Notes: generated from the letters alone by a model not told the origin. Shown: positions 1 through 64,000, counted from the stretch's first letter. The stretch is DNA of 64,000 bases from Trichoplax adhaerens (GCF_000150275.1 NW_002060945.1:8696011-8760010), one strand, 5' to 3'. Translations and numbers: made by a program.

Positions 1-56
1 TGATTTATCAACAAAAACCTTCAATACAGCTAAATAACAATAGCAATCATCATTAC

Positions 57-3000
57 CGACTCGTAATTTAAAATTGTTAAATGAATGTTTATTGATATCT
101 TCCAGTCTATCCATCATTCGCATAGCAAAATTAGTTAAAGCGGCCGTACATTTCGCTCCATCTTGCTCTAATTTCTATATATTATTAAAATTTTCGAATA
201 AGAATTCTATTTAGAGTAACTGTTGGATAAAGTATGAATTAATTTCTTCAACATTTAAATGATCTTTACCGGATCAGGAACTAATCCAGCCGCGGCCATA
301 TACGAATGTCCTGTTGTTTTAATCTTTTCAATATACTTACAGTCATCTTCCATTAGGAGCTATTGTAGACAGGTTTGAATATGAGATTAGGGTGAGAAAT
401 CTAAGTTAGGTTGCTATTATATATATATATATATACCATATATGTTTACGTATTTATAACTACTTTATACATTTAATTTTATGAGCGTATAATAGAAAGT
501 TTTTCTTTACCTCATCAAAATCTGCGATAATTTCGTTTAGCAACCTAAGGCATTCAACCCCCTCACTAACACTGTCCAACTCGGAGTAGAAATCGGAAAA
601 GTTGGGTATTGAAGAGAACATAACGGCTACTTCATCACAGGATTGATAATATAAATCCTGTGTTTTTAGGCAAGCACATACTCAATATTACTAAACTATA
701 ATTTAGTTAGTTACAGATATACATTATAAAAAATTTTTAAAACATGAAATTTAAAAGACTTTTATTTACCTCATGTCTTCTATTAGTTTTCAAAAAATGC
801 TCCGCGACATGAGCTGGCAAAATATTACAAAGTAACAACTGATTACGTCTCTTTAATATTTCCATGTCATTTTTCTCTTCAGTAGCCTTGACGTACGTAA
901 TTGCAAATGTTTCATTTCATTAGCAACATACAGTACTTAATAGCCTTGTTTCATATTATCTGAATTTGATTATAATACTATAGTACCTGTAATTTCCATA
1001 GGAAATCTAGCCTTGCTGTAGCTTCAATCTGTTGGGAATAGAATTGATAAAATTGTAAATAGCTAACGAGTTGTTCATTGATCAGGTTATATACAGTATG
1101 TGAATCTGCTACTGATTCCAAATAATGCTATCGCATTTATTTGATATGAAGAATAATATTAAATATCAAATTTTAATCTTTTATCTTATATCCTCACTTG
1201 TCTAGCATGAATCGAAAGCGCTACTACATAAATGCAAATAACTACGCCGGCAATCGTAGAAAGCGAAGGTTGAGAGTATGAGTTTGCTGATGCGGAATTA
1301 AATTTCCTGAAATAAAAAATAAAACATAAGTTAAAATACTATTACAACACCGAGGCATTGAAATTATAGTAACACAGTATAGTCCAACAAACTTACTCAG
1401 TCACATTATCATATCTTGCAAATATAATCGTATAATCCGATGCTAGTATTATAACTAAGTAAGTGGCAGTCATAATGATCATCAATACTATCTTGATCAG
1501 ATGACTTAATTGGAGGAAAATTCCACAACATAATAGTGCCATAATAACGCTGAAGTCAAAGTACTAAAATTTGATAAATAATGCCAAATCATTAACATTA
1601 ATAATCAAATTGAATACCGATTGCATCCTAAATTTGTATAAACAGTTGATATAAATTACTTGAGGAAAACTACAATTAGGCGTATCAGGTAATAACTGCG
1701 AATAATTTTCTACTGGATAGCCACGAATAGTGTTTTGACCGTTAACAGCAGCTGTACTACACCCAAACTGTAAAAATATCGAAGATCCTTAGTAAAAGAC
1801 AATGGCAATAAAATATGTCATAGTAAAATGGTTCAATTAATTAAGAAATCATAAGAAATTTTTGTTACGGTACAGCAATTAAACACAACTGCAATACAAA
1901 TATTATCATTCAGAATGTAAATACTATAAAAATTATATCTTGCTTACCAGTACTCCAATGGAAGTGAAATAAACGATAAAGATTGTGGAAATAGATAATA
2001 TAAGACAACTATAGCGATTTGTAGCTAGCCATCTCGAAGCATGACGTAAAGATTTTGGTAGAGCCTTATGAAATCAATCAACAAATAAGATTAAGCATAT
2101 CTCAAAAAACTTTTTTAAATTTAATCCATTACGAAAAAAGTAATATTGTTACCTTAAATTTATATGCCAAAGTCATAAATTCAATCAAACTTAATATAAC
2201 AAAAGCGGTTAAAAATAATGGCAGCATAACAGGATCCCTGAAGTTATGATGATAGATTAGATTTTAGGTCACACAAAATGCATAACGTTATATAGAAATT
2301 ATTTTAAAATTATTGCGAATTAAACAGATATTCATATCGATATTTATTAAGATATCAATAATCTATCAAGCTATCTATCTGTTCATCTTACTTTGGCAAA
2401 ATGGTAATTTGAGCAAAGCATATAAAAATAAAGATGACATAGGCAGCTGACATATAGCGGTTGAACATACGATCACGCGTTTTACCATACTATAAAATTA
2501 TAAGCAATACAAGTATTAAGACAGATGTATTTATTAATAGACGCTTGTTAATATAACTCAAACACAGTTTATCAGTACCATATTAATAGCAAAGTTGAAC
2601 AAATCAAGATGAGCAAACGTTCAGCAGATAATTTTTTATTTACAGCAATTATAAATGAATGATTATAGCTTTAACTGACTTACGTCGCGCTCTGTATCTG
2701 CGTTCTTAAATTTAAGTAAAAACTTGTGTGATTTCTCTGATAACTGAATGCTGCTACAGTTTGTAAAGAATACAAAAAAGGGTCAATTCCTATAAAAATT
2801 ATTCAAATAATCTTTTGCAGCCACAATAGAAATTTAAATACTAAATAAGTAACATTCGTCAAAATTGATTTTCTACGCATATTTAATAATGTAAATCGAT
2901 CCTGCTATGGATACTAACCCATCAGCACTACGAGCATTAATAGATCGCTTAAGTAGATCATTAACTTCATCTTCGAAACTCTTAACACCTCCTCCACCAA

Positions 3001-6000
3001 TTCTGCATTAAAAAAATTTATCCAAATTATTACAACATAAAAAATTCGATTCTTATATTAGCACATTAACCTCAATCAAATCGGCACGCATAAGAATTAC
3101 TTAAGTACTGATAATATAAACATATAAGAAATTTATCACTGTTTAGTTATACCATAACTTCTCTTATCAGTATTGTTAAGTATACGTATTGTACAAATAA
3201 ATTATTCAGTAAAAACTATTTTATTATATAATGCTAACTGTAAAAGAAATTAACTTACATCTGCTTCATTTTGCCAGAAATGCCACCCTCCTGCACGTAG
3301 TGATAACAAAAAATTAGTATACGGTAGCAACGGTAAATAATATTCTACGTATATATACAACACACAGTCATCCAGTCTTTCATCTCACTAATTTACATAA
3401 TTTATTGAAATGTCGCTGATATATTTGAATACTAACGGCTTGGCCACCAAATGGTTTCTCTGAACCCCATTCTTCTAATCGTGTTTGTGAATTAGACCGA
3501 CCTCTACCCTCTCGTTCGCCATCCCGTAGCGAAACACTCTAAGTTGGTCATGAAAAGTATTATTAGAGGATTACGTATAAAGATAATGCTTCAATGAGAG
3601 CTAGCTTTTATAATCAATAAAAAAGACAAAAATTATTCACTAAATTCATGAAATGCTTCTATTATCACTAATAGTATTCTACTTCATATTTTACCGCTTT
3701 ATTTCGTGGAGTTTGGACGATTAAATAAGTTTTATAATTCTTGTCCTTCAAGTATTTATTTCTACTAGCACCATTCCCATCTTCTAATTCATATTCACCA
3801 TTTAAACACTCCTTAGTTCCTTCTGTAATATGGATTCTCCTATTGAAATGAAATTAATTTATTAAATTCTATTGTCCCGAACTACAAAACAGCCTAAAAC
3901 TATCGACAAATAATTGCTTTATCCTAGTAGGAAACCAATATAACACTGCCATTTTATAGCAATCTATTGTATCAATCATTATAGATGGATTAATAATAGA
4001 ATTAATAGTACCGTTCAGCTTTAATTAAAATTATCGAGATTGAAACAATATTATGATGACTATCTTAATATTTTGTCGTCTATACCCAGGCAAGCCACCA
4101 GCTTCCATATTGTTGGCTAAAGTGACATCGTCAGACCATACATCAAATTGCCACTTTTTTAAGCCTAAAACTCCACAGAATACTTTTCCACTATGTATTC
4201 CAACTCTCATATTTAAATTAGCGACGCCAGTAGCTTCCCTTACAACACTAGAAAAAAGAGAATATAAAGTAGGGGAACAACCATTAAGGTTACTAATTCA
4301 AGTATTTTTCCAGTAGAGACTTTACAGATTTATCGAAAATTCTAGTAAACTTACGCAATAGAATCAATCATGCAAAGGCCCATTTCAACGCAGCAATGTC
4401 CATGATCTGGCCTCGGATCGGGCAATCCAGACACGCAATAGTAGCAATCACCAAGAATTTTAATTCTCAAACAGTGATTTTTCTATGATAAGAATATTGC
4501 TCATGTTAGTATAATATAACTTCCAAAATTGTTACATTTGGGTGAAACCGTAAAATTTGATCAGTAATTCCATCTAGCTATCGAATCACGATTTATTAAA
4601 GTTACGGATCGTAACATTAGGGTTTTTAACTAATAGTAAAGATATTGTTTATAATATTAATTTAACTCAGTGGCATTCAAAGTATAATTTTTTAGTCTAT
4701 TTTATTTGTCTCTACTACTATAGTTATTTAATAAAACAGATGATAACAATAGCGTTAATAATCGTCTTTCAATGCACGGAGTAGCTATCTCATACATAGA
4801 ATCAAAAAGGTAATAAACCACGATATTCTATACCATTTACAGGATTGGCTAGTCAATATAAATATTCGTATGTTATACCTTATTATAAATACATTCCGCA
4901 ATAATTAGATTACTAAAAAGTATCCAATTCAAAATATGTTACAGTATTGTACCTTCAATAAAGTACTATCTCTAGTTTAATAATTTAGAATTGAATTATT
5001 CTTACGTTAGAATATTAAGGTAAAATTTTTGTTGTTGCTTGTCAGTTAAATAACTATTAAATATTAAAATTACTTCCGACAGACTTAAATTGCTAATAAA
5101 ATGGTACGCTAATTCATTAACATCCTTTTGAAAAAGTCTTATTGTAACTATTCTACCTAGCTAAGTAAATCAGTGAAGTTACTTTACTCGTGATGTGTAA
5201 TAAACTGAAAGTACAGAATCTAAAGAACATCCAATCAAATTACTCATAGTAATCGCTACGTACAGTATCTAATACGCAAGTATAAGTTTAAAAAAAGTCT
5301 ACTATTAATATTATTAGGAAATATTTTTATATCAATTACTTTTTTAGCCAATAAGTTCCTTCAAAATTTCTCTAATAAGTAAAATAATAATTACTACACC
5401 GTGACTAACAATTTTTATGATAGTACAGTCGTCATATAATTTAGATGTTCTGGCATTACAACGGCTATTTATGATAAAATGCATGATTAATTAATAACCT
5501 CTTGGGTGCAATTATTGTCATGTGCAAAACATCATTGATACGCATGAATAAAGCTATCAGTTACTCATGGCAATAGATTAGCTTGAAATCATTTTTTATT
5601 ATTGGCGATACTAGTTAGAGAAGTTATCAGCTATTTTATCCCTGACGTTAACATGTCACTAAGTTACCGCCTTAGAAATTGATTAATTAACATGATTTTA
5701 CCTGTGCTAGCTGATCAAATCTAGCGAAAAGTTCATTCAGCGTTTTCACAAGTTCTTGAGCGTCACACTGAGATGATAACTTCGTAAAACCTTCAATATC
5801 AGCAAATAATAGACTAGACAGTACAAATACATAAATAATTAGTTACAAATGTAACACCCAAATACTTTCTTATCTGTTTTTATGATCATAAATTTCTTAT
5901 ATAAATGGATATTCTACCTCATCCATGTAGGTAGATAGTAAACTTGATAATAGGTAAATAAAGATCATTAACTAATTACGAATATTTTGGTCGAGCCTTT

Positions 6001-9000
6001 TTGCCTATCTCTCGACAGCCAAAAAATTAACTAAGCCAAGCTGATATCAAATGCATGCAATTAATTACAGATTTATAGATCACTGGTTTTAACTTGATTA
6101 AAATAATTTAAGTAGCTCCATTGAAGTTTATTCTTAATTATATGTAATTCTGCAATACTTTCGCTTAACATCTTTCTAAATTTTAGTTACAAAACTACCT
6201 TATTACATATACTAGATGAATTCATTGGTGAGATTTTAAGAATCTAAAATTAGACAACGAATATATTTACTAATAAATAGCTAAAGAATTCTAATATAAT
6301 GTATTTTACGCACAAAAAAATTACTACAAATATTTAAATGTCACTTAACAGTTTCATGGTGGTAAAAATTTTTGAAAAGTTTAAATAAAGTAGACAGTAC
6401 TACTACCATACTCCATAGCTAATCAATGGTAAACTCATTTAAATGTACATTAAAAATAGTTTACAGCTTATACAGAATCGTAATATTCTTTTAACTTGAT
6501 TTCTAACATATCGTATTGTTAATTATAATATAAGGAATTGAAATAATAGCGTGCAATAAAATCGCTAGTCAGTGTCAATATAGCGTTTCTATTCAAGAAT
6601 ACATTGTTGGTCGGGTATGAGCGCTTTAAGCCCTCCCACCGAATCCTACCGACTAACAGTCACATAGGAAAATAATTGCCCATTTTATAATAATTTACCC
6701 TATGAATAAGAAGTATGTTGCAGAAGTAGCGCACTGCTTAAACGTGTATTAAATTATACCCTGTTGTTAATGGTATTGTGAAAGCCTTGTCAATTAATAC
6801 CCTCGACTATTTTTCGACATTTCTTACAGATAAAATTTTGGTCTTGTAAGATCATTATGTATCTACTGTTGTAGTAAAATTTTTAATTTCTATTATTGCA
6901 TTTTTAGTAACTAAGTAAAATAGACTAGAACTAAGAGACGTTATATTGGGAAGACTTTACTAAAGAAGCGATTACTTTTTTTGATAATATCATACTCAGT
7001 AACCTCGTTATCTCCCTAACATTATCACTAATAGCTGTAAAAGATCAATTTCACATTTTAAATGAAGTAAATTCTTTCAACTAAACACAGTTTGATCTTT
7101 TGTATTTCATAGGAGCTTTTAAATTATTCGTCTAGGAAGATTTACTATATAATGGATGTAGTTAAGTACTAGTTAGATCCTACAATATTTCTCATGTTAC
7201 AAAATATTTATAACAATTTCCGAGAAAATTTTTAAAAATAATGAAGTAGGAGCGATTTTTAATCATAGCGTAGTATTGACTGTAACTTCTTTGTGTACAG
7301 TATCTATTAAAAATGTTAGAAAAGATTTCAAATATCTTTCCAAAATCAGCGTTCGTTATAATTCAAGAATAAAGAGTATATTGAAGTGCTCACTACTCAG
7401 TGATCTACTAGCCTGCTGTGTATATACAAGTTTATAGACAGTATCCAAGTATTATGGAATGCTACAAAGCTAAAATACATCATAGCCTCATTTTATATTT
7501 CTATCCTTATTATGAATAATTGAAATCAGTGGAATCACATTAGTCAACTTTAAGATACGTTCATAACTACAGTAAGAATCAAGTACAATATTATTAATGC
7601 TTCTATATATTGGATATTACAATACCGATGTTATTAAACTTCATATGCAGCCTTAACTTAACCGCTAGCATTATTAAAGGAATAAAAAAGTTCACTATTG
7701 TTGTTCTCCTAATTGTACTATATATAGACTATATTCTATTTTATCATTTTAAACAGATGATCTTAGGCAAGCGACGCTCTATCAGATCGGTTTTCTAATA
7801 TAGAAACGCTATTTTAGTTCGTTTTAAAATATTAAAATAGGTAAAATAACCTGGTAAAAATATTCTGTACCGTAACTAACGGCAAGAAATGATTGGAAAG
7901 AAACTTTAATGATAAAGTTCATTTTCGTCAAGTCACTATACTACGTTAAGTTATCAGAATCTCTTATACAGTAGGTATAACAAAGTTAAGATGTCTACTT
8001 CCTCATTTAGATAAAATAGTTGATACTAACTGCAACTACAGCTATATAACCTTCTATTATCTATTTTTAATATTTTCCTGTTGTATTGCATTAAATGGAA
8101 AATTGGTTTAGTCATTTTGGCTACGTCGTCGTAATTAGCATTAGAATAAAATAAAAAAAATAATGACAACCAAAATAGATTTACTAATCCTTTCAGACTC
8201 ACTGTTTAAAATATACGAAAAACATTAACTAAAGGGTTCTAGAATCATGTCGAAACCATTTTTTTCTCACAGCAAACATTGTGATACAGAACAGACAAAA
8301 GATTGTAAGCTAATTAATTAATGCAAGTATTATGAGAAAATAAAAAATAAAAATAACGGAGCCTAATTGTCATCAATAGCAATAGATGGGAATAGATCAT
8401 AGAATTTCATTGTCTGTTTAGACAATCAGCAAAAGTTTCGAAAATAATTCATCTATTTCAATTTATACGAACTATAATGATACCGTGAGTTTCGATTGCC
8501 AAAACTAGGATAAATAATTAATTAGAAATATCTTGTCTAGTCTTGATACAACTATAGTAAAAGTTATTTAGGTCTTCTTGATACCTTTTATTGTTCACTA
8601 TGTCACTTCATTATTTACTTGAATGTTATAATAATTATTTATAGTGGACTGTAGCAAAACAGCCATCAATTTGGGATATAGGGCAAATGAGAGATTGAGA
8701 ATGATGCAAAAATAATTTAAATTAATCTCTAAATTTACCTAACATTTTCATGCTTTTGAATATAAATTTTATGAAATAATTGACTTTCACGCCTTATAGC
8801 TGAGAAATCACTATTCATTTCTACTGCTACGTAACGCGGCAAAACGGACATTAATAGACTTTCCTATAAAAGTGAACAAAATATTTAAAAATAATTATTA
8901 AAGAAAGTACAGGCTTAGGAAGGAAAGAGTAATTACGTTTAATTTGTATGAAATGAATTTGTTCCAAGTAAACAATCCGTTAAAGTATTAACTTAAAATA

Positions 9001-11870
9001 ATCAACACGAAGAATATAAAAACTGAAGGTAGAGAAAAGATTCTTCTAGTCTGGAATTAATACACGATAACAATTTTCTATTCCTTCAATAGGTATGACA
9101 ATTATAATAAACATCTAAACTTCTCAATTATAAATAATGTAATGTACTAGGAGTGTTAGTCAATGTCATATTAGTATGGATTGAATAATCACTAGATAAA
9201 GAGGAAAAGGAAATCAAAGAAAAAAGATAGAACTTTAAGCTAGTGATTCTATATCATTATGTAATAAATAATTTCTAAACCATCATAAGTTCATTAAAAT
9301 AATATCGATAACGATTTAATATAAAAACTAAGACTTAAAATTTTATATATACGACATCGATCAACTATACACTGTATCTATACCGAGAATTGAGGCAATC
9401 TTCAATTAATAACATCCAGAAACTTACTTGTTTTTCATTTTCATGTAGAGATTTAACACGAGCTTCAATACATCGCCTCGTCTCAATAAATGCTTTACGT
9501 TGTTCAAGCTCAACCGGATAATGTGTAAATATTCCGGCTAAGTTGGCACACATATACAATAAAATATTTGCTACGATCTACAATTTCATAATAAAAATAG
9601 ATGATGAAAATTTGTTATTTTTATTAAAGTGAAAGTAAAATTATTCTAATATACTGCCACTAGCTGTAATTTAGTATAAATTTTCAATATGAGATTAGAG
9701 GGTTACAATTTTGTACTTATCACTGAAAAATCATAATTCTTCGATCAAGTTGTATTAAAATATATATATGATAAGACAAGATCTTGTTGTAAAGAGTGAG
9801 CTTTTTAATTAAAGGATCATAATGGTACGACTAGCACAAGACTATTTCAATATGATCTAATTTAAACAATCGACAGTAGATTCAATTTGAAGATGATTTT
9901 GAACGACAAGTGACTAATATTATCGATAATAAATTATCCTACCATAGGCAATCATTAACTATTAAGCATAAGGAAATGAGTACGATTGAAATGATAAAAG
10001 ATAATGTCAATCAGAATGTCTCAGTTTTATAAAATATAAAACTAAAGGTTATATAGTATCACTATCGAAATTAAATAACAGATGATAACCTTTATTTCAA
10101 GTATACACATCCCTACCTGTGTATCTATATGTATATTACACGTTTAACATTAGCGCTAATAACAAAATATAATCTATGTAACATGAAAATGATTAGCTTT
10201 GTCGTCTCAATTTAATGAAATATCAACAAAAGGAAAAATGAAATTTAAAGTTTGATTTTATAACTCTATTGGTTAGTACAGGAGACCAGATTAGTATAAC
10301 ACATTCGAGCATCAATGACGATAATATTTGATCTATCCTTCTCAATCAAAATAATTTTGATATTCTAAAACAATCTAATTCGGACCTTATGATTCGAACT
10401 CGAGCTATAAAATTAATCACTTAAGTAACTATGATGCTTTTATGCATTTGCTTTATGTCCACATGACAATTTACATCGATTTATTACTTGTATAGACGGC
10501 ATTAATTAAAAAAATATACGGATTTACAACACATCAACTAACTGAAATTATCTAATTGCTAAAATTATACAAATTAAAGAAGTAGATTATTTGCTCACCT
10601 GGCGCCAAATATAATTATTGGAATAGGCACTACTACGAAACGAGTAAGTTAGACCAGTGGTCATAATTTGAATAGAAAGGATAGCAAGGGAACATAACGC
10701 AGCGTAGCCCATCGATATAGGTAGCATCGTATAAATGAAGTAAATAAGAATTAATGAGACCCAAACGCCATCTGTTGGCAATCCTACTTTGCGTACGACC
10801 GTATCCATTAATTCAATAATACACATTGTGGCAAATATTGCCCATGATATCCAATTAAGGTGCTTAGGCTGAAACCATTCAAAACCATGTGCGATAAATC
10901 CCAACAGGAATACATAAAATAGGCATATAATACCCAAAACTATAGCCACGTAATAATCTTCACTAATAATTTCACCACTGGAAAAATGAAATGCGACAAT
11001 AACAACACACACGACAATCAATAAGACCATTAGATAGGTAACACTAGTTTGATTTAGACGGAAAAAGTAACGCTGATATAACTCTTCAAATTCACGAGAA
11101 TGAAACTGCCTGGATTTACAAAAAATGGATTTAACATTATCCACGGTTGACATATTTGCACTAGTAATTGTTTGTTCTTCAGCTTCTACACGAGGAATCA
11201 CTTTCGATTTATTTCCTTGGGGCTGAAATTTTGGTATTAATTTGTCTTTAGGTTCATTCTCTTTGCCATTACCTGGCTCAAGACCTACTTCCACCGATTG
11301 TACATGAACATTTTTATAATTGCGTAAGTTATTAGAATGACCATTACCCTGAAGAGTGCCATCATCGTCAACGCTATCACCCCTAGAAATCCAATTGCGG
11401 GGTAATAACTTTTCACCATTATCAGTACTATTTTTACTGAGCAAGATACAATCATCACTTCTACTATCATTTATATCATTATTATTTATATTATTTTTAC
11501 TAGATTTTCGATCATTTTGTAGGATATTGTTATAATTTGTATCTACACCTTGAACTTTGATTGTTTGCTGGCTATTATCGATTCGATTAGTACTACTTGT
11601 GCTGGATGTACGGATAGATACTTTTTCACTACTTCCACTTTGGTGGCTTGTAAAACCTCGTCCATTATTATTGTAACTACCACTTCTACCATCTCGATGC
11701 TTATGATTATTATTGCTATTATTGTTATTTTCGCCAGTATTACCAGCACTCGATGGTCGGCTATCATTTGCATGTGGGCCAACTTTACTGGTGTTATGAG
11801 CTTTGGTGCTCAGACTTGATACACTTACACGCGATTGTTGACTAGTTCTACCACTTTGGCTATTCAACAT
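57..11870 (-). CDS. ADCY5: Transmembrane adenylyl cyclase, ADCY5/6-like (multi-exon; 3' end lies beyond the window start)
   Basis: Phase-consistent GT-AG exons: 11870-10599, 9577-9428, 8863-8739, 5813-5702, 4482-4355, 4247-4086, 3839-3695, 3538-3437, 3290-3259, 3002-2919, 2753-2684, 2489-2392, 2237-2153, 2064-1948, 1767-1660, 1563-1397, 1306-1198, 1028-987, 886-770, 657-511, 359-270, 174-57. Motifs: N-terminal [13 protein letters not shown] (AC5/6 type); C1a [55 protein letters not shown]; C1b WGSEKPF; ARLDFLWK; NILPAHVA; C2a [28 protein letters not shown]. The ADCY5 versus ADCY6 split cannot be resolved; the symbol marks the subfamily. Confidence 0.95.
418..435. repeat. (AT)n microsatellite in a cyclase intron
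   Basis: Direct reading: about 9 AT units. Confidence 0.8.
6555..6667 (+). ncRNA. Candidate H/ACA-box snoRNA-like structure (antisense, in cyclase intron)
   Basis: Hairpin 6555-6593, AGAATA (ANANNA) at 6596-6601, hairpin TGTTGGTCGG...CCGACTAACA at 6605-6658, ACA at 6662-6664. Confidence 0.3.
10599..11870 (-). CDS. Adenylyl cyclase first coding exon (long Ser/Asn-rich N-terminus plus first membrane cluster)
   Basis: 427-aa ORF track entry; donor CAG|GTGAG at 10599/10598; hydrophobic helices follow [11 protein letters not shown]. Confidence 0.9.
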
Positions 11871-12510
11871 GATCGATCTATTTTATCTTATCCTTAGTAT
11901 CTTTAAACGTTTTGCCAAGACAATTTGATCTATAATAATGAATTGCAATGTATTATTACAAATATTTCAGGTCAATTTTAATGATTGATTAAAATACTTA
12001 TTCTACTGGAGACTGAAGTTGATATTGCCGTTCTTGATGGAGAAGAAAGTGTCAAGAAATTTTTTAAACTCTCTAATTTCAATTTTTCATTCAATAGCAT
12101 ATGCCTACGAGAATAATGCTATAAAATAAACTATCAGCTAATAGCGTTGAAACGGAAAAATTAAGGAAGCTGATCATGATGATAAAATGCAAAAATAGAC
12201 ACTGCTACGTTTCAAAATTGAACAGATTGAAATCAAAAAATGAAAAAAGTCATTAATTACTTGATCGATAAGATGATTAAGATCATACATACGTTGGCTA
12301 GTAACTATTTTATAAGTCGTTAAAATTGATCGATCATTTCTTTACAGATTGCTAAGTTATCTGATCCATAGTCGATCGTGGAATGTAATAAGTTGAGAAG
12401 GTTAAAAGAAGAACAAAAACGCATCACATATGGATTAACTACAATTTAACCAGAACCAATATAGCTTTCATAGAAGAATAAGATCTTCTCTGATAGAACG
12501 AGAGCTCATG

Positions 12511-12524
12511 GTTGCCATAGCTAC
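12511..12524. promoter_or_regulatory. RFX X-box-like element upstream of the cyclase
   Basis: GTTGCCATAGCTAC, one mismatch to GTYNCY-AT-RGNAAC, with CCAAT at about 12532. Confidence 0.3.
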
Positions 12525-15061
12525 TTATCAACCAATCATATCATTATTTCTCAATTGGTATTATATACAACCCACGTTATAAATTGCATAATATTATTAT
12601 TCTGATTATTGTTATTATTATTATTCAAGTATATAACAACTATGCTCCCTTTTTGCTTTCTTATTACTTTAAAGATAATAAGGACACGATGGTCGATTTA
12701 GATAAGTACTATTTCTTATTTTAATGGTACATAGAAAAAAAAAATGAAATAAATAAAATATAAAAGAAAAAATGAATGAGCATACTGTATCTATAGATCT
12801 ATTTCTATACACATCTAGATCATTCTTATTGACAAGTTCTACAATACAGTAAACTATCACTGATATACAAGTTGGGTCAAACAGCGTGTGGTAGTGCATT
12901 GATACACTACCTTGAATTGACGATATTATTGTAAGGCTAGCTGTATAGAAAATATAGAAATTGTCCGATTTTCAAAATAAACTTATGTTATAGAAATTGA
13001 TCGACAAAAGAAGAAACTGAGTCGATTTAAAGAGGCGGAGACATATCAAGATATCAATTTCCATACTTTTCCTTAAGCAAACCCCTTCAACTGCTATGTA
13101 AAATAGAGAAATGTTGTTTTCACCATTTCGATTTCAGTAGGTCGATAGCTTGCTTTATCATCGACGATACTAAGTTTACTCTATTTTCTCACTCTCTCTC
13201 CTTTTGATCACTTTACACGTATACATTACAAAGCAGTTCAATGCGACTAAATGCATCTTAAGATGACTCGAAATGATTAAAAATATTGACCTTAAGGCGC
13301 ATAAATACTGAAACTAAAATAAGGATGCGATGGTGATTCTTATACTACTAGTGCACTAGAATAATTTATTATAGTTAATAGGCAGCCGTTAGTACTGTAA
13401 TAGGGCAATATTATATCGATAAAATTTCAGTTATCGCTGAAATTTTTAATGAAGTTGTAGTAGTAGCTAAGATGAAGCGGATACGCTATTCGAATAGATT
13501 TGCTACTTAGACTATGTTATAACAGCATTCACAGAAGATCAGCACATTTTAGGAAATTTTATCAATTGTAAATACAGTCTGTTATACTCGTATCCTGTCA
13601 TTTATTGCTAATTTTTCTTAGGAATATCAGTATTATGGGTTATATTGAATACAGTGATGATAATAAAATTGATCATACTTATTATCCTACATAGAAATTA
13701 AAATGCTTGTAAATGACGGGCTTTCAATAACTAACCTGTGTTGATCTTTGCCTTGCTTACTTTTATTTGCTAATGATAAGTTCTATTTAATTGATATAAA
13801 AACGACTGCGGTACTTCATTTGGAAGGTGATCGGCGGAAAAAAACTTCCATTGAAAGTGAAGCAGAAATAAGATATGCTAAGGAGGAATAAAACATTCAA
13901 AAAATAGTCTACATTAGTACCTTAGAACGTTTATAGAAATTATCCTAACGTTTAGAGAGTTAGGCGATCTATATTTACTGTTTAATGATAAAAGATGAAG
14001 CAAAATGGAATATTAAATAGGAATTAGACACGACATATCTACAAGCTAATCTGTCATGTTCAATTCTGTTACCGTACAGTTCAGTTTACTATGTAATAAC
14101 CGTTATTCAATATTTGAATGTTATTTTAATTTCAAATAATCATTTAAAAGAATTTAACCAATCTATAATCCAGTGGGTGAAATAAAATTTTTTCACATCT
14201 TATGTTAATGCTGTATTGTGATTGATTTACCATTTTAGTACTATAGGAAAAAGAAGATGATTGGTACAAATATTTGAAATAAATAGTCTTTTTCTAAGAA
14301 ATTCTATTTTATATTTAAGTTTGGACTGTGAAAGTTTCACTATTAGGACGGCCGACCAGTTTATTTCTATCTTTTATAATTGACGTGAATGATGCAAAAC
14401 GTTTTTAAAGATAGTTTTCTATAATTGGCCAATATAAGAAGGGTTTTAAACACATGTATCTATCTATACTTACGTGAAAGCTCGAAAAAAATTACTAAAA
14501 TCGTCCTATAGATAAACTATCAATTTAAAGTATAAAATAGTATAGTACCAAAAAATACGATTAGGAATGTCAAAGTTGTAAAACGAATATTGAACGAAGG
14601 TAAAAGTAATTCACGTTATATAATAAACCATGAAAGAATGGAACGGTTGATTGCTAGTGATAGGCTACATAAATCATTTTTTAATATACAATATAAAAGA
14701 TCGTTGGTAATATCATAATCGGCAGAGAAAATGATTATTTTCTTTATACCATTTGAACGTTTTATGACACAAGCTAACTCTACATCTGCGTAGATTGAAA
14801 CAAGCCTAAGTAATACATATTGCTTTTATGTTGATACTATATTTTTCTTAACCTACCGAAATGACTGTTATAAATTGAAATAGCGTCGAATAACTCAATT
14901 TCCCTCGTCTAATTCAGTTCTATACACGGTATTAGCAATAATTGATGAATCAAAATGAATTCTTTTGGTTCCAACCACGTTGATATTGGTTTTTCCCTCT
15001 CCTTTTTTTCAATTTTTTTTTTTGGTGATGAAAACTTCTTTTTCCTCGTTGATTTCAATTG

Positions 15062-15101
15062 TATTTTTCTTCTATTAATGATATTTTTCTTCTATTAATG
15101 A
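15062..15101. repeat. 20-bp tandem duplication
   Basis: TATTTTTCTTCTATTAATGA occurs twice in tandem. Confidence 0.8.
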
Positions 15102-18100
15102 AAGGCCTCCCACTACGATGGTTGAAAATTTTCGATACCCCAACTCTGGTCAATCGGATCTGTAATTTAGTTGGTGGATAAATTGAAAATTAGCAAATAA
15201 GACGATTTGCGAGAGAGATTGATTTCTTGTTTTCTGATGGTGGAATATATTTATTTGCTCATTTCTTGCTGTTGCTCGAATATGGGAACTCTGAGGGCCT
15301 TTATTATACTATTATAGCGTGATCTAAGCATATTTTAGTCAATCGCGGATAGCTAATGAGAGCTACTAATAATAATTTGTTGTGTCAAAGCAACAGAATA
15401 CAGACTGTATAGAACAATCCAATTACAATACAAAGGATTAATTAGATATGGACTGTATACTCTACATGAACAGACTTCTTTTGACTAGGAATACAGATGG
15501 ACGTAGAAGGACTGCGAGTTCATTATCGCGGAAATTTAATTAATCAAAAAGAGGATGTAAAAAAGTTTTAAGAAATGACTGGTAAAGAGCCTCTTGTTAT
15601 CGATGCTCTATTCGATGAGGAATGTTCTAGTATACAGTCTGTAAGAATGTTATTGGGTAGTTTAATTATAAACGATAGGATACTGTAATATCGAGGGGAG
15701 GGGAGGGGAAAGCGAGAGGAAAAGGATTGCCCGAAAGGCAACAGTGAAGAACGCCATGGGCGACTGCCGACATACTCTGCTATACTATCGCTCGCATACG
15801 ATAGCACTACGGTGGTAGAGGGAGAAAAGGATTTTTCACTTGAAAATGCCATGTCTGACCCAATATTTATCTTTGGACTACTGATCATTGTACTCTTACT
15901 AAGTAGAATTGACTTAGCTTGTGTCAAGTATGCATACTTGCTATCTTCTTTCATCGTTTAATCCTTAAAATATTAATCGCATACACAACAAATTGACCAG
16001 CAGAATCACTGATCGTTGTTTATTGCCATGACATCAAAGGAACACCTGGAAGATGAAGTAAAACCACAACCAATGTAGGGGATACTACTCAGTTAATCAA
16101 TACTCTATTAGATGAGTACTGACTAAGGTTGCCATTGTACACGTATCATCAATCTTTTATTTTATTGAATGTCTCAAAATAACAGAACTCAGGTGGCACT
16201 GCAATTACAAATGGCAATCTTGACTTGAAAAAGAAAAAATACAAATAATCAATCGTATAAAACGAAACGAACTTTCTAATGAGTGTGGTACCGTACCAAC
16301 ATTTCACCAGTAATTTCGCTTACATCGAGATTGATCTATCGCTGAATAAGAATTGTATTCTCCTACTAATTATATATACGCATTATTATACTGCAAGAGA
16401 AGAAAAGCCCAAAGCATACACCTACGATGACTATTATACTAGACGAATGCTTACCAAGTGGACTATTATATTCCAATTTATTCATATCCTATGATAGCGA
16501 AAAGGCGTTAAAATACCCCCCCCCCGAAACCATCGCACTTAGCAAGCAATCTTTTCCTCTGCTTAGAATCATCATTTTCTGCCGATGAATACCACCCAAA
16601 TTGATTTAGTAGTCAAGCTGAGAGTAACGCTTGAATTCAAGAAAACGGCAAAAATTACCTGATATTAGAATGCCGTTGAAAATAATTTCTATACAATGTA
16701 TTCATGTTGTTCCTATTTTAATCAATTTCTTTTACTTTTATTATTTCAAATTAATGAAAAATTAAGTAATAGCAAAGTAGGCGTGTGTAACTGCGTCTAT
16801 ATCGGCATAGAATTACGACAGTTTTAACTTGAGAGTATCACCTTCCACACTCCATTTCGATTGCCCTTTTGCTTTTATCTTCTCCTATAAATTGAAATTA
16901 TTTCTCATCATAGTAAAGTCCGTTCGTATCAGGGCATACTCACGTAATAATTCCAATGCCAGTCTTTCATCAATACTATCTCAGAAATGTTGTAAACAGT
17001 CGTAGATATAGTACAGATAAGAGAGAAATCTATAGTTCGATATCTATTCATGCTTTAGTTTTATGTACACTTTATGGTCTAGGTATCTAATAGACGTATC
17101 GATTATCACATCGAACATTATTTTTTTATAAATCATCGATAGCTTCGTTAGTAATCGCTATAATGAGGTATTTCTGACTATAAAAATCGAACAACCAGAT
17201 GAGATATACGTATACATGGTGCATATACATTTAGATTAAATGATCGGTCATATAATAGTAATGCTAAATTATATATATTATTGAAAATTTTATAAATCTT
17301 ATTAGAAGAGCAACTGAAATCGATAGACTTACTATCTCATTCAATCACACACTGTAAATCCAAACTAATTAATAGCAGGCAAGTTAGGTCGTTATTCGCT
17401 CATTACTTGATAGCCTAGTGATAGACCAAGGCACCGACATCATCATACACCACTTAGAACATTTTACCGAAATAACAAATTGACCTATTTGATTGGCATT
17501 TACTATCTTTCACTTGCAAGATAGTGATAAATGTAATAAATACTTTAGTACACGGTAATAATCTAGCAATTGATATTTTATTACTATTAATGAATAAAAA
17601 ATTTTAGATTCGTATATATCAGTGAGTAATATATGTAGTGCATCTATATTTATATTTACAAGATCAAGATAGTTCAATAAATTACAGTAGAATTGGAATA
17701 ACTAAGGAATGAAGTAAAGGTGCAACAATCATTCAAATATACACGATTGAAACTTACAGTAAAATGATTATTGCCGTAGTACAAAATGACCGTTTTAATT
17801 TTATAATTAAAGTAATCGATAGCAAATGCATAGGGCGATATACCAGAGTAAGTTAGTAAATTAATAATAAATAGCAAATATTTTTATAGTTGTCTACTAT
17901 ATCTGCTTTGAGAGTTTTAATATTTGATCCATAAGTAGAATGCTAATATGGAAACCTCGATACGCCTAATATTCTAATTGATTGCATATACGATCTTGTA
18001 TATTAATAATTACAAGAAATTTAGAATTGAAATTGCCTCTAATGTAAATGCATATGAGGATGTGCTACTGTAAGCATCTGATATAACTCAACGGACTATC

Positions 18101-21100
18101 CATAATCAATTAATTTTTAAGTTTAAAGTATTATACAGCATTGATTGGATTATAATGCAAAATCAGGCGTGTCAACAAGTATAACCATCCTTGGTGTAAG
18201 AATTCTGCATCAATATATATTCGATATAATTTCTATACCATAACATTTCCTATTAGTTTAAATATGCTCGTACCGTGAGTTCCGTCCTTTCTTCCGGATG
18301 TATACTGAATGATTCCCAAATATCTATGTGCCATGCATTTTGATACTTGCTATAAAGTCGTCCTACTGGTATAGAAAATAACTAAAATACATTTATAAGT
18401 ATTCCAAACAGAGTAAACGCCTAACACTAATAGATTTATGTAAAAGTTTAATAACCGTATCATGAATACATGTGAAACAGATTAATTGCTGGAAAAGAAA
18501 CAATGACAACGCGGGCTCATATTATTCGCATACAGAAAAGGCATATGCTATCGGTACATCTGGCATAGATGTGAAAAATAACATTTTATAAACATTAAAT
18601 ATAGAATTTTTCCATAAACTTGAGTGTTTTACATAAGTAGGGGTGAATCAAAAGATCGGGAAAGGTTTTTGTTTTCCAACATTTTCTAAATATAACAAAA
18701 TTATTGAAAAATATAGTAAGTTTTGTATACGCATTTATTTATTATTAATATTATTGTAATCCGGACGGATAACGGTGTTACAGTAAACAATACATTTTTG
18801 ACAAAATGGGGACTAACGCAATATTTTTAAGAAATAGAATAAAGAATACCTACCCAAGTCTGATAGTTGTCACTGAGTTACGACTTTTTACATGACACTG
18901 TACTAACCAATACCTTGATTCTGCTAATAGAACAAGTTGACGATACTTTAAAACAATACCCATATATAACATAGGGCACCTTTTACAGCCGATAGTCCTT
19001 ATTTTTCTATTTAATATCGCTTGGTATCATCTACTCAAATGACATATGATGAATTAAAATAGAGAGTACACGCATATGCACATAGCAGCAATGAAACATA
19101 TACCATAAATAGGCGAGAGTGTCAATGTCGTAGTATCGACAAATTATTCACTTTTATACAGTATCACATTGCATACTTTCAATTTATCTACGAAGGTGAT
19201 TGTATGGAAGTATGACATATCGATTATATTCCTATCGATGCTTAATGTAATACATACATATAGAATATCCAAATCTACATTTTACTGAATTTAATACATT
19301 TACCAATAGCATCATTACAACACATTTACATTTACCTTGCTGATAGGGCATACCGCTAAAATTGTACCAATTTATTAATAATGAGCAATAATATTTTAAT
19401 ACTATGTTACTTGCACTTAAAATATTAGTCATTACAGTCAAATTAGCCAAATCTAATTCTTTCTTAAAGCAATTTGTTAAAAATTTAGTACGGTATCATT
19501 GATCTTGTATGCACGCAGTAAGACCAAATTTTAACATCGTTAAACTACTATAGTAATTAAAGAATATTGAATAAGTATAGACTAATTTAGATGTGCTATT
19601 TTAGCATACAATCCAGCTTTATTCGTATGTTCTACTACTAATTTGCTTATTATAATAGCGTAAAATTTATATTCTTTGTATCTGTGCACTAGTACAACAG
19701 GAACACTAAAGTGTACATATTGCTAAATCCTATTTAAGCTAAGGAATATACGATACTTTTTAGGATTTATTCGCTGTGATATTTTCTACACAGACTTGCG
19801 ATAAAACAATTAATAGTTATCCAATCTGTTACACCATCCGTAATTGTTCTGTAGCAATTTACAAGTAAGGACTCATTAAATTTCGATCAAGGCAGTGGCA
19901 ATGCTGCTATATCCTAACAAGTAGCTTGCTTAACGAATTCTGAACGCTACCGGTGCGTATTAATATGGAATATAGCAACTACTAGTGATATACAGTCTAT
20001 ATTATATTTCCCTACTGATTGTATTAAGTAATTTATTTTGTGATCTATTGAACTTTTAAACGGTGTTGATCAATAATTACTATACACGATCCTGCTACCT
20101 CTACTATTCGAAATGTTTTGTTATCTAGGAGTTAAATTTTGTCTGGGTTTAATGAGCTACTGTATGTATGTATGTAGACATACGGTTACACGAGGTGCAA
20201 TTCGTATATATACATTTCAGAATATGATATAAATCATATGTATAATTCTTAGACATTGTGCTTATATAGCTTGTCATAATTACGAGTATAATAGTTTTAT
20301 ATCGTTTAGTAGGATTATTCTTTCTATTTTGATTAATATTGTCTTTAAACTGGTACTATTTCAACATGAATAGCTTATTTTTTTGATTTGCATTGAAATA
20401 AGCTCCACATTATATTAAAATATGATAAAAAACATCTTTTATTATGACAAACAATGGTATTCTTACAAAAGTGAGATAACATAAAACAATTATAACTTAA
20501 TTATAATCTAATTTTGAACGTTTAATATTTAAAAAGTAGATAATTCAAGAAATCTATTAAAGTCGATGGAAGTTAGTCTAGCTATTTCACTCCCACCGGT
20601 TTCACTACCGGTTTATCTTCTACCGGTAGAAAAAAAGAATAACTCAATTCCTTTAAATCATCATAATTTTAATCATATCATAAATACTCTACATCACATA
20701 AAGCTCTATTGGAAGATCTTATTACCTTTTTCTACCTTGGGTTACCTATATGGTAGTGAGACTATTTTTATTAACCATGAAGGCGATAGTAACGGTTTTA
20801 GGTTCTGTTTATTATAAGTAAAAATCTATCTAAAAACTAGCCTCAGATACATATTGGAAGGTATGATTTGGTATTGTTCTAAAATAATAGTAATTTCTTG
20901 CTAAAATGCTGAAATTCAACTAGTAAACACCTACCGTCTGTAAAGATCTTGCTATAATTAACTTATTCAAACTATTGTGTTTTCTAACCGACGTTACTAT
21001 TGATAAGTTAACTAACCCTTTGATATACTTTTTAATAATAATAAATTTTCATTGCAGTACTGGGGTTGATTTATTTTGCTAAGTAATATGCTGTACTCGT

Positions 21101-23831
21101 TCAAAATTTATTATTACTCATTTTTATTTGATATCTTTACTAAAATGCAATAATAAAAAATTCATGTTAACTTAAATGTTACAATGGTAATTAACGAAAT
21201 ACATCAATCTGGTAATTATATCAGTAAAATTATGAAAAATATTCTCTTACATTTGAAACATATTTAGCACACCAATACTGATCGTTCATTATTGCTTTTG
21301 GCATAGTAGATAGTAAATCTGAACAATCAATATTCATAATTTCAATTCGCAATTAGATTTTAATCAATCTCCAAAGTGAATAGAACTTAGAAGACCTAAA
21401 AGAAACAAAATAAAATTGAAATATTCTTTAGCAGCGTCTTAACTGATTTTGCTTTTTTTAATCATCATTCTAACTATTAGGATCTAAATTTAGGATCGAT
21501 TAGTGTTTTAATGTCGATATGACAAAATATGCTTCAACACGATTTCATACTGTTATGGTATTCTATTCAATCTCACTATGCGTACAGTATAACTGATCAT
21601 GATAAATTAATTATTAGGTATGCGAAAAAAGCAAATTTCGATAGTTTGTTTTATTTATCATAAAAGTCTAATTATTTAAATTTATCCTTTGCTAATTAAT
21701 GACTAACGACTGTTACTAATTTATCAATATGTCTAATAAGGAATACAGTTGAGTAAAAGAACATGCAGCTATACATTCAAGGTTGAAATCACTTTACCTG
21801 GTAATCGCATCTTATGTTTGATAGCTAAAGTAACTTGACCGCATTTATGGCTACAATGCCAATATAACATTTGTTATTTGTTGCATTGGTAATTTATTAG
21901 TAAAGTAAATAAAACAACGTCTTACCTAATTATTTCAATAAAAGGGTAACTATCAAATAATTGTATCAAAAAAATATAACCTAAATCCTTATAGCACAAT
22001 GTACAGTATGTAGGGAAAATTGCGTGATCAACATTAAATTAAAATCAAGCATTTCATGATGACAATAAGATCAGTATATTGTCATAGGGACAGTCACTCG
22101 TAGCTGCATTCACTATTTTTCTAGAAGTGATGAAACAATATCTATTTTCTAAAGAATATTTACGTTTGCTAACAGTATTACGAAAAATTTAGGAAAAATA
22201 TCTTCGTGAATTACATCTCTTATTGTTAATTCATCAAATGAAGTATCAAAATTTCTGTGCTTCATTTATCTGTATATTTTACTCTAATCAAAACCTTTTT
22301 TGTTTTAACTGTTTTACAAATTTAATTGACCATAATAAGATCGTTCTTATTAACATCATATCCGTATGACAGTACTAATTATGTCAATGGAGGAAAAAGC
22401 TTGTGTAATTAAAACATTTCAAGATTTTGCGTACCTTAAAAATATTCTATTCGATAAAAGCTACTACATAACGCGTTCATTTAAATAACTTCCTTCTACT
22501 TTTTATCAAATCTTTAGAAAACGATGTTTCATTATGATCGTATTTTTATCAATTTAAAACCATATGGTTATATGATAGTATGCTTAAGTTTTGATAACTT
22601 TGAAATAGTTAATCTATAGAAATGAAAATTTGTCCTCTGTACATTTTCAAATAGTTTTCGCTAGCGTTATTAATCGAATTCTTGCACAGAAATCAACATT
22701 TGCCTACACACTAAATTCCCTCTTATTCATGGCATTGTACACTTAAATTTATTAAGTGTCTAGGACTGATCCTTGAATCAGTTCGACCATGCTGTCTTTT
22801 AATTAAGCTTCATTCAATACGTTATATTGATATAATCATTTTAATCGTTTTATGTGTAACAACTACAATCAATTTCTTTTTTACTGTTGCAATTTAAATC
22901 AATACCGTATTTCCTATCATTGCATCGATAAAATTTTTTTTATTAGCTTTTCGCCATGATACCTAACTCACTCAGCAAAACACGTAACTTAAGTCCTATT
23001 TAACTGAGCCATTACCTTGATGATTATAGTTACTACGTCTAATGATCTGACAAGAATCAATATATTCGTATACTGTACATACTAAAACATCTTAAATTAT
23101 TTATTTAAAATTTTCCGGACTACTCTTACGTATTTGTAAAGTCATAAAAATAAATTATTTCAATCACGCACCATTTTCCACGATTCGAGATATTTGACGT
23201 CCAGGAGACGACGGTAAGCCGAATATCACATTAAATATTTAAGACTACTTCAACTAATAATTCCTAGAGACAAGTTAACAAAAGGATTAGTGAATTGAAA
23301 ATTTGGCTATCCTAGGAAGTAATCGCGATTTCGTTTCCTAAATATTCAAACTCAATTAAATGATTTTTCTCGCAAATTTAACTTCGGCAACTTTATTGAC
23401 CTACTGTATACTCAGCAGTTGTCTTTACAGTTAGTCATTCGCAACGAGACATAGATTTTATTACTGTCATCAAAGGAGTTACTATGAAAAGTTGCATACA
23501 ATACTACTTTGATCTTTTAAACAATTGATCCAATATAATTTAATCAATGCCATATTTAGCTTGTTTTATAAACTCAGCTTTTTAATTGATCAAAGCTATT
23601 GCTTTTAAGGCAAATAATTAGTTTCATTTTCTAAATTTAAACAACACGATCAGTAATGAATATACTATGATAGTAATAATATAATACTATAAAAGAGAGA
23701 TATTCATATATCTATCCACTTTATTTTCCTATAATTTAGTCTTACAATTAATTATAAATATACTATGCATTCGAATCGAAATACATATAATTGGTTATTA
23801 CATATAAAAGATACATTTTCAAACGCAAATC

Positions 23832-26800
23832 TTACTCCTGCCAAGCAGTACAAGTCCACGACCGTGGCAGAAGTAGATACGACCAATAGGCACTCTGTAA
23901 ATATAAACGAAAATTTCTTATACGTTTATAACTATTGTTACAAAAAATAGCTATCGTTCAAGCATTGTATCGTTTGATATGATTTAGCAACCATTAGAAC
24001 ATAACTAATAAGTAAAAGCTTTTCAATTAGAAACACATGCAATCCTGAGTAACTATAACAAAATTCTGAGAATTGGAAAAGAAGATTTCCGTTAGATTCG
24101 ATGGTAGCAATCTTATTGTAAAAAAATTTCTTCTAAGTAGGAATAGAAAACTGCAATGCATGGCTTAGGTTACTCTTTGGCTGATATTGTAATAAAAAAA
24201 TTTACTGAAGAGGTAGTATTTAATATGTACAGTGTAGCAAGCATATTCGTAGAAGTAGATCAAATTTTAACAAATTTCATCGAATATTGAATCAATGACG
24301 AACCGGATTAGGCGGGCACAGAGATCTTGCATACCATTCTAGACAGTACAAGCATAGCAACAGTCCACAGCCAAAAAAAAGCATTAACCAAATAAAAATG
24401 TTCCAGCCTCTAGTACTCTTCCTTTGTGTCAATGGTATGAAAAGGACTAATTTCGAAAGCCAAATGCATTATCTTATTTGTAACTTTATCATCACGAATA
24501 ATTATAATAATGAAATAAAGACGTTACATTAAACACCACAATAGAAAATTAATAGATATTTACCTCCAAATCCGCCAAATATCACAAAAAGTATTGGATA
24601 AAAAAATCCTAAACAAACGGATATAATGTATTCATGGAAGAGAGCGGAAACGAAAAATACCATCAACATCGCCAAAGTACTTCGATTCCTTCTGTCTCCG
24701 TACATCAACTACAGACGTAAAGATCGTTGTATGTCAATACAGTAAACAAAAAGTAGCAATATAATTCATCAAAATTGAGCAATTACCAACACCACATCTT
24801 TATAGATATACGCATATAACCAATCATGGACAACAACATTCCATGTTCGATAATAATTACCGAAGGACTTACAATTCCACCAGTCCTATTGGTACAAGAA
24901 TCGTAATAATTTAGCATTAACGCTTTTATCGTCATATGCAAATCATAGTGTAATGATAAGAATAATAAGAAAAGGACCTCATAAAACATCCTGTCGGCAA
25001 ATCGTAGCATCTCTGCAAATGCGTTTAACCAAGAATGTAAAATGGCAAAAAATGCGAGCAGGAACATTAGCGTCGCTGGCAATACGCAACTGAAGATAGT
25101 TTTAAGGTATGTCCTACGAAGTAATTGTCATTTATTTTAATTGTCAGAAAACTACTCATTGAAAAAGTCAAATAGTTTAAGTTTTTTGAACTTACTTCAC
25201 GTTAGCTAATTCTCTACCAGCCGTTCGAAATACGGGCAAGCAAAATCTTACGTATAGGTAATAAATATACATCGTACATCCAATAACCTTTAATCAAAAG
25301 ATAAAAAATATTACATCGTTTGTACCTTGATATATTAAATTAAATATCCATTTACATGTGTATAATTACTTCAATCAACGCAATAGCTAAAATAATACCT
25401 GCAGAAAATTAGTCACAACATAACTCCAGCAAATATTTGCGGTCCTGAAGTATTGAGTGTTTTAAATTAGTCAAATCTAACGTAATTAATTAACTATATA
25501 GTATTATTATAGTTTGCACATTTAGGTCGATTTTACATATGTTCGAAGTGATATCAATTAACCAAGTTGCAAAGATGCATACCGAGGGTATTCATTTCGA
25601 TATATCAAGCTAGGGCAAAACAAAAAATATAAATATGATGAAAATCCTGGAAAAGGTTGCGAGGTGGTCTCCACGTGCTTTAAATCTACTTTCTTAGCTT
25701 CTGAACAAACACTTTTGTCCCTAATCGTTGAAGACTTTCTACAATTAAGGATACTTCGAGCATTTTCACGGACAAATGAATGAACCTTCATCATTAACCT
25801 AGTCTGTATCGAAAATGGTAAACAAAAACAAAAATTTTAACCAATTTTACACTATCAGGGTATGAATACGACAGTATTTTAAATGATATTGATAAAGGCT
25901 ATCTTGTAAAATAAATAATTTTAATAAAACTATAATAAAGGAAATTATCATGTCAGTTTACAATAAATATTGCTATTTTATAGTCAAGGCCTTGTAAATC
26001 ATTGACGTATACATTATTGGATCTAATGTATTAAATCCTCCAATGTACTAGTAAATTAGATGTGAGACTAGGAATTCAGGTGTTCGTATTCTAAACAACA
26101 CCCATTAATGTAATCAAACATGTGTCGCTAATAATAGCTTATCAAAATAGTGTGCATTTTTTAGGTATTTTTTTAATATGTATTCGTATGATTTCTAAAA
26201 CCATACATTGAAACCCTTTTCTACATACGTAGGTGCAAGTCATCAATAGAATTCGATGATATTTGTATTAAGTGGTATATCTATTCAATAAATTGACTAG
26301 TCATACAATTTGAGTAAATACCTGTTCAGTAACGACAATCATGGACGAAGCTAATGCCAATTTATGCTTTGTAACGTACATTGCAGGTATAACTAAGAAG
26401 GCAATCAGATATGCGACATATAATAGAAGCCAAACAATATCAAACGAGAAACTATTTGTATGCTTCGCCCAGTGATGAAAAACAGGATAAACCAATAACG
26501 TAGTTGATAGCATGGCCAGCCAGATGCTAATTGTGGTAGACAACTTATTGAACGATCCAGTTAAAATTTCAAATTCAATATCGATCCTGTAATTGCAAGC
26601 AAGCATATCGTAAATAGTTATCTATTCTACTCCAAGAATAGATAAATCATTATTAAGTGAACTATCCAGGCTTTAAAGTATCTAAAATAGAATTAGAGCA
26701 TGTATTGACAGTGAAAAAAGGTCACTACTTGTGAAATTTAGAAGAAAAACTACCAGCCTTTAAGAGTCAAAGCTTCCATTAAAGTATCAATCTTAGATAA

Positions 26801-29764
26801 ATTGAGACAGTACGATGAAAGTTTTCAATATTAATTAATTAAAGAGAGTTTCCGTTTAGTGTCTTATAGTATAGAGTGCTTACTGCATATTGCATAATAA
26901 ACTACGCCATGTATAGCAAATCTAATGTTGAATAATTTAGTAATGAACGACTATTACAATACGGAATGAATGTATGAGAAATAGCAAACCTTCCTTTTTC
27001 CAGCAAGTCCAAGCAAACGGTGTTTAATATAATTACAATAAGTAAGGCTACAAAAATGTTATAGATAGTTTGGAAATGGGATACTTCCAATAGTTTTCTG
27101 TAAGAAGTAATAAAACATATTAAGTTTACACGTCTGATTCTTGTATAATGCCATAAAGTAGTCTATGAATGTACTGTAAAATAGCAATATGGTTTCAATT
27201 ATTTATACACAAAGATATCAATAAGACATTATAACTGATATTTAGGGCTGCTGAACAAGTTGGGTTTTATTTGTGATGTCTTAATAATAAATCCTTACGT
27301 TAATACGGATTGACGAGGTATGAACACCTTCTCATATTGCCTGTATAAAAGGTTACCGAGTTTTAACTCATTTTGAAATCACAATTAAATGAAATCAATA
27401 TAAAGATAGCACATCAATACCTTAAGTGACTATAAGTTAAAGTTTTTTATAACATTAGGTATAATTAATATAAAACTTGTGTACTGTATATATATAAAAA
27501 TTGTTGAGTATATAAGTAACATGTATATCAATTCGACTGACGATAAAAAATTCAATGTAGATTGTGTGTTTAGTACCCCTATTGAGGAGATTGCAATGGC
27601 TATTCTGTTGTTAATACCTTGTGTTGATTCCAGTCGAGTCTACACCATCTTTCTTTTCTTCTATCTCTCTCACTAAATCGTTGGTGATGACGTCAATTTC
27701 GTTATTAATCCTTTTGGTAAATGTTATTCGAAATTTCTATATAATGTCACACATTCAATTTTATTTTTTAGTAAGATATTTAAAAGCTAACAAAGCAAAT
27801 TATGAATTCCATAATATATAGTCATGTTAGTTATATCGTAGGTATATAGCAGCAAAGCGTGATAACAGTTTACATCGAATCATAACAATATCACGATTGG
27901 TTCTTCTGGACAAGTAACAAGCGTTAAGGTACCAAAAAATTACAAAATACTTCTAATTAAATAAAAAGGTGACGGTTTCAGCTATTGACTTTTACTATTT
28001 GGTAGTAATTTAAAAGTATCTCTTTCTTAAACTTGAAGTTATTATATATATACTCTTCTATATTATTTAATGGACCTAATTTATTGTAAAATATTGATCC
28101 AATAGAAATGGTTTACATTGTTACCCAAAATGATAGTGGAAAGTGAATGCTTGCTTATACTGTACATTTGAAGAGGTATCTCACCGATAGTGCACACAGG
28201 TTAAATTGACCTAAGCTATAAGGTTGAAAATTGCGTTTATTTCTAACAACGTAGTGAATAAATATTACAGTCTGACGGGGATTTTTAGAGACCTTTTAGG
28301 GCTCCAAGGAATATTGATATAGGATAACTTGTAACTACTCTTGATAACGCATATGAATATATATGTGGTAGAACTGTAAGCACACATTGCCATGCCATCG
28401 CCATCCACCCATTGTACAATTATTATGGACACTGTGAATAGATGTATCCTAACATATTATAACTTGTAGCTTTTACTTGCATACCGATACTATTGATTGC
28501 ATAGATCATGTTGAGTGGGTAAGTAAACGAAAACAGCTCAATCTACGCTAATACTTGCTAGTGAAACACTTAAAATAGATGTGAAGCAAAGTTATGAACG
28601 AAGGGGTAGATTAACGACTAATAATTTAAAAAAAATAGCCTAATTATAGTGGATATACAAAAGGATTAAATATTAATTGCGGTAATTAATACATCTTTAT
28701 GGTATGATGCCGACTATCCTATTACATAGAGTATAGATCAATTTTCAACTTCTCTTCGTATCATTTCAAATTGAAAATCAATACCAATACGCGGTATACA
28801 ACGCTCATATTTGATTGCTATTAAGCTGATGGTTCTATTAGAAAGAAAATGGACGAGTATATCGATAAGCGTGTTTGGTAATGTGAAATAGCTCTAGTAA
28901 AAACGATATTAAATTGTAAGTCAAGGTAGTAGAGTATCCGTTTTGAGTGTTTCCAACCTATAAGCGTATGCTTCATTACTCCACTAGTGTTCAAAATCTG
29001 CACGTTCTGATTAGCGCTATGATATTTTAAGTTTAGCTGTTACAAAGATTAACATGCATGCTATACAATAATCATTAGAATACCTCAATGGCATCGATCG
29101 TTTTTTGATCACCATCATCGTAGTCTTCAATCTCTTGGCTGCTGGCAGAATCGACGGCTACATCTATTACAAAAGATATATTTGAAATGATTTGTATAGG
29201 ACGATAGCTATTCTCATACCATTTAATTTGGCTTGAACTATCGTGTTTTAATGGGTTGAATATACAATCAACCGAAGCCTTGAAAAAGTTACGATGGCCA
29301 AGAAGATGGAATGATTGCTTTCGTCCTCTCTGTAATATGTTTCAACTACCTACAGCTAGAGTAGTTGATCTACTTGCCAATATGCAGGAGTCCTTTGCAA
29401 AGATAATTATGCCCTCCCTATTTAGTCTTGAAAGTAATGTAAGTCCATTTGGCGTTTTTGAAACAATATTATGTCTCCATTGGCATCACATAAGATACAG
29501 TACAGAGTTTTACAGCATGATCTAGGATTGACTTTCTCTCTTTGACAAATTCCTTCGTATGACACTACTACTCAATACTTTCTAATGTAGGTAAACGTGG
29601 ACTGTTATTGTATAACAACTGTACATCAATGTGTTTTTTCTCTTACAATTTGTCATTGATTATGTTTCCAAAGAACGATTATTGATCATCTAGCCATTAC
29701 CTTGAGTTAATTCGTCTGTTGAATGTCCTCGAAAGCGTAAACGAGTTGCTTCTTCCTGCGACAT
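23832..29764 (-). CDS. SOAT1: Sterol O-acyltransferase (ACAT/SOAT, MBOAT family)
   Basis: Exons: 29764-29701, 29163-29084, 27736-27618, 27340-27299, 27097-26990, 26586-26322, 25803-25583, 25444-25399, 25287-25196, 25113-24978, 24885-24787, 24708-24564, 24446-24304, 23894-23832 (stop TAA). Motifs: [89 protein letters not shown], catalytic SALFHEY, LEWYAR, LPRSWTC. The first two exons are less certain. Confidence 0.93.
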
Positions 29765-30399
29765 TATTCTACTTGAAGATCAAGTTGAAACGTCCCCAAA
29801 TTCTTTTGCCAAGGCTCTCTTCTCCCCAAGATGGCAGACGATACAGTGCTTTCGTTCAACGCTAATGAATACTGATTATATGGTCAGAAAAGAGAAATGT
29901 TAATCAATAATAGATAGATCGATTGACTTAAGACAGGGAAAAGATATGGACGGATAGAAAATCGATTCTATAACTGTATTCCAAGTAGTTTAAAAATCAA
30001 AATGGAGAAGACAGAAATGAATGAATTGGCTAATTGACCTTTGCCACTTCAATAGAGGTTAGCTACTGGTAACGTCCTCTGAGTGACAGTGTTCTCTATG
30101 CCATCGTTGGTAGACTACCTGGGTGGCCCGACGGATATTGTTCATTAAATGGCTTCTGCCAGGTAGTTTGCACAGTACTGTAGCGCTGAACGTCCATACC
30201 GTACAGTATACAGTATGGCGATGTCAAGGGTGGTAGGATAAAGCTCAGCCACATCGAAGTAAGATGAAGAAAAAACTTTTTCTTCTTCTACCTCTACGCC
30301 AGGTCTGTTTGGCCTATCAAAAAGTGAAGAAAGCTTTGGATTGGTCTCCATTTGTGGGAAAGAGTCGGTGAAAAGGTGATATTTTTGCACTGTGGAAGG

Positions 30400-31340
30400 G
30401 CGACTTGAAGGACAGTGATGGGGCAGTTTATTAATGGTACATTGAAGTGTGGATTTTCTTGCTTAGGTCGTTCAAATGGGGGCTAGTAAAATGTGAAGCA
30501 AAAGTTTTCCTTGACTTCTACAGTATACCCAGTTGGAATGTTGTACTAGAAAGGCTTTGATCGGTCTTTATTGGCTCAAAATAGTCGATGAAAGGCCGAT
30601 AGTTTTGCATACTAGAAGAGTAACTTGAAGGACAGCGAGAGTACAGTAGTTGTACATTGCATTTCACCATGGATTATCTTGCTTAATATGGCCACTCAAG
30701 ACGTTTTAGGTTTAGCAAAAATTTTCCTTGACTTCTACAGTATACCCTCTAGTCGGAGTGCCCTACTAGAAAGGCTTTGATCGGTCTTTATTGGCTCAAA
30801 ATAGTCGATGAAAGGGCGATAGTTTTGCATACTAGAAGGGTAACTTGAAGGACAGCGAGAGTACAGTAGTTGTACATTGCATTTCACCATGGATTATCTT
30901 GCTTAATATGGCCACTCAAGACGTTTTACGTTTAGCAAAAATTTTCCTTGACTTCTACAGTATACCCCCTAGTCGGAGTGCCCTACTAGGAAAGACTTTG
31001 ATCAGTCTTTATTGGCTCAAAATAGTCGATGAAAGGGCGATAGTTTTGCATACTAGAAGGGTAACTTGAAGGACAGCCACTCAAGACGTTTTAGGTTTAG
31101 CAGAAATTTTCCTTGACTTCTACAGTATACCCCCTAGTCGGAGTGCCCTACTAGAAAGGCTTTGATCAGTCTTTATTGGCTCAAAATAGTCGTTGAAAGG
31201 CCGATAGTTTTGCATATTAGAAGGGTAACTTGAAGGACAGCGAGAGTACAGTAGTTGTACATTGCATTTCACCATGGATTATCTTGCTTACAGTCATGTT
31301 GTTCAATATGGCCACTCAAGACGTTTTAGGTTTAGGTTCC
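30400..31340. repeat. Tandem array A, ~220-bp unit, ~4 copies plus a diverged flank copy
   Basis: Anchor CTTGAAGGACAG at 30404, 30624, 30844, 31065, 31229 (spacing 220, 220, 221, 164; one copy has an internal deletion of about 57 bp). Confidence 0.9.
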
Positions 31341-33174
31341 GTTCAATATGGCCACTAAACAAACTTTGGATCAAGTGCATTCGACGGTAAAAAAAAGACG
31401 CCAGCCTGGACACTTTGTTACCTTTATGGTTAACGACGACTATCGACAGTACACTACAGGCAAATGTTCAACACAACATCATCACTACTGTCTGCTATGC
31501 TATTTTATTTTTAGTCAGAAATGCAAGAAAAATGGCCAGATCAACTAAAATCGATGGAGCAAGTTGCTTCCTATCTTTCAATTCATTTATATTGATAGGC
31601 TTGCTATATTACCTCCCAAATCAATGCATGTTAAAATATACGCTTAGAATTATATCATCCACGTATGCGATTGGCAAAGTAATTTTACAGTAATGGATGG
31701 AAAAATGAATTCAATTTACAGTATTAAAATTGCGCTCAACGAGTTCATCTCGTTGTCCTCGACTAGATGACTTGAATTCTGTCCCCTAGTCTATTTGTAT
31801 CATGGGCGAGAACATAAGTACATTGCATTATTCTTAAATGGATGATTAGACGAGTAGAATGATTGTATCATGAGCATTTTGTAGATGTACTTAAATACTT
31901 ACAATTTGCAAACGTCAGAAAATGGCCGAAAACACTTGTAAGATCTGAAACTCGACGACGAAGATAGTTTCAACCCGATTGACAAGCTACTTTGCCTGCA
32001 AGAGCATGAAATAAGTTTCTTACTAGTCATAAATTGGTTGTATATACAGTAGGATAACATGTACAGTCGATTGAATTGTAGGAAAAATCAACCAGAAGAA
32101 TTTCCAAAGTTGTCAATTTGGATAACAACCGATGGCTATATCAGACATATATGGAGATCAAGTTAAATTCAAACCTCACTATGCAATGCTAAGAATGGTA
32201 GCGATGACAAATCAGCAACGGTAGGCTACTCATGTAGTAATTTTAGGATAACGAGTTGATTTTTCAAGCTATAACTTACTCTACCAGACGAAGTGACAAT
32301 CCAAATCATCAGCAACCACTGAGTCATGGCCACTTCTGCCTTGACGTTTATTTGTCATTAACACTTTCAAAACACAGATGATGATGTAACTACAAGATGA
32401 AAAATGCCTACTTGAACAATACTGTAGCGATTAAAAGTAAATAAATAATTCCACTAATGAATGCAATCCTTGTCAACAGTAAACAAGGAGAACAAATGGG
32501 ATAATATGTATTCTATCCGCTCCTGGATAGGGACAATAGTCTCATCATCTGTTGCAGTTAAACTTACTAGGAGTAGTACAATAGTGGATCATTTTAGATA
32601 GAAGGGCATTTCTAATTGAGTTATGCTGTTTACTTTTGGTGTCGATATAGGCTGCTGGAAGTCCATTCCAATATCGACTACAGGCTTCTTCTTTTCCAGA
32701 ATACTGTTAGACTACATGATGGATGCGTTGACAAAGATGGATTGCTGCTATGTTGGAAACTACTGAAGAGAGAGTTTTATTGTAGTAGTTCCTGGCGACC
32801 AACAAGTGCCGCATTCCAACCATTTTTACTATTCCATTGGATATCTTGTTCGGCAGACTTCCAAGGGATATTGCTCGACTGTCTGCCAAAGCTTCTTCCA
32901 ATATGATGAATATGTTCTGCCTGCCATCATGACAGCCTAGGGATGGCATGTAACAAGGACTGTGAAGTTGACGATCGCCTTCACACTTTTGATTTGGTGT
33001 TGAATTAAGAAAAGGAAGGTGAAGAATATCAGGAATAGTCCTTCCATAAAGTTAATTCAACTTTGCACAGGCTTCACACCTACAACCTAGGCTGGATTTC
33101 ACACTACAGTACTACTGGATCAGTTAATTCCGTCATCACATCTTCCACATTCTTTCAGCTTGAATGAGATGATA

Positions 33175-33830
33175 GAATTGGATAATTTAATTTCAGTAAC
33201 CATGCAATGGAAATTCAAATTGAAATCAGCTTGTCAATGATTCAAATAACGTACAGTAGAGGACAGCCATGCAACAATCCATGGTAGTATAACTGTATAA
33301 CACCTTGGATTGAAACAGAAGAACAAAAATTTTAGTTGGGTAGGGGATGATCCAATTGGATAATTTGATTTCAGCAACCATGCAATTCAAATTGAAATCA
33401 GCTAGTCAATGATTGAAATAACGTAGAGGGCAGCCATGCAACAATCCATGGTAGTACAGTATAAACCCTCGGATTGAAACAGTAGAACAAAATAATTTAG
33501 TTGGATCGGCTGATACAATTGGATAATTTGATTCAGCAACCATGCAATTGAAATTAAAATTGAAATGAGCTTGTCAATGATTGAAATAACCGAGAGGACA
33601 GCCATGCAACAATCCATGGTAGTATAACACCTCGGATTGAAACAGAACAAGAAAAATTTTAGTTGGGTAGGATGATACAATTGGATAATTTGATTTAGCA
33701 ACCATGCAATTCAAATTGAAATCAGCTAGTCAATGATTGAAATAACCGAGAGGACAGGCATGCAACAATCCATGGTAGTATAATACCTTGGATTGAAACA
33801 GTAAAAGAAAAAATATTAAGTTGGGTAGGC
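33175..33830. repeat. Tandem array B, ~165-bp unit, ~4 copies
   Basis: Anchor CATGCAACAATCCATGGTAG near 33268, 33435, 33603, 33759. Confidence 0.9.
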
Positions 33831-34332
33831 CCTGGAGTCGACCCTGATTCCGCAATCCACCCTTTGACCAATTGATCGTGCATGCAGTGGACATATAATA
33901 CCATTGGCATACAGAATATTGTAGATATATAGAATTATTTAATTCAATTTTCACAAGCAGCCGAAGTTAATTTAAAGGTACATTACGTACTGTAGTCCAT
34001 GGTAGAGTGATTAGTGATCCATTGGAGGAATTTGTGGGACACCGGAGCAAATACTGTCCTCAAAATCAACTCGACTTGCAGTCAATATCTTTGCTACACT
34101 TTGTTGAAATCCGCTCCAGCAGTTTGGACAAAGTATGCGAAAATGATATTCAAGTTGGTTGGTTGATCGGCTCTACTGTACTGTAATATATGGCAAGGGA
34201 AACTGTGAGATGGATCCTATATTCACTTTGTCTAAAATCCAAATGAAATTAAATCTAAAAAGGCAAAAAAGGGTGCCATGAGCGGATGATTGAGTTAACC
34301 GTCGTACAATAGTGTTCCATGATTCTCTTTGC

Positions 34333-34910
34333 AAATACGATACAGTACTGGAGGAAGAGAATTTTCTCTTCTTCCAACTTTGTAAAGTCTCTAGTCTCTG
34401 ATCAGAAACTACTCAACAACAACTTGACCTCATTTTACCCCAATCTCCTACTATTCCTTCTCTATATCATGGTGTATGATCCTGGAAAATAAGAGTAGAA
34501 GATGGCGAGATGGGAGCTAGATGGGAAATACGATACAGTACTGGAAGAAGAGAATTTTCTCTTCTTCCAACTTTGTAAAGTCTCTAGTCTCTGATCAGAA
34601 ACTACTCAACAACAACTTGACCTCATTTTCCCCCAATCTCCTACTATTCCTTCTCTATATCATGGTGTATGATCCTGGAAAATAAGAGTAGAAGATGGCG
34701 AGATGGGAGCTAGATGGGAAATACGATACAGTACTGGAAGAAGAGAATTTTCTCTTCTTCCAACTTTGTAAAGTCTCTAGTCTCTGATCAGAAACTACTC
34801 AACAACACCTTGACCTCATTTTCCCCCAATCTCCTACTATTCCTTCTCTTTATCATGGTGTATTATCCTGGAAAATAAGAGTGGAAAATGGCGAGATGGG
34901 AGCTAAGGGA
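34333..34910. repeat. Tandem array C, 193-bp unit, 3 near-identical copies
   Basis: Anchor AAATACGATACAGTACTGG at 34333, 34526, 34719. Confidence 0.92.
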
Positions 34911-35114
34911 AAATTTGCTTCTCCACCAAGTGCCCAATCTACTGCGGCCATAATGCAGACAAATTGAGTACACCACTATACCGTCCAGTAGAGGATTTTA
35001 CGTAAGCTTTTGTATGAGCTAAACCATCCACTCCAGCACTATACTAGCAGAGAGACGAGTTAATGGCTAAACTGTCCCCGTGACCCAAGATCTTGGAAGG
35101 GGACTATGGCCGAT

Positions 35115-35131
35115 CACGCATGCGCGATGGC
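35115..35131. promoter_or_regulatory. NRF1-like palindrome CGCATGCG(C) in the ELP2 proximal promoter or 5'UTR
   Basis: CACGCATGCGCGATGGC about 65 bp upstream of the ELP2 ATG in a GC-richer patch; motif match only. Confidence 0.3.
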
Positions 35132-35188
35132 ATTTGGCTTAATGAGCTAATGCGAGCTGCCCAAGGTGCCACTCGATCCCTGCCAGCC

Positions 35189-38100
35189 ATGTCGAAGCAA
35201 ACTAATCCAAATGATGCCGACGACAACGGCAATATATCCATGTCCTATCTTAGTATAGGAGTGAATCGCAGTCCTAATTGCATAAGTTGGTCAACCAATG
35301 GTCTCATCGCATACGGAGGATGTAACTCGATCGTATTATATCGACAACAAGTTAGTTGTTCAAAAATTGCTGCTAGATAAAATGGACTCATACCATTTTG
35401 CAAATTCACTTTCTATTGGATAAAATTCGATTTTCCACATCCTTTTTAACTTTGTTTTCATGCTAAGATAAACTTGAAGATAATCAATATTGCTCTCGGT
35501 GTCAGTCATCATCCTAGCCAGATAGGCACTTACACATGGATCGACCAATGAAACCTTTTAATTTGTGCTTTATTATTATAGAATGAAATGCATGCTGGTT
35601 TCGCTGAAGCGAGCTTAAATGGCCATTCAGCTCGTGTAAACTGTGTCAAATGGCTTACTCAATACGGTATGACTAACTGGATAGTTTTGTTATTGATGAT
35701 AATAACAAGCATAGAAAATACCCAAATTTCTAGCTCCATCATGCAGTATACTACGCGTATAAATGTCCAGACTACAATAGAGTAGGTATCTCAGATCGTA
35801 TAACTCATTTGTATCCATTATAAAAAGTAAGTACGATTATTATCATACAGTACTGTAGATTGAAACATTCTCTTAGTAGAAAATCATACATATACATTGA
35901 ATACATCACAATACACATGGATTAGAGAATGGCCAGAATGACTATACTACGTTATAGTCAAGCTACTATTTCTATCAATACATTTTCCTTTGCCTACCAT
36001 ACGAGGATAGTAAATGCAAGCATTTGATCGCATGGAGTAATGTGTAGCTACGCGATATATCTCTCTATTCTACAGAATTGTTATCTGGCGCAGCGGATCA
36101 TAACATCTTGAATTGGCATCTGCAAAACAATCAGGTAAACAAATCTCTATACAAGTAATTGCAGCTTGTAATGGATTATACTGAACTTACTTTTCGTACT
36201 ATCATGGATGATGCAACAGTCTTTTAGCCATCTTGCGATAGACGCTAGTAGACCAAGATGTAACATGCTTCAAATGCTGTACCAAAACTTATTTACAATT
36301 CTGTAGATAGCAGAACATAGATATCAGTAAGCAGAAACAGTAAGTTTGCTTTACTTGCACTTTAAATAACTTCGCTATCGTTTTGACTGTATTACAGTAA
36401 ATCAAAGAGCGACCATTGACTGTCTACAATATACTCGTACACTACACAACTACCATATAAGTATTGAGACTACAGTACTATATGAGTATCCTTATTCGGC
36501 ATGAATGCAGTTATGTATTACATCTCATTAATGCTTGACTTTAATAAACTCAAATTTGCTTGCAGTGGAAAGTAAAGTCGACACTATCAGGTCATACGGG
36601 AGCCATAACTTGTATCGCAACGTTGCATAATGCAAATAAACTGCTACTAGCAACAGCTGCGACAGATTCTACCTTAAACATTTGGTGCAGAAATAATACA
36701 GGTGATTCTAAACTTTATTAGCAATATCTTCGATGCAACATTACTATCCATTTTTCTGAAACTCTTAAATCTCATGATTCGGAATATAATTATTATCAAT
36801 AGATGAGAATTTCGAACGTATTCAAACTATTTCTTGTGGCCATGGAATTATACTAGCAGTAGCTTTAACAACGCTACAATCGTCAATTAATAAGAATAAT
36901 CAAAATGGTATCAACCGATTCAGACTGCAATAAATTATATATTACCTTATGTTAAAATCTCGTAGTAGTTATTACTGATTATTCTATGTGCTACTCTTCA
37001 GCTAACTACTTAATGGCAACAACACGCGAAAACTGTAAAGTTAACCTATATATCGGCAACTACAACGATAACAAACTGGTATGATGTATCTTTTAAGCTA
37101 CATATGTAAACTTATAACCATTATTTATGACAACAAATAAGTAGATTCTATAATTTATGCAACGTCGGCTTACTGTGTTTATTCTACTTGTAAATTGAAA
37201 ATATTAGTCAATGCTTTTGTATCATTACATCGAAAAATATACCATTTATTAATGATAACATTTAATTTACATGGTCTATTCAGGAATTTCAACAAGTATT
37301 ATCTTTAAGTGGTCACGAAAATTGGATACGCGATTTAAGCTTTGGCCACGGAGGTCAGTAGTGGCAGTTCTTAATACTTATATTGATTAATTTCTTAGTA
37401 CCTATAATTGTTACTACCTCGTCAATAGATGATACGAACATATTATTAGCAAGTTGTGCTGAAGATGCCTATATAAGAATATGGAAAATCGTATCTACAA
37501 ATGATCCCGGTGATAATGCACACAAATCAGACGATGAGATCAAACTAAAGGAAAATATCTTTCATGTGAAATACGGTAAGATCTGTGACGTCAATTTTGC
37601 ATTTAAATCTACTATTGTATCCGATAGAACAATTTAAATTTCATATCTTGAATTTTAACAACTATTTTTCAGGCGATTCTGAAGAAAACTACGTAGTAAC
37701 ATTGGATTCTGTCCTAAGTAGCCATGAAGACATGGTCTACAGTGTGAATTGGTATCCTGTTATAGAAGATGGTGATTCTAAATTGAACATGCTCTAATAA
37801 CTAAGTATTACACCAGGCTAATGCTTCAATTTTTTTACCGTTTTTTCATTCATACAAATTAAAAGCCCATCGTCGCTTACGCCTTCTTTCTGCATCAATG
37901 GATAAAACAATGATTATTTGGGAATATGATAAAAATTCTGAGATGTGGTTGGATAAAGTACGTGTTAAACATCTTCTCTTTACTGTGACCTATTCTATTT
38001 GCACACTATCACATGCTGCAATAGATTAATTCTCATTTTTATAACATAAACAAGGTAAGAGTTGGTACAATGGGCGGTAACAATTTAGGATTTTACGGTG

Positions 38101-40721
38101 GCATATTTAGTCCTGACGGGAAAGAAATTTTAGCCCAAGGTTATGATGGAGGATTACATGTGTGGAAAAATACTTCAGTCGAGGTATAAATTATTTATAA
38201 ATTTTCAGCTATTGGTAAAGATTATCTATGATAACTTTATCGTTGAGAACCCTCGCTAAAATTTTACAATTACAGGATGAACAATGGAAGCCTCAAGTGA
38301 CCGTTACTGGCCATTTTGCTCCAGTCCAGGTATTAGTTCAGTACTTATTATTATCATTTCAGTAAGTAAAGCATGTTTGGCTTTTTACTGTTATATGAAT
38401 TCAACTCAAGGCGTAACATAAAGTGCACTAATTTAATTGGCAGGATTTTGATTGGGAAGCATCACAAGGCTCTTTCCTAGTAACTGTTAGCTATGATCAA
38501 ACCACTAGAGTTCATGCACCATGGATTCAACAACAGAAAGAAGTAAATATCATTTCGTATGCATCATGCCTTCAGTTGCAAAATATGTATATCTACGATT
38601 ACTAATTTTAGCAATTTCCTTGATCTTCAGTCGTCCTGGCACGAAATTGCGCGACCACAGATTCATGGATATGATATGCAATGCGTATCGCTAACTGAAT
38701 GTAACCAAATTGTCTCAGGCGGAGAGGAGAAAGTAATTGGATCGATTACTATTTATATTATCTTAACAATATTCACTTCATTAAACTTTAATTTGCACTT
38801 AGGTTATTCGTGTATTCAATTCGCCAAAATTGTTTTCCAATACCTTGTCGGAGATTAGCCGAGTACAACTAGAATCTCTTAAAATTTCATCTGTTGTAGT
38901 AAGTATCAGCTTTACTGTGCATGTATCTAGGTTGCAGGTTCACATTAAAATGATACAACTATTCGATCTAATTTTAAGACTAGTACAGCTGCTTTAGGGG
39001 CAAGTGTTCCATCTTTAGGCCTATCAAACAAGGCAATGTATGACGGTATGCCAATTTTGTGGTTATACCTGGTCTTGTATGCAATGATTCAAATGTAAAG
39101 ATTGTTGATTACAGATCAAGAAAATCTTACAAGTAGTAATGAAGACTTTTCAGACCGGTTTAACATGATACCAACCGCATTTAAACCTGTTGATCTTAAA
39201 GGTTAAGATTACTACTAAATTTAAAGTGCAGTACCTAGTATAGCTTCCTTTTAATCTAATAATCCCATTTATTAACTTTATACATGCGACTTGTAGAACC
39301 CCCAACAGAATTATATTTACAACAGAACACACTCTGGCCTGAAATTCAAAAATTGTACTGTATTTTTTCATTTCTTTTATAGTAATAGTCTGATAAATTT
39401 TGAACATTTCATTCCTACTCCTTCATTTTCATAACTTCGTTATTTTACTGTAGGTATGGACATCCGTATGAGCTGTTTTGCCTAGCGTCTAATCCAAAGA
39501 GGCAACTTATTGCTTCAGCCTGCAAGGTTTATTCATCATATTGCTATACGATTACATGGATTTTTTGTTACAATTAATTGTATAGTTAGTAACTTTTGGT
39601 CGAAATTTGACAACAAGGCACGCAAACCCGAACATGCTTCTATCATTATTTGGGATACTCAGACATGGCGTCAAGCCTGTGAACCTTTATTATGTCATAA
39701 TTTGACTGTTACTCAAATGGCTTTTTCACATAACGGTGATTGGTTGTTATCGGTATCAAGGGATCGCGGCTGGTCACTGCATCAATTTACTAAATTGAGT
39801 AATAGTAAGGCGACAAAAATTTCTTGTTGTTTTTCTCAAGAAAGATATAACAAACTAAGCGTAATATCTTAAAACAGGAATATCATGTAAAAATGTTTAT
39901 CATGCCGCTTACAAAACCAGTAAGCATTCACGTATTATCTGGTCTTGTTCTTGGTCCCATGACGATAAATACTTTGCAACCGCATCAAGAGATAAAAAGG
40001 TACAACATACTAATCATTGTGATATAAAAGGAGTACTTGTATAATATTCTGGGATACGCGCATTCGCATTACATTTTAAATTTATGCTTACATCTTCAGG
40101 TTATTATATGGCATCAATCACAAAACAATGCCTGGATTCCCGCTTCAGTTGCATTAGAACTTTCAGATTCAGTTACTGCAGTGGATTTCGCTCCGGAATG
40201 CAGCAAAAGTGGAAAGTTAGTTCCAATTTCGTTATACTCTCAGATACAACTCCTTCAATAAGCCTTTTGTATTTTTAATTTATAATTGGCCTATTCCGTA
40301 ATCCGTACAGTACTATTTGGTGATTATTAGAGCTATGATTATACAATTTTACTTAACGCTTTTTAGGTACATCCTTTGTATAGGTCTTGATTGCGGTAAA
40401 ATCGAATTTTATACGTGGAATTTGGTGCAGCCCCATTGGCAGAACTGTTTTTCACTGCCCGAAAAGTATCTTTTCAATAGTTTCTGTATCGCCTACATTA
40501 TTCGTATACTATCTTTGCATTTTACTGGATTATGACGCCTTAATAAGTATATCAGTTATAATCATTCACTAACGGTGAAAAGGATCAGGTGGAGACCACT
40601 TTCGAAAGACATGAAAAGCGAGATTAAATCTGGATATGAGAATCAGACACTCCAAGTTGGCTGCTGTAGTACTGACCACTCTGTTCGTATTTTTACATTA
40701 GCATACAATGACTTCAGTTAA
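35189..40721 (+). CDS. ELP2: Elongator complex protein 2 (WD40 repeat)
   Basis: Exons: 35189-35350, 35582-35666, 36076-36134, 36566-36701, 36803-36907, 37002-37078, 37284-37353, 37429-37575, 37673-37771, 37866-37957, 38055-38183, 38276-38329, 38444-38542, 38631-38732, 38803-38898, 38979-39045, 39115-39201, 39297-39354, 39454-39526, 39618-39804, 39878-39999, 40100-40215, 40367-40465, 40556-40721. Motifs: [112 protein letters not shown]. Confidence 0.95.
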
Positions 40722-40920
40722 TACATTATATTGCTGCTTGGTGAGTTTTCAACAATGTCGCTTTTAAGTCATTCACAAATACATTCATGAAGATTCAATC
40801 AAGCGAAAATAACCTACGTAAGACTTTTTTGTATATAAATTATCCTGTTTTAGCGATCATGTCAATAAATGTTACAGAGCGAAGAAAAATTAAATGATTT
40901 TAAGCTATCGCTAATACGAC

Positions 40921-41283
40921 GTAGAAATGATGAATATACCGATGATGTACAGAATTTTATTGTTAAGATTTAAATGTAATGTCTAATGTTTTGCCTCCTT
41001 CAAAGGACGCTAGTGATACAAATAATGCATTCTAAATAGATAGATTAGAAAAACTCAAGCGCTACCGTAATTTAAGAAGATTTATTGTTTATTAAAATCT
41101 TATTTACCCGATAGTTATGTTTAGGCTAGTCCCAGGAACTGCGTATTTCATACAGACCGCAACAGTTGTATCAAATCTAGTACTGAGTAGAATGATTTGA
41201 TGAATACATCGATAAAGTACAGTACAGGCTTTTATTAATATTTAAATGCGATGTCTAATGTTTAGCTCCCTCGAAGGATGCTA
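40921..41283. repeat. Diverged ~90-bp direct duplication downstream of ELP2
   Basis: 40921-41012 (GTAGAAATGATGAATA...TTTAAATGTAATGTCTAATGTTTTGCCTCCTTCAAAGGACGCTA) versus 41187-41283 (GTAGAATGATTTGATGAATA...TTTAAATGCGATGTCTAATGTTTAGCTCCCTCGAAGGATGCTA). Confidence 0.7.
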
Positions 41284-44200
41284 CAAATAGAAACGATCTA
41301 TTTTAGATCAAGTTCTCAACAGTATCATGCTCAACTGATACGATTATGATAAATCAATATTATCATGACTTCAAATTTCCTTCTCTGATGTGTTCATAAT
41401 CTCTCATCACCTGCCTAGACTTGATGACCTTAAATTAAAACACTCTCGCAATTATAATAATCGCTAGAAAATATCATAAAAGAATTGATTAAGGACAAGT
41501 AGCCAATCTTTAACCTTAACCTTACTCGTATAATGAGATTAACACTATAGAATACTAAATTATATAAAGGATTTTAGGAATAGCGTAGAGTATGCTGCAG
41601 TAAGGAGAAGCGAGGCGTCTTTCTTATCTTATCTTTGCCATGATTAAGAATAACTAAAAAGTAGTATAGGCGAAATTCTCAGAACAATATTAGATCTAAA
41701 ATCTAGCTTTTTTGTCTCTCATGGTTTCTACAATTAACGAATTCTTAAACACTAAAGAATAATTTAATAAAGATATGAACGAAGTTTCTAATAATTATAA
41801 TAGAGGTTATGGCTGTTCTATTTTTTATTTCTTTGGTGATGAGAAGACAATACGCGAGATATCATGATAAGAAGGCTGTATCTAGTAAAGCAAAGCATTA
41901 CATTTGAAATTTAGACCCTGCTACCTATCAGTGTACAGTATACTAGGAATATTTCACTCTACGGTATACATTTTCATATAGTCTGATATATTATTTTACC
42001 AGTATAGAGAACACACCAGTCGCTCTTCTAAACATGGCTAAATAATTAGTTTTGATCAGCTATACTATATCTGTAACCGAGAATAGAAGATAAACCATAA
42101 GGCTAGTAATCGGGATGAATACTATTGTTGATACGTATGTTCATACCTGTAGTGATAATTAGTTTTAAATACATAAATACATAAGTTACTGCAACTAATT
42201 ATTAATTAAATTGCATCATCTGTATTTATTTGAAATTATTAACAATTACGCTAATTACATCATATTTCTCAGCTCATGGCTACTAATTAATATAGAATCA
42301 CAACTTCACGTAATCTCTAATTCTATCATTCTAAAATCAGACCATTCGTTCGATTGTTATTAGTTAATATAGATAGATATTTTTTGGTTAAAGGCCAATA
42401 GGATCCAAATCATAATTATAAATATTTATCTTAATCTTAATTAATGTTACGACCAGTACTATTCTAGTTGTTATCCCTTCTATAGAAAATTTTTCTAATT
42501 ACTGAAAGTCAATCAAGCCAACCGAGTTTTTCGGATGCTGTACCACCCTTAAATCTTGGGAAGTGCACTATTGGATAATTAGTTTATATATTGACTTTAG
42601 TTATATTCCCGATAGTTGATTTAATTGATTAATTAATATCGCTTGGGAAATAAAATAACAAAACTTGCTCGGCCTGATCAATAATGCTGTCAGTATTCGT
42701 ATTACCTAGTAACGTAGCAAGCGTTAAGGTATTATATTTTAATATTATATAAATACTATCAGAAAATCAGAATTTTAAAAACAGACTTGCTATTTATATT
42801 AATTATAGCTTACGATATACCAGTAATAAGCAATATTCCATTTATACATTAACGATAATGTAGCATAATCGATATTGATTTGAAAATTCTTTGTACTAAA
42901 CATCTTAAAATTACCGTTAAACAAATATTTTCCTCTGGTGTTCTATAGCTTCAGAGGGAAAAAGTTGATTAATTGCCAAGAAGTGAGTATCGATACTACT
43001 AATCAGCCATTATCTCTTAAAAATTAACTAATTTAGTTATGCAGAAGTGAGTTATATCCACTTCAGGGAAGATAATTGATTAATTGCCCGCTGATTACAG
43101 AAATAAAATTGCTAGAAATAGCTGCGAATGGATTTGTAAAGAGGCAAAGTAGCATATTGCGCTGCATGGTAAAGTTTCAGTTAACTCCTACATTATTCAG
43201 CATTTGTTTTGCCATGAGGTCATAAGTATAATGCGGCATCTTCGAAAACTATGAATAAATTTTAATTAATTATGTGGCTGTTATTAAATTAATTGACTAA
43301 TTGTTGATGAAATGTTTGAAGGAGCAGATTACGGAACCGATAGGTTTTATTGCTCGAAAATTTATTATAGTAAATATAATTTTACCAGTACATTTACGGC
43401 ATGTTCGAATTATTTGATAACTACAGAGCATCATCTAAATACTTTGATGGCTAAAGTAAACTAAATCATTTACTGTGATAAAGTTCATAAATGCAAAACG
43501 TCTATCTATCGTTGACCTCGTGCTCTACATAAAATTGTAAGCTGTACCTTGAGAAGCATCATAACGATGCTACGATTATTTACTCGCACAGTATTTATTT
43601 ACTTTACCGCTAACTTTAGTGACTTAATATTCAAGCAGTGACGTACCAGCAGATGGTATGGTAAACTTAATTTAGAGATATAATAATGGTCAATCCATAG
43701 AAGAAAGCTTGCCGCATGGATATCCAGCTTTTGGATTAGTGCGGAGGGCAGTGCAAGTAACATCACTAAAGCAGAGTGTAATGACTGTGTAATAGTCTTC
43801 TACTATTACTATAAGTTAGGCATAGATAAATTGTAGTTATTATGAACCTGTAAATTTGCGCGATAATAATAACGGTGATATTATCCATATTGACGTGCAA
43901 ATTTTTAATTAGTATAAAAAATTTCTATTACGTGACGAATCCAACTATCTCATCCTACCTTAGAAAATTCATAAGCAATTGGTTATTTTACATAAGCAAA
44001 CCAATCCAAAATTAAATTATACATAATCTATAATTTAAGGATGTTTTGGATACATATATAACATATACATATAAATGGACGCGCGCAAGTTAGAATGCTC
44101 ATGACAAATAGTTATGTGCCAATGAATTTTCACTGTGCATGATACTGCTGTAATTTAATTTATTTAATAACGAGGGATATGTGGCGAGGGTAAATTTATA

Positions 44201-44892
44201 CGTATCAGACAAGGCACGGCGATACAGACAGTTTCTAGTAGCTTGTTTCGATTTTTACCTGAAATGCTATTGTGCTTTGCCTTAGCGCAATAGTTTTAAG
44301 CTATACGGTGAATCAAATTAAAACTAGATTGAAAAAACTGCATTACTAAATAAATATATCATGCAGACATGCACTCGTCTTCGTATATATACAACACAGG
44401 TATTTTAACTAAATCGTAAGCTGTACATCGCATGTTACTTTATTTAAAATTTTACCGGAAGCGAGTTGTAATAATAAATCTTGAATACGGCAAGAGTACT
44501 TTTATTTGGGCATTTGTGTCGTTGTTTAATAATAATAATATTAATAATTGATAAATGGAGCGAGAATCTGTTCCTTAAAATCATATTAATCAAATAGAAA
44601 ATCGTAATTATTAAAAAGTAATCATGTCACCCATATTAATGAGAAAGATCATCGGTAAATTATTGAATATGTTAGTACCCTGTACATAATTATATTTACA
44701 AAAACTCTACCCTGTTACTATAATTAGAGCGGAAATTTTGTAAAATATGTGAAATAGATATTTGCATGATCGAAAATTCGATAATAGAAGTAATATTACT
44801 GTGCTAGTTCTTTTACATCATTTGAAAAATAATACAGGGTGTGCATTGTGCAATTAAAAATCATCCTACCTAAATAACATATATTATAAAAT

Positions 44893-47800
44893 CTAGAAAT
44901 TTCTAACATAGCTACTGCAGGGTAAGCCACTCATAACCACTTTACCAGATTCATTGAAAGGTTCATAGAAAGTAGATCTCATAATTTTCTGGGTTGCCTA
45001 AAGGTTGACATTGCGTGGAGAGTAGATGTTATTAATTTTAAAATGGTAATGAAGGCATATTGCTGCGTCATGAAGGAAGAGTGAGTCGTACAAGCAGTAA
45101 ATTATATTTAGTTTCTACAGCTGTGAAGAAAAAACTCACCGAGTAAATATTATACATGCACGAGCTGGCATTCGCTTTTAAGAAATGGTCCGTGAAAGAT
45201 TTTCCATCGCTGTAGTCGTCAACACCTGAGGCTGCATAGACGGCAACATTATCGAGTTTAGCATGGCGGATTTTCTTCACCAGTATGCCGGCATAGCTTT
45301 GATCAATTAGCAAAACAATTAATCTGGCTTTTCTGCATCGAATCAAGGAAGTAACAATTTCGCTAGGAGAATAACGTTCATAATTTTCAGCTTGACCATG
45401 TCCATCATGATCCCACATTAATATTGAACCATCACTCATGGTTGGACTGTTCATGTAAATGAATAGTGTGTAGACATTGCAAAATTGGCAGAGTCTTTTA
45501 ATCGCATCTTTAACAAATACATCGCGATTAGCAGGTCTTGCAGTGTCTATATGATTGCCATCACCGTTTACTGGTTAAATAGACAGGAATATATAATTAT
45601 GTTAGGCATGTACACATTATTAATAGATATTACTACGCTTTGAGTTATTTTTGATCTAAAATTCATATATTGTATCAATCAATTAGGAAAATAGCGTTGT
45701 GAAGAATCCTTGAAAAAGAAACAAAAGGGTCTATGCAGGTAACTTATTTACATGACAGGACTGCCATAAGTGAAATACTGCAATAGTAGTTTTAGAGATT
45801 CTGTCGAATTAATGATATCAAAATTTATCTAGGTTAATAACTCCGTCGCTATCGTTATTTTCAGTGTTAGGGTTATGATCCTAATAAACTATTAAGAGGT
45901 AACGCAACAGCTATCTATCGTAAACATGTGAATCAACGACGCGATTTAGTAAATCATTATTATAACGGATATGAAATTGGTTGAATTACGGATACTGGTA
46001 AGTTCTACAGAATGACTTCGATTATGCTATACTTATTTATATGCCTACAGTTGCGATCTATGGGGAGATTTCCAAGTTTGCAAATAACTTGTCCAATTTT
46101 TAATATGCGGAGTGGGTTGAAAAGTTCTATGTCAACCCTTCATTGGTTCATTAATTATACGTACAATGATATCATCAAGCATAGGCTGCGGTTATGATCA
46201 GCTTCTTTTTGAGCTATTTACAGTACAGTACTGTCATGGGTGAATTCATGAATCAGTCTATAGGCGGAATAGGGGATTACTTTGCCAGTAAAATATTCCC
46301 AATGCAAAGATAGTCCAAGATATTGCCCTATCTTTAGTAGAAGGTATCACGTATTTCCGATGGTCCTTGTTCTATTCAATTAAGCTTATTGAAAAACAGC
46401 GTGTGGGATCTTCTCAGTATGATCAGATTGGCTATATAATTGACTTTATTATCTTCTCGCATAGATTAGCAAATAATAAACAAAAATGAAGGCCGATTTA
46501 CGTAGTACTGTAGAGTACAGTATGTTTGATATTGACTGATTTCATCTTTACTATTGTATACGTAATCCGTCAGTAAACTATTTGGATTGTTCTCTAATTC
46601 TAATTAGTATTGATTGAATAGGCGATCGATTAAAGTCAATTTAATATTGTGTTGACTGTAGTTATTTTGGTTGCTAATAGCAAAAACATTGTAACACTAT
46701 TGCGCTAATGAAGAGACGTTATTTCCAGTTCATTACTGCAGTATAGCCGATAGTCTTCATCACGACCTTTGTTGTATAGCCTGTGATGCATGGTTATTTC
46801 GAAAATTTTATAGCTAACACTATCGCCAATTCCTGTTGTATCCTAGGAGTTGTAGGTAGAAAATATTGACTGGCCAACAGATTACAAAATCACCAGTGAT
46901 ACAGCTTATATGATCTAATATACGAGTATATCAACATGCGCTAAGAAAAACATCGGTAATATCATTGTCCTATTAATCAAAGATCCAATAGCCGTTGGTT
47001 ATTGGAACATCTAGTTAGTTTTATATTGTACGCGTACGTCTATTTCTTCATTTGAAATAGCATCCATCAAATTAGCAAATGGCGAGATAACGAGACGTAA
47101 TTGGGTATTTTTCTGGAAAGTAATTTATCCCTTTGGCCTTGATAGACATTAGCCCATGCATAAGATACACACACTATCGCAAACATGGGATTAGCATCCA
47201 TCAAATTAGCAAATGGCGAGATAATGAGACGTAATTGGGTGTTTTTCTTAAAGTAATTTATCCATTTGGCCTTGATAGACATGCACGGATACGAACAATA
47301 TCGCAAACATGGGATTAACATCAATCAAACTAGCAATTGGCGAGATATTGAGATGTAATTGGGTGTTTTTCTTGAAAGCAACTCATCCCTTGGCCTTGAT
47401 AGACATTAGCCCATGCATACGATACGCACACTATCGCAAACATGGGATTAACATCCATCAAATTAGCAATTGGCGAGATATTGGGTCGTAATTGGCTGTT
47501 TTTCTTGAAAGTAATCTACTCATTTAGCCTTGATAGACATTAGGCCATGTATAAGATACGAATAATATCGCAAACATGGAATTAACATCAATCAAATTAG
47601 CAATTGGCGGGATATTGAGACGTAATTGGCTGTTTTTCTTGAAAGTAATTTATCCCTTTGGCCTTGATAGACATTAGCCCATGCATACGATACGAATAAT
47701 ATCGCAAACATGGGATGATTGTCATTGAATAGCTGACCACATGGAGTTTGGGTGACAAACAACCGGTAGTTGTTTTGTGGTTGGAAAATGGTTGAAGCGC

Positions 47801-50772
47801 AACAGAAGAATGATTTGTGAAATGACGTGTAGGCTGACGATAACGTGATACAACACAGAGATAGTGATGCTATCCAATATTCTATTGGTGGATTAGCATG
47901 TTATCCGATAGGGTGTTATTGGTTGGCATTTGACGTCGCAAGATAGTGTAGGAGGAGGAGGATGATGATCAAACTTAGACATACTGTACGGTACAACATT
48001 CTCTTGATCGCGTCTGTCACATGGGAATAGTGCGTCCTCTCTGATGGACCTTTGGAAACTAGATACCTGAAATTCAATAGTACAGTATTATATTATTTTA
48101 GATCACGTCTGTTGCATGACAATTCTAGTCTTGCTTCATTCAAGTTGAGGCAATGAATGATGCGCTAAGGCAACCACTAGACGCGTGGGTTGTAGGTCTT
48201 TTTTTTTTTTAGTAATCCATGGCTGAATGAAGCACTGGTGATGACTTGTGACTGAATGACGTTTCTCAACATGTTGTTGGATGATATCACGTTGACGTGA
48301 ATGCTAATCAATCTTGTCAATGGACGACGATTCAGTTATCAATGTTATCAGAGGTAAAACAACTTCACATCTGTCAAGTCATTCATCTATCCTTGTCACC
48401 CATGACTCACCAAACTTCAATCGCAGATGCAATTCACTCCACTACATTGTATATCGGTCACTGATGTTTTATCCTACGCTTCTCCACACAAAAGGTCATT
48501 CGTCATCAATGACTCACAGCCGATCGGTGTCAATACGCATTTTTCAGGCGTCACTCCAATCGGGATCGTTGCAGGCACGTCAATTGAACCACTCGTATAC
48601 GCTACAGCCATAGCGGTTCTCCTTACTTTTTTATTCTTTTTTTTTATGGCTACAGCAGGTGCCTTGAAATTGATCCTTGATCACTCAAAGCAATGCTCGA
48701 TTGGGACAAACTTGCAACCCCAATTTTCCCTTAATCTTATTCAGGCTAAATTGTTCAAATGAAACCTTGGAATAATTGGATCGAATCAGCTTATGATCGT
48801 TCGTATTTTGAGGTGTTGGATGCAAAGAGAAGGGATCGATAGACTATGCTACTCCTGTTCTATCGACGGAGTCTATTGTAGATTGAAAATTACCAGTGTC
48901 TATAAGGTTTGAAAGCAAGAAAAGGATAGCAGTTGCTGCATATTTTGGATGCAAAGAGAAGGGATCGATAGACTATGCTACTCCTGTTCTATCGACGGAG
49001 TCTATTGTAGATTGAAAAATACCAGTGTCTATAGGGTTTGAAAGCAAGAAAAGGATAGCAGTTGCTGCATAGTTCTAAAACACATTGGAACTAAGACGAT
49101 ACAATGCTTGATCATAACAGAAAGTATGGTCAGTGGTCACGTTGATGTGAATATGCTGTACTTACAATCAATGACTCCATAATGGCCAAAAAATGTCTGT
49201 ACATGATTCACAGGATAGCGATGAACTCGAGTCAGTGCTTGCCACATGCGTCTTACATTCGATTCGGCATGAACGGAGAGTGTTTGATCATTCCATCCCG
49301 ACGATAATAGAATGGCATAGTTCTCCGTTGGATTATATTGCCTCGGACATTCTAATGTTCGTTGAGCTTGAATAGACGCTCTCCCTAAATGACATGTACC
49401 CGAATTCTGGCAATCTTTAGGAGTAGGAATAGCGTCTCTTAGTGCTACTTCACGACACTGACCAAATCCAGAAAAATTACTGTAACACAATAATTGTTGA
49501 CTAGTATATAAGTCGTTGGCGTAATAAACCAGCGGCAAAATGTCCGTATCGCAACGTCGTTTATAATCTTTATAGCTTTCTCTTTCGTTAGGGCATTCGC
49601 TCTTGGTAATCATAATTAAACATTCTTTGTTGCCTACATTACAATTTGAATCATAGGAGAATAAAGTGAAAATTGAATCGTTGCCAACAAGTGATGCACA
49701 ATTTTCTATCTACTCAATGAATATGTTTGCAGAACTGTCATTAACAAACAAAGCAAATTCAAATGTCAAAGTCAAATTAGACAATTTAAAAAATGAGCGT
49801 GAAAATAGTTCAAGGCGACTAAATATCGTCGATCAAGCTAGTTAGTAGTGGTTGAGCTTTTACAGTAATCGCTTTGCAATCTCATTAGTCAAAAATAGCG
49901 TTGAAATTGGACCGCTATGACTTCAAAGGCAATGTTAAAAAGTACTAATACGTGCAATACTCTACGTATATGCTGCCAGGGTGATATTTTGATCAATGTA
50001 TATATATATACTGTATATAGACATTACGACTACGATACATTGATTACTTGTAGGCGGAATTAGCAATAACATTGTACTTGTCCTTTTCCAGGTTTACATC
50101 ATGCTTGACTAGGATAAATTTATAATTGACTGTTAACTCGAATTCCAAGTATCTGGTTTTTTTTTTATCAGTCTACGATAGCTTATGATCTATCCTAACA
50201 AATGTACTGTACTGTACATCAAAAGCTTAATTTGATCAATTTTCAAAGGTTATATACGCCTATGCTTATTACGCCACTGTCAAGTAGAAGATCCTTCTTT
50301 TTAAATAATCACTATGATTGCCAATACCAATGTATTGGCCATGACGAGCTCGACATTCTACTTGACCCAAATTTCCGTGTATAGCAAATATGAACAGTCG
50401 ATGACCAAAGGAAAGCTTAGGAAACGGATCGATGACAATAATGGCATCATTCAAATATTTCTGACTCTCATACTGCTTACGAGGCAATACAAGACGATAT
50501 TTTTCTGGATAACTGGAGTTTCCTTGATGATATGCCAAATAAATGTTCATATCAGATCTTTTGGTGACTCGAAATTTACGACAGTTTCGATGGCTCATTA
50601 ACATCTGACATTGGATAGAATAGATGTAGTTGTAGGCAACATTTGCCCATTTCTCTCGATGATCTGGTAATGTTTGTAAATTTGACTGAATAACTCCTGC
50701 AATAACTAAGTTAGCTTGCCAAGTTGACCAACATGCTATCACCAACACAATCCAGGCTTGTAGCGACGACAT
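44893..50772 (-). CDS. Uncharacterised secreted protein (~482 aa): signal peptide, Cys-rich N-domain and inactive legumain/GPI8-like (peptidase C13) domain
   Basis: Four phase-compatible exons 50772-50328, 49633-49166, 45570-45140, 44997-44893 (1449 nt, stop TAG) with canonical splice sites. Signal-peptide-like MSSLQAWIVLVIACWSTWQANLVIAG. C13-like elements in the expected order: NYAILLSSG, NVRRMWQAL..HRYPVNHVQTF, TLFIYMNSP, LIVLLIDQSYAG, NVAVYAAS. Fold assignment is by motif recognition, not a search. Confidence 0.8.
47059..47715. repeat. Tandem array D, ~133-bp unit, 5 copies (intron 2 of the C13-like gene)
   Basis: Unit CATC(C/A)ATCAAATTAGCAA...GGCCTTGATAGACAT...TATCGCAAACATGGGATT starting at about 47059, 47193, 47318, 47451, 47584. 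Confidence 0.9.
48816..49071. repeat. Tandem duplication E, ~129-bp unit, 2 copies
   Basis: TTGGATGCAAAGAGAAGGGATCGATAGAC...GCAGTTGCTGCATA at 48816 and 48945, nearly identical. Confidence 0.9.
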
Positions 50773-53700
50773 AATTTCGAAAAAATTACGATAGTAGCAG
50801 AAATTTTTTAAACGATCTGAAGAAAGCAAAGTTGCCAGATATTGTGATAACTGAACTAATTAATTATAAATAATAATGCAATTCAAAGTCTATATATATA
50901 GTATGACAGAGGATGCATTGTTTTTAGAAGGATAAAATAATTACGGTAAATATGTTTTTTTATTTTCTACCAGTCAAGTTAAGCGGTAAAGTTCAATGTA
51001 ATGGGTGCATATTTAATTATTGGTCGCTAGATGAATGCAAGCAATGAATTATGGATAATTCTGTATTTAGATAGTATTGTTAAGACAACAACCATCTCGT
51101 GATAAAATAGTGCGATATTATATATGTGAGATATTATCAGCGGGATTATTTTCGTAATTGTTAGAACTAAATCAATCAATAAAAGTTACGCATATGCGTA
51201 TAATTTCCTTCAATCTGTTAACTGTTGGATTTTAAATTTCAATACTTCTATATAACAAGTAATGATCTAGTAGAATCATTGAGCTAAAAATAGCAGAAAT
51301 TACATGTGGCAGGCAGATTGCATTGGCCGGTAAATAAAAGGTCATTCTAGAAATTCCTTAATTCTATACTAGTAGTTATCAGTGATATTATTAGAATTAA
51401 ATCAATACAGCTTTTCAATAGGTGTAGGTTAAAATCTAAATTTAAAGTTTGCGTTACGTGATGAGCAAATCGATAGCCCACTGGCATTAGTTACCGTACT
51501 TTCTAGCAGCAATCTGTCCTCCACCAAATTATTCAATTTTGTATAAATAATAAAAAACATTTTATTATTTAAAATAGGATAATTTTATAATATTTCCCGT
51601 TACGCTAGAATTTTTAACTGGTTTTAATCGATTAGCCACTAGCAGTATTAACTTAACCGCCATTAAATTTGATTTATAAGTTCTTGTAAATGTTTGCGAT
51701 CCATCTTTTTTAATTACATCGCTTGTCTATTCCGTGTTAGTATGGTCCAATCATTTGGCTTCCATTGCACTCTGATGTGCCGAAACATCGATTGTGAAAC
51801 AATTTACAGTATTTATCAAAGAAATGGGAAATCTTTGCCTTATTTGTACTTATAGAATTTTCTAGTTACGGTATTACTTTAAAAATGGCATGATTTACCG
51901 ATAGGACGCAGATACACCCATTTACGAGTACATAATCATTAAGATTAAGACGCTACGCTATTAAACCTTATGAAAACTTTGATTAAAATTTAATTAAGTG
52001 TAAACAATATTTACATAAGTTGTCGATAACGCTTCGATCAATCGCGTACCGATAGTGATTTATAACTGAATGACGTAAAAATTAGAATAATATGTCGGCC
52101 CTTAGTCCGCCAAGTAATGTACCAGAAAGATCTTTTACTGGCTGGTGGTATGCATGATTTTTAGAAACGATACGATACAAATTTAAGGTAGATATGATGG
52201 AGACTTAAGTTGGGCTAGTAAACTTTTGCATTGTATACGTTCGCATAACATCTATTGATTGTATATCGTTTACACACAAAATAGAAAACTTGAATATTTA
52301 CATAAACAAAAGATATCATAATATCGCATGGCCAGTCTTTTCAAAAGTAACTGAGGGTAAAAAAGTATGACTAGCGTACCGTAACCTTGTCTATTAATTC
52401 ATTATGAATTACATTAATAAAAAAATGCGATTAAAAGTTGCTATTTTTAATAGTGATTGATTGAAAGCTATAGAAAATGATATCAATGCCATAGTACTTG
52501 ATTCAAGATATTCCTTTAGATGGGCCTTAATGCTTGGATTAAGAGAGAGAATTAATCTATCGATTAATAATTCTTTTGCCCTATTTTTTAATATTTCTTT
52601 AAATAGGAATGATAAGGTAGTTAATGATGCTAATGTTCGTAACTAGCCATCACATTATTCATTAATTAGTGTTATGAATACATTGATAAAAGAGATAGGC
52701 ATGAAAGTGAAGATCAAGAGCATTTCTAAACTAAGTCCATTTCTTGTTGTCCATTATAAGATATATGCCTTTGTTAGGAGCTAGAGCTTGATCATCTATA
52801 ACGGATTATTTGGAACGATGAAGAAGACAATCTTCATAGGTTAGATTGTGAGATTGTATTGTTACTGTAGAGTTAGATGTAGGTGGTTCTTAGAAACGGA
52901 CTAGTTTATTGTAAGAAAATGAAGTTAACAAGAAATTAAAATTCTTGATACATTACAGTATTCTTTCAGATACTCTACTATAGTCTCCATTATCCAGAAT
53001 GAGTATCCAAAAAAGGAAAGGGGTTATACCTAGGTATCAAGGATTACATTGCTACTGATATAATGAAATTAGTCATAATTACATATAATTTCTCAATTAT
53101 CGTAATTTCTGTCCGTATATTAGAAGTTCGGCCCTTTGAAAGATTTGTATTACAATTTTCATAATGTAACGGTAAAGTCTTAGATATAATAGTTGATAAC
53201 TTCGAAAGTAATGTACAATAATAACTGGCAAATCGTATTTAAGTCAGTTTTATGCATAGAATACTTAATATGCCTTCCAGATGGTTATTGTTATTTATGC
53301 GTATGTTAACACGTATATATCGGCATGGTACCATGTAGATATACTACGAAAGTACTTTATCGCCATGTTCTCCTTATCAAGTGCGATATATCTCCAGTTT
53401 CAATCCCATCGATATTATACTATTATTCGGTGCTAGGTGCAACGTGATAGTCTTATAAGTGTATGATATTTGGGCTTCTTCATCGAAATTATATACTGTA
53501 CATTTTATCTTTATGCTTATAAATAATTGGTATAATTATACTACAAAATCCTGTACTGTAGTACTATATAAACAGCCGAGTAATTTCTAAAGTATGAGAT
53601 ATAGAATTAGTAGATGTTCGTGCTTTCATACCCTTGTAAAATCTTCTGAGGCAGTTATTGAATATATACGATATACCCGTATCTGTATATCGCAATAAGA

Positions 53701-55211
53701 TATTAAAGAATTCTAGGATATCATGATATTATATTTATAGCTGACCGCATCTGTGTAAGTTCTAATAAAGCATCGCACTTTATGTAGGTCTCGTTATCCG
53801 TTTATTTATTGTGGACTCCTGCTAATACAAATATTATATTTTTATCTCCACATTGGTGCGATATTTCATTAAAAACAGTCTATGACAGTTGTAGAATATT
53901 ATGCAATAGGGTGAAAAGCATGAATTCTACCAGCTTAGATATGCCTTTTAATATACTGCACTGTGCACGTATTGACGGATATTTTTTATAGTTTGTTTAT
54001 CCTTGATAAAAGGGAGATTTCTTGCGAGAATTGCACATGTTGCAAGACAGTTTTACTGTTTGAATGATACTCATTAACTGATCAGATTACGATATGAATT
54101 TTTTTCTTGAAATTTAATGCAAAACTTTACGTCTAACCTAGTCATAGCTCTAATAATTAATATTAGGTTACTTGTATACTTGTATTGTATTAAAAGAAAA
54201 GTAATAATTCGTTTATTTTACCTTATATTTATGATTAATATGAGAGTAAAGTAATTTATTGTTTATATCCCTACGTAAACTTTTTGACTGTAGATTTAAG
54301 AAACTTTTCATCAACTAAATTTTAAGACTAATTTTCACTTACCGTTTTTTATTACACTGGATTTCATTTCTTGATTTATGAACGAATATGGGTATAAAAT
54401 GGTCGTTTAGAGTAGCGCACATACATTTACTCGGCAGAAATTCTTTCCATCCTTCATTGCCGCTCACTCAAACTTAATACATTACAAGGCAATGTTGGGA
54501 TAGTTAAATAAAATCGCTCGGCTAGCCCACGACTCATTCGAAACATTAACGGAATGCAAATTACCCTGAAACTTATTTTAAATTATAATTTTTTAGTGTA
54601 GGCTTATTTCGTTATTCTCTTATTTACAATGTAACTTACAAATTTACAGTGTTGTCAGTTGCATTATAAAAAGAATTGTGTAGATATAACGTTCTTATCA
54701 AATAACCTGGTTATGCTAAAAAACACTAAATTTTGTAATTTTAACGGATATACTGGCAGGAAATTTATTTGCTTATTGCTTAGAAGAAGATGTTCAGTAA
54801 ATGAGAGATTAATTTAGAATATGATCTATGACGAAAGCTAGGATAACACCGGCATAAGAAGTATCAGCAAGATGCCTCTTGAAATTTTTATCAAAAACTA
54901 TACGATCAAATCAAGGCGTGAAAATGGATTTAAATTAGAATAGGAGCACCGTTTTATACGAAAGTCGATGTCCAATTGTGGACAAAAGATTACAGAGTTT
55001 CGTTGGTCGTTAAAGCGCAATTTTGTGTACAGTACATTCCTCGATACAATGTCTACAAATACATAAGAAGTGGCAAACTTGATAAATGAATACATTAAAA
55101 TCCCTATATAAATTTCACATTAAAACTTCAATTTTGGAACCAAGATGCATTGTTATTTCGTGGTTGCATAAAAATATTAGTTCAAATTTTAAGACATTGA
55201 AAACCACGTTA

Positions 55212-58200
55212 TTAAAAACCACGTACGACCATCTGTTTCATTTTTGGATTCTTCTTCTTTAACTGCTTTTTATATTCTTTTTCCTAAAGTTTTCAGCGCA
55301 AGAATCAGATGTCGTTAATGCCATAAAGGTAATTATGTTCAACAGTGCATGTTATGCTTTAAAATATAATTACCTGTAATTTTCGAACTTTGTCTGGATC
55401 TTCCTCGGCTAATAACTTTTCCTTGTCCGCTTTCGCTTTTTCTTCACGACGCTGTTGCGCGGCCTATATTAACGGTATTAAAGTTGTTTAGTTTGGCTGA
55501 TATATCAATACCCCCTTACAAGTAGTAATTACACGATTCGTAACAAATTGTTAAGCACAAGACAAGGTTTACTTAACGCGGTAAAAGGTAATGAAAGGAA
55601 GTTATATTTGCTAGTGGTACCTCTTGTCTTTGTGCATGAGATTGCTTCAAGTAGGTTTCTTGTAATTTAGCACGTCGCACTTGAGCTTTTTGCTTGGCCT
55701 AAATTCAATCATGACAATTATGATAAAAGTGTCACATGAGGCAAAACATCAACTTTTGAAGAGTTCAAAGTAATCTTACATCTTTTCCTAATTTACACTT
55801 TCTGACGCGGTCAATATAGAACAAAATCATTTTCAGTACGGGTTCGAGGGAGGACATTATCCGTACTGTGCTGGTACCCTTTTTTTGAGCTGTACAGGAT
55901 CGAATATTATATTAAAATAAAATTCCAAGAAAACAATCCATAGGATTAAAAATAATTTTCAGCTTACGTATTAAAGTAAACATTAACACTTTCTTGGAGA
56001 TTTGAACCACACTTTTATCATCTTTTTCTTCACTAAAGATTGTGATAACCGACTTAGTAAACGTTAGAGATTAACTAAGTAGGTGATGAACATTATGTAC
56101 TAACTTGGGATCCTTTGGTTCGACATACTGATCGGAGAAGTGTAGGGATTCGAATATTTCGCTGAAACTATTGATCGTCTTGACCACCTTATAACCAACA
56201 GGAAACGTTTAACAAATGCTTGAATTTGACTTTAATTCTGAGTATGTAAAATAAACTCGATACAGTTTGCAGTATGGTATCGTACCTGCTGGGTTAGCAT
56301 CGTTTCAGCAATTTCAGGGAATTCTGATAAGATAGCATAAGAATTTGATAATCCATACTTTTCTCCTGAACGTTTATCCGGGCAGAAGAAACTCTAAACC
56401 AAATAAATTTGAATATTTTTTACTGTTTGCGTAAAGTATATCTAGAATACATTAATTATATTTATAATGTGAGTTGTGCATAATAATATTACTAGATCTT
56501 GTAGGTCCTTCTGTAATTTTGCAACATTTTTTTTAGGAACAACAGCAAACACGAATGAATCCATATCCTCTTCCAACATTTCTACTGTTATAACCTAAAG
56601 AAAGTAGACAAGTATCCAATACGTATATCAACAATACATTTTATGATCAATAATAAGTTAAAAATGATCTAGCGTATTGCAGATTGATTTATTTAAGGTA
56701 ATTTACAATTCGGTCTGTCTTCGGTTTGAGAATAGAAGACATGACACCAATTAAATCGTGTCGTTTCTTTAGCTATAACGGAAATAAAAGTGAAAGTATT
56801 ATTGTCGAGTCCACGGAGGTATCGTTACGGTTTAGTGCTTACTTTTATCTGTACCAGCATCCCTTTACATCCCAGTTTTCCAGTACACCACAAGCTATAA
56901 ATACTTTCACTATCTTTTATAAGGACACCATGTTGAACTTCCTTTCCGGTACCGTCATCTCCTAAAATTTCATAGCATTACGGTATATTAATACTTTAGT
57001 CACATTCCGTTGCTTGGTATTGGAAATGATTCCAGTAAAAGCGTAGCGACATGGTTTATTTTGCTGGTTTTAGCGTACCTACAACAGCAAAGTTGGATTC
57101 CAGCAATTGTCTCGCTGATTCGTACCTGAAATCACATGTCATATTCGGTAATTATCTACGTACTTACGACTGTAAGTCAATGGTGAAGATTAGATCTAAT
57201 GATTTCAATGTTACCATGCATATGCTAGTCGGGAGTTGGTTGATCTTCCAGCAAAGAAATTAATTGCATACACCACCAGTCCACAAATAATCATTATTTC
57301 ACTGGAAAAGGCTTCCCATCCTTTACTCGCTAAATGTACAGGTACCTGCCAATTGAGAGATCAAGGTGTGCGATGTAAGTAAGCATAAAGAATATCAACA
57401 TCAAATGAGTATAATCAAACGTTATAGAACAAATAAAGAGTGAACTGTACACCAAACAGTCTTAGTATTTCATGGTTAAGGATACTCTTATTTGTTAAAA
57501 AGATTTGTATTTTAAGCGAACCTCGGCATATTGTAATTGAGGCTGCTGCGATTTTGATCTAGTTGGTTTCTCGCCAATACCCTAAATACCATAGATGAAA
57601 TTAAAAATTATTATTCGGGAGGGCCTTTTAATTTTATATTTTATTAAGGGATCTAAATTCAACATTTGTACATAGAAATAGTAAAATATTTTTAACACTA
57701 CAGGTTCTTATATGTCTACTGATAACAACGTGGACAATTCATTAAAATCGAATAGTGAAGTAGATAATAATTTTTTGCCTGATAGTAAAATGATGCTAAC
57801 TATGGTATCTCTACTGTTATACTCGTATTGATTATTGTGTCATAATAGTAATCACTTATTTTCTGAATAGCCTTTTAGCTCTTTGACGACTACAATTACC
57901 ATAAACGTAAAGTGAGTTTCTATTCAATACTCTAAACGTCCTTAATGATATTTATAGGGAGATGCCTATGACGAGATCTTGCATATATAGGTACGAGTAA
58001 ATTGACGTTATCATTTACTCTACTACAATATCAAATACGGAATTTAAAAGATTTACCTCGAATTCCTCTTCGTCTTTTAAGAATTCTTCATCGTCACTCT
58101 AATAACATGCAAATTTTGATTACTGTAATAAAAACCTTTGTGATTCAATTAATATACGACAATGGCAATGATAATAAGGTTAAAGAGAGCACTTCACGTA

Positions 58201-60032
58201 AATAGATTAATGCTACCTCTAAAATTGTATTAAGTAGACGAATGATGTTTATTGAACTAGCAACTACATTACATCAAAATAGTATAACGGTAGAAAGGTA
58301 GGCAAATACAAAAGTACGCTTAAGTATAAAGAACGTTACCTCTATGGTAGTATCAGTATCTTCGAAGTCGCTGCTAGTGTCTATATGTAGGAAGATGGTA
58401 AGAAATAAAAACATTTATAATTACAGTGTCGTAGCTAACATTTTGAAATACCCATTGAGCAGTATTGAGGATATTAGAATGGCAGAAAACTGTCATGGAC
58501 AGCGTATTATCGCCTCATAATACGACTGACTGGTATTCTGGATTATTTCAGAGTGATGACATATCCAAGAATGTAAGGTCGTAGCATCCGCTCACTAAAC
58601 GTTTGATCCCATTCTTATTATCGTTTCATGACGCAACAGCGCCATGTTGTTGACTAGTTTATGATACGTTTTCATTGATAAAGCTTAGTCTGTCATTACG
58701 TAAGTTTATGATAATGTGGCATTAAAGTGATGTTTTTTTGTAGGAAGAAGAATGCAGCTATTTAGCGAGATATTCATTTATATTGTTAGCGTATACAACG
58801 CCTTTCTGTATAGTATCGAGTATTGACAAGATTATTTTGAAAGCATTTTCTACGCGTAGGTTATCACCAGTTATCACCATGTAAAAAACGGTGTCGATGA
58901 AGATGGCTTATGGAAAGGTGTCCTAATTGTAATAGACAATCCATTCATGCTATGTAAGCGTATACTGTAGCACCCCAATGCGTTGGTTGAGAATTTCAAT
59001 TTTGGATCGTATATCATTATAATCAGTCTATACTACGTCGAAAGATGCAAGTCATGTCCACTTGTCTAGTAGAGTACAACCGCGACTACGGTATAATCAT
59101 TAGGTTTAAATTTTTATTTTTATTTGCAAGTAAAATTGCCTCGTTGTAAACTTCAAGTTGGCCTTGAATGTGTACTCAGTGGCAGTCAGTGCGTACACTT
59201 TTTTCAATTCTGAGTTGATATTGGATTCCTAAGGTGGATCGATCCGCATACTGGTTGCACAAACGTATTATACTGGTATGTAGAAATGATTATGGTTACC
59301 ATGATGACGATGGACATGTTTTTACTGGAGGTTGTAGCAACAGAGGGGTCTGAAACATTGAAGATTTTTTTTCTTTTGTGCTATGTCTAGCTGCAATGTA
59401 GGGCATCGTTTGTTTGTCTTGTACAATACGCTAGAACAGTTGGAATGGAGTGATCATTACCATTCGTTAACCCATTGTAAAAGCAGCAATGGCTGCAATA
59501 TTGAGGGTTTACCATCAATTTCAATCATGTCATTGGGTGCCTACGTCGCTATTGGATCATGCCCAAACGACTGCAATGTTGTATTTTGATTGTCCATGTA
59601 TGCTGGCTGCATCGCATTTAGCACTTTGTCTAGACGATGCGAACGCCATTCTGTTGCACAAACGAATAACTCATTGACTACAGTATACGAAGAGAGTAGA
59701 ATGAAATTGTAGAGGAATTTCTATTGGGCATGAAACGGCAGCAATGATTGGCTCTGCATTGAAAATCAAGCTGAACATGGCGATAGCAATAGCGCCGTTG
59801 ATAATCTGCACGTTGCTACACATGGTCAATCAATCAGTATGGTTTTACCTTCCTCCGTTGTAGCAGTTTCTTCACGTTCTGGAAATTCATCCTCGTCATG
59901 AATAAATTCTGAAAATTCCTCATCATCATCACTGGGAGTAGGAGCACCACTGTCACCTTGGGCGATGATCGAAGACAAATTAATCAACAGCAAGAAGGAT
60001 ATCAAAATGAACAAGGATCGAGGGACAGCCAT
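55212..60032 (-). CDS. CCDC47: PAT complex subunit CCDC47 (ER membrane-protein chaperone, calumin)
   Basis: Exons: 60032-59849, 58380-58340, 58098-58057, 57581-57522, 57345-57215, 57125-57079, 56961-56843, 56772-56707, 56594-56493, 56393-56286, 56187-56105, 56032-55968, 55889-55780, 55698-55621, 55463-55374, 55283-55212. Signal peptide and acidic lumenal region, then VPVHL, one TM helix, LLESNFAVVGDDG, YSLWCTG, LKKRHDL, MDSFVFAV, LHFSDQY, HAQRQEAAQQRREEK, EEDPDK, KKKNPKMKQM. Confidence 0.93.
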
Positions 60033-60307
60033 GATTGCATCAACGTTGCAGCATGCCAAAGCAACGATGCCACTGAGACTGCAGTCCAATCACCCATGGT
60101 ATACCTACGCATTCGTTCCGTCCAGTACGCTCCATTGACTGTGCTGTCATGCTTGGCAGCGGATTTGGCAGACTGTCGCTTTCTTGTTGTACTGTATATA
60201 ACACTACACGGATCGACGCACTGACGCGTGAGTGTGATTGACCTCGTTGGCACTGACGGACGCCATCGAGAGCTTGGAACAAAGTTCATGGTAGTCTTTT
60301 TGCAATA

Positions 60308-61162
60308 GAGTACAGTACTATCCTGTACAGCGGTTTCAGTAATACCGGTCAGACAGTATGAACATGATGTACAGTACACTGGACGAGACAAAAAGACGAC
60401 TCACTCGCTCAGACAGACGGACTTTTCTTTGCAATGGAGCCTATCAATCTGGAAAAATGAGTATTTGAGATTTTGAGTAGAGTACAGTACTGTCCTGTAC
60501 AGCGGTTTCAGTAATACCGGTCAGACAGTATGAACATGATGTAGACTGGACAGGACATCATGGACTAGGCAAAAAGACGACTCGCCCGGTCGGACAGGCG
60601 GATTTTTCTGAGCGAAGGAGCCTATCAATCTGGAAAAATGAGTATTGGAATACAGTACAGTACTGTCCTGTACAGCGGTTTCAGTAATGCCGGTCAGACA
60701 GTACTATACTGTATACAGTTGTACAGTACAATCTTGGACTAGGCAAAAAGGCGACTCACTCGCTCGGACAGGCGGACTTTCCTTTGCATACTGTACTGTA
60801 TAGTGTACAGTACAGTATAGTGTACAGTACAATCATTGTACAGCGGTTTCAGTAATACCGGTCAGACAGTATGAACATGATGTACAGTACACTGGACTGG
60901 ACATCATGGACGAGGCAAAAAGACGACTCGGCCGCTCAGACAGACGGACTTTTCTTTGCAAAGAAGCCTATCAATCTGGAAAAATAAGTATTTGAATACA
61001 GCACAGTAGTGTCCTGTACAGCGGTTTCAGTAATACCGGTCAGACAGTATGAACATGATGTACAGTACACTGGACTGGACATCATGGACGAGGCAAAAAG
61101 ACGACTCAGCCGCTCAGACAGACGGACTTTTCTGAGCAAAGGAGCCTATCAATCTGGAAAAA
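60308..61162. repeat. Tandem array F, ~172-bp unit, 5 copies
   Basis: Anchor GTACAGCGGTTTCAGTAAT at about 60325, 60497, 60670, 60838, 61016. Confidence 0.9.
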
Positions 61163-61659
61163 TAACTACCTACTGTGGTATGGATCTTCCGCGTCTGTTT
61201 TCCAAATCACTGGTACTCATTTTAATAGCATGAACCGTCTTATAGAACTATCTCCGAGCGGAATTGAGTAACAGAGAATAAGATTTAGCGTCATACGTAC
61301 TACTTCATTTCGAAAAAATCAGTCCATTCAAAGTTGACCATCTCTATGTCAAGCTATATACAGTTACAGTATAGCATACTAAAAGCAATGTCATAACCAA
61401 GAGTTTGACACACTATTTTGACGGTAATGTCTGTCCATCCAAGAGTGATCAGCCCCCAGTCCAAGTCTTCTTCTAGTAGTGTACTGTACAATACTGGAGT
61501 ACAAATACAGTAGTACAAACTACAGTACAGCCCACTGCTGTCTGAAGTACCGTACTGCACACAATCGCTCGGTGTCGTTCCGTCTGTCCAAGCGGTACTT
61601 CTTCTGGTACAAAGGAAGGAAAGGGACCTTCGAGTGACGCGCATACAGTACAGTAGTCA

Positions 61660-63423
61660 GTAGGTGACTGTAGGGACTCGGGACAAGATACAGTTCGCTT
61701 CGACCCAGTGTAGTCTTGTAGCAATTAGACCTAAGTTCGGTTCGGTTCAAAATCTTTATGATCTAGACTAGCAATCTATAGCAACTGCTGTCATACTGTA
61801 CCGCAGTCAGAAGTTGGCACTGGACAGATGGACACTGGACAGGTGACTGTAGGGACTAATGACAAATCCAGTTCACTTCAACTCAGTGTAGTGTTGTAGC
61901 AATTCGACCTGAGTTGGGTTCGATTCAAAACCTTTGTGACTAGCGATCTACAGCAACCACTGTCATACTGTACCGCAGTCAGAAGTTGGCATTGGACAGA
62001 TGGACATTGGACTGGTGACTGTAGGGACCGGTGACAAAATCCAGTTCACTTCGACTCAGTGTAGTGCTGTAGCGATTAGACCTGAGTTGGGTCCGGTGCG
62101 GTTCAAAACCTTTGTGACTAGCAATCTACAGCAACCACTGTCATACTGTACCGCAGTTAAAAGAAAAGTTGGCATTGGACAAATGGACACTGGACAGGTG
62201 ACTGAGGGACCAGTGACAAAATCCAGTTCACTTCGACTCAGTGTAGACGTGTAGTGCTGTAGCGATTAGACCTGAGTTTGGTTCGGTTCGGTTCAAAACC
62301 TTTGTGACTAGCAATCTACAGCAACCACTATCATACTGTACCGCAGTCAGAAGTTGGCATCGGACAGATGGACATTGGGCAGGTGACTGTAGGGACTAGT
62401 GACAAATGCAGCTCACTTCGACTCAGTGTAGTGTTGTAGCATTTAGACCTGAGTTGGGTCCGGTGCGGTTCAAAACCTTTCTGACTAGCAATCTACAGCA
62501 ACCACTATCATACTGTACTGTACCGCAGTCAGAAGTTGGCATTGGACAGATGGACACTGGACTGGTGACTGTAGGGACCGGTGACAAATCCAGTTCACTT
62601 CGACTCAGTGTAGTGTTGTAGCAATTCGACCTGAGTTGGGTCCGGTTCGAAACCTTTATGACTAGCAATCTACAGCAACCACTGTCATACTGTACCGCAG
62701 TCAGAAGTTGGCATCGGACAGATAGACATTGAACAGGTGACTGTAGGGACTAATGACAAATCCAGTTCACTTCGACTCAGTGTAGTGCTGTAGCGATTAG
62801 ACCTGAGTTGGGTCCGGTTCAAAACCTTTGTGACTAGCAATCTCCAGCAACTGCTGTCATACTGTTACCGCAGTCAGAAGTTGGCATTGGACGGATGGAC
62901 ACTGGACAGGTGACTGTAGGGACTAATGACAAATCCAGTTCACTTCGACTCAGTGTAGACGTGTAGTGCTGTAGCAATTAGACCTGAGTTGGGTTCGGTT
63001 CAAAACCTTTGTGACTAGCAATCTCCAGCAACTGCTGTCATACTGTACCGCAGTCAAAAGTTGGCATTGGACAGATGGACACTGGACAGGTGACTGTAGG
63101 GACTAATGACAAATCCAGTTCACTTCAACTCAGTGTAGTGTTGTAGCGATTAGACCTGAGTTGGGTCCGGATCAAAACCTTTGTGACTAGCAATCTCCAG
63201 CAACTGCTGTCATACTGTTACCGCAGTCAGAAGTTGGCATTGGACGGATGGACACTGGACAGGTGACTGTAGGGACTAATGACAAATCCAGTTCACTTCG
63301 ACTCAGTGTAGTGTTGTAGCATTTAGACCTGAGTTGGGTCCGGTGCGGTTCAAAACCTTTGTGACTAGCAATCTCCAGCAACTGCTGTCATACTGTACCG
63401 CAGTCAGAAGTTGGCATTGGACA
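61660..63423. repeat. Tandem array G, ~172-190-bp unit, ~10 copies (satellite-like)
   Basis: Anchor GACTAGC(A/G)ATCT at about 61766, 61938, 62116, 62306, 62483, 62660, 62832, 63013, 63185, 63363. Confidence 0.93.
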
Positions 63424-64000
63424 GCATTACTCTGGAGCCAACGGCTGGAGTCGACTGGCAACAACGTCAAGATTAATTTTTGATCCCTTTGGAAGGAAAT
63501 TTACACTTATGGCTTCCCAAAGTGATAATCAATCATGTATCGTACACATTATGGTCGTTGGATTTCATCACCAATATGGAGCTGAGGTAGGTAGAATGGA
63601 AGCCATTTCTTTTTCGGTCAAAGGTAGCATCAGTGGGTCATTGACCATACTGTACTGTACTGGAAAGGTTCAATGCATTCTTGGTTGACGATCTTTGAAA
63701 GCCTTGTTGACCAATGGAGACAGAGTTGAATGATCCTCATGTAGTTGGGGTTAGGATTCTCATTCGGTAGGATAGGATAGGATAGGTTACTCCCATATTT
63801 TACAACTCTACGATGCCAATAGCGATTGGCATCGTAGACCGCCAGCGACATGACAGCAAGGATAGTTGTCTTGCATTCACTGACGACGAACTCCCATCAA
63901 ATACAATCGCTTCCATGGTAGGGTGCTTATGGTTCCACTGTGCATCCACCATAGCGAATGGGATCATCGGGATCATTCCAAGAAATGACAGTACAATAGG

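Follow-up and report, generated by a model that had tools for sequence, protein, structure and literature searches.

Gene structure and predicted product

The stretch of Trichoplax adhaerens DNA analysed here (64,000 nucleotides, hereafter the window) carried a minus-strand gene of four exons, 50772-50328, 49633-49166, 45570-45140, and 44997-44893, with the acceptor AG of exon 3 at 45572-45571. All introns were GT-AG, the phases of the four exons were compatible, and no internal stop was found. The spliced product was 482 aa, in line with the clean four-exon reading frame of about 482 residues proposed by the initial annotation, which had been made from the DNA alone. The features of the locus are listed below.

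50328..50772, minus strand: exon 1, with the ATG (50770-50772), the leader (residues ~10-28), and the opening portion of the N-terminal domain; donor GTATTG
50401..50430, minus strand: codons of DPFPKLSFGH (family consensus DPxPxxxFGH), common to bacterial C13 relatives
49166..49633, minus strand: exon 2, coding for a segment rich in cysteine (8 Cys) as well as for the strand-helix-strand that opens the C13-like domain (NYAILLSSGWN ... VQTFFG); acceptor TAG/, donor GTAAGT, phase 1 at either end
45571..49165, minus strand: intron 2 (3.6 kb), with two tandem-repeat arrays (47061-47716 and 48816-49071) and no family-HMM match within it
45140..45570, minus strand: exon 3, core of the C13-like domain, which includes the EF-hand-like loop and the strands of the pseudo-active site; acceptor ...TTTAACCAG/, donor GTGAGT
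45443..45445, minus strand: Pro codon at the catalytic His position (LFIYMNSP)
45377..45412, minus strand: EF-hand-like loop of 12 residues, DHDGHGQAENYE, which lies between the 'His' and 'Cys' strands and is a predicted Ca2+ site
45296..45298, minus strand: Ser codon at the catalytic Cys position (LLIDQSYAG)
44893..44997, minus strand: exon 4, short C-terminus (... NES ... GLPCSSYVRNF) and stop TAG (44893-44895); acceptor TTTAG/, phase 0

A nearer acceptor for exon 3 (45509) would give a product of 461 aa, but alignment to the orthologues ruled it out and showed the upstream acceptor to be correct. The upstream site is also supported because the family HMM match starts at residue 12 of the exon 3 reading frame.

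Features matching the signal peptide, cysteine-rich N-terminal region, and glycosylation sites read earlier from the DNA were all recovered in the product. Residues 10-28 formed a signal-peptide-like N-terminal leader and were the sole strongly hydrophobic 19-residue stretch; a hydrophobic-segment scan of the 482 aa detected no hydrophobic C-terminal tail, which agrees with the claimed lack of a TM segment or GPI tail. Of 17 cysteines in all, the expected 11 were located between residues 28 and 245, and four N-glycosylation sequons (NSS, NFS, NAS, and NES) were present. The protein is predicted to be secreted.

Conservation across animals

Exons 1, 2, and 3 each matched a profile built only from the orthologues of other animals (E-values of 2.7e-26, 3.8e-26, and 1.4e-35), covering HMM positions 10-137, 135-284, and 297-434 in collinear order. 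Exon 4 gave a weak match that was not significant alone; its GLPC aligned with the family GAPC. The full HMMER search with exon 3 detected about 70 relatives, which were uncharacterised animal proteins and bacterial multidomain proteins. The animal relatives (~460-560 aa) were orthologues of zebrafish si:ch211-67e16.11, for example XP_070564940 (Ptychodera), XP_035688975 (Branchiostoma), XP_014252962 (Cimex), and LOC593876 (Strongylocentrotus), and the window protein showed 30-39% identity with them.

The window protein shared with this family the order of leader, N-terminal domain with DPxPxxxFGH, Cys-rich segment, and C13-like domain, as well as NSP, the EF-like loop, DQSYxG, and GxPC. Its motifs DPFPKLSFGH, SSGW, MNSP, WDHDGHGQAENYE, and DQSYAG corresponded to the family signatures DPxPxxxFGH, SGGW, [LM]N[SG]P, WDxNxNGxxDxxE, and DQS[YF]xG. 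Of 67 family positions with a conservation of at least 93%, it kept 52; Cys245 and 14 others were changed. Compared with the other animals, it lacked Cys245 and Asp246, and was ~40 residues shorter at the C-terminus without GCQNLPxxxW. A GCQN-type exon was absent between 38 and 45 kb and at the locus of a second copy in the same genome, whereas GLPC was present. This second copy, a lineage-specific paralogue, was intact and retained NSP and DQS. Because the family tree agreed with the animal phylogeny and the paralogue kept both motifs, purifying selection is indicated.

Every orthologue was labelled 'uncharacterized' and lacked a Pfam domain, and the literature search found no paper on the family, so that, as the initial annotation had stated, no named family could be assigned. 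By its sequence the gene is a placozoan member of an unnamed, unstudied family spread across animals.

C13 homology and bacterial relatives

Single exons gave no sequence match against Pfam or PDB. PF01650 likewise did not match the window exons, which gave nothing at E ≤ 1 in the genome-wide scan. Among eight animal orthologues the best PF01650 score, obtained for one of the eight, was 17.8 bits, under the gathering cutoff of 22.8. The bacterial relatives scored 23.4-33.1 bits, above this cutoff. As PF01650 detected the bacterial relatives and not the window or the animal family, membership in C13 is only transitive, via bacteria. Exon 3 found bacterial C13 proteins by phmmer (E 1e-8 to 6e-4), the animal profile reached bacterial proteins at E ~1e-44, and hhalign of the animal against the bacterial family profile gave E 4.4e-38 over 303 columns. 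The ESM Atlas grouped exon 3 with Peptidase_C13 clusters at 0.92, and these clusters were 92-99% PF01650. The PDB sequence matches of either profile were legumain-type enzymes only and were not significant.

The bacterial relatives were secreted 'C13 family peptidase' multidomain proteins of metagenome-assembled genomes, all annotated as hypothetical, from Krumholzibacteriia, Pyrinomonadaceae, Ignavibacteria, Eisenbacteria, Pirellulales, and Desulfopila. Homology with them spanned the N-terminal motif and the entire C13 domain, with the SGGW, LLWD, EF-like loop, and DQxYSG blocks in common. Unlike the animal proteins, they retained the catalytic His and Cys (NHG and DQCYSG), carried C-terminal sorting or adhesion modules (Por_Secre_tail, FlgD_ig, PKD, TIG, and dockerin), and lacked the Cys-rich insertions. 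The nearest active relatives are this subgroup of bacterial C13 proteins, which bear NHG and DQCYSG, rather than legumain or PIGK themselves.

Across the 113 full-length animal members, conservation of D106, P107, P109, F113, G114, and H115 in the N-terminal domain was 96-99%, and the window retained all six. The DPxPxxxFGH motif aligned with 'D.P.ANFGH' of the bacteria, and no recognisable fold was found for this domain. The alignments indicate that what had been described earlier as an unrecognised Cys-rich domain is in part this older N-terminal domain, common to bacterial C13 relatives, and that the segments rich in Cys were inserted in animals only.

Predicted fold

The fold was modelled for the Ptychodera orthologue and for the N-domain of the paralogue. 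The AlphaFold model of the orthologue (pLDDT 76.6, pTM 0.80) had PIGK, legumain, and asparaginyl endopeptidase/ligase (AEP) as best Foldseek matches, with E-values of 1e-8 to 1e-6 (1e-8 to 1e-7 for legumain and PIGK) and a probability of 1.00. Residues 243-490 of this model gave VIA-align Z scores of 19.7, 19.4, and 19.2 with metacaspase 4, legumain, and PIGK, respectively. The superpositions covered ~207-215 residues at 2.7-3.1 Å (legumain: 207 residues, 2.7 Å). The α/β/α sandwich of the caspase-haemoglobinase fold, which the initial annotation had proposed to look for with AlphaFold and Foldseek, was thus found in the orthologue model. Profile alignment and model together show the C-terminal part (~240 residues) to be a clan CD, C13-type caspase-haemoglobinase domain, as had been claimed.

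Compared with legumain and PIGK (MEROPS C13), the window family has the same fold, strand-helix order, and first strand-helix-strand sequence block; the exon 2 block aligned with that of plant legumain-type enzymes. It differs in the absence of the catalytic His and Cys, in the low identity (~13-16%), in not being detected by PF01650, in the presence of the EF-like loop, and in an extra N-terminal domain in place of the C-terminal LSAM prodomain of legumain.

The fold list also contained c-FLIP (Z 12.9) and Raptor (Z 12.1), whose protease-like and caspase-like domains share with the window family a caspase-haemoglobinase fold without the catalytic dyad. Some clan CD pseudo-enzymes are regulators of their active paralogues. 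The window protein might act in this way on the genuine C13 enzymes, legumain or the PIGK transamidase, as a decoy or regulator that pairs with them or sequesters their substrate in the manner of c-FLIP with caspase-8. Canonical C13 genes are present in the same genome (C1414:350.5-353.7 kb and C1413:4.43 Mb). However, the closest active kin are bacterial and not animal legumain or PIGK, and the interfaces of the legumain dimer or of the PIGK partners need not persist. Legumain is lysosomal and PIGK resides in the ER membrane, whereas the window family is predicted to be secreted. We therefore regard such a role as unlikely. c-FLIP and Raptor themselves are found inside the cell and fall in other branches of clan CD, unlike the secreted, disulfide-rich, C13-derived family predicted here.

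Pseudo-active site

Of the 159 animal-type sequences, 155 had Pro at the catalytic His column. Among the 19 bacterial relatives, 16 had His there, and this His aligned with the HG of asparaginyl ligases. At the catalytic Cys column the 159 animal-type sequences had Ser (140), Asn (14), Thr (3), Gly (1), or Ala (1), and the bacterial relatives had Cys in 19/19. Neither His nor Cys occurred at these columns in any of the 159. The spacing of 48 residues was identical between the bacterial His and Cys and the animal Pro and Ser. In the window, the Pro codon lay exactly where it had been placed (45443-45445), and the Ser codon (45296-45298) fell within the claimed interval 45287-45304. NSP and DQS, for which a check of invariance had been suggested, were conserved family-wide. 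The alignment shows the His to Pro and Cys to Ser state to be fixed across the animal family. As the C13 dyad is absent, with Pro and Ser in its place, the window protein is classed as a non-peptidase homologue and not as an active C13 member.

The protein could still be a hydrolase or transpeptidase if Ser were the nucleophile and another residue the general base, for example the invariant His of FGH or the His after the first strand. At the Cys column Ser predominates (95% of full-length members), the DQxYSG context and nearby loops are as well conserved as in the active bacterial relatives, and both His115 and His264 are well conserved. Yet a nucleophile at this column is not required, since 14 members have Asn there and others have Thr, Gly, or Ala, and the change of His to Pro is nearly universal. 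The conserved histidines also occur in dyad-bearing bacterial proteins or at the legumain S1 position, and so are not animal-specific replacements. Retained catalysis by this route is quite improbable, and loss of peptide cleavage is the expected state of the window protein.

EF-hand-like loop

A DxNxNGxxDxxE loop was conserved from bacteria through animals. All but one of the 113 animal members (112/113) conserved positions 1, 3, 5, 6, and 12; at position 9, Asp was present in 92/113, the remainder being mostly Ser or Glu. The EF-hand pattern (Asp at 1, D/N/S at 3 and 5, Gly at 6, Glu at 12) was present in 107/113 and, apart from its His at 5, in the window. In the bacteria, positions 1 and 12 were kept in 19/19, with D/N at position 3. 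The window loop had His at position 5, a departure from the animal family, and the paralogue departed at positions 3 and 12 (Gln at 12). Positions 8 and 13 differ from the PROSITE EF-hand pattern, and Pfam EF-hand_6 gave a sub-threshold match on the equivalent loop in one bacterial relative only (P0071). The loop is a putative calcium-binding site.

A calcium site would also suit placement of the domain in another clan CD family, such as the calcium-dependent metacaspases (C14B). The best structural match, Arabidopsis metacaspase 4, was tied with legumain, and DQCYSG of the bacterial relatives resembles the metacaspase motif DSCHSG. Against this, Pfam put the bacterial relatives in Peptidase_C13 above threshold with no C14 match listed, Foldseek ranked PIGK, legumain, and AEP first, the only PDB sequence matches of both profiles were legumain-type enzymes, and the Atlas clusters were those dominated by PF01650. 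Assignment to such a family in preference to C13 accordingly has a low probability.

Proposed function

A decaying or mis-assembled copy that makes no functional protein is highly improbable: the C-terminus is short and lacks the GCQNLP motif, Cys245 and 14 further conserved positions are altered, and no identical protein was found among 1.84 billion representatives, but each of the four exons has an open frame, the splice sites are canonical GT-AG, the phases match, the 52 retained positions include NSP, DQS, DPxPxxxFGH, and the EF-like loop, and the second copy is just as intact.

The most likely role of the product is that of a calcium-binding, non-catalytic extracellular binding protein. 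We give a probability of about 60% to the reading that it is a secreted, disulfide-rich, N-glycosylated placozoan pseudo-C13 protein, inactive and reused as a non-catalytic, probably calcium-dependent binding module. The observation of the initial annotation is confirmed, and its interpretation as an extracellular pseudo-protease is supported.

In such a module, the highly conserved loops round the former active site would serve for binding, and the partner may be an extracellular peptide or protein. Binding would probably depend on calcium because the EF-like loop, beside the former catalytic His strand, was kept from the bacterial enzymes. The N-terminal domain with DPxPxxxFGH was probably inherited together with the C13 domain and may have been kept as a partner of the groove, similar to a prodomain.

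In legumain the S1 pocket has an Arg-His pair after the first strand (R44/H45). At the equivalent columns, read from weak profile alignments, Arg was present in 57/113 and His in 88/113 animal members, with Val-His in the window and Arg-Tyr in the bacteria. Since Arg is found in just 57/113 and is Val in the window, a conserved specificity pocket is doubtful.

Gene model and predicted product

In the gene region, the minus strand carried long ORFs across three frames, and the G+C content of the window was about 30%. Four exons were defined from the ORFs and scripted splice boundaries.

Exons of the gene under study
50772-50328, minus strand, exon 1
49633-49166, minus strand, exon 2
45570-45140, minus strand, exon 3
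44997-44893, minus strand, exon 4

The splice donors were, in order, GTATTG, GTAAGT, and GTGAGT. Every acceptor had an AG preceded by a pyrimidine-rich tract, and the intron phases (1, 1, 0) were mutually compatible. An alternative exon-3 acceptor at 45509, giving 461 aa, was rejected because the orthologue alignment and the HMM match reach 21 residues further upstream. These residues, NGDGNHIDTARPANRDVFVKD, correspond in the alignment to the family block YPAxxKLxIRxHI, and the family HMM match to exon 3 begins at ORF residue 12. The acceptor at 45572-45571 is therefore the right one, and the four exons encode 482 aa, the length estimated in the initial annotation.

Length, stops, Cys, and sequons were counted on exons concatenated by script, while single exons served as queries in the homology searches. 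The same annotation had listed 11 Cys in the mature N-terminal part, several N-glycosylation sequons, and no transmembrane or GPI tail. We found 11 Cys between residues 28 and 245 (17 in total) and all of NSS, NFS, NAS, and NES; the C-terminus was not hydrophobic, and residues 10-28 formed the sole strongly hydrophobic stretch. Secretion of the protein is suggested by its leader and sequons and by the count of mature Cys, which is even (16).

Intron 2 held two tandem-repeat arrays, one at 47061-47716 (134-bp unit, 5 copies, 85% matches) and one at 48816-49071 (129-bp unit, 2 copies, 98%). The former yielded repeated 'NPMFAIVCVSYAWANVYQGQ' pseudo-ORFs in the six-frame translation.

Animal family and bacterial relatives

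Single exons gave only noise against Pfam (Sap1_N and Lipoprotein_15, E > 0.1) and, by phmmer, against the PDB. In the ESM Atlas, exon 3 fell among bacterial Peptidase_C13 clusters with a score of 0.92, and a full HMMER search of 1.84 billion representatives with this exon matched 76 proteins, which formed two groups.

The first group comprised animal proteins of ~460-560 aa, all labelled 'uncharacterized' or 'hypothetical' and none with a precomputed Pfam domain. In fish, many copies take their name from zebrafish si:ch211-67e16.11. Vertebrate members came from rays, many teleosts, turtles, and lizards, and other members from amphioxus, Ptychodera, Saccoglossus, sea urchins, starfish, sea cucumbers, a crinoid, Ciona, and Styela. 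Further members were found in a chiton, bivalves, gastropods, octopus, Lingula, a nemertean, a spider, bugs, and Artemia.

The second group consisted of prokaryotic multidomain proteins from metagenomes with the motifs hhYTSNHG and DQCYSG. Their Peptidase_C13 scores were 23.4-33.1 bits against a Pfam gathering score of 22.8, and they carried the secretion or adhesion modules Por_Secre_tail, FlgD_ig, PKD, TIG, dockerin, and IPTL-CTERM. The genome scan placed such proteins in Krumholzibacteriia, Pyrinomonadaceae, Ignavibacteria, Eisenbacteria, Pirellulales, and Desulfopila.

A family profile built from 16 animal sequences, with zero from this genome, matched the window exon ORFs collinearly (E = 2.7e-26, 3.8e-26, and 1.4e-35) and the bacterial proteins at E ~1e-44. 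Aligned to each other by hhalign, the animal and bacterial alignments gave E = 4.4e-38 across 303 columns. Against PDB sequences, neither the animal nor the bacterial profile had a significant match (E 0.03-2); those matches were nearly all legumain-type, and the bacterial profile also drew two Sgk3 kinase chains. As judged from these alignments, the family is homologous to C13 peptidases, and it joins C13 over other clan CD families through its bacterial relatives only.

A tree of animal and bacterial sequences (135 columns) separated the two groups with 100% SH-aLRT support, and its animal clades matched taxonomy. Bacterial contamination as the source of the gene was ruled out by its spliceosomal introns, animal-type motifs, and animal-type position in the tree. 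The database proteins P0042, P0051, P0059, P0069, and P0073 were rejected as relatives; they match the DxDGDG loop only and were treated as repeat proteins.

The active bacterial proteins (loci L012-L018, e.g., NZ_CP050700.1 3784319-3791536 of Desulfopila sp. IMCC35008) also form a branch of the legumain family that has yet to be studied. They combine an N-terminal DxxPxANFGH domain, acidic DxDxD loops as a putative calcium site, and a C13 domain with NHG and DQCYSG, followed by varied C-terminal sorting or adhesion modules, and they occur in environmental bacteria of at least six phyla.

Catalytic positions

The catalytic columns were read from an HMM-guided alignment of 178 sequences (19 bacterial and 159 animal-type). 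The HG of asparaginyl ligases was the aligned partner of the bacterial His, and the two catalytic positions were 48 residues apart in both groups.

Residues at the catalytic columns
Bacterial relatives (n = 19): His column, His in 16; Cys column, Cys in 19
Animal-type (n = 159): His column, Pro in 155; Cys column, Ser in 140, Asn in 14, Thr in 3, Gly in 1, Ala in 1

Both catalytic residues are lost across the animal family. The initial annotation had proposed this for the window protein, and the replacements lie at 45443-45445 (His to Pro) and 45296-45298 (Cys to Ser). None of the 159 animal-type sequences had His or Cys at either column. The NSP and DQS motifs were conserved throughout the animal family; among the 113 full-length animal members, Pro was conserved in 98% and Ser in 95%.

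Residual catalysis by the substituted Ser is improbable. With Asn in place of the former Cys in 14 members, a nucleophile seems dispensable there, and no animal-specific invariant His able to rebuild the dyad was found. The conserved His residues are either common to the bacterial enzymes or at the legumain S1 His position. Around the former active site, the loops remain conserved in the family.

EF-hand-like loop

The 12 residues following the LLWD strand fit an EF-hand loop pattern.

Predicted loop of the window protein
45377-45412, minus strand, EF-hand-like loop, DHDGHGQAENYE

Loop positions 1 (Asp), 3 (Asn/Asp), 5 (Asn/Asp), 6 (Gly), and 12 (Glu) were kept in 112/113 animal members. Position 9 was Asp in 92/113, with Ser or Glu in most of the others. 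Positions 1 and 12 were kept in 19/19 bacterial relatives, one of which gave a sub-threshold Pfam EF-hand_6 match on the loop. From this pattern, the loop is probably a calcium site inherited from active enzymes.

Fold

The fold was modelled for the Ptychodera orthologue from a 16-sequence alignment (pLDDT 76.6, pTM 0.80). Foldseek ranked PIGK, human legumain, and plant asparaginyl endopeptidases/ligases at the top (E 1.5e-8 to 1e-6, probability 1.00). VIA-align, a structure search independent of Foldseek, gave Z 19.7 for metacaspase 4, 19.4 for legumain (2.7 Å over 207 residues), and 19.2 for both PIGK and OaAEP1, with lower matches to MALT1, caspases, gingipains, separase, and C11 enzymes. 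All VIA-align matches covered residues ~243-490 of the model.

The modelled orthologue thus adopts a C13-type fold, and the caspase/legumain fold proposed from the sequence was correct at the family level. The VIA-align order of metacaspase 4 and legumain on this model would favour metacaspases as closer kin than C13, a reading that we consider unlikely.

N-terminal domain and Cys-rich insertions

The hhalign match was not confined to the C13 domain; it started further upstream, in the animal VLVLDPxPxAxFGH block, which aligned to the bacterial 'MIDD.P.ANFGH'. This start indicates that the N-terminal domain was inherited together with the protease domain. The Cys-rich stretches between the two domains were animal-specific in the hhalign comparison, with no bacterial counterpart.

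A model of this domain was obtained from the single-exon version of a paralogue in the same genome (pLDDT 81). Foldseek with this model gave no match at E ≤ 0.001, and the best VIA-align score was Z 5.6 (a DUF4467 protein), below the tool's meaningful level. Several cystatin-like, NTF2-like, and PepSY-like chains appeared at Z 3-4.5, below its noise level, and the ESM Atlas returned no usable match for exon 1. With such VIA-align scores and with Foldseek and the ESM Atlas empty, a cystatin-like roll is only a weak lead, and the earlier description of the domain as 'unrecognised' still holds for its fold.

Proposed function and origin

Inactive proteases retained over hundreds of millions of years usually serve in binding or regulation. 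The vestigial groove may act as a non-catalytic binding module, and the EF-like loop would bind calcium at its predicted site. Taken together, the results can be read as an undescribed, ancient class of extracellular pseudo-proteases common to placozoans and bilaterians. The class would derive from a bacterial-type C13 peptidase and its N-terminal partner domain, and the dead groove and calcium loop would make it a calcium-dependent receptor or carrier of a peptide ligand. We put the probability of this joint reading at about 0.3. One possible route for the origin of the family is transfer from bacteria into the animal stem. A role as decoy or regulator of real C13 enzymes appears doubtful.

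The proteins of the family are already present in public databases. The new element is the family-level reading of a catalytically dead, predicted secreted, calcium-loop-bearing C13 branch with active bacterial relatives that is present in a placozoan; in kind, its members are clan CD pseudo-proteases, or C13 homologues. Literature searches on C13/legumain-type pseudo-proteases and clan CD pseudoenzymes yielded no description of the family, and the papers searched contained no mention of the zebrafish gene name ch211-67e16.11. The family extends from placozoans to fish and reptiles, is nameless, has no Pfam model, and is missed by standard C13 profiles; its orthologues are without annotation. 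The present analysis supplies its predicted fold, its origin among dyad-keeping bacterial C13 peptidases, its pseudo-enzyme status, and a testable calcium site.

If the joint reading is true, the family would add a new element to extracellular signalling or matrix in animals, one seemingly absent from mammals. A predicted secreted dead protease that occurs both in an animal without nerves or muscles and in vertebrates is an accessible candidate for an ancient role outside the cell, and zebrafish offers a direct knockout model.

Window copy, paralogue, and genomic surroundings

The window protein kept 52/67 positions conserved at ≥ 93% in the family and 11/12 conserved Cys of the N-terminal half. 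Compared with the family, it lacked Cys245, Asp246, and the GCQNLPxxxW motif, its chain ending after GLPC. Neither the HMM nor a pattern search located a fifth exon encoding the family GCQNLP motif. Compared with legumain, it had Val at the column of the S1 Arg. That the gene is a dying copy seems to us improbable.

The genome survey covered 105.6 Mb in 1,414 contigs.

Related genes in the genome
G000:C1338:13890-15578, plus strand, paralogue (loci L004/L006/L010)
G000:C1414:350567-353689, minus strand, canonical Peptidase_C13 gene (PF01650 exon match)
G000:C1413:4433630-4433987, plus strand, canonical Peptidase_C13 gene (PF01650 exon match)

The paralogue was ~32% identical to the gene in the exon-3 region and kept LNSP and VDQSHS; its EF-like loop deviated at positions 3 (Glu) and 12 (Gln). 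The two placozoan copies were sisters in the tree (87% support). What is split into exons 1 and 2 in the gene under study formed one uninterrupted exon in the paralogue; the two copies therefore differ by the gain or loss of an intron.

A PF01650 scan of the whole genome detected the canonical C13 genes and not the gene under study. Their exon matches reached 47.6 bits; these genes, presumably legumain and/or PIGK, are separate from the pseudo-enzyme pair. A faint family-profile match (locus L011, G000:C1411:527534-527632, plus strand, E = 0.005) covered only positions 258-290 (LRxxGFxxxNI block) and could reflect either a further gene of clan CD type or a chance similarity.

At 38559-39872 (plus strand), ORFs with WD-repeat-like sequence point to an adjacent multi-exon gene, which would lie downstream of the gene under study and on the other strand. 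At 60001-64000, the G+C content rose to 45-47%, compared with ~30% elsewhere in the window.
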